Shown: one piece after another, positions 1 to 64,000 of the stretch
How positions within the stretch are numbered: position 1 is the first letter of the stretch
Layout: every line of letters starts with the position of its first letter
Source of the DNA: Terriglobia bacterium
GTDB lineage: Bacteria > Acidobacteriota > Terriglobia > 20CM-2-55-15
Direction of reading: 5' to 3'
DNA length: 64,000 bases
NCBI GenBank assembly: GCA_965218585.1
Contig: CBDCLE010000002.1
Coordinates: 489,586-553,585, forward strand
The notes under the pieces: model-generated
What the model was told of the DNA's origin: nothing
What the model saw: the letters and a program-made list of their open reading frames with translations, nothing else
Database searches by the model: none
Translations under genes and position numbers: made by a program

Positions 1-83
1 GAATCACCTGGATCGCTCTTTTCGAAAAAGAAAGGAAAATCTTCCTGAGACCTCAATTCTGAAGTCCGGCTTCGGGATCCACC

Positions 84-1057
84 ATGAGACATTCCGTAAC
101 CGGCCGCTGGCGACTGGGCCTGTCCCTGGCAGTTGTTGCCATGCTGACATGGGCCACGCTGCCTGTAGCCTTGACCCTTGCCCTTGTCTACGTCGATCCG
201 TGGACGCTGACCTGGTTCCGATTCCTTGTGGCGACCCTGGTCTTGAGTCTGTGGCTGCGAAGGCGGGGTATCCTTGCCAGGACGGGCACCCGTCCCGGTC
301 GGGGAGCCTGGCCTCTCCTGTTGATCGCAGCAGTCACGTTGACGGCCAATTACATGCTCTACATACTGGGCCTCGAACTGACGACTCCGGCCGTTGCACA
401 GGTGTTGATCCAACTGGCGCCCGTGTTGATGGGGTTGGGCGGAATCTGGCTGTTCGGGGAGCGCTATTCGACTTCCCAGTGGATGGGATTCGCCGTTCTG
501 GTCACTGGCCTCGTTGTATTCTTCCGAAACCAATTGGAAGCGTTCGCTGCGAGTGCCGACGAGCTGTGGCAGGGAGCTTTGCTCATAACGATCGGAGCGG
601 TGGCGTGGGCGGTCTATGCGATGGCTCAGAAACAGCTGCTCAAGGATTATTCTTCAGTCGCCGTCATGGTCTTCATTTACGTTTTCGCGACGATAGCGAT
701 CTTCCCGGCCACAGAACCCATGACGTTACTCTGGTTGGTCCCTGCCGCCTGGCCCATCGTTGTCTACTGCGCGCTCAACACACTGATTGCTTACAGTTTT
801 CTTTCGCCGAAGCACTGAATCACTGGGAAGCCTCGAGGGTGAGCGCCGTTCTGGCACTGACTCCGCTGGGAACACTCGCTTTCGCGGCGACTGTGGAGCG
901 TTTCTATCCCGGAGTGCTTCCGCCCGAACGTCTCGGCTGGGTGAGCCTGGTGGGTGCGGGACTGGTTGTCGTGGGATCGATCCTGACCAGTCTCACGGGC
1001 CGTAAAGCTGGTCCCGACGGGGTGGTACAGGCTGCTAGGGGTGATGCTGGTAGTTGA
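84..1057 (+). pseudogene. EamA/DMT family transporter, frameshifted near 795-803
   Basis: Hydrophobic multi-TM ORF with an EamA repeat pattern (WFRFLVA...LFGER). The C-terminus FAEALNHWEASRVSAVLALTPL continues in another frame after the T-run 'tacagttttctttc'. Confidence 0.8.
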
Positions 1058-1412
1058 AGCCACTGCCCCGGTGGTCGAGCCTCCGAATATAGAGGGCATT
1101 CGGTTCCCTGCGGGACGGGTTACCTACCACCACTATCCGATCTCCGGGCCTGAGCGTTTCGGCTTCGAAACCGACTTCGGCCAACTCCCGGCGGTTGTCC
1201 ATTTACAGCCTCCAGGATTGGACCGCGCCTCCAGACTCTTCAACTTCGATCGTCACAAACGGATGAGGATTGACGAACTCGAACCGGACGACCAAACCTT
1301 CAAGCGTGGCTTCCTTTGCACGATCATAGACGGCAGCGATCGAGTGGTGTGCACTCGCGCCGAGTGAGAGGACGAGTCCGATGCAGATTGCGGAGAAGAT
1401 CCAGAGCTTCAT
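1035..1412 (-). pseudogene. DUF6152 family protein with an in-frame TAA at 1203-1205
   Basis: Signal peptide + AHHS...NPH motif. The frame continues past the stop as MDNRRELAEVGFEAETLRPGDRIVVVG to TAG at 1035. Confidence 0.75.
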
Positions 1413-1550
1413 TGTGGGCTAAGATTTTATCGCAACCAGGGCCGGGCCGCACGTTCTGTAGTCGGGGTGGAGATTCGCTTCGGTCTACCGTGCCTTGGAA
1501 GTTTGTGGTAGAAACGATTAAAAGTGTCCACCGATTATCGAGGAGGAGAG

Positions 1551-2348
1551 ATGATGAAGGGGAACCAAAAGTTTTGCCTCAAGATGGTTGTCGCTGCCGT
1601 GTTTCTGCTGTGGCTGGCCGGTAGCCCACAAACAGGTCTGTCAGTGCAGTTGCCTGGTGCCAGTCCCGACGTCCCAGATCTCAACGGTGTCTGGAACAGG
1701 CAAGGTTGCATGTCTAACGGTGTGACCTGTCCGTGGGTTGTATCTGAGCTGCCGTTGCGAGCCCGTGCACTCGGGTTCCGCGAAGCTTTTGACGAACATG
1801 CGCTACCGAAATACGACTGCGTGCCGCCGACTGTTCCCGCCATCATCGTCGATCCGCTCCTGTGGCAGATAGAGCAGCTGGAAGACCGTGTCCTTATTTC
1901 CTACGAGCATAACGATGTCGTACGCACGATCTGGTTAAGAGGTCATGGGCATCCGGGACTCGAGGTCACCGACTTTTTCCAGCAGGGTCACGCTGTAGGC
2001 TGGTACGAGAACGAGCAACTTGTGATCGAGACCACCCGCTTCACGTTCGATCCTCATGGTCTGGATGACATGGCGGATCTACCCTCCTCGACACAGAAGA
2101 AAGTCACCGAGCGTTACTGGTTAGAAGGAGAAGACTTGCGTGCTGACGTCCTCACCGAGGACCCATTGTTTCTGACCGAGCCCGTTCTGTTGGAGGAGAG
2201 ATTCCGATCCACAGACCAGCCGATGACTCTGCCTTACGGTTGCGATCCCGAACTGGCGCGGCAGCCTCTGCAGTTCGTTCCGTCAATCTATATTGAGCCG
2301 GGATTCATCCGGATACCGGTGACGCCTCATGGTGAGGCGCCACGGTAA
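1551..2348 (+). CDS. Secreted hypothetical protein resembling the C-terminal domain of long DUF6152 proteins
   Basis: RBS GGAGG and signal peptide. Motifs C-x-P-P, GHAVGWYENEQLVIETT and EDP parallel those in 38205..39233. Confidence 0.7.
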   Translation: MMKGNQKFCLKMVVAAVFLLWLAGSPQTGLSVQLPGASPDVPDLNGVWNRQGCMSNGVTCPWVVSELPLRARALGFREAFDEHALPKYDCVPPTVPAIIVDPLLWQIEQLEDRVLISYEHNDVVRTIWLRGHGHPGLEVTDFFQQGHAVGWYENEQLVIETTRFTFDPHGLDDMADLPSSTQKKVTERYWLEGEDLRADVLTEDPLFLTEPVLLEERFRSTDQPMTLPYGCDPELARQPLQFVPSIYIEPGFIRIPVTPHGEAPR

Positions 2349-2485
2349 TTGAAGTGTGTGGTTCTGCAGGGGACTTTTTGACTAACTGAACTGTCCCAGG
2401 GTATTAACCGTCCGAAATAGATCACGCCGAACCAGAGGAATAACGATGCCCTGTGCGTCCCCTAACAGCTATTTTGAGTGCATGA

Positions 2486-2515
2486 CTGACGTTCGTGTTC
2501 GGGAGCACGTATAAT
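2486..2515 (+). promoter_or_regulatory. Candidate sigma70 promoter of the ALDH-cupin operon
   Basis: CTGACG-N18-TATAAT, 52 bp upstream of the ATG at 2568. Confidence 0.4.
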
Positions 2516-2567
2516 CTCCTGAAAATTTCAGGCTGGCGGTTAGCCTGTCACATAGAGGTGTGCGTCG

Positions 2568-4028
2568 ATGAGCTTACTGGGTTCGAAGGAATGGGAAGGG
2601 AAGATCTTCATTGATGGATGGGTTGCCGGGTCGGGTGGAGAATATGCCGTCACAGAACCGGCGACAGGAGACGAGTTGGGGAAGATGGGCAGTGCCACCC
2701 CCGGCGATGTTGAGAGGGCTGCTGAACTGGCTGTTGAAGCTCAAAAAGAGTGGGCCGCTACATCCGTTGAAGAAAGGGCCGGCGTCATGCGTCGCGCCGG
2801 CGACCTGTTTTCTGACCATGCAGGAGAGATCATAGACTGGATCGTCCGCGAATCCGGTTCGATCCAGCCCAAGGGCGGATTCGAGATCCATCTGTCGACG
2901 ACAGATTGTTACGAAGCCGCTTCACTGCCGACGCATCCGTATGGAGAATTGATCCCCTCTCCCCAGCCTCGTCTGAGCATGAGCCGACGGCGGCCCGTGG
3001 GCGTAGTCGGAGTGATTTCGCCGTTCAATGCGCCGCTCTTTCTTGCCCTTCGCGCGGTCGCGCCGGCTCTGGCTTTGGGCAATGCCGTGCTGCTCAAGCC
3101 GGACTTGCGGACGGCTGTCTGCGGCGGCGTGACTATATCGCGAATCTTTGAGGAAGCCGGCTTACCGTCAGGGCTCCTCAGTGTCCTTCCCGGTGGCGTC
3201 GATGTGGGCGAAGCTGTCGTCGCTAATCCACACGTGGGCGTCGTCGCTTTCACGGGTTCCATTCGGGGCGGGCGGGCCGTGGCCAAACTCGCCGCGGAGC
3301 ATCTCAAGCGGGCGCACCTGGAATTGGGCAGTAACTCGGCAGTGATTGTTTTAGACGACGCGGATGTGGAGAAGGCTGTCGACGCGGCTGCATTTGGTGC
3401 GTTCTTCCACCAGGGGCAGATTTGTATGGCCTCCTCCCGCCACCTGGTCCACTCGAAGGTCGTCGATGATTATACAGACGCGATGGTCGCACGGGCGAAG
3501 GGAATGGCCGTCGGCAATCCCGCTACTGAGCAGGTGGCGATTGGACCCATCATCGATGAGCGGCAACGGGACAACGTCCATGCCCTCGTTACGGCAAGCG
3601 TGAGCGGCGGGGCCGCCCTCGCCACGGGAGGTGAATACGAAGGGCTTTACTACGAACCGACCGTTCTGACCGATGTTTCAACTTCGGCGCCGGCATACCT
3701 GGAAGAGATCTTTGGCCCAGTCGCTCCCATAACCACGTTCAACACCGAGGAAGAAGCCGTCGGCATGGCCACCTCCCCCCCATGCGGTCTGTCGCTGGGT
3801 GTTTTTACGCGGGATGTCATGAAGGGACTTCGACTGGCCGACACTATTCCAACTGGCGCAGTTCATATCAACGATCAGACGATCAACGATGAATCTCCGG
3901 TTCCGTTCGGAGGCATGGGGCAGTCCGGGTCCGGCTCCCGTATCGGTGGCATCCGGACCAACATCGAAGCGTTTACCGAAGCCCAATGGGTGACGATACG
4001 GGGCGACGTCGGGCCGTACTCGTTGTAG
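2568..4028 (+). CDS. Aldehyde dehydrogenase (benzaldehyde dehydrogenase-like)
   Basis: ISPFNAP, FTGS, LELG, GQICM (catalytic Cys), EEIFGP and PFGG motifs. Confidence 0.93.
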   Translation: MSLLGSKEWEGKIFIDGWVAGSGGEYAVTEPATGDELGKMGSATPGDVERAAELAVEAQKEWAATSVEERAGVMRRAGDLFSDHAGEIIDWIVRESGSIQPKGGFEIHLSTTDCYEAASLPTHPYGELIPSPQPRLSMSRRRPVGVVGVISPFNAPLFLALRAVAPALALGNAVLLKPDLRTAVCGGVTISRIFEEAGLPSGLLSVLPGGVDVGEAVVANPHVGVVAFTGSIRGGRAVAKLAAEHLKRAHLELGSNSAVIVLDDADVEKAVDAAAFGAFFHQGQICMASSRHLVHSKVVDDYTDAMVARAKGMAVGNPATEQVAIGPIIDERQRDNVHALVTASVSGGAALATGGEYEGLYYEPTVLTDVSTSAPAYLEEIFGPVAPITTFNTEEEAVGMATSPPCGLSLGVFTRDVMKGLRLADTIPTGAVHINDQTINDESPVPFGGMGQSGSGSRIGGIRTNIEAFTEAQWVTIRGDVGPYSL

Positions 4029-4087
4029 CCGTCAGCAGCGTACTGCTAGACGATTCCCGATAACCTCAAGATGACGCGGTGGTGAGT

Positions 4088-4951
4088 ATGCATTATGTAG
4101 GCAAGTTTGACGACACGGCCTTCGAAACGAATCCGACCTATGAGAATCACAGCGAGGGCTACGGAGAGGTGTCGCTGGTCGATCATGACTCCGGGTCTCT
4201 GCATACAGGTCTGGGCGTCCAGCAGTTGGAGGCTGGAGGGAAGTTGCTGCCGCATATTCACGCCTACGAAGAGGGATTTTACATTCTCTCGGGCAAGGCG
4301 CTGCTGAGCCTCAATGACAACGCATACGTGATTGGGCCTGGAGATTTCGGTGCGATCACCGTGGGGTCGGTGCATGCATGGCGCAACATGGGATCGGAAC
4401 CGGTTCGCTGGTTGCAGATGGCTGCGCCCCAACCTAAAGCGGGCGGGAGGGAGCGGGACACGTTTTTCCTGAAAGACTCTGCTTTCCCGGTTCAGGCCGA
4501 ACCGCTGGACCTCGACAACATCAATGGCGATGCTCTGGGCCACTTCGACGTCGGCCAGATCCCTTCGATGGACGACCGTCCTCCTGAGGCGCCCGGACTG
4601 GAAGGCGTTTCTCTGAACTGGTTGATCGATGAGAAGCTTGGAGCACGCCACCATCGCATGGCTCTGATTGAGTATCAACCGGGGGTGGGTATCGGTCTGC
4701 ACGATCATGCGTTCGAGGAGGGGTACTTCTATCTCAGCGGTGAAGTGGAGGCCACCCTGGACGGCGAAAACTATCATGTCAAGGTTGGTGACGTGGTCTG
4801 GACGGGCGTGGGTTGCGTCCACTCCTTCAAAAACGAGAGCCAGAAGCCTGTCCGGTAGCTGGAGACGTTTTCTCCACAACCGCCCGCCGAGAACGCTTTC
4901 CGGTTCATGGCTCAATGGGAGGAACGGGCTGGGGAATTGGAAGCGAACTGA
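4088..4951 (+). pseudogene. Bicupin (two cupin_2 domains) with an in-frame TAG at 4856-4858
   Basis: HIHAYEEG and HDHAFEEG metal motifs. Domain 1 reads PVRWLQMAAPQP and domain 2 reads PVR*LETFSPQP, so TGG->TAG. The frame continues to TGA at 4951. Confidence 0.8.
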
Positions 4952-5030
4952 CAGGAGACGGACATCTCGCTCGTTCGAACTGTACGTGCGGTCTATGACC
5001 GCACCTTTTGATTCTGCGCTCAGAGCGCAC

Positions 5031-6974
5031 CTATAGTTCGTCGGGCAGGGCGTACGCGATCAACTGAGCCGGCCCGTTCCCACTGCCTGTAGCAAAGACG
5101 ATGTACTGCTTCCCGTCATGCACGTAGGTCATCGGCAGTCCCGCCTGAACGCCGACAGGTATCTCTGTTTCCCAGACAATCTCGCCGGTTGTTTTATCGT
5201 GAGCGCGGAACCACGGCTGCCCGCTCTGTCCTTCACCTGAAAACAGCAGTGTCTTTGTCACGAGAAGTCCGGCACGCGAGGCGCTCCCGGTTCTGGAAAT
5301 GTCCAACCCCTGAAGAGCTTCGTTGTTTTCGATTGCCGGAGGCGTGATACCGTTCGCCATCTGCCACGCGATCTCACCCTGGTTCATGTCGTAGGCTGTA
5401 ATTCGTCCGTATGGTGGCTTGATGACAGGCAGGCCGTCGATTCTTGGTGGGGCACCCCCGCCACGAATGAAGTCGGCGTCGAACTCTTCCGGGTCAGGAG
5501 GCGCCAGGCCCATGACCGAAGGGTTGGTCTGAGATCCGACGTAGACAAATCCGGTTTCAGGATCGGCCGCTCCCGATTCCCAGTTCGCACCACCGGTAAA
5601 GTTCGGCAAGCCAAGTACCCCTCGGGTTCCGTCCGCCGCGTCCACCAGTGACGGAGGCGTATAGATAGGACCGATCCGAAACTGTTCTATGGCCTCCAGC
5701 GCTTTCTCTCTTAGTTCAGGGGTGAAATCGATCAGGTCATCTACGGTGACACCCTGCACGTCGAATGGCGGCGGCTTGGACGGGAAGGGCTGAGTGGGAG
5801 AGGCGGCCTCGCCCGGTACATCAGAGGGCGGTACCGGCTGTTCTTCGATGGGCCAGACCGGCTCTCCCGTCACTCGATCATAGACGTAAGCGAAGGCTTG
5901 CTTGGTGAGCTGCACAACCGCCTGGATCTCTCGTCCATCCACATTGATGTCGATCAGGATCGGATGCGACGGCATATCCATGTCCCAGATATCGTGGTGG
6001 ATCAACTGCTGGTACCAGATGATCTCTCCAGTCTCGATATCCAGGCAGACCAAAGAATCCGAATACAGGTTGTCGCCCAGGCGATGCCCGCCGTAAACGT
6101 CATTCGTTGGGGCTTCAACCGGGAGGTACACGTATCCAAGTTCCGGATCTACTGAAAACGGTGCCCAGACACCTGCGTTGCCCGTGTAATCGGCCGAACC
6201 GTCCAACCATGTTTCGTAACCGGGTTCTCCCGGTCGGGGAATCGTATGAAAGATCCAGCGCCGCTCACCTGTGCGAACGTCGAACCCCATGACATCACCC
6301 TTGACGTTGGTTCGATCCACACGCATTCCGACGAGCAGGGCCGGTCCCACGACTACCGTATCCCTGGCAATAACCGGTGGTGAGGTGTTGCCGATCTTCC
6401 CGGTAACTTCTCCTTCAATGTCCACATCCAACTGGTCAAAAAGATCTACGATGCCGCCTTCGCCAAAACTCTCGACCGGACGACCGGTGTCAGCGTCGAG
6501 CGCCACCAGTCGAAATCCCGGCGTTACCGCAAGGATGCGCCGGTCTTCACCGTCAGCCCAGTACGACACGCCGCGGCCCGAATTTCTTCGTGGAGCCCGT
6601 TCGTAGCGTTCACCTTCGTCGCTCCGCCAAACCCAGAGCGTTTCACCTGTCCCGGCGTCCGCCGCAACAACAACCCGGCGATCGCCGGCAGTGAAGTAGA
6701 GCACTCCGTCCACCATGAGCGGTGTCGTTTCGCTCTTTGCCTCCGGACGGGTGCCGAAGTTGTCCGACTTCCATGTCCAGGCGACTTCCAGGCGATTGAC
6801 GTTGTCGCGGTTGATCTGCTCGATCGGCGAGTAGCGTGTACTACCCGGGCCGCCACCGTAGTAGGGCCACTGACCATTCTCGGCGCCGGTCTGTGCGATG
6901 GCCTCCTCACCTCCTGCGCTGACCAAGAGAGCCGCTAGCAGTCCCAGAGAAAAGGCTATGAATCCTCGCGTCAT
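5031..6974 (-). CDS. PQQ-dependent (quinoprotein glucose-type) dehydrogenase
   Basis: Signal peptide; RYSPIEQINRDNVNRLEVAW, TPLMVDGVLY, HHDIWDMD and PMTYVHDGKQYIV motifs. Confidence 0.92.
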   Translation of the reverse strand: MTRGFIAFSLGLLAALLVSAGGEEAIAQTGAENGQWPYYGGGPGSTRYSPIEQINRDNVNRLEVAWTWKSDNFGTRPEAKSETTPLMVDGVLYFTAGDRRVVVAADAGTGETLWVWRSDEGERYERAPRRNSGRGVSYWADGEDRRILAVTPGFRLVALDADTGRPVESFGEGGIVDLFDQLDVDIEGEVTGKIGNTSPPVIARDTVVVGPALLVGMRVDRTNVKGDVMGFDVRTGERRWIFHTIPRPGEPGYETWLDGSADYTGNAGVWAPFSVDPELGYVYLPVEAPTNDVYGGHRLGDNLYSDSLVCLDIETGEIIWYQQLIHHDIWDMDMPSHPILIDINVDGREIQAVVQLTKQAFAYVYDRVTGEPVWPIEEQPVPPSDVPGEAASPTQPFPSKPPPFDVQGVTVDDLIDFTPELREKALEAIEQFRIGPIYTPPSLVDAADGTRGVLGLPNFTGGANWESGAADPETGFVYVGSQTNPSVMGLAPPDPEEFDADFIRGGGAPPRIDGLPVIKPPYGRITAYDMNQGEIAWQMANGITPPAIENNEALQGLDISRTGSASRAGLLVTKTLLFSGEGQSGQPWFRAHDKTTGEIVWETEIPVGVQAGLPMTYVHDGKQYIVFATGSGNGPAQLIAYALPDEL

Positions 6975-6983
6975 GGATGCTTC

Positions 6984-7445
6984 CTATGGTCGTTCCACCG
7001 TCCAGATCTCTTCGATCTCTGTCCCTGCCCCCCGGATGATCTTCGAGATCGGACAGTACTTGTTCAGATCCGCCTTCAGCTGAGCCATCTCAGCTTCCGA
7101 TGCCGGTGTTCTCACGTTGATAAAGAGTTTGATCGTCGGAAACGGGATGTTCACTTCTTCCAGCAACCGTACGCCCCGGTTATCGAAGGCCGCCTCCACG
7201 TCGATCGATACCGCCTCGAACTCGATGCCAAGGTTCTTCGCGCACTTGTTGCTAATGACGTTGGTACATGCCGCGAGCGCAGACAACATCGTTTCCGTCG
7301 GTGCCGGTCCGAGATTCGTACCTCCGCGCTCTAGCGGTTCATCGATTGTCGACCCCACATCCCGGACTGAGATGTCGGTCTGTGAATGTGAGATACAGTC
7401 GGCATGAACCTTGTAGATGACCGTGCTTTTAGGTGTGATCTTCAT
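6984..7445 (-). CDS. OsmC/Ohr family protein
   Basis: DEP..GG.NLGP.PTE, ALAAC and CPIS two-Cys signature. Confidence 0.88.
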   Translation of the reverse strand: MKITPKSTVIYKVHADCISHSQTDISVRDVGSTIDEPLERGGTNLGPAPTETMLSALAACTNVISNKCAKNLGIEFEAVSIDVEAAFDNRGVRLLEEVNIPFPTIKLFINVRTPASEAEMAQLKADLNKYCPISKIIRGAGTEIEEIWTVERP

Positions 7446-7467
7446 CGTGGTTCCTCTCCTGCAATTG

Positions 7468-8799
7468 TCAGGCCTCGGTCTCCTCTTCGATCAGTCGCCG
7501 CAACTCCTGCTGACGTTCGCGCGTAATAGGATATCGCCACATCAGGAAAATCACTATGGCGTAAGCGGCCATGGGCAACGCGACGATCAAGTAGCGAATC
7601 CGTTCGAGAGAGTCCGCGCTGTTGTCCGCACCCAGCACTGGGTCGAAACCGAAGATCGTGAGAAAAGAAAACCCTATGAAGACCGCCAATCCGGCTGCCA
7701 GCTTGCTCGAAAACTGAAGCAGCGCGTAGTAGAGTCCCATCCGGTCCGACCCCGACTTCGCGGCATCCTCATCGGAGACATCCGCCATCATCGATCGCGG
7801 AAGGAACTCGTTGGCTGAAGTATTAACGCCGATCAGAAAGAACGCCAATCCTGTCAGCACTGCCTCTCCCGGGGGAAGAACGAGAAGAAGCAGTGGCGAC
7901 AGGGTTCCAAAGAAAACGGCGACCTGGACAGTCTTGTGTTTGCTCCATGTCTGGGAAAGCTTCACCCACAGTGGCAGGCAAACCAGTCCCCCCACGATCA
8001 GGAACAAGAGAATGGTTCCGACGCTTTCTTCCAGTCTCAGCGTATAGGAGACAAAGAACACGAAGAGCCCCTGAACGAAATAGGTTGAGAATGTCAATAG
8101 TGCGTTGGCAAACATTAGCCTGAACAGTGCCGCGCTCTGGAGGACGATCGAAACACTCTTCCAACTGATCGGTGGCTGACGTTTCACCGAGGGTTCCCGA
8201 ATACTGAACAGTGCGATCATCACGGTGATCGGCAGGCTGATGACCAGGAACATGCCGATGGCTGCCGTTCGTGCCTCGAAGGTCGGTGTGCCGAAACGTT
8301 CCATGATCGCCGGGATGAGGCTGACGATGATCGCACCGATCATGACGGCGACCTGCAGTATGGCCGTGATCCGTGACCTGCGGTCATAGTCGCTCGAAAG
8401 CTCCAGCGCCCAGGCCGTGTGGCTGACCGTGGCCAGCGTCCAGCCGACGTACATAACGATCAACCAGCCGACGAAATAGACGTAGCCGGCAGCCTCCGGG
8501 GGCAGATAGAGACGGTAGAGCGACACCATCAGAATGGGCACCGACAGGGCGAGCCAGGGGCGCCGCCGGCCCCAACGTGTTTCCAGTCTGTCGGCGGCCA
8601 GACCGAAGATCGGGTCGGTCACCATGTCGAACAGTTTTGCGAAAAGAAAGACGCTACCGACCGTGGCAGCAGTCAACCCGCCATATTCGGCGTAGAGGGG
8701 CGGAATAAAGACAAAGAGTGCTGTCAGAGCAGCATTGAGCGGCAGCGCGGGCAGAGCGAAGCCTGCCATTCTAAGCGGATTTGGGGTTGACTCAGCCAC
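7468..8799 (-). CDS. MFS transporter, GPH/MelB (MFS_2) family
   Basis: About 12 TM segments; DPIFG..D...TRWGRRRPW and C-terminal YPITR motifs. Confidence 0.9.
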   Translation of the reverse strand: MAESTPNPLRMAGFALPALPLNAALTALFVFIPPLYAEYGGLTAATVGSVFLFAKLFDMVTDPIFGLAADRLETRWGRRRPWLALSVPILMVSLYRLYLPPEAAGYVYFVGWLIVMYVGWTLATVSHTAWALELSSDYDRRSRITAILQVAVMIGAIIVSLIPAIMERFGTPTFEARTAAIGMFLVISLPITVMIALFSIREPSVKRQPPISWKSVSIVLQSAALFRLMFANALLTFSTYFVQGLFVFFVSYTLRLEESVGTILLFLIVGGLVCLPLWVKLSQTWSKHKTVQVAVFFGTLSPLLLLVLPPGEAVLTGLAFFLIGVNTSANEFLPRSMMADVSDEDAAKSGSDRMGLYYALLQFSSKLAAGLAVFIGFSFLTIFGFDPVLGADNSADSLERIRYLIVALPMAAYAIVIFLMWRYPITRERQQELRRLIEEETEA

Positions 8800-8832
8800 T
8801 GGTCTGTCTCCCGTTGTCTCTGGGTGAATGGA

Positions 8833-8908
8833 AAAGGGGACGGAGACTTAAGAATTCAACACATCCCAGTCGTTTGGCTGATCGAATTCTTAAGCGTCCG
8901 TCCCCTTT
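8833..8908. repeat. REP-like inverted repeat (GGGGAC...GTCCCC ends)
   Basis: aaaggggacggagacttaagaattc / gaattcttaagcgtccgtccccttt. Confidence 0.75.
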
Positions 8909-9015
8909 GTCAGTGGACGGCGCTAAATGTCTGGCCCCAGTCCGGGAGACACTCTCGTGTCCCCCAACGTGCAACGAAACCCGACCCAAGGTTCAAGCTA
9001 CGCCGAAGCCCCTGG

Positions 9016-10056
9016 TTATTGCATCGAGTTGTACATTCCCTGGACGTTCAGAGAAAGCCACTGTTCGTAGTTGCCCCAATCCGAATACGCATCCAGACTT
9101 ATGGATGCCTGCATCTCCTCCAGGGACGAACCCGCAGCCATGCCCTCGGCGACCGCATCATAGAGATCCTGATGATACTGGATGTACTCGGTCACATCGG
9201 CCGTCGATCCCACGTCACCGTGACCCGGTATGACGAACTCGGCATCGAGCGACTCGAGTGCCCTCATAGCGCCCGTCCAGACCTCGTGGTCATAGCCACC
9301 CATTGTCTGGAACGGAAGCCGTCCAAGGCTGACGTAGTCGACGACAAAAGCGGCGCTCTCTGCCGGGAAGTACACCACCGACATGTTGGCCGAATGCGCC
9401 GCACCTGGATGGATCATCTCAACAGTGCTCCCGCCGAGTTCGATCGTAGTCCTGTCCGAAAATGTCGTGCTCGGAGCATAGACATCGCTGACAGGTCCGC
9501 GGGCGATTTCCCCGCCACTGAGCATACCGTCTGCGTTGGCATCGAAGTTTGCGAAGTTGCCCTCGAAGTTGCTGCCGGCTGCCTCGGCCATCTCGACTTC
9601 ACCGTTTCCATTGGCGTCCAACTCTGCCGCATTCGCGGGAAGATCCATGTCGGTCGGATCCGCCAGTGCGTCCAGCATACCCTCGTGGCCGACGAACTCT
9701 GCGGTATCCGCGAAGACCTCTCCGCCTGAAGCATGGTCCCAGTCACTGTGGCTGTAGAGGACATACCGAACTGGCTGGCCGAAGCGCGTATCCAGTTCAC
9801 CCCTGAGCCAGGTGGAGAAATCCCGGTTGATCGGATCCGACATGATGATGCCTTCTTCGGTAACCAGGAACACTGTGAAGTGCGCGTTGTTCTGCGCTCG
9901 ATACAAATCGCCGGTGATGTTCGTGATGCTGCGAGTCGGTCCCTCTGGCTCGGCGGGAGCAGCGGGGGCCTCCGCTTCCGGTTCGGCCGCAGGAGCGCAC
10001 GCCACCAGTATCAACACGAGCGGTACGATCGAGACGTAATAAAGGATTCGTTTCAT
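9016..10056 (-). CDS. MBL-fold metallo-hydrolase lipoprotein with an EF-hand insertion
   Basis: Lipobox LVAC; HSDWDH, AH and PGHG motifs; loops DANGNGEVEMAE and DANADGMLSGGE. Confidence 0.85.
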   Translation of the reverse strand: MKRILYYVSIVPLVLILVACAPAAEPEAEAPAAPAEPEGPTRSITNITGDLYRAQNNAHFTVFLVTEEGIIMSDPINRDFSTWLRGELDTRFGQPVRYVLYSHSDWDHASGGEVFADTAEFVGHEGMLDALADPTDMDLPANAAELDANGNGEVEMAEAAGSNFEGNFANFDANADGMLSGGEIARGPVSDVYAPSTTFSDRTTIELGGSTVEMIHPGAAHSANMSVVYFPAESAAFVVDYVSLGRLPFQTMGGYDHEVWTGAMRALESLDAEFVIPGHGDVGSTADVTEYIQYHQDLYDAVAEGMAAGSSLEEMQASISLDAYSDWGNYEQWLSLNVQGMYNSMQ

Positions 10057-10095
10057 CTGGGTTCTCCTTGGATCATTGGTTTCGAAATTAGGGGT

Positions 10096-10124
10096 ATCCT
10101 ACTCCCACCCACAGGGTGTGTCAA
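10096..10124 (-). promoter_or_regulatory. sigma70-type promoter of the MBL gene
   Basis: Minus strand TTGACA-N17-TAGGAT, about 40 bp upstream of the start. Confidence 0.6.
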
Positions 10125-10141
10125 ACGTCCTGAAAAGTCGG

Positions 10142-10223
10142 GAAAAAGTGGGGGCAGGTCACTCTTTTTGCGTCGACTGAGCTTCTCCACAGGACAAAAA
10201 GAGTGACCTGTCCCCACTTTTTC
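10142..10223. repeat. REP-like inverted repeat, possibly a bidirectional terminator
   Basis: 29-bp arms gaaaaagtgggggcaggtcactctttttg / caaaaagagtgacctgtccccactttttc. Confidence 0.8.
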
Positions 10224-10243
10224 AGCTCCCACTCTTCCTTTTC

Positions 10244-13111
10244 CTACCTTTCCGGCATCAGGGTGACCCGAATCTGGTTCTCCAGGTTGAAGTATTGCCG
10301 TGCGTCTTCCCGGATCGATTCGGGTGTAACCGCTTCAACTGAAGCAGGATACGTCCGAATGCTGGCGCCGGGTGCGACGCCCCGCTGATAGTCGTTAGCG
10401 AGTTGATTGAGCAGCGTTCGATTTTCCTGGAAGTCTGTCTCAAACGACCGCAGAAGGGCCTGACGGACGTCGGATACCAGCTCCTCGTTCGGCATCGAGT
10501 TCTTAAGGTCTTCGATGCCTTCGAAAACCGCCTCGGCCAGTTCGTCCGTTCGATCGGGGTCCGACCCGAACGTGATGGTCAACGTGTAGGTTTCCAGAGG
10601 CTGCCAGGCCATGTTGGCTCTCACACCGATGCTGTAAGTGCCTCCGAGTTCTTCGCGTAACCGATCTCTAAGGCGTGTTTCCAATGTCATGGCCATGGCC
10701 CGGATGCCGGTTCGCTCGGCCTGATCTTCGTATTCGAAAGGGCCCGTGAAGGCGATACGCGTCTGGCTTCGCGGTTCAAGCCCGCGGTACACGGTCTCCT
10801 CGAACACTCCGGTTGGAGCCCTGAGACCGATGTCCTGCCATGTCTCTTCCCGGCCTGTCGTCGGCAGACCTCCCAGGTAACGTTCCACTAGGGGCTCGAT
10901 CACTTCGAAATCGAGGTTGCCAACGAAAACGAACGTGTAATCGCTGGCGTCTGAGAACCGCTCTTCGTAAAAGGAGAGTGATTCGCCCAGGTCCGTGTCG
11001 TCGAGTATCTCAACAGTTGGTGGACGCTGGCGTGGATGGTCCTGAGTGATGATGCGCGTGTAAGCATCATTGAAGGCCGTCGCGGGATTCGAATCCCGAT
11101 TGGCCAGAGCCTGACGACTCTGCGTTCTCCACAGCTCGTATATGGTGTCGTCGGCGCGGGGCGCCGTGAACCGCAGATAAATCAGCTGGAACATTGTCTC
11201 TACGTCGGTGGCCGATGCGTTGCCGGTGACACCCTCCTCGTAGGTGGAGATGAACGGACGCGCGCTTGCGATCTTGCCCGTGAGTACCTTCTGCAGATCA
11301 ATGGAATTGAAATCTCCGATGCCGCCGTTTGAAATCAGTGTCACCGCAGTGCTCGCGGGAATGTAGTCTTCGTCCATCGCCAGGGAGGTTCCCCCGGGGC
11401 TGAAACCTCGGAACAGGATCTGGTCTTCGTCAAAGTCGGTAGGCTTGAGAACGACGCGGATTCCGTTTTGAAGATCCCATTCGGTGATGCCGTCCCCGAC
11501 CATCCTTGTTGCCACGACTTCCGAGCCTTCGGGAAGCGACGACAACAGCGGCTGGTCCGAGACGGTATCCACGTAGGCCGTGATCTCGATATCGTCTATG
11601 CCTTCCAGAACAGCCGTCAGGGCTGTTCTGGAAGGCATCGTCAGTCCTTCTTTTTCCGGTCCGGCAACGACAACGACACGGTTGGCGTTACTGATCCAAT
11701 CCGCGCCGATCGCGTTGACTTCGTCAATCGATATCTCCGGAACGAAACGTTCGTAGAGCGCGTACTCGTATGCGATGCCCGGGATCGATTCGCCGTTCAG
11801 GAAAGCGCGGGTATATTCGCGGGCGAACGCTCCCGAATTCCGGTTGGCTCGATTCGTGTAGCTGCGCTCCATTCCACGCATAACCGAGATCTTCTGTCTT
11901 TCCAACTCGGATTCTGTGAACCCAAATCGAGCGACGCGTTCCGCTTCAGTAAACAGAGCTTCCAGGCCCCGTTCGATACGGTCCTCGAGGACCGCGGCGC
12001 TCAGGAAGAAAGTTCCTTTCGATCGGATCAACTGGCCCTGGGCTGAAGAGGCTCTCAGGAACGGCGGGTTGGGTTCCCGTGCGATCTCGGCAAAACGGTT
12101 CGTGAGTATGCTGTTGTAAAGCCGTTCGACGATCCGTTGCCGGTACCCGCCGATCGTCCAGTCTTCTTCGGGCGGCATCTTGTGGTAGACCTGGACCGTC
12201 GTGGCCGGCATCTCCGGGTCGGTTGCGATGGAAAACAGCGTTTCCGCGTGATCGGGAACCTCATACACGACACGTTCTCTACGGTCCGCCGGATTCTCGA
12301 GGCCTTCGAAATGCTGGCGTGTCAGCGCCTCGATCTCGGATGCGTCGAAGTCGCCTACGGCGATTACAGCCATCAAGTCGGGCCGGTACCAGTCGCTGTA
12401 GAAGCGGCGAAGCGCGTCGTGCTCGAATGTCTCAAGGCTTTCGAGCGTGCCGATGGGCAAACGTTCGGCGTATTGCGATCCGTTAAAGATGACCGGGAAC
12501 TGTTGATCGCGTAATCGCGTGGCCGCGCCCTGTCCCAGCCGCCATTCTTCGATAACGACGCCCCGCTCCATATCGATCTCGTCGGGATCCAGCGTCAACC
12601 CATGAGCCCAGTCTTCGAGAATCTGAAACGCCGTCTCGAGGTTTTCAGTATTGTCGGTCGGGACTTCCAGTTGGTAAGTGGTTTCGTCAAATGAGGTCGA
12701 TGCATTGACACCCGGACCCAGGCGCATGCCGATGGATTCCATGAAACCGATCAGTTCCTGCTTCTCAAAGTTTTCGGTCCCGTTGAAGGCCATGTGTTCG
12801 AGGAAGTGTGCCAGCCCGAGCTGGTCGTCGTCTTCGACGATCGAGCCCACGTTGACTACGAGCCGCAATTCAGCTCGGTTTTCCGGCTCCTGATTTTCGC
12901 GGATGTAGTAACGGAGGCCATTGGCGAGTTCGCCGGTCGTGACATCCGGGCTGACAGGGGCTGGCTGATCCAGCGGAATTGTTCGCGCGTCCTCCGAATT
13001 GGCCGTCCCACGTGTTCCCTCTTGGGCAACGCCGGATGCAGACAATCCCAGCAAAGCTATGGTCCACAGACTCGCAAACAACGGCACGCGCATACGACCT
13101 TTCATCAACAA
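10244..13111 (-). CDS. M16 family zinc protease (PqqL-like)
   Basis: GLAHFLEHMAFNG inverzincin motif, NASTSFDET, ERGVVIEEWR; signal peptide. Confidence 0.95.
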   Translation of the reverse strand: MLMKGRMRVPLFASLWTIALLGLSASGVAQEGTRGTANSEDARTIPLDQPAPVSPDVTTGELANGLRYYIRENQEPENRAELRLVVNVGSIVEDDDQLGLAHFLEHMAFNGTENFEKQELIGFMESIGMRLGPGVNASTSFDETTYQLEVPTDNTENLETAFQILEDWAHGLTLDPDEIDMERGVVIEEWRLGQGAATRLRDQQFPVIFNGSQYAERLPIGTLESLETFEHDALRRFYSDWYRPDLMAVIAVGDFDASEIEALTRQHFEGLENPADRRERVVYEVPDHAETLFSIATDPEMPATTVQVYHKMPPEEDWTIGGYRQRIVERLYNSILTNRFAEIAREPNPPFLRASSAQGQLIRSKGTFFLSAAVLEDRIERGLEALFTEAERVARFGFTESELERQKISVMRGMERSYTNRANRNSGAFAREYTRAFLNGESIPGIAYEYALYERFVPEISIDEVNAIGADWISNANRVVVVAGPEKEGLTMPSRTALTAVLEGIDDIEITAYVDTVSDQPLLSSLPEGSEVVATRMVGDGITEWDLQNGIRVVLKPTDFDEDQILFRGFSPGGTSLAMDEDYIPASTAVTLISNGGIGDFNSIDLQKVLTGKIASARPFISTYEEGVTGNASATDVETMFQLIYLRFTAPRADDTIYELWRTQSRQALANRDSNPATAFNDAYTRIITQDHPRQRPPTVEILDDTDLGESLSFYEERFSDASDYTFVFVGNLDFEVIEPLVERYLGGLPTTGREETWQDIGLRAPTGVFEETVYRGLEPRSQTRIAFTGPFEYEDQAERTGIRAMAMTLETRLRDRLREELGGTYSIGVRANMAWQPLETYTLTITFGSDPDRTDELAEAVFEGIEDLKNSMPNEELVSDVRQALLRSFETDFQENRTLLNQLANDYQRGVAPGASIRTYPASVEAVTPESIREDARQYFNLENQIRVTLMPER

Positions 13112-13453
13112 GCTCCTTCTGCTGATCGAGACAGACCCGCCTGAAGAGGCGCGGCGGTCTTTGATCCCAATAAGATACTAGATGTGGGTTCAGTATTGAT
13201 AGCGAAACCTGATAGCGCGCCTACGAGTGGATGCACTGCCCCCCGACCCCTCGGTTGGCGCCTGTGGTGGGTCGGTCAACAGTGGAAAAGTGCGAGATTT
13301 TTGAGGAATGGGATTGGGGTTACTTGAGTTCGGTTCCCGCCGGTAGTAGGTTTACGGCCAGCGTGTAAATGATGCGATGCTGTATGGGGTCGCTCCCTGT
13401 TCGATTCGGAGCGATCAGTAACAATTTGTTGGATACGAAGAAAGGACTCGTCG

Positions 13454-13816
13454 ATGGCCACCAATGATACCTGTTGCACAATCGTTCCTTATTTCAAAGT
13501 ACAGGACGGGAAGCTCGATGTATTCAAAGAGCTCTGTGATCGTTTCGTAGAGAAGACACGGGGCGAGCCCGGATGTCTGTATTACGGTTTCAGTTTTGGC
13601 GCCGATTTCGCATTCTGTCGGGAGGGTTACGAAAACGCCGACGCCTTATTGGCACACGTTCAGAACGTCGGAGCCTTGCTCGAGGAAATGCCGCAATCTG
13701 CGGAAATCGTGAAGCTTGAGATCCACGGTCCCGAGGAGGAATTGGCAAAGTTACGCGAGCCGCTGAGTGAATTGAATCCGGAGTTCTTTACGCTGGAGTA
13801 TGGATTCCGCAAGTAG
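13454..13816 (+). CDS. ABM-domain (putative quinol monooxygenase) protein
   Basis: EPGCLYY...E.Y...ALLAH pattern. Confidence 0.8.
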   Translation: MATNDTCCTIVPYFKVQDGKLDVFKELCDRFVEKTRGEPGCLYYGFSFGADFAFCREGYENADALLAHVQNVGALLEEMPQSAEIVKLEIHGPEEELAKLREPLSELNPEFFTLEYGFRK

Positions 13817-13982
13817 TTAGATGTCAGCGACCGACAATCCGAAGCATGGAAAGAAACCAGCCGCGCCGTCCGGCGGAATCGATCTGCATCAGCTCCTTTT
13901 GACAGCGGCTGTGTGCAAGGAAATACTTGAGTTATGATGGCGCTTCGATTTTAGGACGACGAATACGGGAGGACCTCGAAAA

Positions 13983-15188
13983 GTGAAACGACTATTTGCC
14001 CTTGCCTTGATGGCGTTCTTATTCAGCGCTGGTCATGCCGGGAAGGCCGCAGCCCAGGATCTTGTGATCACTAACGCACGCATCATCGTGGGTAACGGAG
14101 ATGTTATCGAAAACGGTTCGATTGTCATTCGTGACGGGAGGATCGCATCTGTCGCACCTGGCCGCGCCGATGCAGCCGGCGTCGAGACGATCGACGCGGG
14201 CGGCATGAGCGCGTTGCCCGGGTTCATCGACGCACACAAGCACATCAACACCGGTCCGGATGAGGCCGAGCAGATGCAGTCGTTGCTCGAAGCCGGATAC
14301 ACGACGGTTCTTTCTGGCGGAGGCCCCGGCGACGGCAGCCTGACGCTCCGCGATCACATCGAGTCCGGAATGATCAACGGTCCGCGCATCATTCCCTCAG
14401 AACGCGTCAACCTCAGGGGAACGCCCGAAGAAGGTCGTGCGACTATTCGAGACATGGCCGCCCGGGGTATTTTTCACACGGGTGAGATCGGCCTCACGCC
14501 CGAGCCGGGACCAACGCCTGAGGAAATCGAGGTCCTCGAAGCAATCGTCGACGAAGCGGCCAGGGCCGGTGTACAGGTCAATGTCCATGCGGTAAGCACC
14601 TCCTCCATGGTCGGCGCAATCGACGCCGGTGTGCGACGGCTGGTTCACCTGCCCAACAAGGACTGGGTGAGCCGCGAAGCAGCCGAGAAGGTGGCATCGA
14701 CCGACTCGATTGTCCTCGGTCTCATCGGCTTCGGTGCGCCGATCATCGACGTGTTCGAAGATGACAACTCGCCACGGTTCCGCAACGGCGAGGCGTGGCC
14801 TGAGGCCATTGCCGGTGCGAACAGGGACGCGGAGGGAAGGGCCACCGGTACCGAGGCGGGCTACACGCTTGTGAATGCACGGACCATCTGGGATGCCAGC
14901 GGAGGGACGGGAATCGCCTACTGCACAGATCAGAACTACGCAGACGTTGCGGTCCTCGAACACGAGCTGAAGTCGTACAACATCATGTTTTCGATGCAGG
15001 ACATCATCAGAATCATGGGGCCCAACAGCGCGGCTTACATCGACATGGAGGACGACCTCGGCACCCTGGAAGAGGGGAAACTGGCCGACATGATCCTTCT
15101 TGACGGCAATCCGCTGGAAGGCTATTGGAACATGCTCAATACCAAGCTGACGATCGTTGGCGGGGAGATCCGCTCGGATGAGCGCTAA
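13983..15188 (+). CDS. Amidohydrolase family protein (secreted)
   Basis: PGFIDAHKH, VHA and GTLEEGKLADMILLDGNP motifs. Confidence 0.88.
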   Translation: MKRLFALALMAFLFSAGHAGKAAAQDLVITNARIIVGNGDVIENGSIVIRDGRIASVAPGRADAAGVETIDAGGMSALPGFIDAHKHINTGPDEAEQMQSLLEAGYTTVLSGGGPGDGSLTLRDHIESGMINGPRIIPSERVNLRGTPEEGRATIRDMAARGIFHTGEIGLTPEPGPTPEEIEVLEAIVDEAARAGVQVNVHAVSTSSMVGAIDAGVRRLVHLPNKDWVSREAAEKVASTDSIVLGLIGFGAPIIDVFEDDNSPRFRNGEAWPEAIAGANRDAEGRATGTEAGYTLVNARTIWDASGGTGIAYCTDQNYADVAVLEHELKSYNIMFSMQDIIRIMGPNSAAYIDMEDDLGTLEEGKLADMILLDGNPLEGYWNMLNTKLTIVGGEIRSDER

Positions 15189-15278
15189 CCCTCGGGAGAG
15201 GAGACCCCGGGGCCGCCACGACCCCGGCATGGGAGTGGCGGCTCAGTTTACTTTCCGTCGCCAGCCTGGCCTGGAGTC

Positions 15279-16349
15279 TTAGCGTACCGGTGTCTCGGAA
15301 CATCCCTGAATTTCGGCGATCACCTCTTGTGAACTCCTGCCGTCAAGCTGTTCACGTATTGGACCGGCTGCATCTGGGGTTAAGCGGACACGACTCTCAT
15401 CGATTTGGAACATTCCTGTCCAAGAGCCGTTGAGGGCGTAGCGAGGGCTGCCGGTCACATCTGGGAGATCGGGTCGGGTCTCATCGGTAAGAAAAAGGAT
15501 GTACTGCTCTTCCTCTTCTACCAGATCGTATTGAATGGGCAATTCCGTGTACCGCCCCAGTACCCCCCCTTTTTGAGAGATCACTACTTGCTGGATCGAT
15601 TCCGGTCCTTTAAGCACTTGACTGACCACCAGGATCGCGTCTGTCTCCAGGTAGCGGAAAATTGGCCGCGATCGTTCCTGAACAAGCTGGGTGCCGGGGG
15701 GATAATCGAGATTCTGTCTTGGAACCAGAATAGCTTGAACATGGGCTTCAACTATCAATGTCGAGGAGTCGCACAACTGCTCGAGGGACCCGGGTAGATA
15801 GTCAGGCGCAATTGACAGGGCGAACGTGGCGCGGTTTGTCGGCGGCGGGGGCGGCGGCAGGCTTTCTCCACCCGGATTCGGGACCGAGAAGGCTTCGGTG
15901 GGAACCTGACCGAAAATCTTTCGATAAACCATGGGAACATCGGTCTGAATCGTCAGTGTGTTGCCGTCCAGAGTGCCTTCGCAACACCCGCCCGCCTCAA
16001 ACAAGATAGTGATGCGTGCGCCCTCTTGTGAATAACTTCCGCTGCCCGAGCTTTCACTGACATCCACGACCGCGCCGTCAGCGTAGCGGTAGCGCGTCAC
16101 CCAGGTATGAGTACCGTCTGCTTCCAGTCGCACCGAGCCGCCGATAACCTCTTGCCTTCTGGATCCGCTCTGTGACACGAGGGCGGGGAGGTCTTGTGCG
16201 TTCGCCCGGATCAAAATGTACTCACCCACGGCTTCGGGTATCTGGTTCCCCGTTTCATTTGGCGTGGACTCTTGGGCAAAGACACCGTGTGAAGGAATCG
16301 ACAGGGCTGTCAGAAGGAACATGGTCAACACGAATCTTAAAAACGACAT
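15279..16349 (-). CDS. Secreted hypothetical two-domain protein with a polyproline linker
   Basis: Long ORF, signal peptide, PPPPPP linker; no family recognised. Confidence 0.6.
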   Translation of the reverse strand: MSFLRFVLTMFLLTALSIPSHGVFAQESTPNETGNQIPEAVGEYILIRANAQDLPALVSQSGSRRQEVIGGSVRLEADGTHTWVTRYRYADGAVVDVSESSGSGSYSQEGARITILFEAGGCCEGTLDGNTLTIQTDVPMVYRKIFGQVPTEAFSVPNPGGESLPPPPPPTNRATFALSIAPDYLPGSLEQLCDSSTLIVEAHVQAILVPRQNLDYPPGTQLVQERSRPIFRYLETDAILVVSQVLKGPESIQQVVISQKGGVLGRYTELPIQYDLVEEEEQYILFLTDETRPDLPDVTGSPRYALNGSWTGMFQIDESRVRLTPDAAGPIREQLDGRSSQEVIAEIQGCSETPVR

Positions 16350-16410
16350 TTCACGACGTCCTTTTCCCGAACAAGTCTGTAGATTTCCGATACAGAAGGC
16401 GGCCCATCCG

Positions 16411-16968
16411 TCAGGGTGCATTATAAATGAGTGCTCCACTTCGTGCACTGGAGGCAGGGCTCACTCTTAGAACGCGGACTGTTCGGGAGATTTTCTTGCC
16501 GATGAAATAACCGATCACGCCGGCCCCGGCACCGACCGCAGACCATTCTGCAACCCGTCTCGAATCAGAGACGTTGATTCGGCTGTCGCTGATCGCCTGC
16601 GGGAAATATGCAAGTGCCGCGCCAGCTCCGGCGGCCGCAGTCAACAACGGTTTTGCCCAGCCTCGTGTTTCTTCGGTGACTTCGATCACAGAAATCGCGC
16701 TCCGCGGGATAGTGTTTCTCCCTTGCGGGTATGACTGATTCCCGGTCTTCGTAATATTGACTACGAGACCTTCGTCCTGAACAGCCAGGGCCGTTCCCTG
16801 AATCTCAGTCCCACCGGAGAAGCCGATTGAAACTGTGCGTCCCAACACCAGGGATGCCAGTTCGTTCCATGCGACCGAAGTCGATTGTTCCTCGAAATTC
16901 ACCGCTCCATCCGCAGCGGGACTGATCAGGGCGACTGCCCAGATCATCAGAAGACATTTCCTGATCAT
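16411..16968 (-). CDS. Hypothetical exported/membrane protein
   Basis: RBS AGGAG and signal peptide; glycine/alanine-rich C-terminal helices. Confidence 0.6.
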   Translation of the reverse strand: MIRKCLLMIWAVALISPAADGAVNFEEQSTSVAWNELASLVLGRTVSIGFSGGTEIQGTALAVQDEGLVVNITKTGNQSYPQGRNTIPRSAISVIEVTEETRGWAKPLLTAAAGAGAALAYFPQAISDSRINVSDSRRVAEWSAVGAGAGVIGYFIGKKISRTVRVLRVSPASSARSGALIYNAP

Positions 16969-16989
16969 TAGTGCTCCTATTCTTTCGAG

Positions 16990-17798
16990 TTGGACGTCCG
17001 GACCGGCGAACTCAAGAAGCAAGGTTCCCGAATTCGGCTACAGGATCAGCCGACGAAGTTGCTCGTCTTGCTGGCGAGCCGTTCGGGGGAATTGGTTACC
17101 CGTGAAGACATTCAGAAGGTGCTGTGGGCCGACAGCCAGTTTGTTGAGTTTGACGACGCAATCAATACTGCGATAAAGAAAATCCGGGAGGCGTTAGGAG
17201 ACGGCCTCACGAACCAGCGTATTATCGAGACACTTCCGCGAAAAGGTTATCGGTTTCTTCTTCCCGTAGAGGCGATTCCTGCTAAAGGTCAGTCGCCGGT
17301 CGGCTATGGCAACGACTCTTCCAACACTGATCCTGAAAACTCATTCCCTGATGCGAACCGAACGGGGGAGGAAGCCGAAACGGGATTTGCCCTGCCGAGG
17401 GGTCCCGCCCGGAGTGTGTTCTTGATGATCCAGGTAAGATACCTGGCGATGTACTGCACGACTCTGTATTACGCCGACGCTGTGGAGTCTGTGTTGAGAG
17501 GATTTGAAGCCATCCCAGTTGTGGTGACCTTGCCGGCGGTCATCGTTACTGCGATGTGCGGCATTGCGGTGCGGTTGTATCTGGTTTCTTCCGTTGGCTT
17601 TGCGCATCCGGCGGCGGGACAGAAGTTTCAGAAATTATTCCCGGGCTCGTTCTGCTGGATGGGCTGTGGGCTGCATCGCCTCTCTTGATATCCAGCCAGA
17701 TTGGTGTCGGTGTCTCGCTGGCGGGCGCGGCCGGGCTCGCTTACGCCCCGTTCTCCCAACGGACTCTTGTCCAAAGCGTTTACCGCCCCGACGTCTAA
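16990..17798 (+). pseudogene. CadC/ToxR-like membrane-anchored winged-helix regulator, frameshifted near 17642-17646 and possibly 5'-truncated
   Basis: ELDVRTGEL..G.RIRLQDQP...IETLPRKGYRF (Trans_reg_C). The TM C-terminus continues as LVLLDGLWAASPLL in another frame. Confidence 0.75.
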
Positions 17799-17853
17799 AG
17801 GTTTACAAAACCCTGCTTCTCCCATATAAGACTGACAAGCCCCGGTGACGCTC

Positions 17854-19362
17854 ATGGAAACGACATCGCACGACCTGTACGATGGTCCCCAGCGAGCCAA
17901 TCGGAGAGCGTTTCTGCTTCTCCGCTGGCTGATCATTATTCTTGCCGGTTACCTCACGCTGTTCGAGAACATCGAAGACTCTGGGGTCGTAGGACTTTTT
18001 CTGATTGTCGTGGCCTTTGTCCTGTCGAACGTCCTGATAGGCTTGGCGCCGATAGACATAGTGATGGCGGCCAAGAGGCGGCACATCGTAGCAGCCGCCG
18101 ACGCTGTATTCATCTGTACGTTTCTCTACTACTTGCGTGTGGATCAGGCTCAAATCCACATCCCGTTTATGGGGATTGTGGTGCTTGCGATTATCTGGCC
18201 CGATTTGCGGGTCGTGCTGTTTGCGATGTTCGTGGTCAGCCTTCTGTTCGGACTGTTCACCAACTTTGAACTGTTCGGTGCAACGATCGAGATCGCAAGA
18301 GACGACTTCCTCACGCTATCGCTCCTTTTCATAGTTGCGATTTTCTATATCTTCATGGTCGAGCGATTCGACCGGGATACTGAAACGTCGATCGCATTGC
18401 TTCGTGAGAAACGCAACTCCGAAAAAGCGACTGAGATCACACGACAGATTTCTGCTTCGCTGAAGGCGAAGGAAATCCTGGCAGTCCTGATCAAGAGGTT
18501 CAGAGAATTGATGCCGGACGTGGATTGCTCGATCGTTCGAGCCGAGGCAGATCGAAACGAGGCCAAGGTCATTGCGGGTTCACGTCCAGATAGTTCGCCG
18601 GACATGATTCTGGACGAGATCCCCACGCTTGGGGAGGCGTTCACGCTCAAGGAAACCAGTTCCACAACGATCAAACGGGACGGCGGGAAGGTAACTACGA
18701 TGGCCGTGCCTATGATCAGTCGAGGGGAGGTGGTGGCAGCGCTCTACTTCGAGCATGAGTCCAACCCGACAAACCCCTTGGAGGAGAATCGAGGTTTCAT
18801 CGAAGTTATCGCCAGTGCTGCAGCGAGTTCGCTCTCTAACGCCGAGCAGTTCGAATCGTTGAAGGAGCTGGCGACGAGCGAATCGGCAACAAAGTTGGCG
18901 AACCACGGGACGTTCCAGACCCGGCTTGTGCGCGAGGTTGAAACGGCTTTGCGGCACAACCGGGCGGTCTCGCTTTTGATGGTCGATCTGGATTGGCTGA
19001 AGAAGATTAACGAGAAGCACGGCTACCCTGTTGGCGACAACGTGATCGGAGCGGTTGCCGAAGCCATCCGAACCGCGTGCCGCGAAAGAGATTTCGCGGC
19101 ACGCTACGGTGGAGAGGAATTCACCGTCATTCTTCCGGAAACCGACCTTAAGGCAGCTGTGCCGTTCGCCGAGGGACTCCGCCAGCGAGTCGAGGCGATC
19201 GATCGGTTTGATACCGGGGTAACCGTGTCGATTGGGGTCGCCAGTTGTCCCGTCGATGCCGTAAACGCACAGGAATTGATTCTTGCTGCGGACAATGCCT
19301 TGTATCTTGCCAAGGGACTGGGGCGCAACCGTGTTTCCCCCTCTCCGGACGATCTGGCATAA
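17854..19362 (+). CDS. Membrane diguanylate cyclase (TM-GAF-GGDEF)
   Basis: N-terminal TM helices, GAF-like middle region, RERD I-site and RYGGEEF active site. Confidence 0.9.
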   Translation: METTSHDLYDGPQRANRRAFLLLRWLIIILAGYLTLFENIEDSGVVGLFLIVVAFVLSNVLIGLAPIDIVMAAKRRHIVAAADAVFICTFLYYLRVDQAQIHIPFMGIVVLAIIWPDLRVVLFAMFVVSLLFGLFTNFELFGATIEIARDDFLTLSLLFIVAIFYIFMVERFDRDTETSIALLREKRNSEKATEITRQISASLKAKEILAVLIKRFRELMPDVDCSIVRAEADRNEAKVIAGSRPDSSPDMILDEIPTLGEAFTLKETSSTTIKRDGGKVTTMAVPMISRGEVVAALYFEHESNPTNPLEENRGFIEVIASAAASSLSNAEQFESLKELATSESATKLANHGTFQTRLVREVETALRHNRAVSLLMVDLDWLKKINEKHGYPVGDNVIGAVAEAIRTACRERDFAARYGGEEFTVILPETDLKAAVPFAEGLRQRVEAIDRFDTGVTVSIGVASCPVDAVNAQELILAADNALYLAKGLGRNRVSPSPDDLA

Positions 19363-19423
19363 TCTTCCAAACCACATCTGAGGCGACAGCCGCCAACTAA
19401 CCTTTGATAAATGGAGAGAGCCC

Positions 19424-19714
19424 ATGGCGACCTATGTGAGTCTGTTCAACTTCACTGACGAGGGAATCCAGACAATCCAGGACACAACGCAACGCTTTCG
19501 AGGGTCGCAGGAAATCTGCGAGCAACTCGGTGTGACGATAAAGGATCTTTACTACACCAATGGGCAGTACGACGGAATTGCGATCTTGGAGGGGGATGAG
19601 GAAAGTGTCAGCGCGGCTGCTCTGGCTATCGGTGCGCTAGGCAAGACGCGAACCGTCACGACTCGCGCCTACAATGTCGAGGAGATGAAGAAGATCACGT
19701 CGAAAATGCCGTGA
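19424..19714 (+). CDS. GYD domain protein
   Basis: MATY..L..FT..G and GQYD motifs. Confidence 0.85.
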   Translation: MATYVSLFNFTDEGIQTIQDTTQRFRGSQEICEQLGVTIKDLYYTNGQYDGIAILEGDEESVSAAALAIGALGKTRTVTTRAYNVEEMKKITSKMP

Positions 19715-19739
19715 CTTTGTCGTGTGTCGTAGTTCGTCT

Positions 19740-20630
19740 ATGAAATTCGGAGTAACATTTCCCCAAACACGGATAGGAACCGATCCGATTGCTGTCCGAG
19801 ACTTTGCCCAAGCCGCCGAAGGCGCTGGCTTCGATTTCATCGTCGCATTCGACCATGTCACCGGTGCACATCCCGACCGGTTTGTCGGCCGTGACGTCGG
19901 ATTTCCCTCACCACCATACCTGTACGACAGTCAGATTCACGAACCGCTCACGCTTTTTGCCTATCTCGCGGCGGTGACCCGACGAATCGAACTGATGACC
20001 AGCATCTTAATTCTGCCCCAGCGCCAGACTGCCCTGGTTGCCAAGCAGGCCGCCGAAGTAGACCTCCTATCGGGCCAACGACTGCGGCTGGGTGTGGGCG
20101 TGGGCTGGAACTTCACCGAATACGAGGCGCTGGGCGAAGATTTCCGGACTCGTGGCGCACGTCAGGAAGAGCAGATCACTGTACTTCGAAAGCTCTGGGC
20201 CGAGGATCTGGTGACCTTTCACGGTCGATTTCATAATTTCGATCAAGTCGGTATTGCTCCTCGACCGACGCGACAGATTCCCATCTGGATCGGCGGCGGA
20301 TTTCGTGAACCCCTCGTGAAGCGGGTAGCGCGATTTGCGGATGGCTGGATACCGCTCCTGTTTCCGGGGGACGATGCCGAGCCCGTGATTGACCGGCTGC
20401 GGTATCACCTGGAACAGGAGGGACGCGACATAGCTTCGTTTGGTCTGCAGGCACAAGTCTCGACACCGCCGGGACAAGAGACCGACTGGGTGAGGGACGC
20501 GAAACGCCTCCGGACGCTCGGCTTCACGCATCTCGGTTTCGGAACTCTCACCCGGGGTTTCACCCCAATGGAGAATCTCGATCGGGCGACTGGGGCGAAG
20601 AAACTGATCGCTGCGGCTCTTCAAGACTAA
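19740..20630 (+). CDS. LLM-class (putative F420-dependent) oxidoreductase
   Basis: DHV, LILPQRQ..LVAKQAAEVD.LS..RL.LGVGVGW and IPIWIGG motifs. Confidence 0.88.
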   Translation: MKFGVTFPQTRIGTDPIAVRDFAQAAEGAGFDFIVAFDHVTGAHPDRFVGRDVGFPSPPYLYDSQIHEPLTLFAYLAAVTRRIELMTSILILPQRQTALVAKQAAEVDLLSGQRLRLGVGVGWNFTEYEALGEDFRTRGARQEEQITVLRKLWAEDLVTFHGRFHNFDQVGIAPRPTRQIPIWIGGGFREPLVKRVARFADGWIPLLFPGDDAEPVIDRLRYHLEQEGRDIASFGLQAQVSTPPGQETDWVRDAKRLRTLGFTHLGFGTLTRGFTPMENLDRATGAKKLIAAALQD

Positions 20631-20848
20631 ACGAGAAGCCGCGCGCCGCAGCGTTTTGCACCGACCTTCGTACGGCTCAGACCCCACGTCTCCTTCACAT
20701 GTCCCGGCCGCCCTGAAAGCCTGACCTCGAAAATCAGGGCACCGTACTCGTTCCCTCAGTTCTTTAAACCAGTTCGAGTCAAGCGGTCATTATTTGTTGC
20801 CAGACCGCACGTTGGTAGTCACAACGGCGACTTATTGGGAATCGACCT

Positions 20849-21643
20849 CTACTTCGCCAACTTTTCAATGAGCGCGAGCAATTGATCGCGTTCTTCCGTG
20901 ACGTTCTGGCCCAGACGCGACACCGCGATCGGAAGTATCCACGGTTGGACGTCCCCCGGGTTCAAGCGACGCATCCTCCGATATTGTCTGGTATAAGAGC
21001 CGTGAAAAAGCCCGCGTCCAATGTGCATCATGATCCGTGTCCACAGAGAGAAGCTGGGGGGTGGGGCGCCCAACTGAATGATCAACGAAGTGCGGGCGAA
21101 GTCGGCCACGGGATTCCCAGCACAAGCGGTGGTCCAGTCAATAATTGTGGCGGTGGCACCGTTGACGAGGACATTGTCAGGATGAAAGTCGCCGTGGCAG
21201 ACCCAGGCCCCTTCGGGCAGTTTGCGCAGTCGGGCCAGGGCTGTGTTTCGTCGGGCGGCGGGCAACTCGGCCCGTGCAATCAAGTGCTCGAGTTGTTCGT
21301 GCTGCGAAGGTAGCTGGTCGACACGGAACTCGTGGATCGAGGCGTGAAGCTCGGCCAGCATGCGCCCAAACGCAAACAGCTTCCAGGGTTTGGCGCTCAA
21401 CTGCCCCACCATCGACGTTCCAGAGACGCGATCGTAGGTGATGCCGTGCCTGCCCTCGACCTCAACAACGCCGTGAGTACCGGGTGTCGGGACCCCGAAC
21501 TCGTGCACAGCCTGACTGGCGCGAGCCTCGGCCTCGATGATTGCGACGTCGTACTCGGGGGCAAACAGCTTGAGCACCTTTGTGTCGCCCCACGCAAACA
21601 CTTCGGCCTGACGGCCCTGGCCGATCAACTGCAGATCGCCCAT
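20849..21643 (-). CDS. APH/phosphotransferase family protein
   Basis: G.GR.AEV, CHGDFHPDN and IIDW motifs. Confidence 0.85.
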   Translation of the reverse strand: MGDLQLIGQGRQAEVFAWGDTKVLKLFAPEYDVAIIEAEARASQAVHEFGVPTPGTHGVVEVEGRHGITYDRVSGTSMVGQLSAKPWKLFAFGRMLAELHASIHEFRVDQLPSQHEQLEHLIARAELPAARRNTALARLRKLPEGAWVCHGDFHPDNVLVNGATATIIDWTTACAGNPVADFARTSLIIQLGAPPPSFSLWTRIMMHIGRGLFHGSYTRQYRRMRRLNPGDVQPWILPIAVSRLGQNVTEERDQLLALIEKLAK

Positions 21644-21680
21644 GCGATGAACTTCTTTTTCAGGTCGGTGCACTCGACGC

Positions 21681-22154
21681 TCACATTGGCGAAGGAGCGT
21701 GCCCTCGGGCTGACCCCTCCAACAGCTCTCTCAGTCGATCAAGATCTCCCTGGGCTCTCTTACGAAAGGATCGGACTACCAGAGGCGCAAGTAAAGACAG
21801 AACGCCGGTTAGGTTCGCCATGGCCTCGTAGGTAACCAGTGTGCCGGACCTCTGGGGCTCCACCCGTCGCACACCTTCCGCCTGAAGAGGCCCGGCCACT
21901 GAACGGAAGGAAACACTTCGGCCTGGATCCACGGAGACGATCTCCGCCTCGACGCGAATGGCGCGACCAAAGAAACGCATGACCTCGTGTGTGTGCATGC
22001 CTACATGCACGGGTCCAGGAGGGTCGTGGCGCATCGAGGTCACTCCAGCCCGCCAGTTGGGATCGTTCTCGTAGTCCGCTACAAAGTCGAAGATGCCCTC
22101 TGCCGGCTGGGCGATGATCGTACTGACCTTAACCTCGACTCGCTTCGGAATCAT
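21681..22154 (-). CDS. SRPBCC (polyketide cyclase/START) family protein
   Basis: IFDFVAD.ENDP.W...DL.RL.ELLE pattern. Confidence 0.8.
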   Translation of the reverse strand: MIPKRVEVKVSTIIAQPAEGIFDFVADYENDPNWRAGVTSMRHDPPGPVHVGMHTHEVMRFFGRAIRVEAEIVSVDPGRSVSFRSVAGPLQAEGVRRVEPQRSGTLVTYEAMANLTGVLSLLAPLVVRSFRKRAQGDLDRLRELLEGSARGHAPSPM

Positions 22155-22285
22155 CGTAGTCCTGACTCAGACGTCGAAGGGGAGCGGAGCAAGGCAACTT
22201 CCTGCGTCGATTTAGCTGGTTATGGTCCATCATCCTGAATCAGAGCCCGGCTTCATGGTTTTGTTAGCCTGCCCATCGAACAGGG

Positions 22286-22684
22286 CTATTTCTTGGTTAT
22301 GACCAAAACGATCAGCGCACCGAGCAGGACGGACACGGTTCCTACCAATCCCACGAGCGTACTGGCATCTTCTGGGCGCTGAATAAAATACTGCCGGAAC
22401 AGCGTATACGGAACAATCTGAAACAAGATGATTCCGGCTGCGAACGCGACGACAGCTCATGGCCGCCTGAACCACAGACCCAGTGCGACGATCACATTGA
22501 ACGTCAGCAACACCACGTCCATGATACGCAGGTGAAGCTGGCTTTCGCTCCAGGGAATGCTGGCGAGACCAATCATATTCCCCACGTGAACCAGGCCACC
22601 ATAGGCGAGCACAATGGCGAGGACGCGCACGTAAGCTCGCGTCCATGGTTGCGCAAGGGCTTCTGCGATGTCGAGGGATCCCAT
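22286..22684 (-). pseudogene. Small 4-TM membrane protein with an in-frame TGA at 22457-22459
   Basis: GLWFRRP*AVVAFAAGIILFQ...LVITKK; the hydrophobic frame continues after the stop (probable TGG->TGA). Confidence 0.6.
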
Positions 22685-22857
22685 CTTTCAGGACTCATTC
22701 GAGGAGTAGGCTAGCCTTTCAGTGGATTCTGTCCGAAATGCTCTGAAGGGCTACAAATGATGTTCTAGTGGAGAATCGGGGGTTCTCCAATGACAGACGG
22801 TGCAAAGGATTCCACCATCGCGGTCCACATGTCTGTACTTACAAATAGACTACCTAG

Positions 22858-24325
22858 TACTACTGTGTTACAAAAGGCCTATTTTATGTTAGCATCCGGT
22901 CATGAGCGCCAAATCGAAGGCGCCAGGCACTCAGGAAAAACGTTTTGCGGCCTATTTGGAACGCCTGGCGTCGGCCGCAGGACACGCCGATCGTCATGAA
23001 CCGTTGAAGTCGTACTGCACCGGGTTGTTGCTGCCGATCAAACGTAAGAGTGTGGAGCCGATGGCTGCACGATTGGCTCCGGATAATGTACGCCGAATGC
23101 ACCAGTCGCTACATCATCTGGTCGCGGATGCGCCCTGGGACGATGCGGCTCTGTTGGCAGAAGTTCGACAGTACGCGCTGGGGGCGATGGAAGCCAACGG
23201 TCCGATTGAAGCCTGGATTGTCGACGACACCGGATTCGTGAAAAAGGGGACCCACTCGGTGGGTGTGGCCCGGCAATACTATGGACAGGTCGGCAAACCT
23301 GAGAACTGCCGGGTGGCGGTGAGCCTGTCGGTGGCGACAGCGAAATCCAGCTTGCCGGTGGCATGGCGACTCTACCTCCCCGAGACCTGGGCGAAGGATC
23401 CGGAACGTCGAAGCAAAGCCGCTATTCCCGAAGACGTTCGATTTCAAACTAAACCTCAAATTGCTTTGGAACAAATCCGGCAGGCCGTCGATGACGGCAT
23501 TGCTCCGACACCGGTTCTGGGCGATACGGCCTACGGCAACAACTACAAGTTCCGGCACGGCATCACCGAACTCGGACTTAGCTACGTCCTAGGGGTGCAA
23601 GGCACCACGACCGTGTGGAAACCGGGCCAGGGTCCCTTGCCGCCGAAATCCTTGACCGGCCGCGGACGGACACCGACCCGCATGCAGCGCAACAAGAAAC
23701 ATCAACCGGTTTCGGTCAAGCAACTGGCCCTCTCGTTGTCTCCCCAGCGTTGGAAGAACGTCTCCTGGCGCGAAGGCACCTCCGAGACCCTGCGTTCCCG
23801 TTTCGCCGCAGTTCGCATTCGTCCCGCTCATCTGGATCACGAGCGCCACTCGCCGCATCCGAAAGAGTGGTTGTTGGTCGAGTGGCCCAAGACCGCATCC
23901 GAACCGATCCGGTACTGGCTCTCCACTCTTGGGGCCCATACCTCGCTTTCCGATCTGGCCGGTCAGGCCAAACAGCGCTGGATCATCGAACGCGACTATC
24001 AGGAACTCAAGCAGGAACTCGGTCTGGGACACTACGAAGGTCGCGGCTGGCGTGGATTTCACCATCATGGCACCTTATGTATTGCCTCTTATGGGTTCCT
24101 GGTCGCCGAGCGGAGCCGTTTTTCCCCCTCTGCATTTGTCGAGCATGTTGGACTATCCGTCCCCAAACTCCCCAAACACTTCAAACCCCGCGGAACCCCG
24201 GATCCGGCCCGAACGACATAACCCCTGCTCGATTGCCACGCTTCGCATTCGCATCGCCCGCTTCCTGATTCAGCAGCTTCCTCGTTGTCCGTTCTGTGGA
24301 CCGCTTCGTTTGTAACACAGTAGTA
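22858..24325 (+). mobile_element. IS701-family element, copy 1 (1468 bp)
   Basis: TIR tactactgtgttacaaa / tttgtaacacagtagta; 4-bp TSD CTAG. Confidence 0.93.
22902..24221 (+). CDS. IS701 family transposase
   Basis: IVDDTGFVKKG.HSVGVARQY and RW.IERDYQELKQELGL.HYEGR motifs. Confidence 0.93.
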   Translation: MSAKSKAPGTQEKRFAAYLERLASAAGHADRHEPLKSYCTGLLLPIKRKSVEPMAARLAPDNVRRMHQSLHHLVADAPWDDAALLAEVRQYALGAMEANGPIEAWIVDDTGFVKKGTHSVGVARQYYGQVGKPENCRVAVSLSVATAKSSLPVAWRLYLPETWAKDPERRSKAAIPEDVRFQTKPQIALEQIRQAVDDGIAPTPVLGDTAYGNNYKFRHGITELGLSYVLGVQGTTTVWKPGQGPLPPKSLTGRGRTPTRMQRNKKHQPVSVKQLALSLSPQRWKNVSWREGTSETLRSRFAAVRIRPAHLDHERHSPHPKEWLLVEWPKTASEPIRYWLSTLGAHTSLSDLAGQAKQRWIIERDYQELKQELGLGHYEGRGWRGFHHHGTLCIASYGFLVAERSRFSPSAFVEHVGLSVPKLPKHFKPRGTPDPARTT

Positions 24326-24551
24326 CTAGTGCACCGCCCCCAAAGAAACAGACGAAACTCAACACGGTGCCCAGGGCCGGCCGTCCGAATTCCTTCCACT
24401 CCTGACAGCTTCCAAGAATACGGTTACCTCTACGGGAGGTCCCAATGAGCACAACCGTAGAAACGAGGGAGATTGAGGTTCTGGAAGACCTTGACGACGA
24501 AGAGATCGTCGAGCCTCCTCGACTGAAGGAGCGACTCGATATTGAAGAGAG

Positions 24552-25193
24552 TCAGGAGCCGACTGAGTTGATTAACTCTGGCGACTGATTCTTTGAACTG
24601 TTGACGGCCTTCGACACCCTGTAGGCGGTCATCGCGTCTTCTGGGTAGGGGTCCAGGAGCTTCAGCACGTCCCCGGTAGGCAGTTCCGCATTCAGCCACG
24701 GCTCATATTCGTTCCGCTCCAGGATGACCGGCATACGGTCATGGATCGGCTTGGTGACGGTGTTGGGATCGGTAGTCAGGATGACGTAGCCAGGCTCTCC
24801 ACCCACTTCCTGCCAGATTCCAGCAAAGGCGAATGGCTCTCCAGTCTTCAGCATGATCCTGAAGGGCTGCTTGCCTTCCTTAGTGGCTTTCCATTCATAG
24901 AAACCGTCAGCAATCACTAGACAGCGACGTTCCCTGAAAGAGTCACGAAAGGTTGGGCGTTGGTTGACTGTTTCGGCACGGGCGTTGATTAGCAGACGGG
25001 ATGGCCTGTCCTTCCATTCTGGTTTGATACCCCACAGCACGGTCTGGATTGTGCGAGGGGCGATGTTCAGGATGACGGGTAGGTGCTGGCCGGGACTGGC
25101 ATTGAAGACTGGGACATGCGTCTCTGAGAACTCAGCCCCGAAGTAGCCCTCAATGATGTCCTGCGCTGCTGTTGCTGTGTAGCGTCCACACAT
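24552..25193 (-). CDS. SOS response-associated peptidase (SRAP/YedK, HMCES-like)
   Basis: MCGRY N-terminus, INARAET, DGFYEW and IHDRMP motifs. Confidence 0.93.
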   Translation of the reverse strand: MCGRYTATAAQDIIEGYFGAEFSETHVPVFNASPGQHLPVILNIAPRTIQTVLWGIKPEWKDRPSRLLINARAETVNQRPTFRDSFRERRCLVIADGFYEWKATKEGKQPFRIMLKTGEPFAFAGIWQEVGGEPGYVILTTDPNTVTKPIHDRMPVILERNEYEPWLNAELPTGDVLKLLDPYPEDAMTAYRVSKAVNSSKNQSPELINSVGS

Positions 25194-25317
25194 GGACGGA
25201 GACTATAGCAAGGCATCTCTAAAATTCTAAAAATTGGACACAGAGCCACACCACCGATAGACGGACACCCGGATGGAGTGGTCCATCCCCAGTCAAGCAA
25301 TGGGTCCCATCTGCAAG

Positions 25318-25366
25318 TTTTGGGGAACAGATTCGCGCACTTTTGGGGAACAGATTGGGAACAGAT
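25318..25366 (+). repeat. Direct repeats, probable integrase arm-binding sites
   Basis: ttttggggaacagatt twice plus gggaacagat, about 80 bp before the tRNA fragment. Confidence 0.6.
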
Positions 25367-25447
25367 GGGTCAGAACACCGTAAAACAAGGGGTATCAAGC
25401 GAAACCTAAGTTACTGAAAAGCAAAGACGGGCTATCAATTAATGAGT

Positions 25448-25489
25448 CTCCGGAACCAGAGGTCGGAGGTTCGAATCCTCTCGGGCGTA
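25448..25489 (+). other. 3' half of tRNA-Arg(CCG): island attachment site (attR-like), not an intact tRNA
   Basis: CT-CCG-GA anticodon loop, ggaggTTCGAATcctct T-arm and acceptor 3' strand cgggcgta; no D-arm or 5' acceptor strand upstream. Confidence 0.8.
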
Positions 25490-25493
25490 TCGG

Positions 25494-25523
25494 AGGGTCG
25501 CTGGGAAGCGGCCCTTTTTCTTT
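25494..25523 (+). terminator. Intrinsic terminator of the original tRNA gene
   Basis: agggtcgct-ggga-agcggccct followed by a T-tract. Confidence 0.75.
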
Positions 25524-25710
25524 GCCTTACGATCCAGGGACCGACTGACAACTGCTCCTTGTGAGAGAAGATACGCCGGGTGTCGCATCGGCAACAACGC
25601 TGTAAATTCGTAGGTTCTCGATAAGGCTAAGAATTAAGATGTAGGGTCTGGAGAATTCCGAAACCGACATGGAAAATTCCAGCTTCTCCGACCAGGAGGT
25701 CCACCAACCA

Positions 25711-27312
25711 ATGTTTCGATCCAGTTTCCACTGCCTGTGGCTCGCCGTAGTCTTCGTCGCTCTTAACGTGTCGCCGGGGGGAGCGCAATCTGGCGAGGCT
25801 TCCGAATTTTCGGAAATCTTAAACGGGTCTTTGCCCCTCTACACGAAAGCCCTGGGAAGCTTTACGCGTCCGATTTCTACTTCCAACGCGGAAGCACAGG
25901 CGTATTTCGACCAGGGTTATCAGATGATGTACGCCTTCGCAAAGCTGGACGCGGTCCGATCGTTCCGGGAGTCGTGGAAACGTGATCCAGACTGCGCAAT
26001 CTGTTACTGGGGTGAGGCGTGGGCCTGGGGATCGTATCTCAACGGCCCGATGCTCAGCTCGGAGGCCCCGCACGCCTACACCGCCGTAGGGCAGGCGCTC
26101 GAACTGGCGGGCAACAACGCAAGCCCGAAGGAACAGGAATTGATCGAAGCGATGTCGCATCGCTACGTCGAGGACTTTGATCCGGAACAACGCCTCGACC
26201 AGGAAAGGGCTTACGCGACAGCGATGGCGACTCTCTACGAAAAGTATCCGGACGATCTCGACATCGCCACTCACTATGCGGACGCTCTTTTCATTCTGGA
26301 ACCACGCCGCGGCACGAGAGATCTCAATGACCCCGACGTCAGGCAACTTCATCGTGTGCTGGAAGGCATCCTGATCTCCGACATCCGGCACACCGGCGCG
26401 TGTCATCTGTACATCCACGCTACCGAATCGACACCGGACCCGGGGAGGGCTGAAGCCTGCGCCGAGTACATCGGAAACTCCATACCCGGCGCGAGCCACA
26501 TCAACCACATGCCGTCGCATACCTGGAACGAAATCGGCCGGTGGGGAGATTCGGTTCGGGCTAACATTCAAGCCTGGCACTCGGACCTCAAAGCGCCCGT
26601 CGGAGAGGGATTCGCGATCTACCCCCAGCACAACCTGCACATGCTTCTGTTCGCCGCCTCCATGGACGGGCAGGGCGCCATCGCCATCCAGGCCGGCAAG
26701 GACTACGCCAAGCTGATGGGCACGAATATGTACCGTGTGCTGACACTGGTCCGGTTCGGTCGCTTCGACGAGGTCCTGGAAATCACCGAACGTCCCGAGC
26801 CGGTGATCGACGCCGGCATGTGGGACTTCGCTCAGGGCTATGCCCGTGCCCGCATGGGTGAGATCGACTTCGCCAGGGCTCACCTCAATCGGGTTCTCGA
26901 GGGCGCGCAGTCTGACGCCTTCTTCCGGTTTCACTCAGCCGAACAACTTCTGAACACAGTTGCCAGCATTCTTGAAGGTGAAATTCACCGCGCCGAAGGC
27001 GATCTCGTTGCCGCGATTGATTCATTCGAACAGGCGGTTCTCACCGAGGACGCTCTCCAGTATGACGAACCCGAACCCCTGCCCTTTGCTGCCCGCCACT
27101 GGCTGGGGGCAACACTTCTCGAGCTCGGGCGATACGTGGATGCTGAACGCGTCTACCGTGAGGAGCTCGAAGATCACCCCCACAACGGTTGGTCGCTGTT
27201 CGGCCTGAGGGCAGCTCTCGAAGCCCTGGGTCGAGGGTCGCCAGAAGTCGATGCCGATTTCGAGGCGAGTTGGGCGAGATCGGATACGTGGATTACAGGA
27301 TCGAAGTTTTAA
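25711..27312 (+). CDS. Exported TPR-repeat protein
   Basis: Signal peptide; AQAYFDQG, CAICYWGEAW, HLYIH, HMPSH and HPHNGWSLFGL motifs. Confidence 0.8.
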   Translation: MFRSSFHCLWLAVVFVALNVSPGGAQSGEASEFSEILNGSLPLYTKALGSFTRPISTSNAEAQAYFDQGYQMMYAFAKLDAVRSFRESWKRDPDCAICYWGEAWAWGSYLNGPMLSSEAPHAYTAVGQALELAGNNASPKEQELIEAMSHRYVEDFDPEQRLDQERAYATAMATLYEKYPDDLDIATHYADALFILEPRRGTRDLNDPDVRQLHRVLEGILISDIRHTGACHLYIHATESTPDPGRAEACAEYIGNSIPGASHINHMPSHTWNEIGRWGDSVRANIQAWHSDLKAPVGEGFAIYPQHNLHMLLFAASMDGQGAIAIQAGKDYAKLMGTNMYRVLTLVRFGRFDEVLEITERPEPVIDAGMWDFAQGYARARMGEIDFARAHLNRVLEGAQSDAFFRFHSAEQLLNTVASILEGEIHRAEGDLVAAIDSFEQAVLTEDALQYDEPEPLPFAARHWLGATLLELGRYVDAERVYREELEDHPHNGWSLFGLRAALEALGRGSPEVDADFEASWARSDTWITGSKF

Positions 27313-27368
27313 AGCTTGTCGTCCGCAGCCGTAGCTAAAACCTGGGTGGGATAGTCTGTCCTGCTCAA

Positions 27369-28220
27369 TTAGGCAACCGTTTCCTCACCGGATTCGAGGT
27401 GAACGACACGTTGGGGGAAAGGAATCTCGATACCATGCCGCCGAAACTCGGCGTCTATCGCATAGTTCAGCCCGCTCCTGAGTTGCAAGTGCCCAGGGGG
27501 GTCGTCACTCCATATCAGCAGCTCGAAGTTCAGCGAAGAATCCCCAAACTCGTTGAACCGGACCTCGGGTGACGGATTCTTCAGGACATGGTCGGTCTTT
27601 GCGGCGACATCTTCGAGAATACGTGTCACCAGGTCCACGTCGGAACCATAAGCCACGCCCACTGGAACGTGAACTCTGATGTTCGGGTCTCCGTGTGACC
27701 AGTTCGTGACACTCTGATTGATGAACTGGGAGTTGGGAACGATGATCGCGATGTTGTCGTTTGTAAGGATGGTTGTGGATCGGAAGTGGATGTCGACAAC
27801 GTTGCCCTCGACGTTCTCTACCGTGACGCGGTCGTGAATCCGGATCGGTTGCTCGAGCAGAAGCACAAGCCCAGACACGAAGTTAGCGACGACATTCTGG
27901 AGACCGAAACCAATACCGATACCGAGCCCGCCGGCGACGACTGCCAGAGCCGTCAGATCGATGCTCAGGAAGTTCAGCGCGATGATGATTCCAACCACCC
28001 ATACCGCGTACCCGGTGATTCGAAGAATGACGTATCGCGGTGCCGGTTCGACACTCCTCAGAAGATGCTCTTTGAGAACACGACGGCTGGTAAGGGAAGC
28101 GTACCGTGTAATCAGGAGAGCGAGGGTGAAAAGGAGGATATGCTTCGCGGTTATGGTGCTGCCACCGATCTCCACCACCTGGAAGTCCAGGATCTGATTC
28201 AACGTCTCAATCCATTCCAT
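27369..28220 (-). CDS. MscS family mechanosensitive channel
   Basis: GIGIGFGLQN..ANFVSG, IIVPNS, VAYGSD and IEIPFPQ motifs. Confidence 0.92.
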   Translation of the reverse strand: MEWIETLNQILDFQVVEIGGSTITAKHILLFTLALLITRYASLTSRRVLKEHLLRSVEPAPRYVILRITGYAVWVVGIIIALNFLSIDLTALAVVAGGLGIGIGFGLQNVVANFVSGLVLLLEQPIRIHDRVTVENVEGNVVDIHFRSTTILTNDNIAIIVPNSQFINQSVTNWSHGDPNIRVHVPVGVAYGSDVDLVTRILEDVAAKTDHVLKNPSPEVRFNEFGDSSLNFELLIWSDDPPGHLQLRSGLNYAIDAEFRRHGIEIPFPQRVVHLESGEETVA

Positions 28221-28329
28221 GCGCGTCCTCCTGTGGCCACAGCGACTTGCTTTTTCTTAGCCTGAGCATCGACCTCTCTTCAGCTTGGACATTCTAAACC
28301 TCTCGGACCAATCTCGAAGACTCTACGTT

Positions 28330-30184
28330 TGTCCAACGTCAATCAGAATTCCTTCTCGCATTGACTCATTGAAAATGTTACCGAACTGAGGGTTGTTGCC
28401 TCATTAGAAATGTTACCCAACTCTATGAGAACGGAGGTGGGAAGTGAGGACACACATGACTGTTGCGGCAAGGCGAGAATTAGCTCTACGAACGGCGGTT
28501 CGCTACAAGAATGCGGCGCGACCGGAGAAGAAGCGAATCCTGGATGAGTTCCTTGAATCGACCGGGTTCCATCGGAAGCACGCGACACGGCTTCTGAACG
28601 ACATTCTGAGGGGCGAACGGCCCCGACGGCAACCGCGCGGCCGGGTCCGTCGATACGGCCCCGCGGTGCAGGCCGCCCTGATCGCGGCCTGGCGCACAGT
28701 CAATGATGTCTGTGGCAAACGGCTCGTTCCGTTTCTGCCGGAGCTGATCCCGACCATGGAGCGTCACGGGCATCTGTCATTGTCTGATAAAACGCGGGCG
28801 GATCTGCTTGAGCTGAGCGCCGCCACGGCTGATCGGATCTTCCGTCAATTCCGATTCGATCATCGACCGCACGGCAAGACCACCACCAAGTCCGGACAGT
28901 TACTCAAACACCGCGTTCCGATTCGCACATTCGCCGACTGGGCGGACACGCGGCCGGGATTCATGGAAGCGGACTTGGTTGCACACTGCGGCGGGAACTC
29001 GGAAGGCCCTTTCCTCCACACCCTGGTACTGACCGACGTGGCGACCGGCTGGACCGAATGTCTGGCGTTGCTACGGCGTACGGAGGCGGACATTCTGCAG
29101 GCGCTCACGACGGCACGGCAGATCCTTCCGTTTCAGCTTGTCGGCCTGGACACGGATAACGGTTCCGAGTTCATGAACTACGGACTCCTCGCCTACTGCG
29201 AGCGTGAAACGATTCAATTCACCCGAGGCCGGGCGCGCCGGAAGAACGACCAGTGCTTCGTCGAACAGAAGAACGGCTCGATCGTCCGCCAATTGGTCGG
29301 CTACGACCGCTACGAAGGCTCACTGGCATACAGGCAGCTTGCCGAGCTCTACCGAGTGGTCCGGCTCTACGTGAACTTCTTCCAGCCGTCCATGAAGCTC
29401 ACGACGAAGACTCGCGATGGATCCCGGGTGACGAAACGCTACGATATCGCGCAAACACCCTATCAACGGCTCTCGAATTCGGATGCGCTCGACCCGGAGG
29501 TTCGCGTTCGCCTTGCTGCGATTTATGAACGTTCGGATCCGGTCGATCTCCTACGACAGCTTGAGAAACTCCAGGATGCATTCTGGAGACATGCGAAGGA
29601 ACTGGCCTCTCCCACGCTAACGGACGACATCGTGCGCGCCGCCCTTGTGTCCCCGAACTGCGACGCAGATGCAGACCGAGCCCCGATTGAGGCGGAACTC
29701 CCCGATCCCGGCTTCGAGCAACGAATCACGCGTCGGTATCGCAAAACACGGAAACAACCTGTGCCCCACATCTGGCGTACTCGCCCGGACCCGTTCGACG
29801 GCGTCTGGGAGGAGATGCGGTCATGGCTTGAATCCGATCCCGGGCGAACATCAAAGTCGCTGTTGCTTGAGCTTCAGCAGCGGCGCCCGGGACGTTACCC
29901 CAACGGTCAGTTACGGACCCTGCAGCGGCGCGTGCGCGAATGGCGGCGTCAGATTCTGGAGACTTTCGATGGCGAGTGGCTCGAACTGGATCGGGTCCGC
30001 CCGGCTTCAGCATCTGCGGGCGACGGGGGCTGTGGAAAAGGCGGTCGCCCCACAGCCTCGACGGCGGGAAGAACTCTCCCGTTTGACCGGTCGTTCGGTA
30101 ACATTTTCGATGAGGCAACAACCCTCAGTTCGGTAACATTTTTAAATGAGGCAATACGACAGGAAAAATAGTTGACGTTGGACA
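28330..30184 (+). mobile_element. ISNCY/rve-type element with TGT...ACA ends (1855 bp)
   Basis: 13-bp TIR tgtccaacgtcaa / ttgacgttggaca; 33-bp internal perfect IR; GTT on both flanks. Confidence 0.8.
28444..30171 (+). CDS. DDE transposase (rve/integrase core)
   Basis: EADLVAHCG, DTDNGSEF and NDQCFVEQKN catalytic motifs. Confidence 0.9.
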   Translation: MRTHMTVAARRELALRTAVRYKNAARPEKKRILDEFLESTGFHRKHATRLLNDILRGERPRRQPRGRVRRYGPAVQAALIAAWRTVNDVCGKRLVPFLPELIPTMERHGHLSLSDKTRADLLELSAATADRIFRQFRFDHRPHGKTTTKSGQLLKHRVPIRTFADWADTRPGFMEADLVAHCGGNSEGPFLHTLVLTDVATGWTECLALLRRTEADILQALTTARQILPFQLVGLDTDNGSEFMNYGLLAYCERETIQFTRGRARRKNDQCFVEQKNGSIVRQLVGYDRYEGSLAYRQLAELYRVVRLYVNFFQPSMKLTTKTRDGSRVTKRYDIAQTPYQRLSNSDALDPEVRVRLAAIYERSDPVDLLRQLEKLQDAFWRHAKELASPTLTDDIVRAALVSPNCDADADRAPIEAELPDPGFEQRITRRYRKTRKQPVPHIWRTRPDPFDGVWEEMRSWLESDPGRTSKSLLLELQQRRPGRYPNGQLRTLQRRVREWRRQILETFDGEWLELDRVRPASASAGDGGCGKGGRPTASTAGRTLPFDRSFGNIFDEATTLSSVTFLNEAIRQEK

Positions 30185-30339
30185 GTTGACAATTGACAAT
30201 GCGTCTTCTTAACGAACCTCTGGCGGTCGACTTTCCCAGGCAACTGCAGCATACATCAGGGCCACGAGGCGACTGTTCTTGAAACCATCCGTTCTCCAGT
30301 GAATTTCTACCCGGTCAGACCGCAACAGATCGCCCTTAG

Positions 30340-32076
30340 CCCGCATATTTCACCGATAGGACCAGAAAAGGCCGCCCTGTCTGGCATAAAGCGTTTTGAA
30401 ATAAACGTTTAACAAGCCAAACGGAGACGGCCCTTATGAGAACAGAGTGTAACCAAACGACGTTCGAATTTCACGGACTTCTTCAACGAAAAGTGAAGGC
30501 GCGTTTTGACGGCGGAAAGATCACCTCCGACGCTGGGGTTCTGCTGTTGAGGGAAGTGGAAAAGCGAACGGGTCTGATCGCCGGACTGGCCGAGTGTTTC
30601 AGGGATTACCGGGACGCGAGGTTGATCGAACACACGGTGAGCGAGTTATTGGGGCAGCGCGTCTACGGACTCTGTCTGGGCTACGAGGATCTGAACGATC
30701 ATGACCAACTGCGGACCGATCCGATGCTGGCCGTGGCGGTGGATAAGGCCGATCCACTGGGGGAGAAGCGGCGGCAGGCCCGAGACCGGGGAAAAGCGTT
30801 GGCGGGCAAGTGTACGCTGAACCGGTTGGAACTGACCGGGGAGCAAGTCGATGGGAAGGAGCGGTACAAGAAGATGGCCATGGACCCGGACAAGATCGAC
30901 CGCTGGATGGTGGATGCATTTGTGGCGGCTCACGGATCGGCGCCCGAGGAGATTGTTCTGGACCTGGATGCGACCGATGATCCGATCCATGGCCATCAGG
31001 AAGGACGGTTCTTTCACGGCTACTACGGCAACTACTGTTATCTGCCGCTCTACATCTTTTCGGGAGAGCATCTGCTATGCGCCCGGTTGCGGTGCTCCAA
31101 TGTCGACGGTGCGGACGGCGCCGTCGAGGAATTGAACCGCATCATCGGCCAGATCCGGCAGAGCTGGCCGGAGGTGTCGATTATCATCCGGGCCGACTCG
31201 GGCTTTTGCCGGGATGAATTGCTGAGTTGGTGCGAGGCCCACCAGGTCGATTACGTGGTGGGTCTGGCCAAGAACGATCGGCTCAAGCGCGAGATCGCTG
31301 AATCGATGAGTCAGGCCGAAGCCGAGTTTAACGACACCGGGAAACCGGCGCGGGTGTTTAACGATTTCCGGTATCGCACTCGGAAGAGCTGGACCTGCAC
31401 CCGACGCGTCATCGGCAAGGCCGAGTTCCTGGAGAAAGGCGCCAATCCTCGATTCGTTGTGACCTCACTGTCGCCGGAACGCCTGGACGCCCGCGCCCTC
31501 TATGAAGACTTTTACTGTGCGCGGGGCGACATGGAAAATCGCATCAAGGAACAGCAGTTGGATCTATTCGCCGACCGGACCAGCGCGGCAACCATGCGCG
31601 CCAATCAACTCCGGCTCTATCTGTCCTCGGCCGCCTACATGCTCCTGCACGCGTTACGCCGTCTGGGACTGAAGAATACCGATCTGGCCCGCGCTCAGTG
31701 CCAGACGATCCGCTTGAAGCTCCTCAAGATCGGAGCTCAAGTCCGTCTGACGGTTCGCAACATCTGGATCTCCATGTCGGAAGCCTATCCCTACGCCGAG
31801 GTCTTTGCCCTCGTCCATCGAAACCTGCAGGCGCTTCCTCTGCGCTGCTGAGAACCGACCCGATCCCCTGCGCCAAAATCGACTCGCTCTTTTCGGCTCC
31901 GCCGAGGTTTGTCTCAGTGCGTTTCGTCACCCTCTTCTGAACCCGAAAACGCAGCAACTCCCGCTTGTCGACACCGCCGAGTCACGCCACACATGCCCAA
32001 TTCGAACCCAGATCCTCCCGAATCCGATTCTTACTGCCCAAATCCCCCTGATCGCCGGACTGGTGAAACATGCGGG
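30340..32076 (+). mobile_element. IS1380-family element, copy 1 (1737 bp)
   Basis: TIR cccgcatatttcacc / ggtgaaacatgcggg; non-matching flanks TTAG and CTAG. Confidence 0.93.
30436..31851 (+). CDS. IS1380 family transposase
   Basis: ITSDAG.LL, GYEDLNDH, LDLDATDDP.HG.QE, RADSGF and RGDMENRIKE motifs. Confidence 0.95.
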   Translation: MRTECNQTTFEFHGLLQRKVKARFDGGKITSDAGVLLLREVEKRTGLIAGLAECFRDYRDARLIEHTVSELLGQRVYGLCLGYEDLNDHDQLRTDPMLAVAVDKADPLGEKRRQARDRGKALAGKCTLNRLELTGEQVDGKERYKKMAMDPDKIDRWMVDAFVAAHGSAPEEIVLDLDATDDPIHGHQEGRFFHGYYGNYCYLPLYIFSGEHLLCARLRCSNVDGADGAVEELNRIIGQIRQSWPEVSIIIRADSGFCRDELLSWCEAHQVDYVVGLAKNDRLKREIAESMSQAEAEFNDTGKPARVFNDFRYRTRKSWTCTRRVIGKAEFLEKGANPRFVVTSLSPERLDARALYEDFYCARGDMENRIKEQQLDLFADRTSAATMRANQLRLYLSSAAYMLLHALRRLGLKNTDLARAQCQTIRLKLLKIGAQVRLTVRNIWISMSEAYPYAEVFALVHRNLQALPLRC

Positions 32077-32097
32077 CTAGAGCAATCCCACCTGTAG
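32077..32097 (+). other. Displaced 3' end (LEQSHL*) of the ECF sigma gene at 53838-54402
   Basis: Joining through the shared CTAG gives in-frame ...ELKLLEQSHL-TAG. Confidence 0.6.
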
Positions 32098-32276
32098 ACA
32101 CGGCGTGTACCCATGATGAATTCAGAATTTCTGCGGTCTCTTCCTTCCGGTTTGTCGTCTTAGGTTTTGAAGGCAGATGTCGAATCGTTCTGAAACGACG
32201 TTCGACTACCTAAGGAGGGCGAGGGATGATGATTATTAGGGACTTTTTGAGTGAAAGGACTTACTGTTCGTTCATT

Positions 32277-33641
32277 GAGGTCATTACAAAAGGTGTGTAA
32301 AAGTCATCAGGCGGCGGCCTTCGATTTCATCACGACTCTGATGCCGTCAGCGAATTGCTGACCATCATAGACCTCTTGTAAGAGTTCGGATCCTTTTAAG
32401 TGTCGCCAAGCCTTCTCAGCGACACGTAGTAGCTTCCAGATCATTGCCGTTGCATTCTCGACACGCTTGAATCGGCGAGCGGCGTTGGTGCGGAGGCGAA
32501 CCATGTCGAAGGGCGATTCGACGATGTTGGTTGTTCTCAGATGCACCCAGTGTTGTTTCGGGAACTCATAGAAAGTAATCATCCGGTCCCAGTCCCGCAA
32601 CAGCGTCTCACCCGCTTTGGGATAGTTCTTCTCATATCGGCGGACGAACTGATCCCGCTTTCGTTCGCAGGCCGCGCGGGAGTTCGCGAAGGCCATCCCA
32701 TGAAGCAGCTGTCTGGCCGCGGGCTGCTCGGTCTTCGGCAGATGATCGACCACGTTGATCGACTTGTGGTTCCAGCAGCGTTGTTCCTGGCCCTGGGGCT
32801 GTTGCTCGGCCAGCGCGGACCAGATGCCCAGGTGACCGTCCGCGACAGTCAGTCGTCCCAGCTTCAGGCCCCGTCTCTGGAGATTGCGCAGAATGCGGCT
32901 CCAGGACTCCTTGCTTTCCCGCTGCCCGCTCTCACAGGCCAACAGCACTTTGCGCCCGTCTGACAAGGCTCCGATGATCACCAGCAATGCCGCTCGCTCT
33001 TTCGCGATCCCCGCTTTCACGTACAAGCCGTCTGCCCACTGGTACACGACCTCGAGGCCGGACAGGTCCTGCTGGACCCACTCGTCATACTCCAACTGCC
33101 AGGTCGATTTCAGTCGTTGGATCGATGCTCGCGACAACGGAGCGCCAGCGCCAAGCAGTCCGCACATGGCCTGCTCGAAGTCCCCTGTGGCCAGACCGTG
33201 GAGGTAGAGATCGGGAAGTAGCTCGCCCAGCTGTTTCGATTTCCGTCGAAAATACGGCAGGATCTGACTCTCGAACCGCTCGGCGGTGTTTCGAACCCGA
33301 GGTCGTCGAACCTCCATCGTACCGTTCATCATTGCGAAGCGTCGCGGTTTCCCGTGACCGTTCCGGTATCCTCGTCGATTCGGACTCCGCTCCAACTTTT
33401 CCCGACCCAGAAATTGAGTGACTTCGTCCTCGAGCAGCTCCTGTAGCCAGACTTGGACCCGGGATCGCGCCCAGTCCTCCAAACCTTCATACGCGTTCGT
33501 TGACGCCACTGATGCCGGTATGTTCTTCTTCTTCATGGGTGGTGTACCTTTCTCCCGATTGCTGCCGGGATTGCTTACGGTTCCGAATTCACCGAAAGCG
33601 TACACCGCCTTCTCTTTTTACACACCGATTGGAACGACCTC
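32277..33641 (-). mobile_element. IS256-family element, copy 1 (1365 bp)
   Basis: TIR gaggtcattacaaaaggtgtgtaaaag / cttttacacaccgattggaacgacctc; 8-bp TSD CGTTCATT. Confidence 0.95.
32307..33605 (-). CDS. IS256 family transposase
   Basis: YRNG, LYLHGL, WADG, VADG, QRCWNHK and RTTN.VES motifs; the true start may be the downstream ATG (MKKKN). Confidence 0.93.
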   Translation of the reverse strand: MYAFGEFGTVSNPGSNREKGTPPMKKKNIPASVASTNAYEGLEDWARSRVQVWLQELLEDEVTQFLGREKLERSPNRRGYRNGHGKPRRFAMMNGTMEVRRPRVRNTAERFESQILPYFRRKSKQLGELLPDLYLHGLATGDFEQAMCGLLGAGAPLSRASIQRLKSTWQLEYDEWVQQDLSGLEVVYQWADGLYVKAGIAKERAALLVIIGALSDGRKVLLACESGQRESKESWSRILRNLQRRGLKLGRLTVADGHLGIWSALAEQQPQGQEQRCWNHKSINVVDHLPKTEQPAARQLLHGMAFANSRAACERKRDQFVRRYEKNYPKAGETLLRDWDRMITFYEFPKQHWVHLRTTNIVESPFDMVRLRTNAARRFKRVENATAMIWKLLRVAEKAWRHLKGSELLQEVYDGQQFADGIRVVMKSKAAA

Positions 33642-34298
33642 CGTTCATTCGGCTCGATGTCTTGGGGGGGACTCACCAATGCTAGCCAGGAACATTACCT
33701 ATATCAGTAGTTTATTGATTCTGCCTGCATTGTTTGGGCTTTTTTACGCGATTCGCGTTCTAACGGACGGTAACGCACTAAGCCAAACGAAGTGGTTTAC
33801 ATTGTCAATGATCGTCACAATGATCATTTTGGAACGACTCTACAAATATAGATACGCTGTTTCTCAGCGGTCTGTTCTAGCCAGGGATATCTCGTCTACG
33901 CTGGTCAATTTGCATGTCACCGGTGCCGTGGCCGGACTGATCTTCTTACCTGTGCTGGCGTTCTTCCCAGAGTTCTTTTTCGGCCGCAATTTGTTCTTTG
34001 CTTCCTCAGATCAACTCGGGCCGTTCTGGTTACAAGTTCCTGTGACTATGCTGTTGGTCAGTTTTTTTCGTTACTGGATGCATCGGCTGCAACATAAAGT
34101 CCCGTTTCTATGGGAGCTTCACGCATATCACCACGGCGTGACGGATCTAAAAGCCTCGAATCTGTTAGTTTCGCACCCCATTGATTACGCTCTTCGAAAT
34201 GTTTTGGTGTTTACTCTGCTGGGTCTCATTGGATTCAATCCACTAGCCATTCTTGTCGGGGTCAGTGCGATCAGGGTAACCGCCGCCTTTTCTCATTG

Positions 34299-35663
34299 GA
34301 GGTCATTACAAAAGGTGTGTAAAAGTCATCAGGCGGCGGCCTTCGATTTCATCACGACTCTGATGCCGTCAGCGAATTGCTGACCATCATAGACCTCTTG
34401 TAAGAGTTCGGATCCTTTTAAGTGTCGCCAAGCCTTCTCAGCGACACGTAGTAGCTTCCAGATCATTGCCGTTGCATTCTCGACACGCTTGAATCGGCGA
34501 GCGGCGTTGGTGCGGAGGCGAACCATGTCGAAGGGCGACTCGACGATGTTGGTCGTTCTCAGATGCACCCAGTGTTGTTTCGGGAACTCATAGAAAGTGA
34601 TCATCCGGTCCCAGTCCCGCAACAGCGTCTCACCCGCTTTGGGATAGTTCTTCTCATATCGGCGGACGAACTGATCCCGCTTTCGTTCGCAGGCCGCGCG
34701 GGAGTTCGCGAAGGCCATCCCATGGAGCAGCTGTCTGGCCGCGGGCTGCTCGGTCTTCGGCAGATGATCGACCACGTTGATCGACTTGTGGTTCCAGCAG
34801 CGTTGTTCCTGGCCCTGGGGCTGTTGCTCGGCCAGCGCGGACCAGATGCCCAGGTGACCGTCCGCGACAGTCAGCCGTCCCAGCTTCAGGCCCCGTCTCT
34901 GGAGATTGCGCAGAATGCGGCTCCAGGACTCCTTGCTTTCCCGCTGCCCGCTCTCACAGGCCAACACCACTTTGCGCCCGTCTGACAAGGCTCCGATGAT
35001 CACCAGCAATGCCGCTCGCTCTTTCGCGATCCCCGCTTTCACGTACAAGCCGTCTGCCCACTGGTACACGACCTCGAGGCCGGACAGGTCCTGCTGGACC
35101 CACTCGTCATACTCCAACTGCCAGGTCGATTTCAGTCGTTGGATCGATGCTCGCGACAACGGAGCGCCAGCGCCAAGCAGTCCGCGCATGGCCTGCTCGA
35201 AGTCCCCTGTGGCCAGACCGTGGAGGTAGAGATCGGGAAGTAGCTCGCCCAGCTGTTTCGATTTCCGTCGAAAATACGGCAGGATCTGACTCTCGAACCG
35301 CTCGGCGGTGTTTCGAACCCGAGGTCGTCGAACCTCCATCGTACCGTTCATCATTGCGAAGCGTCGCGGTTTCCCGTGACCGTTCCGGTATCCTCGTCGA
35401 TTCGGACTCCGCTCCGACTTTTCCCGACCCAGAAATTGAGTGACTTCGTCCTCAAGCAGCTCCTGTAGCCAGACTCGGACCCGGGACCGCGCCCAGTCCT
35501 CCAAACCTTCATACGCGTTCGTTGACGCCACTGATGCCGGTATGTTCTTCTTCTTCATGGGTGGTGTACCTTTCTCCCGGTTGCTGCCGGGATTGCTTAG
35601 GGTTTCGAATTCACCGAAAGCGTACACCGCCTTCTCTTTTTACACACCGATTGGAACGACCTC
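34299..35663 (-). mobile_element. IS256-family element, copy 2 (1365 bp)
   Basis: Same TIRs as copy 1; 8-bp TSD TCTCATTG. Confidence 0.95.
34329..35627 (-). CDS. IS256 family transposase
   Basis: Near-identical to copy 1. Confidence 0.93.
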   Translation of the reverse strand: MYAFGEFETLSNPGSNREKGTPPMKKKNIPASVASTNAYEGLEDWARSRVRVWLQELLEDEVTQFLGREKSERSPNRRGYRNGHGKPRRFAMMNGTMEVRRPRVRNTAERFESQILPYFRRKSKQLGELLPDLYLHGLATGDFEQAMRGLLGAGAPLSRASIQRLKSTWQLEYDEWVQQDLSGLEVVYQWADGLYVKAGIAKERAALLVIIGALSDGRKVVLACESGQRESKESWSRILRNLQRRGLKLGRLTVADGHLGIWSALAEQQPQGQEQRCWNHKSINVVDHLPKTEQPAARQLLHGMAFANSRAACERKRDQFVRRYEKNYPKAGETLLRDWDRMITFYEFPKQHWVHLRTTNIVESPFDMVRLRTNAARRFKRVENATAMIWKLLRVAEKAWRHLKGSELLQEVYDGQQFADGIRVVMKSKAAA

Positions 35664-36016
35664 TCTCATTGTGGCGGCGATGTAAAGGGAGGATTTCTGA
35701 ACTATATATTTGTGACTCCGGAGGTACACCGATGGCATCACTCTGCCAAGGTTCCCGCTGGCCACAAATATTCAGTCAATTACGGCGTGGGGTTCGTTGT
35801 CTGGGATCTAATATTCGGAACTTTCCATTTGCCCCAAAAGGATGGTCTTCCGGAACAGCCAGAACGACTAGGACATCCCGGCGGATCAGCCGACGAAAGT
35901 AACTATCTAAAATTGTTATTAGTGCCGTTGGGTCTCTATAGGCTGTTTCCTATTCTTAAGCGAACTTAGTGCTGTCGATCCTTTGCTCGAAATGACGGGC
36001 AAAAACCGAGGAGCGG

Positions 36017-38167
36017 TTGATCTTGTTAAGTCACGAGCAGACGTCGGGCCGCGAAGAACGGATCGGTGAAATCATAGCGTCCTGGCTTGATTTACTGAAA
36101 CAGGGAGATTCTCCATCGCCGGAGGAAGTCCTGGCACGTCATCCGCAGTTCGAGAAGGAACTGAGGGAGTTCTTTGAAAATGACGCGTTGGTTCGAGACG
36201 CCTTCAAGCCGTCGAACGGCGCAGTCTGCTTTGGCGACGACTACGAAGTTCTCGGCGAGATTGGCCGTGGAGGAATGGGAATCGTTTACAAGTGCCATCA
36301 GAAGAGTCTGGACAAGATCGTTGCCATCAAGACGATTACCGGAGGTCCGCTAGCCACACAGAACGAGATCGAGAGAATCTGGAAGGAAGCACAGAAGGCA
36401 GCGAGCCTACACCATCCGAACATCGTGACGGTGCATCAGATTGGCGAATACCAGGGCCGGCACTTCTTTGTAATGGAATACATTGAGGGCCAGAGTCTTG
36501 CGGATCTGATCCGCAGCGGGCCTCTGCCGCCAGCGAAAGCGGCGCACTATGTCAAGACGATCGCGGAAGCGATCCACTACGCGCATCAACGACAAATTCT
36601 GCATTGCGACGTCAAGCCGGCGAACATCCTGGTAGATGAAGAAGGAAAACCGTACGTGACGGATTTCGGATTGTCGAGGCGTCTGGGAGAGGGCGCGAAA
36701 TATCTGCTTGCAAGCGCGTTGGGAGGAACGCCCGAATATATGGCGCCTGAGCAGGCAGCGAGCGGCGAATTGACGACGACAACGGACGTGTATGGGCTTG
36801 GTGCCACCCTGTATACCTTGCTGACCGGACATCCTCCATTTCAGCTGACGGGTGAACCTCCATTTCATGTGACGACCCTGCTGGGGTTAATGAAACAGGT
36901 GCGCGGGGAAGATCCAAAACGCCCGAACGAGCGAAATCCATCGGTAGACAGAGATCTGGACGCGATCTGTATGAAGTGTCTCAACAAGGACAGGGACGGG
37001 CGTTACAGATCGGCATACGGGTTGACAAGAGATCTCGCTCAATATCAAGCAGGCGAGGAGACCACCGCGCGCGTCTGGGACTGGAAAGAGCAGACGATAG
37101 GATGGCGCCGCCGAAACCCTCTCGTCGCGGGCCTGATTTCAGCGGTGATCCTGACTTCAATAATGGCTGTGGTGATGGCAGTATCCATTGTCGATGTTCG
37201 CGAAGACGACATTCTTCAAGAGACACTCCAAAGCAACAGTTTTGCCGCAAGAGATCTCGCGCAGACGGCCTTGCTTCAGTTGAGGGATCTGGGCCGCGCC
37301 GTCGAACTGGCTGCCCGCGACACGACATTGTCCGGGCTCCTCGAGAGAGGGGATGTCGCTGGTCTGGGGCCATACCTTCAACAGATGTGCAGCCCGGAGT
37401 CCATCGTCTTTGCCAGTTGCTCTGTTATGGCTGCAGCCGGCGTCCAGCTAGCACGCTTCGCACCGGGTGAATTAAATCAACTCACGCCTGAAAGATTCAA
37501 TTGGAGAGATTACTTTCAAGGTGCGACGATGCACAGCGGCCAGGAAGGAAGAAGGTCCGTTCATGTCTCGAAGGTCTATCTCAGCCGGAACGATGATCTC
37601 TACAAGTTTGCAATATCGGCTCCGATACTGGGTGAGGACGGGCAGTTTCTCGGAGTCATCGTAAGCGGCGTGACGACAGATGCCGCCATGGGTCTGGTTG
37701 ATCTCGAAGACGACCGTCGCACGGTAGCGCTCATGGCTCCCCGAGACACGGACCAGTCCGATTCGCCGGTCCGGCCCGATGCGGCGGTAATTCTCTTTCA
37801 CCCGGCGTACGAGCACGGCGTGCGTGCGGTCGAGTTCGAGCGGATGAATCCGATGCCCGCAATTAGGGAAGGAGTACACTACGCCGAGCTCGACGACTCC
37901 GAGCAACGCCTACCCGCTGATGACGACTATGCCGATCCTGTCGGGTACGTTGAGAGCGATTACGAGGGACGTTGGATCGCTGGATTTGCTCCGGTGGGGA
38001 GCAGTGGATTTGTAGTTATTGTCCAGGAACCTTACGAAGAAGCGTTGGCTCTGGATCTTTCGACTCTGAGAAATTTCATTCTCGGAAGCGCCATGATCAT
38101 GCTACTGACGGTGACTGCGGTTGCCGTAGTTCTATCGCGCTGGGTGAGACAACGGAGTCCGGTCTGA
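36017..38167 (+). CDS. Membrane Ser/Thr protein kinase with an extracytoplasmic Cache-like domain
   Basis: GRGGMG, VAIK, HCDVKPAN, DFG and YMAPE motifs. Two TM helices flank RDYF...AISAPI (Cache-like). N-terminal helical extension typical of ECF-linked kinases. Confidence 0.9.
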   Translation: MILLSHEQTSGREERIGEIIASWLDLLKQGDSPSPEEVLARHPQFEKELREFFENDALVRDAFKPSNGAVCFGDDYEVLGEIGRGGMGIVYKCHQKSLDKIVAIKTITGGPLATQNEIERIWKEAQKAASLHHPNIVTVHQIGEYQGRHFFVMEYIEGQSLADLIRSGPLPPAKAAHYVKTIAEAIHYAHQRQILHCDVKPANILVDEEGKPYVTDFGLSRRLGEGAKYLLASALGGTPEYMAPEQAASGELTTTTDVYGLGATLYTLLTGHPPFQLTGEPPFHVTTLLGLMKQVRGEDPKRPNERNPSVDRDLDAICMKCLNKDRDGRYRSAYGLTRDLAQYQAGEETTARVWDWKEQTIGWRRRNPLVAGLISAVILTSIMAVVMAVSIVDVREDDILQETLQSNSFAARDLAQTALLQLRDLGRAVELAARDTTLSGLLERGDVAGLGPYLQQMCSPESIVFASCSVMAAAGVQLARFAPGELNQLTPERFNWRDYFQGATMHSGQEGRRSVHVSKVYLSRNDDLYKFAISAPILGEDGQFLGVIVSGVTTDAAMGLVDLEDDRRTVALMAPRDTDQSDSPVRPDAAVILFHPAYEHGVRAVEFERMNPMPAIREGVHYAELDDSEQRLPADDDYADPVGYVESDYEGRWIAGFAPVGSSGFVVIVQEPYEEALALDLSTLRNFILGSAMIMLLTVTAVAVVLSRWVRQRSPV

Positions 38168-38204
38168 TCACATTCAACGGAACATTCCAATCGGAGGGAC
38201 GGTC

Positions 38205-39233
38205 ATGAACCACCTTTGTGGCACCGCCATCGCACTCACGGCCGTCGCGCTCTTTGCACCTGCCGTTGGCTTTGGACATCATTCCCGGGGACACTATGCG
38301 ACCGAGATGACCGAAATGGATGGGGAACTGGTCGACATAATTTGGGGGAATCCCCACGTATACTTTCGCCTGCGGACAACCGACACAGAAGGGCGGGAGC
38401 AGCTGTGGAGGATGGAGGCAGGTTCCTTGTACATGCTCTCGCGTGGAGGCGTCACTCGTGATTTGTTCGAAGTTGGAGAAGAAGTGTTGGTCGCTGGAAG
38501 GGTTTCCAATACCAGGCCGAACGACTTTCTTGTATCAAACATGCTGCTCGATAGTGGCTATGAAGTGCTGACGTTGCCAAATGGAACACCGCGTTGGGGC
38601 GAGCGGAGAATCGGTGGACGGGTACTGTGGGTTGCTGACGTCAATCGGCTGCAAGATACCGACCCGGGGCGCCGTGGAATCTTTCAGGTCTGGAGTGTTC
38701 CGAAGGAAGTTGATGGCTGGCGTAGGGCCAACCTGCCGTTCACCGAATCGGCTCTGGCATCTCGACGCAGCTGGGACCCTGACGAAAATTTTGCGATTCG
38801 GTGCGAGCCGCCCGGCATGCCGGACATCCTCAACGGCCAGCCACACCCTTTTGATTTCCTGGATGAAGGAGAAAGCATCCTGTTGCGGAGCGAGGAATTT
38901 GATGTTGTTCGGACGATTCACATGGATCAAACAACGATTCCGAGCAACCAACCTCCATCACGTCTCGGATATTCAATCGGACATTGGGAGGGAGACAACA
39001 AACTGGTTGTGGAGACGAAACGTATTGACTGGCCGTATTTCGACCGCAATGGAACAGCACAGGGTGAGATGGTCGAAACGCTCGAAGAGTTTATCTTGAC
39101 GATGGACCAGGAGCGACTGGACTATCACATAACGATTACCGATCCAGACACTTTTACTGAACCCGCTACCCTGGATCTCTACTATCTAGCCCTTGGTGAA
39201 TCCGTCGAACCATACGAATGTGAAGTGAACTAA
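38205..39233 (+). CDS. DUF6152 family protein (long, two-domain form)
   Basis: Signal peptide + HHS, WGNPH; CEPPGMP, GYSIGHWEG and ITDP motifs. Confidence 0.8.
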   Translation: MNHLCGTAIALTAVALFAPAVGFGHHSRGHYATEMTEMDGELVDIIWGNPHVYFRLRTTDTEGREQLWRMEAGSLYMLSRGGVTRDLFEVGEEVLVAGRVSNTRPNDFLVSNMLLDSGYEVLTLPNGTPRWGERRIGGRVLWVADVNRLQDTDPGRRGIFQVWSVPKEVDGWRRANLPFTESALASRRSWDPDENFAIRCEPPGMPDILNGQPHPFDFLDEGESILLRSEEFDVVRTIHMDQTTIPSNQPPSRLGYSIGHWEGDNKLVVETKRIDWPYFDRNGTAQGEMVETLEEFILTMDQERLDYHITITDPDTFTEPATLDLYYLALGESVEPYECEVN

Positions 39234-39251
39234 CGCTTGGTCGTGGGGTTG

Positions 39252-39788
39252 CTATATCTTTTCTATGGTGCTGCCGACTTCAATTGAACCCGCTGAAACA
39301 ACCTTGACGTAGACGCCGCGGAGCCGAAGTGGGCGGCCTTCCGCGGAATTGACGAATCGGAGGGCATCGGCGCCGAATCGCTTCGAAAACTTGCTGCATC
39401 CGGTATGAGGCTTGGGGCTGATCTCGAGAATTGCCGTGCCCATGCGCAGTCTTTGTCCTACTGAAAGATTCGCTTCACTAAGGTCCATGTCCGCGAAAAA
39501 CTGGTCACCTGAGAGCGTCTGCTGGTCGGGTCCTTCCCCAAGCAACTCGATCATCCGTGTATTCATGATCGTGATCTGAGCCATGGGATCAGGGGTTTTG
39601 CTCCCATACCTTTGGGTCCAGTTGTCCCCATGGACTCCCTGCCCGGGACTGACCTCGCAAGTGGTGAGCAGCACGCGCTCGTTGGTTCGAGGTCGAATCA
39701 TGATGCAGGTGATCTTCCCACCGTCTTTCGGAGATTCGCGGAGCCAGTCGAGCTTGGCTTCCAATTCCCTGGTGGCTGCATGGGTCAC
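39252..39788 (-). CDS. MOSC domain protein
   Basis: G..GD, PHTGC.KF and RG.Y.KV...G.I motifs. Confidence 0.85.
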   Translation of the reverse strand: MTHAATRELEAKLDWLRESPKDGGKITCIMIRPRTNERVLLTTCEVSPGQGVHGDNWTQRYGSKTPDPMAQITIMNTRMIELLGEGPDQQTLSGDQFFADMDLSEANLSVGQRLRMGTAILEISPKPHTGCSKFSKRFGADALRFVNSAEGRPLRLRGVYVKVVSAGSIEVGSTIEKI

Positions 39789-39868
39789 GTCTGGCTGTCC
39801 TCGTCCGCCGGCACCATCGCGAGCAATGCTTGTGTGGGTGTGTCGCGCTCAGACATCGTTCAGGCGTT

Positions 39869-41086
39869 CTAACTGTGGCGGCTGACAAACCGGCCCATCC
39901 TATCCAGGGCCTCTTCGATCTCATCGACGCTGACGGCATAACAACACCTGATAAAGCCCTCGCCGGACGGACCGAAAGCGTTGCCGGGGACCACGGCCAC
40001 CTTGTCTTCGACGAGAAGCTTCTCGGTAAATTCTTCAGACGTCATTCCTGTAGAGCGAATCGAAGGAAAGGCGTAGAAAGCGCCCTGCGGCTGGTTCGGT
40101 TCCAGCCCGATCTTTGCCAGACCCTCGAGTAGCAACTTACGACGCTGGTTATAGGCCTCCCGCATTTCGCGAACATCCGGTTCGCCATGCCGCAAGGCCT
40201 CGAGGGCAGCGGCCTGGGCTGAGGTGGGGGCACACATCAATGTGTACTGGTGGATCTTCATCATGGCGGTGATGAGATCAGCTGGGGCGCACACGTAGCC
40301 AAGTCGCCATCCTGTCATCGCAAACGCTTTGGAAAAGCCCCCGACCGTGACGGTGCGATCGTTCATTCCGGGGAGGGAAGCGAACGGAACGAATGGTTCT
40401 TCCGAGTAAACGAGCCGGTCATAGATTTCATCGGAGACAACGAGCAGATCGTGTTCCTCGGCGAGGGCCGCAATGCTCTCAAGAGTCTTCCGATCCAGCA
40501 ATGCTCCCGTCGGGTTTGACGGGTTGTTCAGCAGAAGCACTCGGCTCCATTCCGTGATGTGTGCGGTGATATCCTCGGCCTGAAGGCAGAACCCGTCTTC
40601 GGAGCGCGTTGGCACGGTTCGAGAAACGCCACCTGCGAGTTGGATGATCGGAGAATAGGCCACATAACCCGGATCCGCGCTGATGACTTCATCGCCGGGA
40701 TCGAGTGTGGCCCGCATGGCCAGATCGATGGCTTCGCTCGCCCCCACTGTGATCAGAATTTCCGACTCGGGGTCGTACCCCAGTCCGTACAAGCGCTCGA
40801 GGTAGGACGAAACCTCCTTGCGGAGTTCCAGGATCCCCAGGTTCGAGGTGTAATAGGTGTGACCGCCCTCTACCGAATAGATGGCTGCTTCGCGTACATG
40901 CCATGGCGTGACAAAGTCCGGTTCTCCGACACCCAGAGAAATGATGCCGTCTGTCGAGACAACCAGGTCGAAGAAACGCCGCAGGCCCGATGAGGGGATT
41001 TCCTGGACGCGTTGCGAAATTCGCCCCTCGGCCCCCGACTTCGCGCGTCCGTCTTTAGAAGAGAACGGTATGGGTCGCTTGGCCAT
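39869..41086 (-). CDS. Class I/II PLP aminotransferase (YugH-like)
   Basis: LGVGEPDF, NNPSNPTG, SDEIY and FSKAFAMTGWRLG motifs. Confidence 0.93.
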   Translation of the reverse strand: MAKRPIPFSSKDGRAKSGAEGRISQRVQEIPSSGLRRFFDLVVSTDGIISLGVGEPDFVTPWHVREAAIYSVEGGHTYYTSNLGILELRKEVSSYLERLYGLGYDPESEILITVGASEAIDLAMRATLDPGDEVISADPGYVAYSPIIQLAGGVSRTVPTRSEDGFCLQAEDITAHITEWSRVLLLNNPSNPTGALLDRKTLESIAALAEEHDLLVVSDEIYDRLVYSEEPFVPFASLPGMNDRTVTVGGFSKAFAMTGWRLGYVCAPADLITAMMKIHQYTLMCAPTSAQAAALEALRHGEPDVREMREAYNQRRKLLLEGLAKIGLEPNQPQGAFYAFPSIRSTGMTSEEFTEKLLVEDKVAVVPGNAFGPSGEGFIRCCYAVSVDEIEEALDRMGRFVSRHS

Positions 41087-41097
41087 CGATCAGTTCT

Positions 41098-41580
41098 CTA
41101 CATCGTCAACGGTAGACGTTCGTCCCCGCCGTCTTCACCCACGATAAGCGTACCGTCTTCCTTGTATCGCTTGAGTATGAAGTGGGTGTTCGTCCCCTGG
41201 ACCGCATCCATTCCAGACAGTTTGCCGGAGACGAAGTTCGAAATTTCGTAGATGCTCTTGCCAACCACTTGTACAAGAAGATCGTAGTCTCCTGAAACCA
41301 GATGCATGGATCGCACTTCCGGAAAGCGTGCGATGCGCGCCGCCAGGGCATTGAATCCCACGTCCCGTTGTGGAGTCATCCGGACCTCGATCAGGGCAGC
41401 GACAGGGCCCTCCCCGGCCTTGTCCCAATCCACCTGAGCCTTGTAGGACAGGATCCGGCGATCGTCCTCAGCTTCCTTTATCAGACGGCGGACCTCGTCC
41501 ACGTCACGTCCCGTCATTGTGGCAATACGCTCCGGTGTCGCGCGCGCGTCTTCTTCGAGGATGCGGAGTATGTCTTCCAT
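41098..41580 (-). CDS. Lrp/AsnC family transcriptional regulator (YugG-like)
   Basis: N-terminal HTH (LEEDAR), LVSGDYD; directly upstream of the aminotransferase. Confidence 0.9.
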   Translation of the reverse strand: MEDILRILEEDARATPERIATMTGRDVDEVRRLIKEAEDDRRILSYKAQVDWDKAGEGPVAALIEVRMTPQRDVGFNALAARIARFPEVRSMHLVSGDYDLLVQVVGKSIYEISNFVSGKLSGMDAVQGTNTHFILKRYKEDGTLIVGEDGGDERLPLTM

Positions 41581-41776
41581 AACTCCTCTAGAGTATCGGT
41601 AAGCCCCAGAATGGGTCAACGACAGAATGGGTGACTGTAGTGCGGTCTATGACGGCAGGCCGTGGGGAATTGTGCGCTCATAGAGCGCACCGAGAAATTT
41701 GCGGCCATTAATCCGCGTTATCTGCGTAACGAGGAGTGCATGATGCGGGGCTTTGACCTGAAGCATCTGGCGGGAT

Positions 41777-42457
41777 CTATTTAAGGATGCAGATCTCGTC
41801 GAGCCCTTTCTTTTCTAAGACAGGCACCTCGGCTCCGTCGGCCGGGTATCCCACCGGCAGCAGGACGAATGGTGTCTCGTTCTTCGGGCGCCCAAGGATT
41901 TCCCGCAGAAACCCCATCGGGCTTGGTGTGTGCGTCAGCGTTACCAGACCTGCTGTGTGTATTGCCGCCAGCAGCATGCCTGTCGCGATGCCAACCGATT
42001 CCACGACGTAATAGTGTTTCTTCTTAAAAGACAGTTCCTCGGATGTATCGTCCAGTCCGTAGTCGATCCTGAAAACGACAATCAGGTGCGGAACGAGTTC
42101 CAAAAACTCTTTATGCCAGTCCGTTCCGAGCGGAGCCAGGGCTTCGAGCCACTCCTTCGGGAATCGCCTATCGTAGTTTTCGCGCTCTTCTTTCTCGGCA
42201 GCCACGCGGATCTGGTGCTTGATGTCTGGATCCGAGACGACCACGAAACGCCACGGCTGTATGTTCGCCCCCGAAGGCGCTGTTCCTGCAACACGGATGC
42301 ATTCCTCGACGAGAGAGAGCGGAACCGGTTCAGGCGAAAAGTCCCGAACGCTCCTCCGCCGACCGAGCGAGTCGTGTAGCTGCTGAATTCTTTCTTCCCC
42401 GACTTCAGGAGAAAGCTTTTCAAACTGAAGCGGCATGAAGGCGTACCTGGATTTCAT
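41777..42457 (-). CDS. Nitroreductase family, iodotyrosine deiodinase-like
   Basis: RRSVRDFS, APSGAN.QPW, AEKEE..NY, LGTDWHK.FL, ESVGIA.G and LTHTPSPM motifs. Confidence 0.82.
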   Translation of the reverse strand: MKSRYAFMPLQFEKLSPEVGEERIQQLHDSLGRRRSVRDFSPEPVPLSLVEECIRVAGTAPSGANIQPWRFVVVSDPDIKHQIRVAAEKEERENYDRRFPKEWLEALAPLGTDWHKEFLELVPHLIVVFRIDYGLDDTSEELSFKKKHYYVVESVGIATGMLLAAIHTAGLVTLTHTPSPMGFLREILGRPKNETPFVLLPVGYPADGAEVPVLEKKGLDEICILK

Positions 42458-42473
42458 CGTGTCCCCTGATTAA

Positions 42474-42531
42474 GGGGAGAGTGAGCAAATTCGGAATGCG
42501 CGCTGCTAATTCGAATTTGCTCACTGTCCCC
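42474..42531. repeat. REP-like inverted repeat
   Basis: ggggagagtgagcaaattcg / cgaatttgctcactgtcccc. Confidence 0.7.
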
Positions 42532-42636
42532 GAATTAAAATGCCATCTTCGAATTCAGAATTGTAAGGGTTCTTGAGGTCAAATCGGGGATTGAGTGGTC
42601 TGTCCCGGTATTTGTCGGTGGTAAGATTCGTGCACG

Positions 42637-44226
42637 ATGGACCGCCCCGCTAGGAACACACATGGAACCCGTTCTCCCGTTTTGGCTACCCACGGCATGG
42701 TCGCCACAAGCCAACCGCTTGCCTCCACAGCCGCCTTGAACGTTCTCCAGGAAGGCGGGAATGCTGTCGATGCCTCTATTACAGCTGCCGCGGTCTTAAA
42801 CGTCGTTGAACCAATGATGACCGGGATCGGCGGCGACATGTTCGCCCTGGTGTTCATGTCCGAAGATGGCAGGCCTGTTGGACTGAACGGCAGCGGCTGG
42901 GCAGGATCCAAAGCAAACGTCGGAGATCTTGAGAGACGCGGTATCGACCAACTCGAAGGCATTCAAACCGTCACCGTGCCCGGTGCAGTCGCAGGCTGGT
43001 TCAAGCTCCATGGTCGTTACGGGAAGCTTCCGATGTCGCGGCTTCTCGAACCCGCGATCGAATATGCTACGGCCGGTTTTCCCGTATCCGAGATCATCGC
43101 CGGCCAGTGGGCTTCCTCCGAACAGCTCTTGCTTCTCAATGATGATGCCACGCGGACGTATCTGAAGGACGGAGTCGCACCTCGACACGGAGAGATATTC
43201 CGTTCTCCTGATCTTGCCCGAAGCCTTGGCCAGATTTCCGCCGTCGGGCGTGACGCTTTCTACAGGGGCGAGATCGCCTCCCAGATCGTCAGTACGTCGG
43301 AGAAACTCGGCGGGTTTCTCACCCTCGCCGACCTTGAAGAATTTGATGCTGGCTGGGTCGATCCTATTTCGACAACCTATCGGGGGCACGCAGTTTACGA
43401 GATGCCCCCCAACACGCAGGGCCTGGTTGCGCTCCAGATGCTGAACATCATGGAAGGGTTCGATCTGAAGGCAATGGGGCACAATTCGGCCGACTATCTG
43501 CATACGCTGGCCGAAGCCAAAAAACTGGCCTTTGCCGACCGCGCCCGGTTCATTGCAGACCCCGATCGCTCTCGGGTCCCGACCGACCGCCTGATCTCAA
43601 AGGAATATGCGGACGAACGACGGAAGTTGATCAATACCGAACGTGCGGGGAAAGATCCTCAATCAGGATTGTCCGTGCCGGGAGACACCGTGTATCTGAC
43701 CGTCGTCGATTCCGACCGGAACGTCGTGTCCTTTATTAATAGCCTGTTTGTGTCGTTCGGTTCCGGAGTCGTTGCCGATGGAACGGGAATTTGCCTCCAC
43801 AGCAGGGGAAGCGGGTTCTCGCTCGAATCCGGTCATCCCAACGTGATTGCACCGCGGAAGCGCCCCTTTCATACCCTCGTACCCGCACTTGTCTTCCGGG
43901 ACGGACAACCGTACTTCTCGTTCGGCGTCATGGGCGGCGACATGCAGGCCCAGGGCCACGCACAGGTCCTGGCCAACCTGATCGATTTCGGTCTGGACCC
44001 CCAGCAGGCCGGGGAAGCGCCTCGCTTTTGTCACGCCGGTCCAGCGTTGGCTGTGGAATCCGGGATCGGCGATGACGTCCGGGACGCGTTGACCCGAATG
44101 GGACACCAGGTTGTCGACGGGTTCGGAATCTTCGGTGGGTTTCAGGGAATTCTCATCGATCCCGAAACAGGAGTTCTCGCCGGGGGATCCGATCCGAGAA
44201 AAGACGGTCTCGCAATGGGTTGGTGA
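42637..44226 (+). CDS. ggt: Gamma-glutamyltransferase
   Basis: GGNAVDA, GIGGD, GD|TVY autoprocessing Thr, RPFHT, GVMGG and DPRKDG motifs. Confidence 0.93.
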   Translation: MDRPARNTHGTRSPVLATHGMVATSQPLASTAALNVLQEGGNAVDASITAAAVLNVVEPMMTGIGGDMFALVFMSEDGRPVGLNGSGWAGSKANVGDLERRGIDQLEGIQTVTVPGAVAGWFKLHGRYGKLPMSRLLEPAIEYATAGFPVSEIIAGQWASSEQLLLLNDDATRTYLKDGVAPRHGEIFRSPDLARSLGQISAVGRDAFYRGEIASQIVSTSEKLGGFLTLADLEEFDAGWVDPISTTYRGHAVYEMPPNTQGLVALQMLNIMEGFDLKAMGHNSADYLHTLAEAKKLAFADRARFIADPDRSRVPTDRLISKEYADERRKLINTERAGKDPQSGLSVPGDTVYLTVVDSDRNVVSFINSLFVSFGSGVVADGTGICLHSRGSGFSLESGHPNVIAPRKRPFHTLVPALVFRDGQPYFSFGVMGGDMQAQGHAQVLANLIDFGLDPQQAGEAPRFCHAGPALAVESGIGDDVRDALTRMGHQVVDGFGIFGGFQGILIDPETGVLAGGSDPRKDGLAMGW

Positions 44227-44509
44227 TCGCTGTCTATACGCGCCTGGCGCTACACATTCCGTTCCGACTCATATGTAAAATATTATTATATAAGGGCTTA
44301 TAGAACAATCGTTAGTTATTATAGTTTTTTATTGTATTAGCCTAAAGGTCCAGATTCCGCCTTCCGATAAGAACTGTAGCGGGCCGGTAGAGAGTGAGCT
44401 AAACGGTACGATGCCAGCATGGATGCTTGGCATACAAATCACGGAGGATAAAGAGCATGAGTTTTCCGGTGATTATATACTTTACACAGAAATAATGCCG
44501 ATGCTACAA

Positions 44510-44686
44510 TCATTTCATGGTTGTAGCATCCGTATTTTTATCAGCACTTTCCGGTTGCTCAATCAGCTTATCCAGCTCACGTTTCACGCGCTTTCCGAAG
44601 ATTTTCTCAACGATCTCCACGTCGGTCTTCTCGGTGAGATTCTTCGGGAGTCTTCGCTTTCGCTTTCTCTTGGAGTTTTGAGTCAT
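44510..44686 (-). CDS. Small basic hypothetical protein (58 aa) divergent from the IS1595 transposase
   Basis: MTQNSKRKRKRR...; its ATG overlaps the transposase ATG within CATG. Confidence 0.4.
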   Translation of the reverse strand: MTQNSKRKRKRRLPKNLTEKTDVEIVEKIFGKRVKRELDKLIEQPESADKNTDATTMK

Positions 44687-45587
44687 GCCTGACACCGCCT
44701 CGTTGAATCTTGTACGTTTGATTGATCGCTTTCCGAACGAAGAAAAATGCAGGGAGTTTCTTGAAAACCTGCGGTGGCCGAACAGCGTTGGCTGTCCTCG
44801 CTGTGGCGACACATCGCTTTGTGAGATCGCAAGTCGCGACCAATGGGATTGTCTCTCATGCCGCTACCAGTTCAGCGTGACGGCGGGAACGATCATGCAC
44901 GATTCCCACCTGCCGCTGAGGAAGTGGTTTCTGGCGATTTATCTCATTCTCGAAGGCAAGAAGGGGATTTCGGCCAACCAGTTGAAGCGCACCATCGGTG
45001 TCTCCTACAAGACAGCCTGGTATCTCTGTCACCGCATCCGCTCCGCGATGGGACATAGCGAACCGGACGGCCCGACGCTGTTTGGGGTGGTCGAGGTCGA
45101 TGAAACCCTGGTCGGCGGCAAGGCCAAAGGCAAGGGGAGCGGCTACAGAGGCAACAAGACTTGGGTGGCCGGCGCGATCCAGCGGGGCGGGAAGGTCCGC
45201 CTGGAGCGGGTTCCAAACATCCGGCGTCACACACTCCATGCTTTCATCCGGCGCAACATCAAGGATGAGGCCGCAGCGATCTATACCGACGAACTGAAGT
45301 CTTACCTCGGGATCGAGGATCACGACACGCGCCATGAGACCGTCAACCACTCCGCTGAGGAATGGGTTGTCGGCGATGTCCACACCAACAGCATTGAGGG
45401 CGTGTGGAGCCTGTTCAAGCGGTCTATCGTCGGATCGTTCCATAAGATCAGTGCGAAACATCTGGACCGTTATCTTGAGGAACTGGAATGGCGCTTCAAC
45501 AACCGCGACAACCCTTACATCTTCCGGGATGCCTTGCGTTTGATCGTCAACGCGGACATGCTCCCCTACAAGGATCTGGTGGCCTAG
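44685..45587 (+). CDS. IS1595 family transposase
   Basis: Zn ribbon CPRC/CLSC; VEVDET, IYTDE, VNH, HTNSIEG.W and YL.E..WRFN motifs. Confidence 0.95.
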   Translation: MPDTASLNLVRLIDRFPNEEKCREFLENLRWPNSVGCPRCGDTSLCEIASRDQWDCLSCRYQFSVTAGTIMHDSHLPLRKWFLAIYLILEGKKGISANQLKRTIGVSYKTAWYLCHRIRSAMGHSEPDGPTLFGVVEVDETLVGGKAKGKGSGYRGNKTWVAGAIQRGGKVRLERVPNIRRHTLHAFIRRNIKDEAAAIYTDELKSYLGIEDHDTRHETVNHSAEEWVVGDVHTNSIEGVWSLFKRSIVGSFHKISAKHLDRYLEELEWRFNNRDNPYIFRDALRLIVNADMLPYKDLVA

Positions 45588-45817
45588 TCCAGGTTTCTTT
45601 CGAGTTCTTCTTGTCCGTTCCATGTGAGATTGAGAATCTTCAGATTCTTCCCCGATTTCTGGATTTCCAGATAACCCGCTTGGTGACAAAGATCAATATG
45701 GTAAAGAACCTCTATCCGGCTGTATTCCTCATAGCGCGGCGCCGGTAGGGGCTTGCCAGTGGCATTCTCCTCTGCGTAACGCAGAATCATGAGAATCAAT
45801 TTCTTATGGCGTTTCAA
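45584..45817 (-). CDS. DUF2513-like small winged-helix protein (passenger)
   Basis: MKR...LI..IL...E, YHIDL..QAGY and LTWNG.E pattern. Confidence 0.65.
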   Translation of the reverse strand: MKRHKKLILMILRYAEENATGKPLPAPRYEEYSRIEVLYHIDLCHQAGYLEIQKSGKNLKILNLTWNGQEELERNLD

Positions 45818-46040
45818 TAGATCACTCCCTCTTTACTTGACACAAACTTCCTTCCTGCCATAGCCTTCTTATTGCCAAAACACGTTGCGTGTACGCCCAT
45901 CGTCGGGCTGCTCGCTGAATACAACACCCTTCGGGGAAATAGGTGGGGCTCCGCACTACAACGCGCGGCGTGTTTTGGCAAACTGGCCCGGCGGCCAATG
46001 CCGGTCGCCCGCCAACCAAAGATATGAGAGGAGACACACT

Positions 46041-46556
46041 ATGAATCACAAGAAGCAGCTTACTTTGGTAGCCCTTGTCCTTCTCGCAACGACAGCGTGT
46101 TCTTCGCGGAGAGTGAGCGTGATCATTCCAGCTACACAGCCGTTGTCGGCTTTCTCCGTCTTGGAGGTTGCAGAGATCGACACCAACGTTCCGGACGTCG
46201 AGTTTCAAGTTCCGATCAACATGAGGCAAGAGCTCGTCCAGAAGATATCCGAAATAAGAAGGTTTCGATCCGTCACCCAACAGACCGATGAAACCGAGGG
46301 GGTATTGCGCTTGGAGAGCACGATCCTCAGCTATGAGAAGGGTTCTCGGGCGAAGCGGTACCTCATCGGATTTGGAACTGGAAAGAGCTATATGACCATG
46401 CGCGGGATCATGATCAACAAGACCACAGGGGAGAAGGTGTTCGAAGGGGACTTCGAAGGAGAGATTTCTGGCGGCTTCCTTGGTGGAAGCTCCAGATCCA
46501 CCGAGAACGCCGTGGTTGATGAAGTCCGGGACTACTTCAGGGAAAGATTTCCCTAG
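46041..46556 (+). CDS. DUF4410-like lipoprotein (passenger)
   Basis: RBS GAGGAG, lipobox TTAC, GSRAKRYLIGFG.G motif. Confidence 0.7.
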   Translation: MNHKKQLTLVALVLLATTACSSRRVSVIIPATQPLSAFSVLEVAEIDTNVPDVEFQVPINMRQELVQKISEIRRFRSVTQQTDETEGVLRLESTILSYEKGSRAKRYLIGFGTGKSYMTMRGIMINKTTGEKVFEGDFEGEISGGFLGGSSRSTENAVVDEVRDYFRERFP

Positions 46557-46572
46557 AAATAGCGACCGTGAA

Positions 46573-46602
46573 ACGGGGGAGAGTTTCATTCTTCTCCCCC
46601 GT
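46573..46602. terminator. Hairpin between convergent passenger genes
   Basis: acgggggaga...tctcccccgt. Confidence 0.5.
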
Positions 46603-46844
46603 CATGATTCGCCCGCTCGGTATCGCTGGACGGGGCAATTTTTTCAAATTCATACTTTCTTGCGAATTTGAGATCCCTTCCCATTGATTTAGCAAGAAGG
46701 AGGGGGAGCCAAGTTGTACCACTGTTTTGTATCCAGAACAGGAGATGGCACACCCAATGCGTTGAGCCTATCCCTAAGTCTCAGCATTTTTACCTCTGTC
46801 TTAGCTGAGATGTAGTCTCTCCTTATCGAAACGTCGACGAGCAG

Positions 46845-48209
46845 GAGGTCGTTCCAATCGGTGTGTAAAAAGAGAAGGCGGTGTACGCTTTCGGTGAATC
46901 CGAAACCCTAAGCAATCCCGGCAGCAACCGGGAGAAAGGTACACCACCCATGAAGAAGAAGAACATACCGGCATCAGTGGCGTCAACGAACGCGTATGAA
47001 GGTTTGGAGGACTGGGCGCGATCCCGGGTCCAAGTCTGGCTACAGGAGCTGCTCGAGGACGAAGTCACTCAATTTCTGGGTCGGGAAAAGTTGGAGCGGA
47101 GTCCGAATCGACGAGGATACCGGAACGGTCACGGGAAACCGCGACGCTTCGCAATGATGAACGGTACGATGGAGGTTCGACGACCTCGGGTTTGAAACAC
47201 CGCCGAGCGGTTCGAGAGTCAGATCCTGCCGTATTTTCGACGGAAATCGAAACAGCTGGGCGAGCTACTTCCCGATCTCTACCTCCACGGCCTGGCCACA
47301 GGGGACTTCGAGCAGGCCATGCGCGGACTGCTTGGCGCTGGCGCTCCGTTGTCGCGAGCATCGATCCAACGACTGAAATCGACCTGGCAGTTGGAGTATG
47401 ACGAGTGGGTCCAGCAGGACCTGTCCGGCCTCGAGGTCGTGTACCAGTGGGCAGACGGCTTGTACGTGAAAGCGGGGATCGCGAAAGAGCGAGCGGCATT
47501 GCTGGTGATCATCGGAGCCTTGTCAGACGGGCGCAAAGTGCTGTTGGCCTGTGAGAGCGGGCAGCGGGAAAGCAAGGAGTCCTGGAGCCGCATTCTGCGC
47601 AATCTCCAGAGACGGGGCCTGAAGCTGGGACGGCTGACTGTCGCGGACGGTCACCTGGGCATCTGGTCCGCGCTGGCCGAGCAACAGCCCCAGGGCCAGG
47701 AACAACGCTGCTGGAACCACAAGTCGATCAACGTGGTCGATCATCTGCCGAAGACCGAGCAGCCCGCGGCCAGACAGCTGCTTCATGGGATGGCCTTCGC
47801 GAACTCCCGCGCGGCCTGCGAACGAAAGCGGGATCAGTTCGTCCGCCGATATGAGAAGAACTATCCCAAAGCGGGTGAGACGCTGTTGCGGGACTGGGAC
47901 CGGATGATTACTTTCTATGAGTTCCCGAAACAACACTGGGTGCATCTGAGAACAACCAACATCGTCGAATCGCCCTTCGACATGGTTCGCCTCCGCACCA
48001 ACGCCGCTCGCCGATTCAAGCGTGTCGAGAATGCAACGGCAATGATCTGGAAGCTACTACGTGTCGCTGAGAAGGCTTGGCGACACTTAAAAGGATCCGA
48101 ACTCTTACAAGAGGTCTATGATGGTCAGCAATTCGCTGACGGCATCAGAGTCGTGATGAAATCGAAGGCCGCCGCCTGATGACTTTTACACACCTTTTGT
48201 AATGACCTC
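46845..48209 (+). mobile_element. IS256-family element, copy 3 (1365 bp)
   Basis: Same TIRs as copies 1 and 2; 8-bp TSD ACGAGCAG. Confidence 0.95.
46881..48179 (+). pseudogene. IS256 transposase with a nonsense mutation at 47193-47195
   Basis: CGA in copies 1 and 2 is TGA here. Confidence 0.9.
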
Positions 48210-49307
48210 ACGAGCAGAGCATCAAGAACTTCTTCAATATCCTCATGGAGAACGTAAAATCGTCCACTCGGAAGCATTCTTCTAATCGCGCTCTGCATAG
48301 TGACCACGACCCAACCTATAGACAATATCGTCACGCTGATAGCAACAATGGGAAGGAAGGCTCCCACGATTGGAATGACCTGCGTCATTTTCGTGGTAGC
48401 CCCCTGAAAATCGACCAGTAGGCCACATGAGCCACCCAAAGCAGCGACAGCTTTCCAAGGCGAGAGTTCGCTATTCTTCCAGCGCGACATCGGGCCATGC
48501 TAACCCCCTGCGTTTTGTGTGTAAAGTATATAATCACCGAGATTTGGCGGAAGAGCCGCTTTTCTTACAACGCCGAATTTTTCCTATCCTTTGGAAACAG
48601 GCTGAACTAGCGATTTTTCATTAGCGAAAACCAAGACGATAAGGGAGTGACCAGATGGCGAATCAGAACATGCGCCACATCGAGCGGTTCGTCGATTCCG
48701 CAAGCCTACTCGATTCTCCAGCCGCACTGCGCGCGCGCGCCGATGAACAGGGCTACCTCTTTTTCCGTTCCCTCCTCGACAGCGATACCGTGCTCGACCT
48801 GCGCCGCCAGATCCTGGAAATCTCCCTTAAACACGGGTGGCTCGACAAGAGCTCTCCGTTGATGGACGGGGTGTCGCGCGAAGGCCATCTCTGGATCGAC
48901 ACCGCCTCGCGCGAATGGATTAATTTCTACCGCGACATTCAGTGCCTGCGTGCGTTTCACTCCCTGGCCCTAGACCCGGCCATTCTCTCCCTTTTCGAAA
49001 TCCTCTTCGGCGACAGCGTGCTGCCACACAGCCGCAATATTTTCCGATTCATCTTCCCGAATATGACAAGCGTGGATCGCCCGCACCAGGACAACTTCTA
49101 CATCGGCGGCAGCGAAGAGACGTGGACCGCCTGGATTCCGGCTGGCGACTGTCCAGCTACCCAGGGTAGTCTGGCTGTCGCTCCGGGAACGCACAAATTG
49201 GGCAAACCCTCGGCGGTCACCCAAAACCGGCCAATGGTGGTCACCTGAAAACCGGCCAACGATAGAGGCCCGGGACATTGACAGCAGGCGGAGTAATCTC
49301 CGTCGGC

Positions 49308-50924
49308 ATGAGCAATGTCTTGAGCACAGAAAAGAGAGAACAAGTTGTTGCATTGGGGCGGCTTGGATGGCCGCTGCGTCGGATTGAACAGACCACTGGC
49401 GTTCGCCGTGAGACGGCCAGTGGGTATCTGAGAGCGGCCGGAATCCCCGTACGGCCGCCCGGTAGCTGGGGCCGGCGACCGGCAAAACCGGCCAACGAGG
49501 TGACCACCGACCCGGACGGCGTAAGTGGTGTCGTTGAAAGGGTTGGCGATTCCGATATTTCAAAACCGGCCAACGAAGTGACCACCGACTCGGAGGCCGA
49601 GAATCCGGTCCCGGCAGAGTCGTCGAGCCCACCGTCGAGCAGTTCCTGCGAGCCGTACCGGGAGACGATCGAACAGGCGCTGGAGCGTGGCCGCAACGCG
49701 ATGGCGATCTGGCAGGACCTGGTTACGGATCATGGCTTTGCCAGCAGCTACGAAGCGGTCAAGCGGTTCGTTCGCAAACTCCGGGGCGTGCGGTCTCCCG
49801 TAGCGGTCGGCATCATCCAAACCGACCCTGGAGAAGAAGCCCAGGTCGACTACGGAACCGGACCCATGGTTCGGGATCCGAAGACCGGCAAGTACCGGCG
49901 GACCCGGCTGTTCGTGATGACGCTGGGCTACAGCCGCAAATCCGTGCGGTTGCTGAGCTTCAAATCCAGTTCCCTTATCTGGGCCCAGCTGCACGAGACC
50001 GCGTTCCGGCGCCTGGGTGGCAGTCCCCGTCTCATGATCCTGGACAACCTGCGCGAGGGTGTGATCGACCCGGAGTATTACGACCCCACGCTGAATCCGC
50101 TGTTCCGGGATGTGCTGGCTCACTACGGCGTGGTGGCCCTGCCATGCCGGGTGCGCGACCCAGACCGCAAAGGGAAAGTGGAGTCCGGGGTGGGACACGC
50201 CCAGAAGACCCCACTGAAGGGACAGCGCTTCGAGAGCCTCGAGGAGGCTCAGGCGTATCTGGACCGGTGGGCCGACACCCGCATCCACGGCACGACCAAG
50301 CGGCAGGTGGGGGCCATGTTCGCTGAAGAGAAGCCGTCGCTAAAGCGGCTGCCGATCGAACCCTTCCGCTACTACAAGTACGGGCAGCGTGTCGTCCATC
50401 TCGACGGTTGTGTGGAAGTCGAAGCGGCCTATTACGGTTTACCGCCCGGTTGGATCGGACGAACGGTCAAAGTGCAGTGGGACACTCTCCACGTCCGGAT
50501 CCTCGACCCGAACACCTATCAACTCCTGCGGGAGCATGTCCGTCAAAAACGCGGTGGATATCGTGTCCGCCCCGAAGACAATCCCAAAAAGACGCCCCTA
50601 ACTACCGTGCAACTGCTCGCCCGCGCCCGCCGCGCCGGAACCCATATCGGCACGCTATGTGAGGGGATTCATCGCCGACAGGGGAAGGCTGCGGTCCGCC
50701 GCATCCTGGGTGTACTCTCCCTGGCCAAGAGGTACGGTGTGTCCGCCGTCGAGGATGCTTCGGCTGTGGCACTGGAACTCCACGTCTACGAGTATCGTTT
50801 CCTCCGCCGCTATCTGGAGCGGCGACCTCCACTCGCACTCCGTCAGGTCGATCCTCTCATTCGTGAACTGACCCAGTATCGCGATCTCATCAACCTCAAG
50901 ATCCAGGAGCAGGAACAATCATGA
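49308..50924 (+). CDS. istA: IS21 transposase IstA
   Basis: PGEEAQVDYG, LDN and KGKVE motifs. Confidence 0.93.
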   Translation: MSNVLSTEKREQVVALGRLGWPLRRIEQTTGVRRETASGYLRAAGIPVRPPGSWGRRPAKPANEVTTDPDGVSGVVERVGDSDISKPANEVTTDSEAENPVPAESSSPPSSSSCEPYRETIEQALERGRNAMAIWQDLVTDHGFASSYEAVKRFVRKLRGVRSPVAVGIIQTDPGEEAQVDYGTGPMVRDPKTGKYRRTRLFVMTLGYSRKSVRLLSFKSSSLIWAQLHETAFRRLGGSPRLMILDNLREGVIDPEYYDPTLNPLFRDVLAHYGVVALPCRVRDPDRKGKVESGVGHAQKTPLKGQRFESLEEAQAYLDRWADTRIHGTTKRQVGAMFAEEKPSLKRLPIEPFRYYKYGQRVVHLDGCVEVEAAYYGLPPGWIGRTVKVQWDTLHVRILDPNTYQLLREHVRQKRGGYRVRPEDNPKKTPLTTVQLLARARRAGTHIGTLCEGIHRRQGKAAVRRILGVLSLAKRYGVSAVEDASAVALELHVYEYRFLRRYLERRPPLALRQVDPLIRELTQYRDLINLKIQEQEQS

Positions 50925-51676
50925 ATCTCATTGAACTCCAGCGGGCTCTCCGACAACTCCGTCTCGGCGGCATCGCCGAGGTCCTGGAAACACGACTCCA
51001 CCAGGCCCAGACCGAACCCATGGCGCCGATCGATCTGGTCTCCCGCCTAGTCTCCGACGAACTGGACCGTCGCAGCATCCGACTGCTGGAACGCCGGCGG
51101 AAGCAAGCCCGGTTCCGCGATCCCCACAAGACGCTGGACAGCTTCGACTTCACTTTCAACAAGAAGATGAATCGCAGTCTGGTCTTCGATCTGGCCACGG
51201 CCGCATTCATCTCCAGACACGAAGACGCCTTGTTTCTCGGTCCACCCGGCACCGGCAAGAGTCATCTGGCTCAGGCCATCGGTCTGGCCGCCATCGAGCA
51301 AGGCTATCGGGTCGTCTACCGTGAAACCCATGCCCTTCTCGACGACATCGCCGAAGCCACCATCGACGGGACCCGTAAGGAGTTTATGGAGGCTCTGGCC
51401 ACGGTCCCGTTGCTGATCATCGACGACCTGGGGATACGGAAGCTCCCCCCGACTGCAGCAGAGGAACTTCTCGAGATCGTTATGCGACGGTATGAACGAA
51501 CCAGCACGTTACTGACATCGAATCGGCCCGTCGAAGACTGGGGCAAACTACTCGGCGACAGCGCGGCTGTGACTGCGATGCTGGATCGGTTGCTCCATCA
51601 CGGCCACATCCTCAAGTGCGGGCCTCGGAGTTGGCGCACCAAAACGGGCTTGCCGACTCCCCCACGAAAGGGGTAG
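50921..51676 (+). CDS. istB: IS21 helper ATPase IstB
   Basis: GPPGTGKS, LLIIDDLG, TSN and LDRLLHH motifs; ATGA overlap with istA. Confidence 0.95.
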   Translation: MNLIELQRALRQLRLGGIAEVLETRLHQAQTEPMAPIDLVSRLVSDELDRRSIRLLERRRKQARFRDPHKTLDSFDFTFNKKMNRSLVFDLATAAFISRHEDALFLGPPGTGKSHLAQAIGLAAIEQGYRVVYRETHALLDDIAEATIDGTRKEFMEALATVPLLIIDDLGIRKLPPTAAEELLEIVMRRYERTSTLLTSNRPVEDWGKLLGDSAAVTAMLDRLLHHGHILKCGPRSWRTKTGLPTPPRKG

Positions 51677-52100
51677 AACTACACCGTCCCGGGCCATGCC
51701 CGTTGGCCGGTTTTGAAGTGACCACTGAGGCAAACTCGCAGTGCAACAGACCACCGCCACCGGCGACCAAGCCTTAATCCTACCCGACGGCCTGTCGTGG
51801 GTGGGCGGGGACTTCCACTGCGGCGACGTGTTAACCTTCCACTGTCTCACCATCCACCAAGGCCAAGACAACGAAAGTCGCGACCACCTGCGCATGTCGC
51901 TAGACTACCGCTACCAGCCCATCAGCCACCCCGTGCACCCCGACTCGCTTGAGCCGCACCAACAAGTCACCGATACCACAGGAAATTTCTCCTGGGAAAA
52001 TATCTACTCGGACTGGGCACCGGAAGACCCGCTCAAGTACTACTGGCAACGATTGGGTCCGAAGATCATCCCCAGGGATTGACGTGCAGGGTATCGCTAA

Positions 52101-53837
52101 CCCGCATGTTTCACCAGTCCGGCGATCAGGGGGATTTGGGCAGTAAGAATCGGATTCGGGAGGATCTGGGTTCGAATTGGGCATGTGTGGCGTGACTCGG
52201 CGGTGTCGACAAGCGGGAGTTGCTGCGTTTTCGGGTTCAGAAGAGGGTGACGAAACGCACTGAGACAAACCTCGGCGGAGCCGAAAAGAGCGAGTCGATT
52301 TTGGCGCAGGGGATCGGGTCGGTTCTCAGCAGCGCAGAGGAAGCGCCTGCAGGTTTCGATGGACGAGGGCAAAGACCTCGGCGTAGGGATAGGCTTCCGA
52401 CATGGAGATCCAGATGTTGCGAACCGTCAGACGGACTTGAGCTCCGATCTTGAGGAGCTTCAAGCGGATCGTCTGGCACTGAGCGCGGGCCAGATCGGTA
52501 TTCTTCAGTCCCAGACGGCGTAACGCGTGCAGGAGCATGTAGGCGGCCGAGGACAGATAGAGCCGGAGTTGATTGGCGCGCATGGTTGCCGCGCTGGTCC
52601 GGTCGGCGAATAGATCCAACTGCTGTTCCTTGATGCGATTTTCCATGTCGCCCCGCGCACAGTAAAAGTCTTCATAGAGGGCGCGGGCGTCCAGGCGTTC
52701 CGGCGACAGTGAGGTCACAACGAATCGAGGATTGGCGCCTTTCTCCAGGAACTCGGCCTTGCCGATGACGCGTCGGGTGCAGGTCCAGCTCTTCCGAGTG
52801 CGATACCGGAAATCGTTAAACACCCGCGCCGGTTTCCCGGTGTCGTTAAACTCGGCTTCGGCCTGACTCATCGATTCAGCGATCTCGCGCTTGAGCCGAT
52901 CGTTCTTGGCCAGACCCACCACGTAATCGACCTGGTGGGCCTCGCACCAACTCAGCAATTCATCCCGGCAAAAGCCCGAGTCGGCCCGGATGATAATCGA
53001 CACCTCCGGCCAGCTCTGCCGGATCTGGCCGATGATGCGGTTCAATTCCTCGACGGCGCCGTCCGCACCGTCGACATTGGAGCACCGCAACCGGGCGCAT
53101 AGCAGATGCTCTCCCGAAAAGATGTAGAGCGGCAGATAACAGTAGTTGCCGTAGTAGCCGTGAAAGAACCGTCCTTCCTGATGGCCATGGATCGGATCAT
53201 CGGTCGCATCCAGGTCCAGAACAATCTCCTCGGGCGCCGATCCGTGAGCCGCCACAAATGCATCCACCATCCAGCGGTCGATCTTGTCCGGGTCCATGGC
53301 CATCTTCTTGTACCGCTCCTTCCCATCGACTTGCTCCCCGGTCAGTTCCAACCGGTTCAGCGTACACTTGCCCGCCAACGCTTTTCCCCGGTCTCGGGCC
53401 TGCCGCCGCTTCTCCCCCAGTGGATCGGCCTTATCCACCGCCACGGCCAGCATCGGATCGGTCCGCAGTTGGTCATGATCGTTCAGATCCTCGTAGCCCA
53501 GACAGAGTCCGTAGACGCGCTGCCCCAATAACTCGCTCACCGTGTGTTCGATCAACCTCGCGTCCCGGTAATCCCTGAAACACTCGGCCAGTCCGGCGAT
53601 CAGACCCGTTCGCTTTTCCACTTCCCTCAACAGCAGAACCCCAGCGTCGGAGGTGATCTTTCCGCCGTCAAAACGCGCCTTCACTTTTCGTTGAAGAAGT
53701 CCGTGAAATTCGAACGTCGTTTGGTTACACTCTGTTCTCATAAGGGCCGTCTCCGTTTGGCTTGTTAAACGTTTATTTCAAAACGCTTTATGCCAGACAG
53801 GGCGGCCTTTTCTGGTCCTATCGGTGAAATATGCGGG
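52101..53837 (-). mobile_element. IS1380-family element, copy 2 (1737 bp, inverted relative to copy 1)
   Basis: Same TIRs and same transposase protein as copy 1; flanks CTAA and CTAG. Confidence 0.93.
52326..53741 (-). CDS. IS1380 family transposase
   Basis: Same translation as 30436..31851. Confidence 0.95.
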   Translation of the reverse strand: MRTECNQTTFEFHGLLQRKVKARFDGGKITSDAGVLLLREVEKRTGLIAGLAECFRDYRDARLIEHTVSELLGQRVYGLCLGYEDLNDHDQLRTDPMLAVAVDKADPLGEKRRQARDRGKALAGKCTLNRLELTGEQVDGKERYKKMAMDPDKIDRWMVDAFVAAHGSAPEEIVLDLDATDDPIHGHQEGRFFHGYYGNYCYLPLYIFSGEHLLCARLRCSNVDGADGAVEELNRIIGQIRQSWPEVSIIIRADSGFCRDELLSWCEAHQVDYVVGLAKNDRLKREIAESMSQAEAEFNDTGKPARVFNDFRYRTRKSWTCTRRVIGKAEFLEKGANPRFVVTSLSPERLDARALYEDFYCARGDMENRIKEQQLDLFADRTSAATMRANQLRLYLSSAAYMLLHALRRLGLKNTDLARAQCQTIRLKLLKIGAQVRLTVRNIWISMSEAYPYAEVFALVHRNLQALPLRC

Positions 53838-54402
53838 CTAGGAGTTTCAACTCCTCGCGCAAGGCCTTGAGCCCTCGCCTCAACAGCCCCGCGACACTGG
53901 CTTTGCTTCGATCCATGAACTCGGCGATCTCGGCCAGCGACAATTCCCCCAGATGCCGGAGCTCCACGGCAGTCCGCTGGTCTTCGGGGAGGGTTTCCAG
54001 CGCTCTTACCAGGAGCAATTGCTGTTCGTGCCGGGCCAGATGTTGACTCGGCGAGGTCTGCTTCAAGTCAGGCATCCGGCGCATCCGGCCGTCTATATTC
54101 TCTATGGTTTCCCTATAGGTTTCTTCAAGCGCCGCGTCCCGTTTCTTGCGGAGGAAGTGACGCTCCTTGTCGATCAGTTCGTTCTTGAGAATCTGTCTCA
54201 GCCAGCCCATGAACTCCTCTGGGATTTTGCCCTTAAACTGTTTTTCGCGTTTATGGGCCCTCAGCATTACGTCCTGGACGAGATCCGATGCCCCAACCCT
54301 GTTGCGTACTGGACCCGCATTGGCCAGCAGAACACGGGCCAGTCCCATCAAGTAGGCCCGGTAAGATTCAAGGGGAGACGTAGGCGTAACTTCGGTTCGC
54401 AT
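53818..54402 (-). CDS. ECF sigma-70 factor (Planctomycete-type, kinase-associated); C-terminal residues now supplied by the IS1380 end
   Basis: YR.YL..LAR, ASDLVQD, F.GWLRQIL.N, SPSQ and LPEDQR.AV.LRH...EIA..M.RS..SV.GLL.RGL motifs. Confidence 0.88.
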   Translation of the reverse strand: MRTEVTPTSPLESYRAYLMGLARVLLANAGPVRNRVGASDLVQDVMLRAHKREKQFKGKIPEEFMGWLRQILKNELIDKERHFLRKKRDAALEETYRETIENIDGRMRRMPDLKQTSPSQHLARHEQQLLLVRALETLPEDQRTAVELRHLGELSLAEIAEFMDRSKASVAGLLRRGLKALREELKLLARIFHR

Positions 54403-55915
54403 TTTGAGCAACTGTGGATGCTGTCGGACAGGTCGTTGCCTTAGTGTACTCCAGACCGATCCGGAGGAACTACAGAACGAGAGTGTGGCAGCCAAGCCCG
54501 CGATTCCCACACCGACTCTCCCTCTAGCGACCTCCACGAATTGCTCCCTCAGGCACCGAAAGATCCAGCCCCATCTGTTGGGCTACGATCAGCTGCATCA
54601 TTTGAGCGAAATCAGTAGATGCCAGATCCGTGTCGCCCGCGCCGCTCCCACCCATGACTAGTGTCGGAACCTGCCGAGTGGCGTAGGCATTGGCCCAAAT
54701 CTGCTGTGCCTGTACATAGGCCAGCAGTTTTTCCTGCAATGCCCCATCGGCCTGAAGTACCAGTCGCTTTCTTTCGGCCTCGCCCTGACCGAGGAGGATC
54801 TCTTCCTGCTTCTTTTCGGCCGCGGCCAGGCGATCAAGTTGAGCAACTTCGACCCGCTGCTGTGCCTCAACTACGGCACGAGATCTTTCAAACTCGGCGA
54901 CATCCAGCCGTTCCTGTGCTTGGACAACTGCTCGGATCTTCACTTGCTCCTCTGCGTACCGCTCGCGTGCCACGTTGGCCTTTCCTTCCGCCTCCACCAT
55001 CAGGGCTTCCTGTTCAGCCTGCTGGGCTCGGGCCATCGCGGTGGACACCGCCATGAGCGCGGTCTGCTGTGTGCCGATTTGTTCTCGCACTTTCTCTGTA
55101 TAGTCGAACTGCTTCACTTCGAAGTTCGCAAGAGTAATGCCTAGTCCATCCAGCGGATTCTGCTGATAGGCAGAATTTCCATCGTCCCCCATCTTGATTA
55201 TCTTGAAGGTCTTCGTGACCTCCTGCCCCGACACCGGATCGATGACCTTTCGCGTTTCTTCCTCGGTCTCATATAGCCCGTTCTGGATCTGGTCCCAGGC
55301 CCAGAAGACATAGTCCGCACGCTTCTCCGAATAGGACTCTCGTGCAGACATCAGGTTCGCAGTGACGCGAAGGGCGTTTCGGACAACGGGGAGGATGAGC
55401 TTCTGCTCGAGCTCCTGGTAGTCGGCGTAACCGTACTTGGTTACCACGTCGATGGCTTCTTGTTCTGCACTGGGGAGGATGATCCGCAAAGTGCCGGACA
55501 CGTCACAGAGGGACCCATCGTTGAATCGCACCTCGATGGCGGGAGCCGATCCAGTCTTCTCATTCATGAAGTAAAACGTCTCTGCTTTTGGCCAGGTCAC
55601 GATGTTGCTGAATAGCTGAGGCCACATCCCGGGCATGAGCTTGGCGTCCATCTTGCCCGTAACGATCATCTGCCTCACCTGGTAGGAGTTCTGATTAACA
55701 GTCTCAAGGATCCCGGCGCCGAGCACAGCCAATACTCCCAGGATCGATCCCACGACAGTGAGCTTTTTCACTGACAGGAATAACAAAGCCGTCGATTTGA
55801 TCTGGGATATGAGACGGATACCTCGCCAGGAAGCCCCAAGGCCCGCAAGAAGGGCATTCTTTGCCTTTTCTGAAGTGTCTTCATGTTTCGGGTTCGTTTT
55901 CGGTTCGTCCAGTAG

Positions 55916-57383
55916 TACTACTATGTTACAAACGGTCTATTTTATGTTAGCATCCGGTCATGAGCGCCAAATCGAAGGCGCCAGGCACTCAGGAAAAACG
56001 TTTTGCGGCCTATTTGGAACGCCTGGCGTCGGCCGCAGGACACGCCGATCGTCATGAACCGTTGAAGTCGTACTGCACCGGGTTGTTGCTGCCGATCAAA
56101 CGTAAGAGTGTGGAGCCGATGGCTGCACGATTGGCTCCGGATAATGTACGCCGAATGCACCAGTCGCTACATCATCTGGTCGCGGATGCGCCCTGGGACG
56201 ATGCGGCTCTGTTGGCAGAAGTTCGACAGTACGCGCTGGGGGCGATGGAAGCCAACGGTCCGATTGAAGCCTGGATTGTCGACGACACCGGATTCGTGAA
56301 AAAGGGGACCCACTCGGTGGGTGTGGCCCGGCAATACTGTGGACAGGTCGGCAAACCTGAGAACTGCCGGGTGGCGGTGAGCCTGTCGGTGGCGACAGCG
56401 AAATCCAGCTTGCCGGTGGCATGGCGACTCTACCTCCCCGAGACCTGGGCGAAGGATCCGGAACGTCGAAGCAAAGCCGCTATTCCCGAAGACGTTCGAT
56501 TTCAAACTAAACCTCAAATTGCTTTGGAACAAATCCGGCAGGCCGTCGATGACGGCATTGCTCCGGCACCGGTTCTGGGCGATACGGCCTACGGCAACAA
56601 CTACAAGTTCCGGCACGGCATCACCGAACTCGGACTTAGCTACGTCCTAGGGGTGCAAGGCACCACGACCGTGTGGAAACCGGGCCAGGGTCCCTTGCCG
56701 CCGAAATCCTTGACCGGCCGCGGACGGACACCGACCCGCATGCAGCGCAACAAGAAACATCAACCGGTTTCGGTCAAGCAACTGGCCCTCTCGTTGTCTC
56801 CCCAGCGTTGGAAGAACGTCTCCTGGCGCGAAGGCACCTCCGAGACCCTGCGTTCCCGTTTCGCCGCAGTTCGCATTCGTCCCGCTCATCTGGATCACGA
56901 GCGCCACTCGCCGCATCCGAAAGAGTGGTTGTTGGTCGAGTGGCCCAAGACCGCATCCGAACCGATCCGGTACTGGCTCTCCACTCTTGGGGCCCATACC
57001 TCGCTTTCCGATCTGGCCGGTCAGGCCAAACAGCGCTGGATCATCGAACGCGACTATCAGGAACTCAAGCAGGAACTCGGTCTGGGACACTACGAAGGTC
57101 GCGGCTGGCGTGGATTTCACCATCATGGCACCTTATGTATTGCCTCTTATGGGTTCCTGGTCGCCGAGCGGAGCCGTTTTTCCCCCTCTGCATTTGTCGA
57201 GCATGTTGGACTATCCGTCCCCAAACTCCCCAAACACTTCAAACCCCGCGGAACCCCGGATCCGGCCCGAACGACATAACCCCTGCTCGATTGCCACGCT
57301 TCGCATTCGCATCGCCCGCTTCCTGATTCAGCAGCTTCCTCGTTGTCCGTTCTGTGGACCGCTTCGTTTGTAACACAGTAGTA
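55916..57383 (+). mobile_element. IS701-family element, copy 2 (1468 bp)
   Basis: TIRs as copy 1 (one mismatch); 4-bp TSD GTAG. Confidence 0.93.
55960..57279 (+). CDS. IS701 family transposase
   Basis: Two amino-acid differences from copy 1; retains RQYCG. Confidence 0.93.
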   Translation: MSAKSKAPGTQEKRFAAYLERLASAAGHADRHEPLKSYCTGLLLPIKRKSVEPMAARLAPDNVRRMHQSLHHLVADAPWDDAALLAEVRQYALGAMEANGPIEAWIVDDTGFVKKGTHSVGVARQYCGQVGKPENCRVAVSLSVATAKSSLPVAWRLYLPETWAKDPERRSKAAIPEDVRFQTKPQIALEQIRQAVDDGIAPAPVLGDTAYGNNYKFRHGITELGLSYVLGVQGTTTVWKPGQGPLPPKSLTGRGRTPTRMQRNKKHQPVSVKQLALSLSPQRWKNVSWREGTSETLRSRFAAVRIRPAHLDHERHSPHPKEWLLVEWPKTASEPIRYWLSTLGAHTSLSDLAGQAKQRWIIERDYQELKQELGLGHYEGRGWRGFHHHGTLCIASYGFLVAERSRFSPSAFVEHVGLSVPKLPKHFKPRGTPDPARTT

Positions 57384-57589
57384 GTAGACCCATGATCGAT
57401 TCCTCCTTCCTTCGACAGATTCATATATCTGCATTCAAGGCCTAAGACGACAAGCTGGAGAGAAGAGACCGCGGAAATCTTGCGCGCACCAGGTATTCAT
57501 GCCATTCTCACATCGAATCCCGTTATGGCGCGATTTCTGCAATTGGTTTATGGGAGTGTCGTGAGCCAAGACCTGCCTTGAAACGATTC

Positions 57590-57623
57590 TCAACGCCTGT
57601 TAAATTATCTTCGCGGACCTTGA
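57590..57623. repeat. 34-bp palindromic site A (degenerate)
   Basis: tcaacgcctgttaa-attatc-ttcgcggaccttga. Confidence 0.6.
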
Positions 57624-57737
57624 GAATTTCAGCGAACGGAAACCCTCCTCTCGCCTGCCGTTCCTCGATTGGCCTCCAACTGGCTGTATCTCCCATTGTT
57701 TCAATGGATTACTGAGAAACTCGAAGCTCGCCATTTC

Positions 57738-57771
57738 TCAACGTCCGACAATGTCGTTTGTCAGGACTTGA
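57738..57771. repeat. 34-bp palindromic site B (inverted relative to C and D)
   Basis: tcaacgtccgacaa-tgtcgt-ttgtcaggacttga. Confidence 0.8.
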
Positions 57772-57850
57772 GAATTTAATAGCGCCTAACTTCCTGCCTT
57801 AGTATTCTTTACCGAGTTTTTCGCAGCTTTTTCAGCGACACACTTTAATC

Positions 57851-60528
57851 ATGGAATCTGGCACCAAACTCGCTCATTACGAGATCTCAACGCTCTTGGG
57901 TAAGGGTGGAATGGGAGAGGTGTGGCGTGCCAAGGACACGAAACTTGGGCGTGAAGTTGCTATTAAGACACTGCCTGAAGAGTTTGCGAAGGATGCAGAT
58001 CGATTAGCCCGGTTCGAGCGTGAAGCGAAACTCCTTGCCTCATTGAATCACCCAAACATCGCGGCCATTCACGGATTTGAAGAAGACAACGGAACGCACT
58101 TTCTCGTTCTCGAATTGGTTGAAGGCGACACCCTCGCTGACCAGTTGAAGCATGGGGCTATTCCTGTCGAAGAATCACTGAAGCTTGCCGTTCAGATTGC
58201 GGAAGCCCTCGAAGCCGCGCATGAAAAAGGTGTCATCCACAGGGATCTCAAACCCGCCAACATCAAAGTCACCGACGACGGTAAGGTCAAAGTGTTGGAC
58301 TTCGGTCTGGCTAAAGCGTTTGAAGGCGACGCCCCTGACGCGAGCGTGTCGAACTCGCCAACCTTAAGTATGGCCGCGACGCAGCAGGGAACGATCCTTG
58401 GAACAGCTGCCTACATGTCGCCGGAACAGGCACGCGGGAAAACGGTGGACAAGAGAGCCGACGTTTGGGCATTCGGCGTGGTCCTCTATGAATCGCTCAC
58501 AGGGAAGCAAGCATTTGCCGACGACGACGTGTCGATGACGCTTTCACGAGTGCTTCAACGAGAACCGGACTTCGATGCGCTCCCCGCCAGCCTGTCACCG
58601 ACAGTCAATACGTACATCAGGCGCTGTATCGAGAAGGACCCAAAACAGCGTGTCCGAGACGTGGGGGACGTACGACTGGCGTTAGAAGGAGCATTCGACG
58701 CCGCTGGGTCAAAAGCTTCTGATGACGGGGAAATCCTGGCCATGGATCAGGCCGCCGGTTGGCGGTACGCGACGTCGCTTGCACTTGCATACCTCGCCGC
58801 AGGTAGCCTCATCACAGGTCTGTTAGTCTGGAACTTGTCCCGCCCTGACCCACAAGTTCCAATCCGTTTTACGATTAATACGGACCCCGTATACACATCG
58901 ACTGTCTATCAGGACATAGCGATTTCGCCTGATGGACAACGCATCGCTTATATGACCGGCGGCGATGAAGTCGGGTTGAACGTCCGCACGCTGGATCAGT
59001 TCGCGCCGGTGGTTCCACTTGGCGACGCCTCGTGCTGCCATGGCCCGTTCTTCTCACCTGATGGCCAGTGGGTTGGTTTTGTCGACTTACTTGGTGCCGA
59101 ACTCAGACGAATCCGTGTGGACGGCGGTCCGACTGTCACGATTTCTGATCTCGAAGGTCACGCTATGACAGGTGCCACCTGGGGAGACGATGACACTATC
59201 ATTTTCTCCACTGCGGAAGGCAGTGGTCTCTGGCAGGTCCCAGCAGCAGGGGGAGATCCTGAACCGTTAACGACGACGGATGCCGTGCAGGGGGAACTGA
59301 ACCATCTCTGGCCTGAAATCCTACCCGGGGGCGAAGCAGTTCTGTTTCCATCACGAGCCTGACCCAAGACCCACAGATCGCCGTTCTGTCTCTGGACACG
59401 GGCCAAACGAAGATCATCATGCCGGGTGGATCCAGTCCGAGGTATGCCGCCTCGGGCCATCTCGTGTATGCGGTCGAGAATAGTTTGAGGGCTGTAGGTT
59501 TCGATCTCGACCGACTGGAGGTCCGAGGCGACCCGTTTCCGATCCTGGAAGACGTTCTCACCAAAGCGTCCGGCGCAGCGAACTTTGCTATTTCTGACAA
59601 TGGATCTCTTGTATATATGCTGGCGAGTACTGCCGTGGAAGGGACAATGGGATGGGTCGATCGCAGCGGAGCAATGATCTCCGTGATCGACACGGGACCC
59701 TTCTGGGCAGGCCCTCGGCTTTCGCCCGATGGCACACGTGTGGCTGTGGCGATGAGTGGCGAAACCAGCAGCGAAGATATCTGGATCTACGATCTCGAAC
59801 GAGACGGGGGTGAACTCAGGCTGATATCAGAAGGCGCTGACCGCTGGCCGGTTTGGACGCCAGACGGCTCAGAGATCACGTTTACCTCCACAAAAGGCGG
59901 TGGCACGTTGGATCTGTACTCGATATCGGCAGATCTCGACGATGCCCCAGAACCGCTTCTCGAAAGTCCGGAGATCTTGGTTCCCGACTCGTGGTCTGAA
60001 GATGGTCAGGTCCTGGTCTACATTAGGCTCAACGCACAAACCGGATATGACATTTGGTCTCTGGCAGACGGTGAGTCGCAAGCAGTTGTCGTCGGTGAAT
60101 CCAACAACACGGCACCACGTCTGTCGCCAGATGGTCGGTCGTTGGCTTTTGCATCCGACCGGTTCGGGGAAGGCCGAATTTTTCTGCAGCGGTTCCCCGA
60201 CGGTGGAGGCGTAATCCCTGTCTCAACGGGAGCGGGCACTCAAGCCGTGTGGTCAAGGGACGGCCGCGAGCTTTTCTATCGCAATGGGAATCAAATGATG
60301 GTGGTCGGTGTGGAAACCGAGCCAGCACTTAGTTTCGGGCAGCCCCGCGTCTTGTTTGAAGCACCGTACGATATTTCACCGATTGGCGTGGCCAATCCCA
60401 ATTATGATGTATCGCTAGATGGACAACAGTTCCTGATGATTCAGACAACTGGCACTGGCCAAACAGCCGCAATGACCTTCGTCCTCAATTGGTTTGAAGA
60501 ACTGAAGGAACGTGTACCGGTTCCCTGA
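57851..60528 (+). pseudogene. Ser/Thr kinase-TM-TolB/PD40 beta-propeller protein 1, frameshifted near 59345-59349
   Basis: GKGGMG, HRDLKPAN, DFG, YMSPE; TM; SPDG repeats. Encoded by ORFs 57851..59362 and 59419..60528. Confidence 0.88.
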
Positions 60529-60537
60529 TTTTCAAGG

Positions 60538-60571
60538 TCAAGTCCGGATAAATCATCTTGTCGGACGTTGA
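60538..60571. repeat. 34-bp palindromic site C (plus an extra half-site at 60586-60596)
   Basis: tcaagtccggataa-atcatc-ttgtcggacgttga. Confidence 0.8.
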
Positions 60572-60675
60572 GAAATAGCAATAAATCGGACGTTGACCTT
60601 CTGATTGCGTCTAAACCCCTCATCTAGTATCTTTTACCGAGTTTCTCTCGGTTGGTTTAGCGACACACTTTAAAC

Positions 60676-63374
60676 ATGGAATCTGGCACCAAACTCGGCC
60701 ATTACGAGATCTCAACACTCTTGGGTAAGGGTGGAATGGGAGAGGTGTGGCGTGCCCGGGACACAAAACTCGGGCGCGAGGTGGCAATCAAGACACTGCC
60801 GGAAGAGTTTGCCAAAGACGCTGATCGGCTGGCACGGTTTGAACGTGAAGCGAAACTCCTGGCGTCGCTCAACCATCCGAACATCGCTGCGATCTACGGA
60901 CTCGAGGAACACGAAGGTACAAGATTCCTTGTGCTCGAACTGGTGGAAGGTCCCACCCTGGGGGACCGCACCAAGCAGGGCGCGGTTCCAGTTGAAGAGT
61001 CTCTGAAGCTCGCTCTGCAGATTTCCGAAGCGTTAGAAGCAGCCCATGGGAAAGGTGTCATTCACCGTGATCTGAAACCGGACAACATCAAAGTCACACC
61101 AGACGGGAAAGTGAAAGTTTTAGATTTCGGCCTGGCCAAAGGGTTCGAAGGAGATGTTGCTGACGCCAGCGTATCGATGTCACCCACGCTGAGCATGCAG
61201 GCGACACAGCAAGGAGTGATTCTCGGCACCGCATCTTACATGAGCCCGGAACAGGCAAGCGGTGAGACAACGGACAAGAGAGCGGACATCTGGTCGTTTG
61301 GTGTTGTTCTGTTCGAAATGTTGACCGGGCAGCAAGTGTTCACCGGGAAGAACGTGTCGCACATTCTCGCCGATGTCCTGCGTGCAGATCCGGAGTGGAA
61401 CCACCTGCCGCCAAATCTCCATCCAAGGCTGTGGATGCTACTGGAACGCTGCCTGGAGAAGGAGGCCAAAGACCGCTGTCACGATATTTCGGATGTGCGT
61501 GTCGACATCCAGAAGGTTCTCTCGGACCCCGATGGCGTTTGGGCGCAGTCGGCGATCGTGGTCGGATCGAACCGGAGTCTTGCGGCTTCGCTTCTCGTCG
61601 TCGCAGCGGTGGCCGTCCTGGCCGCAACGATCTCCGGTGTCGCAGTCTGGAATGCCCGTGCGCCGGCAGATGTCCGTCGGGCGGTACACATGACCATTAC
61701 CTTGCCCGAAAACGAGCAACTCGCCGGTGGCGGCCTTGAAGAAATGTCACCGGTGGCTGCGTCGGTGAATGGTGATATCGCCTATGTCGGCATGCGTGAC
61801 GAGGTCCAGCAACTGTTCCTGCGTCGTCTGGACAGCCGCGAAGCCACGCCGATTCGAGGAAGCGAGGGAGCCACGGGTCCTTTCTTCTCACCAGATGGTC
61901 AATCGATTGGTTTTTTTGCAGCATCCCGGCTCAAGACGGTGTCGATTGATGGTGGTGTACCGAGGGAACTTGCACGGTCGAGTGTCCATCGCGGCGGAAC
62001 CTGGGGAGACGATGGATATATTATCTATTCGATAGACGGTGGGGGTAACGGCCTCCTCCGAATCGCGGATTCAGGAGCGGGTGAGCCCGAGCCTGTGACA
62101 ATACCTGACCCCGAATCTGGAGAAGGATCGCATCGTTTTCCACAGATTTTGCCTGGCGGCGAAGCCATTATATACACGGTCGGGACGGGGGGCAGCTGGG
62201 ACGATGCGCTGATCGTTGCTCAACGGCTGGACTCGGGCGAACGGTTCGACCTCGTCACTGGCAGTGATGCCCGCTACGTGAGGACCGGCCACCTGGTATA
62301 TGTTCGGGCAGGAAGGCTGATGGCCGTGCCCTTCAACCTGGAACGGTTGGACGTCACCGGTGAACCTGTCCCACTGGTCGAAGGCATCATGCAGGCCACC
62401 GACATCACAGGCGCATCGTTTGTGGCCGTTTCGGGAACGGAAACCGGCGAACTGGTATTCGTTCCGGGTGCGTTTCAGGCAACGGATCGAAGGTTGATCT
62501 GGATCGACCCTGCGGGACCGACAGAGCCGCTGTCGATTCCTTCAGGGCCCTACAACCGGCTGAGCCTCTCGCCCGACGGCCTCCGGGTCGCTGTCGAGAT
62601 CGACCAGGGAGACGAACAACAGATCTGGATCCACGACGTGCAGCGGGCCAATGTTCTCACGCCCCTGCCATTGGAAGGGATCCACAATCAGGCACCGACA
62701 ATCACTCCAGACGGGGCCAGCGTGTCGTTTACAAGAGGACCCTTCTCCGCAGGAGGATCCCGTTCGCTGTTTTCGACTCTCATCGATGGCAGCGCCGAGC
62801 CACAACTCCTGCTGGCATCTGAAGACGGGCCCTTCTGGTCGACGTGGTCTACCGATGGACAGATCCTGGTCTTCTCCGTGCAAAAACCAGACAACCAATG
62901 GGACATCCAATACATGCGGCCGGGCAGCGAAGACACGCCACAGCCTTACCTGGCCTCCGACGGAAATCAAATGAAGCCGCTTCTCTCTCTTGATGATAGC
63001 GTGCTGGCCTTTTCTTCGGACGAGCTCGGACGGCAAGAGATATACGTCCGTTCCTTCCCAGACCTGGCGCAAGGGAGACAGTTGATTTCAGCGGGTGGAG
63101 TGACCGACCATGGATTTGCCTGGGCTCGTGAGGGTCGAAGACTCTTTTACCTGACAGGACATCGCATGATAGCTGTCGACATCGAAACCGAGCCGGAGTT
63201 GGCTATCGGGCGCGCGAGGTAGTGTTCGAGACACCCTTCCCGATATCCAAGGAGTTCGACGTCTCACCCGACGGCCGCTTCCTGGTGATCCAGATCGAAG
63301 AACAACATCCGCGCCAGATCGAAGTGAACCTCAACTGGTTTGAAGAACTGAAGGAACGGGTGCCTGTCCCCTGA
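60676..63374 (+). pseudogene. Ser/Thr kinase-TM-TolB/PD40 beta-propeller protein 2, frameshifted near 63208-63217
   Basis: Same architecture as protein 1. The C-terminus EVVFETPFPISKEFDVSPDGRF...LNWFEELKERVPVP lies in another frame, ending at TGA 63374. Confidence 0.88.
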
Positions 63375-63383
63375 TTTCCGAGG

Positions 63384-63417
63384 TCAAGTCCTGATAAATC
63401 ATCTTGTCGGACGTTGA
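63384..63417. repeat. 34-bp palindromic site D
   Basis: tcaagtcctgataa-atcatc-ttgtcggacgttga. Confidence 0.8.
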
Positions 63418-63536
63418 GAAGTTTCCAGCCGTGCGAGTTCCTCGAACGTCAGGTTCTCAATTTCATCCTTTGCGGCAAGGACAAGTGGTATCCGGTTGTC
63501 CCTATGTGAAATGAGTACAGACAGTGGGGAAGCATA

Positions 63537-64000
63537 GTGAATCGGCGATTGATCGTGATCGTGGGGCAGGAGGGAGCTGGAAAGACGACCATCATTCGAG
63601 CTCTATTGGAACGCACACCAAATGGTGCTCAGATCGATGCCGAGGATGTCGGCCAGGTTAATCCGTGGTCGATGGATGCAAAATTCCTTGATCTCTTGGG
63701 GCGAAACGTCAGCTCCTTGGCCAAGAACTTCTGGGACGCTGGATATGAGAATGTTCTTGCTGGGAGCTTTCTTAACAATCGTGTGGAGTTGGATCGCTTC
63801 CGAACTCTGATCGCGGTGGATGTCGAATGGGTAGTCGTGCAACTTTGCGCATCGAAAAGTGTCCGCGACGAAAGGCGCATCGCACGAGACAAGGCTTCAA
63901 GCCCTGAGTTGCGTGAGATGGTGGACGCGGCATGCCCCGAAGATGTAACGCTTGCGTCAGGTGAGCGTTGGTACCGCTATTTGCGGGTTGATGACGGAGA
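63537..64000 (+). CDS. P-loop nucleotide kinase-like protein (runs off the window end)
   Basis: GTG start; LIVIVGQEGAGKTT Walker A, IDAED; open to the end of the window. Confidence 0.75.
   Translation, partial: MNRRLIVIVGQEGAGKTTIIRALLERTPNGAQIDAEDVGQVNPWSMDAKFLDLLGRNVSSLAKNFWDAGYENVLAGSFLNNRVELDRFRTLIAVDVEWVVVQLCASKSVRDERRIARDKASSPELREMVDAACPEDVTLASGERWYRYLRVDDG

What the first reader, a model, noticed from the sequence alone, without database searches (positions are those of the whole stretch)
57587..63420. Receptor kinase genes bracketed by 34-bp dif/lox-like sites: candidate recombinable kinase cassette system
Seen: four related sites with fixed 14-6-14 geometry, TCAA...AA-N6-TT...TTGA (A 57590, B 57738, C 60538, D 63384). 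Two distinct arms recur: X = tcaacgtccgacaa and Y = tcaagtcc(t/g)ga(t/c)aa. The arms are almost invariant between B, C and D while the 6-bp spacer differs (tgtcgt in B, atcatc in C and D, attatc in A). B is inverted relative to C and D. C and D each start after a 9-bp gap following a kinase stop codon, and B lies 79 bp before the first kinase ATG. Known: inverted arms around a 6-8 bp AA/TT-flanked spacer are the layout of tyrosine-recombinase sites (dif, loxP), and inverted site pairs delimit Acinetobacter pdif modules. The canonical XerD arm TTATGTTAAAT is absent here. Inference: each kinase gene is a module that a trans-acting recombinase (none encoded in this window) can excise, insert or reorder. 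C x D (direct orientation, identical spacer) would excise kinase 2 as a 2846-bp circle. I do not recognise this as a described system.
Basis: partly seen in the sequence, partly recalled or inferred. Interest (0 to 1): 0.85.

Follow-up and report, generated by a model that had tools for sequence, protein, structure and literature searches.

The report
Conserved 34-bp junction sites between gene cassettes
The four 34-base palindromic sites around the two kinase genes are real and belong to a large family of conserved sites lying between accessory genes in this soil bacterium and its close relatives, where whole genes appear to have been swapped between locations.

Summary
Observation confirmed. 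Sites A-D match TCAA-N8-AA-N6-TT-N8-TTGA at the stated coordinates: 4 matches, 0 expected.

They are not kinase-specific. The genome (a Terriglobia assembly) has 45 strict copies and 82 profile-detected copies. Two congeners have 127 and 88 pattern matches, two others 7 and 1, and other families of the class none. 69 of 82 copies are intergenic, and 68 of 82 lie within 5 kb of another copy. They form mostly co-oriented arrays between unrelated accessory genes.

Five independent site-to-site modules recur at 90.5-99.8% identity in unrelated contexts, within and between species. Their homology ends inside the 34-mer.

The conserved feature is sequence, not hairpin.

I found no integron integrase and no recombinase or Y1 transposase that tracks copy number. 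Breakpoints fall at differing positions within the site.

Best reading (0.42): duplex junction sites of a cassette-exchange system served by a recombinase encoded elsewhere. Main rival (0.30): a REP/BIME-like repeat family where exchange is a by-product of short-homology recombination.

The parts
55913..57391 (+). Context: insertion sequence (DDE_5 transposase ORF 55960-57279). Synteny with congeners stops at its left end.
   Evidence: Pfam DDE_5 E 4e-85. 25 copies over 800 bp at 90% identity or more in the genome. The window matches G002-G004 only up to 55915-55916.
57590..57623 (+). Site A: 3'-end-type site with a variant spacer (arm TCAACGCCTGTTAA, spacer ATTATC, arm TTCGCGGACCTTGA).
   Evidence: profile hit E 9e-11.
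57624..57737 (.). 114-bp linker between A and B. A, the linker and B form an inverted doublet that recurs in a congener.
   Evidence: The linker and adjoining flank are 85-88% identical to two loci of G001 (L040, L049) that carry the same pair of inverted sites.
57738..57771 (+). Site B: upstream-type (class 2) site, X arm first, spacer TGTCGT, inverted relative to C and D.
   Evidence: Class-2 spacers (TGTCGT/GATCGT/GGTCGT) occur in 28 of 239 full sites. In 13 of 19 class-2 sites the gene on the right-arm side points away from the site.
57772..57850 (+). Conserved promoter-like and leader module (tagtat at 57800-57805, ...ttaccgagttt...) in front of kinase 1.
   Evidence: The same module follows many sites in front of different genes. 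Promoter function is inferred only.
57851..60528 (+). Cassette 1 cargo: Ser/Thr kinase with PD40 beta-propeller, broken by one frameshift near 59340-59420.
   Evidence: Pkinase E 4e-53; PD40 E 8e-21. Frames.
60538..60571 (+). Site C: 3'-end-type (class 1) site (Y arm, ATCATC, X' arm), 9 bp after the stop codon.
60572..60675 (+). Junction module: half-site cggacgttga (60587-60596), then the promoter-like and leader module (tagtat 60625-60630) of kinase 2.
   Evidence: Read directly. The same half-site plus module follows many class-1 sites.
60676..63374 (+). Cassette 2 cargo: second kinase/PD40 gene, with one frameshift near 63215. Its tail ...NWFEELKERVPVP* ends at 63374.
   Evidence: Pkinase E 1.7e-49. 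Frames.
63384..63417 (+). Site D: class-1 site, last of the array. Unrelated DNA follows and the contig ends at window position 64000.

Best explanation
The 34-mers are junction sites of a cassette-exchange system confined almost entirely to this genus. Each site is a duplex-DNA recognition element with two unlike 14-bp arms. One arm (X) is TCAA-CG-TCC-G-NN-AA. The other (Y) is TCAA-G-TCC-TG-NN-AA. They flank a conserved 6-bp centre.

In arrays, a class-1 site (Y arm, ATCATC, X' arm) follows each gene. A class-2 site, inverted and with a different centre (GATCGT/TGTCGT), or a remnant of one, precedes a conserved promoter-like module in front of the next gene.

Shown: gene modules bounded by two sites have moved between arrays and between species, and the exchange points lie inside the 34-mer.

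Inferred: a protein encoded elsewhere, most plausibly a tyrosine recombinase, binds the two arms and exchanges DNA there. That would allow modules to be excised, inserted or replaced. The only tyrosine recombinases conserved across all five genomes of the genus are the two Xer-like ones.

In the window, B, C and D bracket two such modules, both carrying kinase genes. C x D could in principle release kinase 2.
For: Real and non-random: (4 matches, 0 expected). There are 82 copies, 69 of them intergenic although about 88% of the genome is in called ORFs. 68 of 82 have a neighbour within 5 kb, against a random mean of 13.2 and a maximum of 29. 36 of 49 adjacent pairs are co-oriented.

Polarity: the gene on the Y-arm side points toward the site in 31 of 43 cases. 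The gene on the X-arm side points away in 34 of 42.

Sequence rather than structure is conserved. Variation is concentrated at a few positions (chiefly X5, 6, 11, 12 and R3, 4, with less at R6, 9, 10, 11), and the spacer is GATGAT in 172 of 239 sites. X11-12 and R3-4 are no more complementary than chance predicts (about 39% observed against 36% expected, hand count from the table). Single-stranded folds of C and D reach only -3.5 to -5.7 kcal/mol, z -0.6 to -2.3.

The arrays are not syntenic with congeners, yet single modules recur at 90-95% identity where ordinary matches are 77-85%.

Of 12 shared site-to-site modules, 8 pairs (5 independent modules) have unrelated DNA beyond both bounding sites. 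In the DUF3024 module, compared across three genomes, homology ends at the spacer on both sides.

One-sided flank homology occurs in 38 of 42 site pairs that share 150 bp or more of flank.

Cargo is accessory-type and diverse.

Copy number differs sharply between species of one genus: 127, 88, 47, 7 and 1.
Against: No dedicated recombinase was found. The integron-integrase model scores 83.7 bits against a cut-off of 265. None of the 12 Phage_integrase hits lies inside an array. Serine recombinases and Y1 transposases do not track copy number. The tyrosine recombinase found beside sites in G001 and G003 belongs to an IS91-type element. It is absent from this genome and common in genomes with 0-1 sites.

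Breakpoints are not at one fixed position. In near-identical copies the switch can lie left of X5, between X5 and X12, between X12 and R3, or right of R4.

The sites are unlike the single dif-like candidate in this genome (about 6 of 11 matches per arm by eye).

No empty/occupied allele pair was found, and no circle or junction reads could be obtained.

Conserved sequence extends beyond the 34-mer on both sides: a coding-tail remnant and a promoter-like module. That offers longer homology for ordinary recombination.

Neither window kinase has a high-identity copy elsewhere.
Confidence: 0.42

Rival explanations
1. A REP/BIME-like family of dispersed extragenic palindromes, selfish or bound by a host structural protein. 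The repeats sit in gene-end spacers. Modules are shuffled only as a by-product, through RecA-dependent or short-homology recombination, gene conversion between repeats, and IS activity. No dedicated site-specific recombinase exists.
For: The sites are abundant, intergenic and lineage-specific, with very different copy numbers among congeners.

About ten inverted doublets with 17-23 nt or 114 nt linkers resemble BIME/REPIN pairs.

Insertion sequences target the sites. An IS30-like element sits exactly in the spacer. An IS91-type element lies 25-35 bp away in 6 of 6 copies.

Breakpoints occur at varying positions inside the repeat, and variable positions are scrambled even between 99-100% identical flanks.

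No enzyme was found.

REP families without a dedicated transposase are on record (PMC3733652; passages read in find mode).
Against: Hairpins are weak, and there is no compensatory variation.

There is no terminal GTAG or CGTC tag as defined in PMC3733652 (the sites were read directly).

The one RAYT-like gene I examined closely is flanked by a different inverted repeat that has 24 copies.

The copies are concentrated in polar arrays in non-syntenic regions rather than spread through the genome: contig C26, 378 kb, has none.

Between the variable positions the identical blocks are only about 10 bp long, which is short for RecA-type exchange (my own knowledge).
Confidence: 0.3
2. A regulatory element native to the PD40/kinase gene family: an operator upstream of the gene and a 3'-end element downstream, bound by one transcription factor. 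It has been copied along with the family and left behind when the genes decayed. The modular pattern is then only a result of duplication and decay.
For: Class-2 sites lie at a fixed distance upstream of a conserved promoter-like module, with the site centre 45 bp before tagtat in B.

Class-1 sites lie 9 bp after ...ERVPVP* tails. These tails show codon-periodic conservation in the last 10 codons: entropy 0.1-0.7 at codon positions 1 and 2 against 0.9-1.7 at position 3.

A genome of another genus with a single site has the same arrangement of tail, 9 nt and site (L015).
Against: 75 of 91 tails are short remnants behind unrelated genes, with no PD40-like coding sequence upstream.

Whole non-kinase modules move with the sites as their boundaries.

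The kinase at the syntenic position in G003 has no site.

Congeners that have many kinase paralogues carry only 1-7 sites.
Confidence: 0.13
3. The sites are ends or surrogate termination signals of non-autonomous transposable units. These could be cargo-carrying MITE-like elements, or DNA mobilised by rolling-circle IS91-type elements. The conserved 3' end with variable 5' truncation would then reflect one-ended or read-through transposition.
For: IS91-family elements (Y2_Tnp plus Zn_Tnp_IS91, with a tyrosine recombinase gene) lie next to sites in G001, G003 and L015.

Tail remnants are truncated at variable 5' points while the 3' end is fixed.

Module ends are inverted-repeat-like: an X arm lies outermost on both sides of kinase 1.
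Against: This genome has 82 sites but no IS91-type element.

The distribution of that IS does not follow the sites.

The termini of the three abundant IS families here do not resemble the site.

There are no target-site duplications: the centres on the two sides of kinase 1 differ (tgtcgt against atcatc).
Confidence: 0.08

Closest known systems
Integron gene cassettes and attC sites, including integrase-less attC clusters (CALINs). Features recalled; papers seen only as search listing and abstracts.
   Same: Co-oriented arrays of mostly single accessory genes, each followed by a conserved imperfect palindrome. The same cassette occurs in different arrays and in different species. The arrays are not syntenic between relatives.
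   Different: The site is 34 bp (about 44 bp with flanks), not about 57-141 bp. It folds weakly and shows no structural covariation. No IntI is present. Boundaries are not consistently at the outer G|TT position. Many cassettes carry their own conserved promoter-like module, and arrays are scattered over at least 10 loci.
pdif modules of Acinetobacter plasmids, served by XerC/XerD (abstracts seen: PMC6449649, PMC7399989, PMC12907356).
   Same: Short arm-6 bp-arm sites with unlike arms bound discrete accessory-gene modules that are found in many contexts. No recombinase is encoded in the module. Insertion sequences target the sites.
   Different: Arms are 14 bp rather than 11 bp. The sequence is unlike this genome's dif-like candidate. 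Sites in arrays are mostly direct repeats (36 of 49 adjacent pairs) rather than alternating. The sites are chromosomal, number about 50 to over 120 per genome, and fall into two classes with different centres.
REP/BIME/REPIN extragenic palindromes (PMC3733652, passages read).
   Same: Size (20-40 bp). Intergenic position at gene ends. Inverted doublets. Copy number specific to species. Frequent IS insertion.
   Different: No GTAG or CGTC terminal tag and no RAYT gene flanked by the sites. Hairpins are poor and uncompensated. The sites cluster in polar arrays and serve as module boundaries.
Neisseria dRS3 repeats, intergenic mosaic elements and 'minimal mobile elements' (recalled; dRS3 is mentioned in PMC3733652).
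   Same: Short inverted-repeat units are interleaved with variable segments in mosaic intergenic arrays. They are thought to promote exchange of the segments between them.
   Different: There the segments are mostly short and non-coding, and exchange is by homologous recombination after transformation. Here the segments are whole genes with conserved 5' and 3' end modules.

Membership tests
Integron (IntI + attC cassette array) | Integron-type integrase gene next to the array | tested here: not met
   TIGR02249 best hit 83.7 bits against a cut-off of 265; the best hits are the two Xer-like genes. No Phage_integrase hit lies in or beside an array. The genome is 95% complete, so a missed gene is possible.
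Integron (IntI + attC cassette array) | attC architecture: a longer site (about 57-141 bp, recalled) that folds into a stable bulged hairpin, with the cassette boundary at the outer G|TT | tested here: not met
   The site is 34 bp. Folds are -3.5 to -5.7 kcal/mol for C and D. The DUF3024 module breaks at the spacer, not at G|TT. No attC covariance model was available to run.
Integron (IntI + attC cassette array) | Arrays of co-oriented cassettes whose content varies between relatives | tested here: met
   54 arrays of 3 or more sites in the sequence examined. The arrays are not syntenic with congeners. Cassettes are shared between unrelated contexts.
Xer/dif modules (pdif-like) | Sites resemble the host dif (XerC arm, 6 bp, XerD arm) | tested here: not met
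   The single dif-like candidate at C10:~37522 (found with a short recalled motif) shares about 6 of 11 bases per arm with the 34-mer (my reading).
Xer/dif modules (pdif-like) | Modules bounded by sites occur in different contexts | tested here: met
Xer/dif modules (pdif-like) | Recombination depends on XerC/XerD | not testable with these tools
   Two Xer-like genes are present in all five genomes of the genus. Binding and catalysis cannot be computed here.
REP/BIME/REPIN | Abundant short intergenic imperfect palindromes, often in inverted pairs | tested here: met
   82 copies, 69 intergenic. Doublets.
REP/BIME/REPIN | Stable stem-loop maintained by compensatory changes | tested here: not met
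REP/BIME/REPIN | Cognate RAYT gene flanked by the repeats; terminal GTAG (or CGTC) tag | tested here: not met
   Two Y1_Tnp genes score below the NCBIfam RAYT cut-off. The C10 gene is flanked by a different inverted repeat. No terminal tag is present (sites read directly).
Transcription-factor operator | Fixed position relative to promoters, with no synteny breaks at the sites | tested here: inconclusive
   Class-2 sites keep a fixed distance to a promoter-like module. But class-1 sites are at 3' ends, and homology breaks occur at the sites.
Intrinsic terminator | G+C-rich stable hairpin followed by a T run | tested here: not met
   No T run follows C or D, and the folds are weak (DNA parameters).

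The most novel reading that the evidence does not exclude
An undescribed cassette system in Terriglobia with no integrase of its own. It would comprise 50 to over 120 chromosomal lox/dif-like 34-bp sites per genome, in two classes with different crossover centres. These bound cassettes that carry their own promoter-like module. The cassettes would be excised, inserted and exchanged between species by a recombinase encoded elsewhere, possibly the housekeeping Xer pair. The 5'-truncated coding tails in front of the sites would then record how new cassettes are made: foreign genes overwrite older kinase-type cassettes while the site-bearing end is kept.
Probability: 0.3. Interest if true: 0.85.

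Novelty: new variant of a known kind. Interest (0 to 1): 0.65.

Why it matters
Acidobacteria are among the most abundant soil bacteria, and how they gain and reshuffle accessory genes is poorly understood.

If these sites are true recombination sites, they define a second, integron-like way of building gene-cassette arrays. It would need no dedicated integrase next to the array and would use simple duplex sites. The short, well-conserved site could be searched for in metagenomes.

The truncated coding tails in front of most sites bear on an open question for integrons: how a recombination site becomes attached to a new gene.

If instead the sites are REP-like repeats, they would be a REP-type family I found no description of in this phylum. 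They would also be a clear case of short repeats organising the variable part of a genome and attracting at least two IS families.

Tried and rejected
Read evidence for C x D circles, empty sites or inversions. One search for sequencing runs found 3 runs from 2 studies, all kept as Logan contigs. Laid on 57300-63700 they give about 3x depth for the organism. They show many 'joints', but these carry extra letters and come from paralogous copies of the repeat elsewhere. No verdict on excision.

Collection scans with a 22-base site pattern. Genome contigs returned 1 visible locus (L015, titled a Terriglobia MAG). Metagenome contigs returned 2 short contigs. That is too little to find a linked enzyme.

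Empty/occupied allele search in G000 plus 451 kb of G001 and 398 kb of G003: 0 cases. I sampled only the array-rich parts of G001 and G003, so orthologous empty sites may simply not have been fetched.

Search for a recurrent gene at array edges: only IS transposases and DUF6152-family cargo recur.

Candidate enzymes I rejected as the cognate recombinase:
- the IS91-associated tyrosine recombinase;
- serine recombinases;
- Y1/RAYT-like genes.

The termini of the three abundant IS families do not resemble the site.

Rfam: no match at E up to 1 in 57000-64000.

Literature. No paper in the library holds any of three site words. Searches on Acidobacteria with REP, attC or cassette terms found nothing that describes this family. 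The library lacks most subscription journals.

A small divergent ORF next to class-2 sites was considered and rejected. All five copies have early stops.

The one-sided flank count includes pairs that come from paralogous promoter modules and from the IS91-type insertion. I did not remove them. The cleaner evidence is the whole-module comparison.

My gene calls are crude ORF calls. The intergenic and polarity counts rest on them.

Full report
**The observation**

- The degenerate pattern TCAA-N8-AA-N6-TT-N8-TTGA hits the window 4 times, against 0.00 expected in 100 shuffles.
- The arm TTGTCGGACGTTGAGA is present without mismatch in B (- strand) and in C and D (+ strand).
- C and D begin 9 bp after a TGA. 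B ends 79 bp before the first kinase ATG.
- No tyrosine-recombinase domain lies in the window.
- Both kinase/PD40 genes (Pfam) are interrupted by one frameshift each.

**Scale**

The window is G000:C2:489586-553585 of a 4.55-Mb, 26-contig assembly. The only visible hit in the species collection is titled a Terriglobia MAG, so the organism belongs to the Acidobacteriota.

- The strict pattern occurs 45 times in the genome. A profile built from those copies finds 82 non-overlapping copies at E<1e-4, plus many half-copies.
- 69 of the 82 are intergenic, although about 88% of the genome lies in my crude ORF calls.
- 68 of 82 have another copy within 5 kb (random mean 13.2, maximum 29 in 1000 trials). 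36 of 49 adjacent pairs are co-oriented.
- A 22-base pattern with at most 1 mismatch gives 47 hits here and 127, 88, 7 and 1 in the four other species of the genus. It gives 0-3 in 29 genomes of other genera of the family, and 0 in 26 genomes of ten other families of the class.

**Anatomy**

Orient each site so that the arm TCAACGTCCGNNAA (X) is on the left. Two classes then appear.

*Class 1* has the centre GATGAT (172 of 239 full sites in the three genomes).
- Its right arm is TTNNCAGGACTTGA or TTAACAGGCGTTGA.
- On the gene strand it reads Y arm, ATCATC, X' arm and follows a gene. The neighbour on the Y-arm side points toward the site in 31 of 43 cases. The neighbour on the X side points away in 34 of 42.

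*Class 2* has GATCGT, TGTCGT or GGTCGT (28 of 239).
- It often has the arm TTGCGAGGACTTGA, is inverted relative to class 1, and is followed by a conserved promoter-like and leader module.
- B is class 2, C and D are class 1, and A is a class-1 variant.

A complete junction is class 1, then a 17-23 nt linker, then class 2, then the promoter-like module. In many junctions only a half-site of class 2 is left, as after C. A and B form such a doublet with a 114-bp linker. That doublet recurs at 85-88% identity in two loci of G001.

**What is conserved**

- Variation is concentrated at a few positions, chiefly X5, X6, X11, X12, R3 and R4, with less at R6 and R9-11.
- The two arms are unlike: the TCC block is shifted by one base between them.
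- The positions that would pair next to the loop are no more complementary than chance predicts (about 39% observed against 36% expected, from the table).
- As single strands, C and D fold at -3.5 to -5.7 kcal/mol with z-scores of -0.6 to -2.3. Only B is a good hairpin, at -11.4.
- No Rfam family matches.

This is the pattern of a protein-recognition site on duplex DNA. It is not that of an RNA or DNA hairpin or an intrinsic terminator.

**Cargo**

The 128 ORFs next to sites are mostly singletons. The recurrent families are IS transposases, kinase/PD40 genes, DUF6152 proteins and amidohydrolases.

Pfam names found in arrays include arylsulfotransferase, amidohydrolase, cupin, DUF3024, cytochrome c, DUF6282, an outer-membrane barrel, cyclase, esterase, ankyrin, M90 peptidase, GNAT, metallo-beta-lactamase fold and glyoxalase. 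The kinases are therefore only one kind of cargo.

**Mobility of modules**

The 20-kb array on contig C4 has no synteny in the four congeners. Single modules, however, match at 90-95% identity where other matches are 77-85%.

I then fetched 451 kb of G001 and 398 kb of G003, chosen around listed sites, and compared 187 site-to-site intervals.
- 12 pairs are shared over at least 85% of their length.
- 3 of those pairs lie in larger duplications, and 1 pair shares one outer flank.
- 8 pairs, representing 5 independent modules, have unrelated DNA beyond both bounding sites.

| Module | Length | Identity | Where found |
|---|---|---|---|
| DUF6152 | 1247 bp | 99.8% | two arrays of G001 |
| M90 peptidase | about 1.2 kb | 91.9% | G000 and G001 |
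| GNAT | 672 bp | 90.5% | two arrays of G001 |
| 351-bp module | 351 bp | 96.8% | different arrays of G001 |
| DUF3024 | about 0.45 kb | 92.6-94.8% | all three genomes |

Among site pairs that share at least 150 bp of flank on one side, 38 of 42 have unrelated sequence on the other side (some of these reflect paralogous promoter modules or an IS). So the sites are the places where homology stops.

**Where exactly homology stops**

- In the DUF3024 module the break is at the 6-bp centre on both sides.
- In the 99.8% identical DUF6152 module, the X' arm on the left differs at two positions and the Y arm on the right differs at its NN positions. Everything outside the site is identical.
- Across the clean one-sided pairs, the first informative difference falls at X5, at X12, at R3-4 or beyond the site.

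A single fixed crossover point is therefore not shown. Either the sites have recombined repeatedly, or exchange uses the short homology itself, or the variable positions turn over by some conversion process. This is the main weakness of the site-specific reading.

**The enzyme**

- The integron-integrase model does not pass its cut-off.
- Of 12 Phage_integrase hits in G000, two are Xer-like and the rest are scattered.
- In G001 and G003, a 293-294 aa tyrosine recombinase lies within about 100-300 bp of a site in every copy examined. It is the first gene of an IS91-family element (Y2_Tnp plus Zn_Tnp_IS91), and the left end of that element lies 25-35 bp from the site.
- That element is absent from G000. 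Its integrase family is abundant in genomes with few or no sites: 46 copies with 1 site, 21 with 7, and 11 with 0. It is an IS that targets the sites, not their recombinase.
- Serine recombinases and Y1 transposases do not follow copy number.
- One RAYT-like gene is flanked by a different inverted repeat.
- A single dif-like site exists on C10 and does not resemble the 34-mer (the motif was recalled).

**Extended conserved ends**

91 of 172 class-1 sites are preceded by a stretch that encodes ...EELKERVPVP*.
- In 79 of these the open frame is under 100 codons.
- In 75 there is no PD40-like coding sequence upstream.
- The remnant is cut off at variable 5' points, leaving 6 to about 30 recognisable codons.
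- In the last 10 codons, third positions vary far more than first and second positions: entropy 0.9-1.7 against 0.1-0.7. The tails therefore diverged as coding sequence.

I read this as follows. Many present cassettes arose when other genes replaced the body of a kinase-type gene while its site-bearing 3' end was kept. This is inference. A genome of another genus with one site shows the same arrangement of tail, 9 nt and site (L015).

**Verdict**

The sites do bound gene modules that have moved, and no recombinase lies nearby. But the system is not about kinases, the mobility of these two kinase genes is not shown, and a precise crossover is not demonstrated.

| Reading | Probability |
|---|---|
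| Duplex junction sites served by a recombinase encoded elsewhere | 0.42 |
| REP/BIME-like repeat family with by-product recombination | 0.30 |
| Regulatory element of the kinase family | 0.13 |
| Transposon or rolling-circle ends | 0.08 |

I found no description of the sites in the searchable literature. The family is best filed as a new variant of known kinds of junction-site and repeat systems.

Noticed in passing
G000:C3:347513-348799; G000:C13:7086-8377; G000:C2:58367-59623 (all outside the window): An IS30-family-like insertion sequence of about 1.25 kb (about 400-aa transposase). In the C3 and C13 copies it has inserted exactly into the 6-bp centre of a 34-mer, leaving the two half-sites on either side. 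The flanks of the third copy (C2) were not checked. In G001 a multi-copy element of about 1.55 kb likewise abuts site centres.
   Followed up: partly
L022:1370-3870, L023, L024, L026-L028, L031-L033 (G001, G003); L015:1245-6482: A two-gene IS91-family element: a tyrosine recombinase (293-294 aa) followed by a Y2_Tnp/Zn_Tnp_IS91 transposase (393-394 aa). Its left end lies 25-35 bp from a 34-mer in 6 of 6 identical G001 copies. The integrase family has 46 copies in one genome of another genus.
   Followed up: yes
L013:3408-4260 (G000:C10:115408-116260): A RAYT-like (Y1_Tnp) gene, below the NCBIfam cut-off, is bracketed by an inverted repeat GGGGTCAGAGCCCTA. That repeat has 24 copies in the genome and forms a second, unrelated repeat family.
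   Followed up: partly
G000:C10:~37522 (- strand): A single-copy dif-like site (ATGTCGCATAA-TGAGTA-TTATGTCAAGT), found with a short recalled motif. It is a candidate chromosome dimer resolution site.
   Followed up: no
window 59340-59420 and 63200-63230: Each of the two kinase/PD40 genes carries one frameshift. These are either real decay or assembly indels; the reads available could not settle it.
   Followed up: partly
window 55913-57391 and genome-wide: The genome is very rich in insertion sequences. It has 65 copies of an IS256-like element, 34 of a DDE_Tnp_1_4 element and 25 of the DDE_5 element seen in the window (hits over 800 bp at 90% identity or more). One DDE_Tnp_1_4 copy sits inside a tail remnant just before a site, with CTAG on both sides of the insertion.
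   Followed up: partly
class-1 sites in G000, G001, G003 (e.g. L001:3657-3760): Short remnants encoding ...NWFEELKERVPVP* lie between unrelated genes and the site. They are truncated at variable 5' points yet show codon-periodic conservation. No explanation I considered fully accounts for this.
   Followed up: partly
window 63537-63998: An ORF running off the contig end with weak P-loop kinase/AAA and zeta-toxin-like Pfam matches (E 1e-5 to 9e-4, all below cut-off).
   Followed up: no
G000:C2:93731-94747, L009:1159-2196, L046:1863-2960 and others: Proteins with an N-terminal DUF6152 domain (about 340-366 aa; up to 44 paralogue hits for one member) are the most frequent non-IS cargo in and beside arrays.
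   Followed up: no
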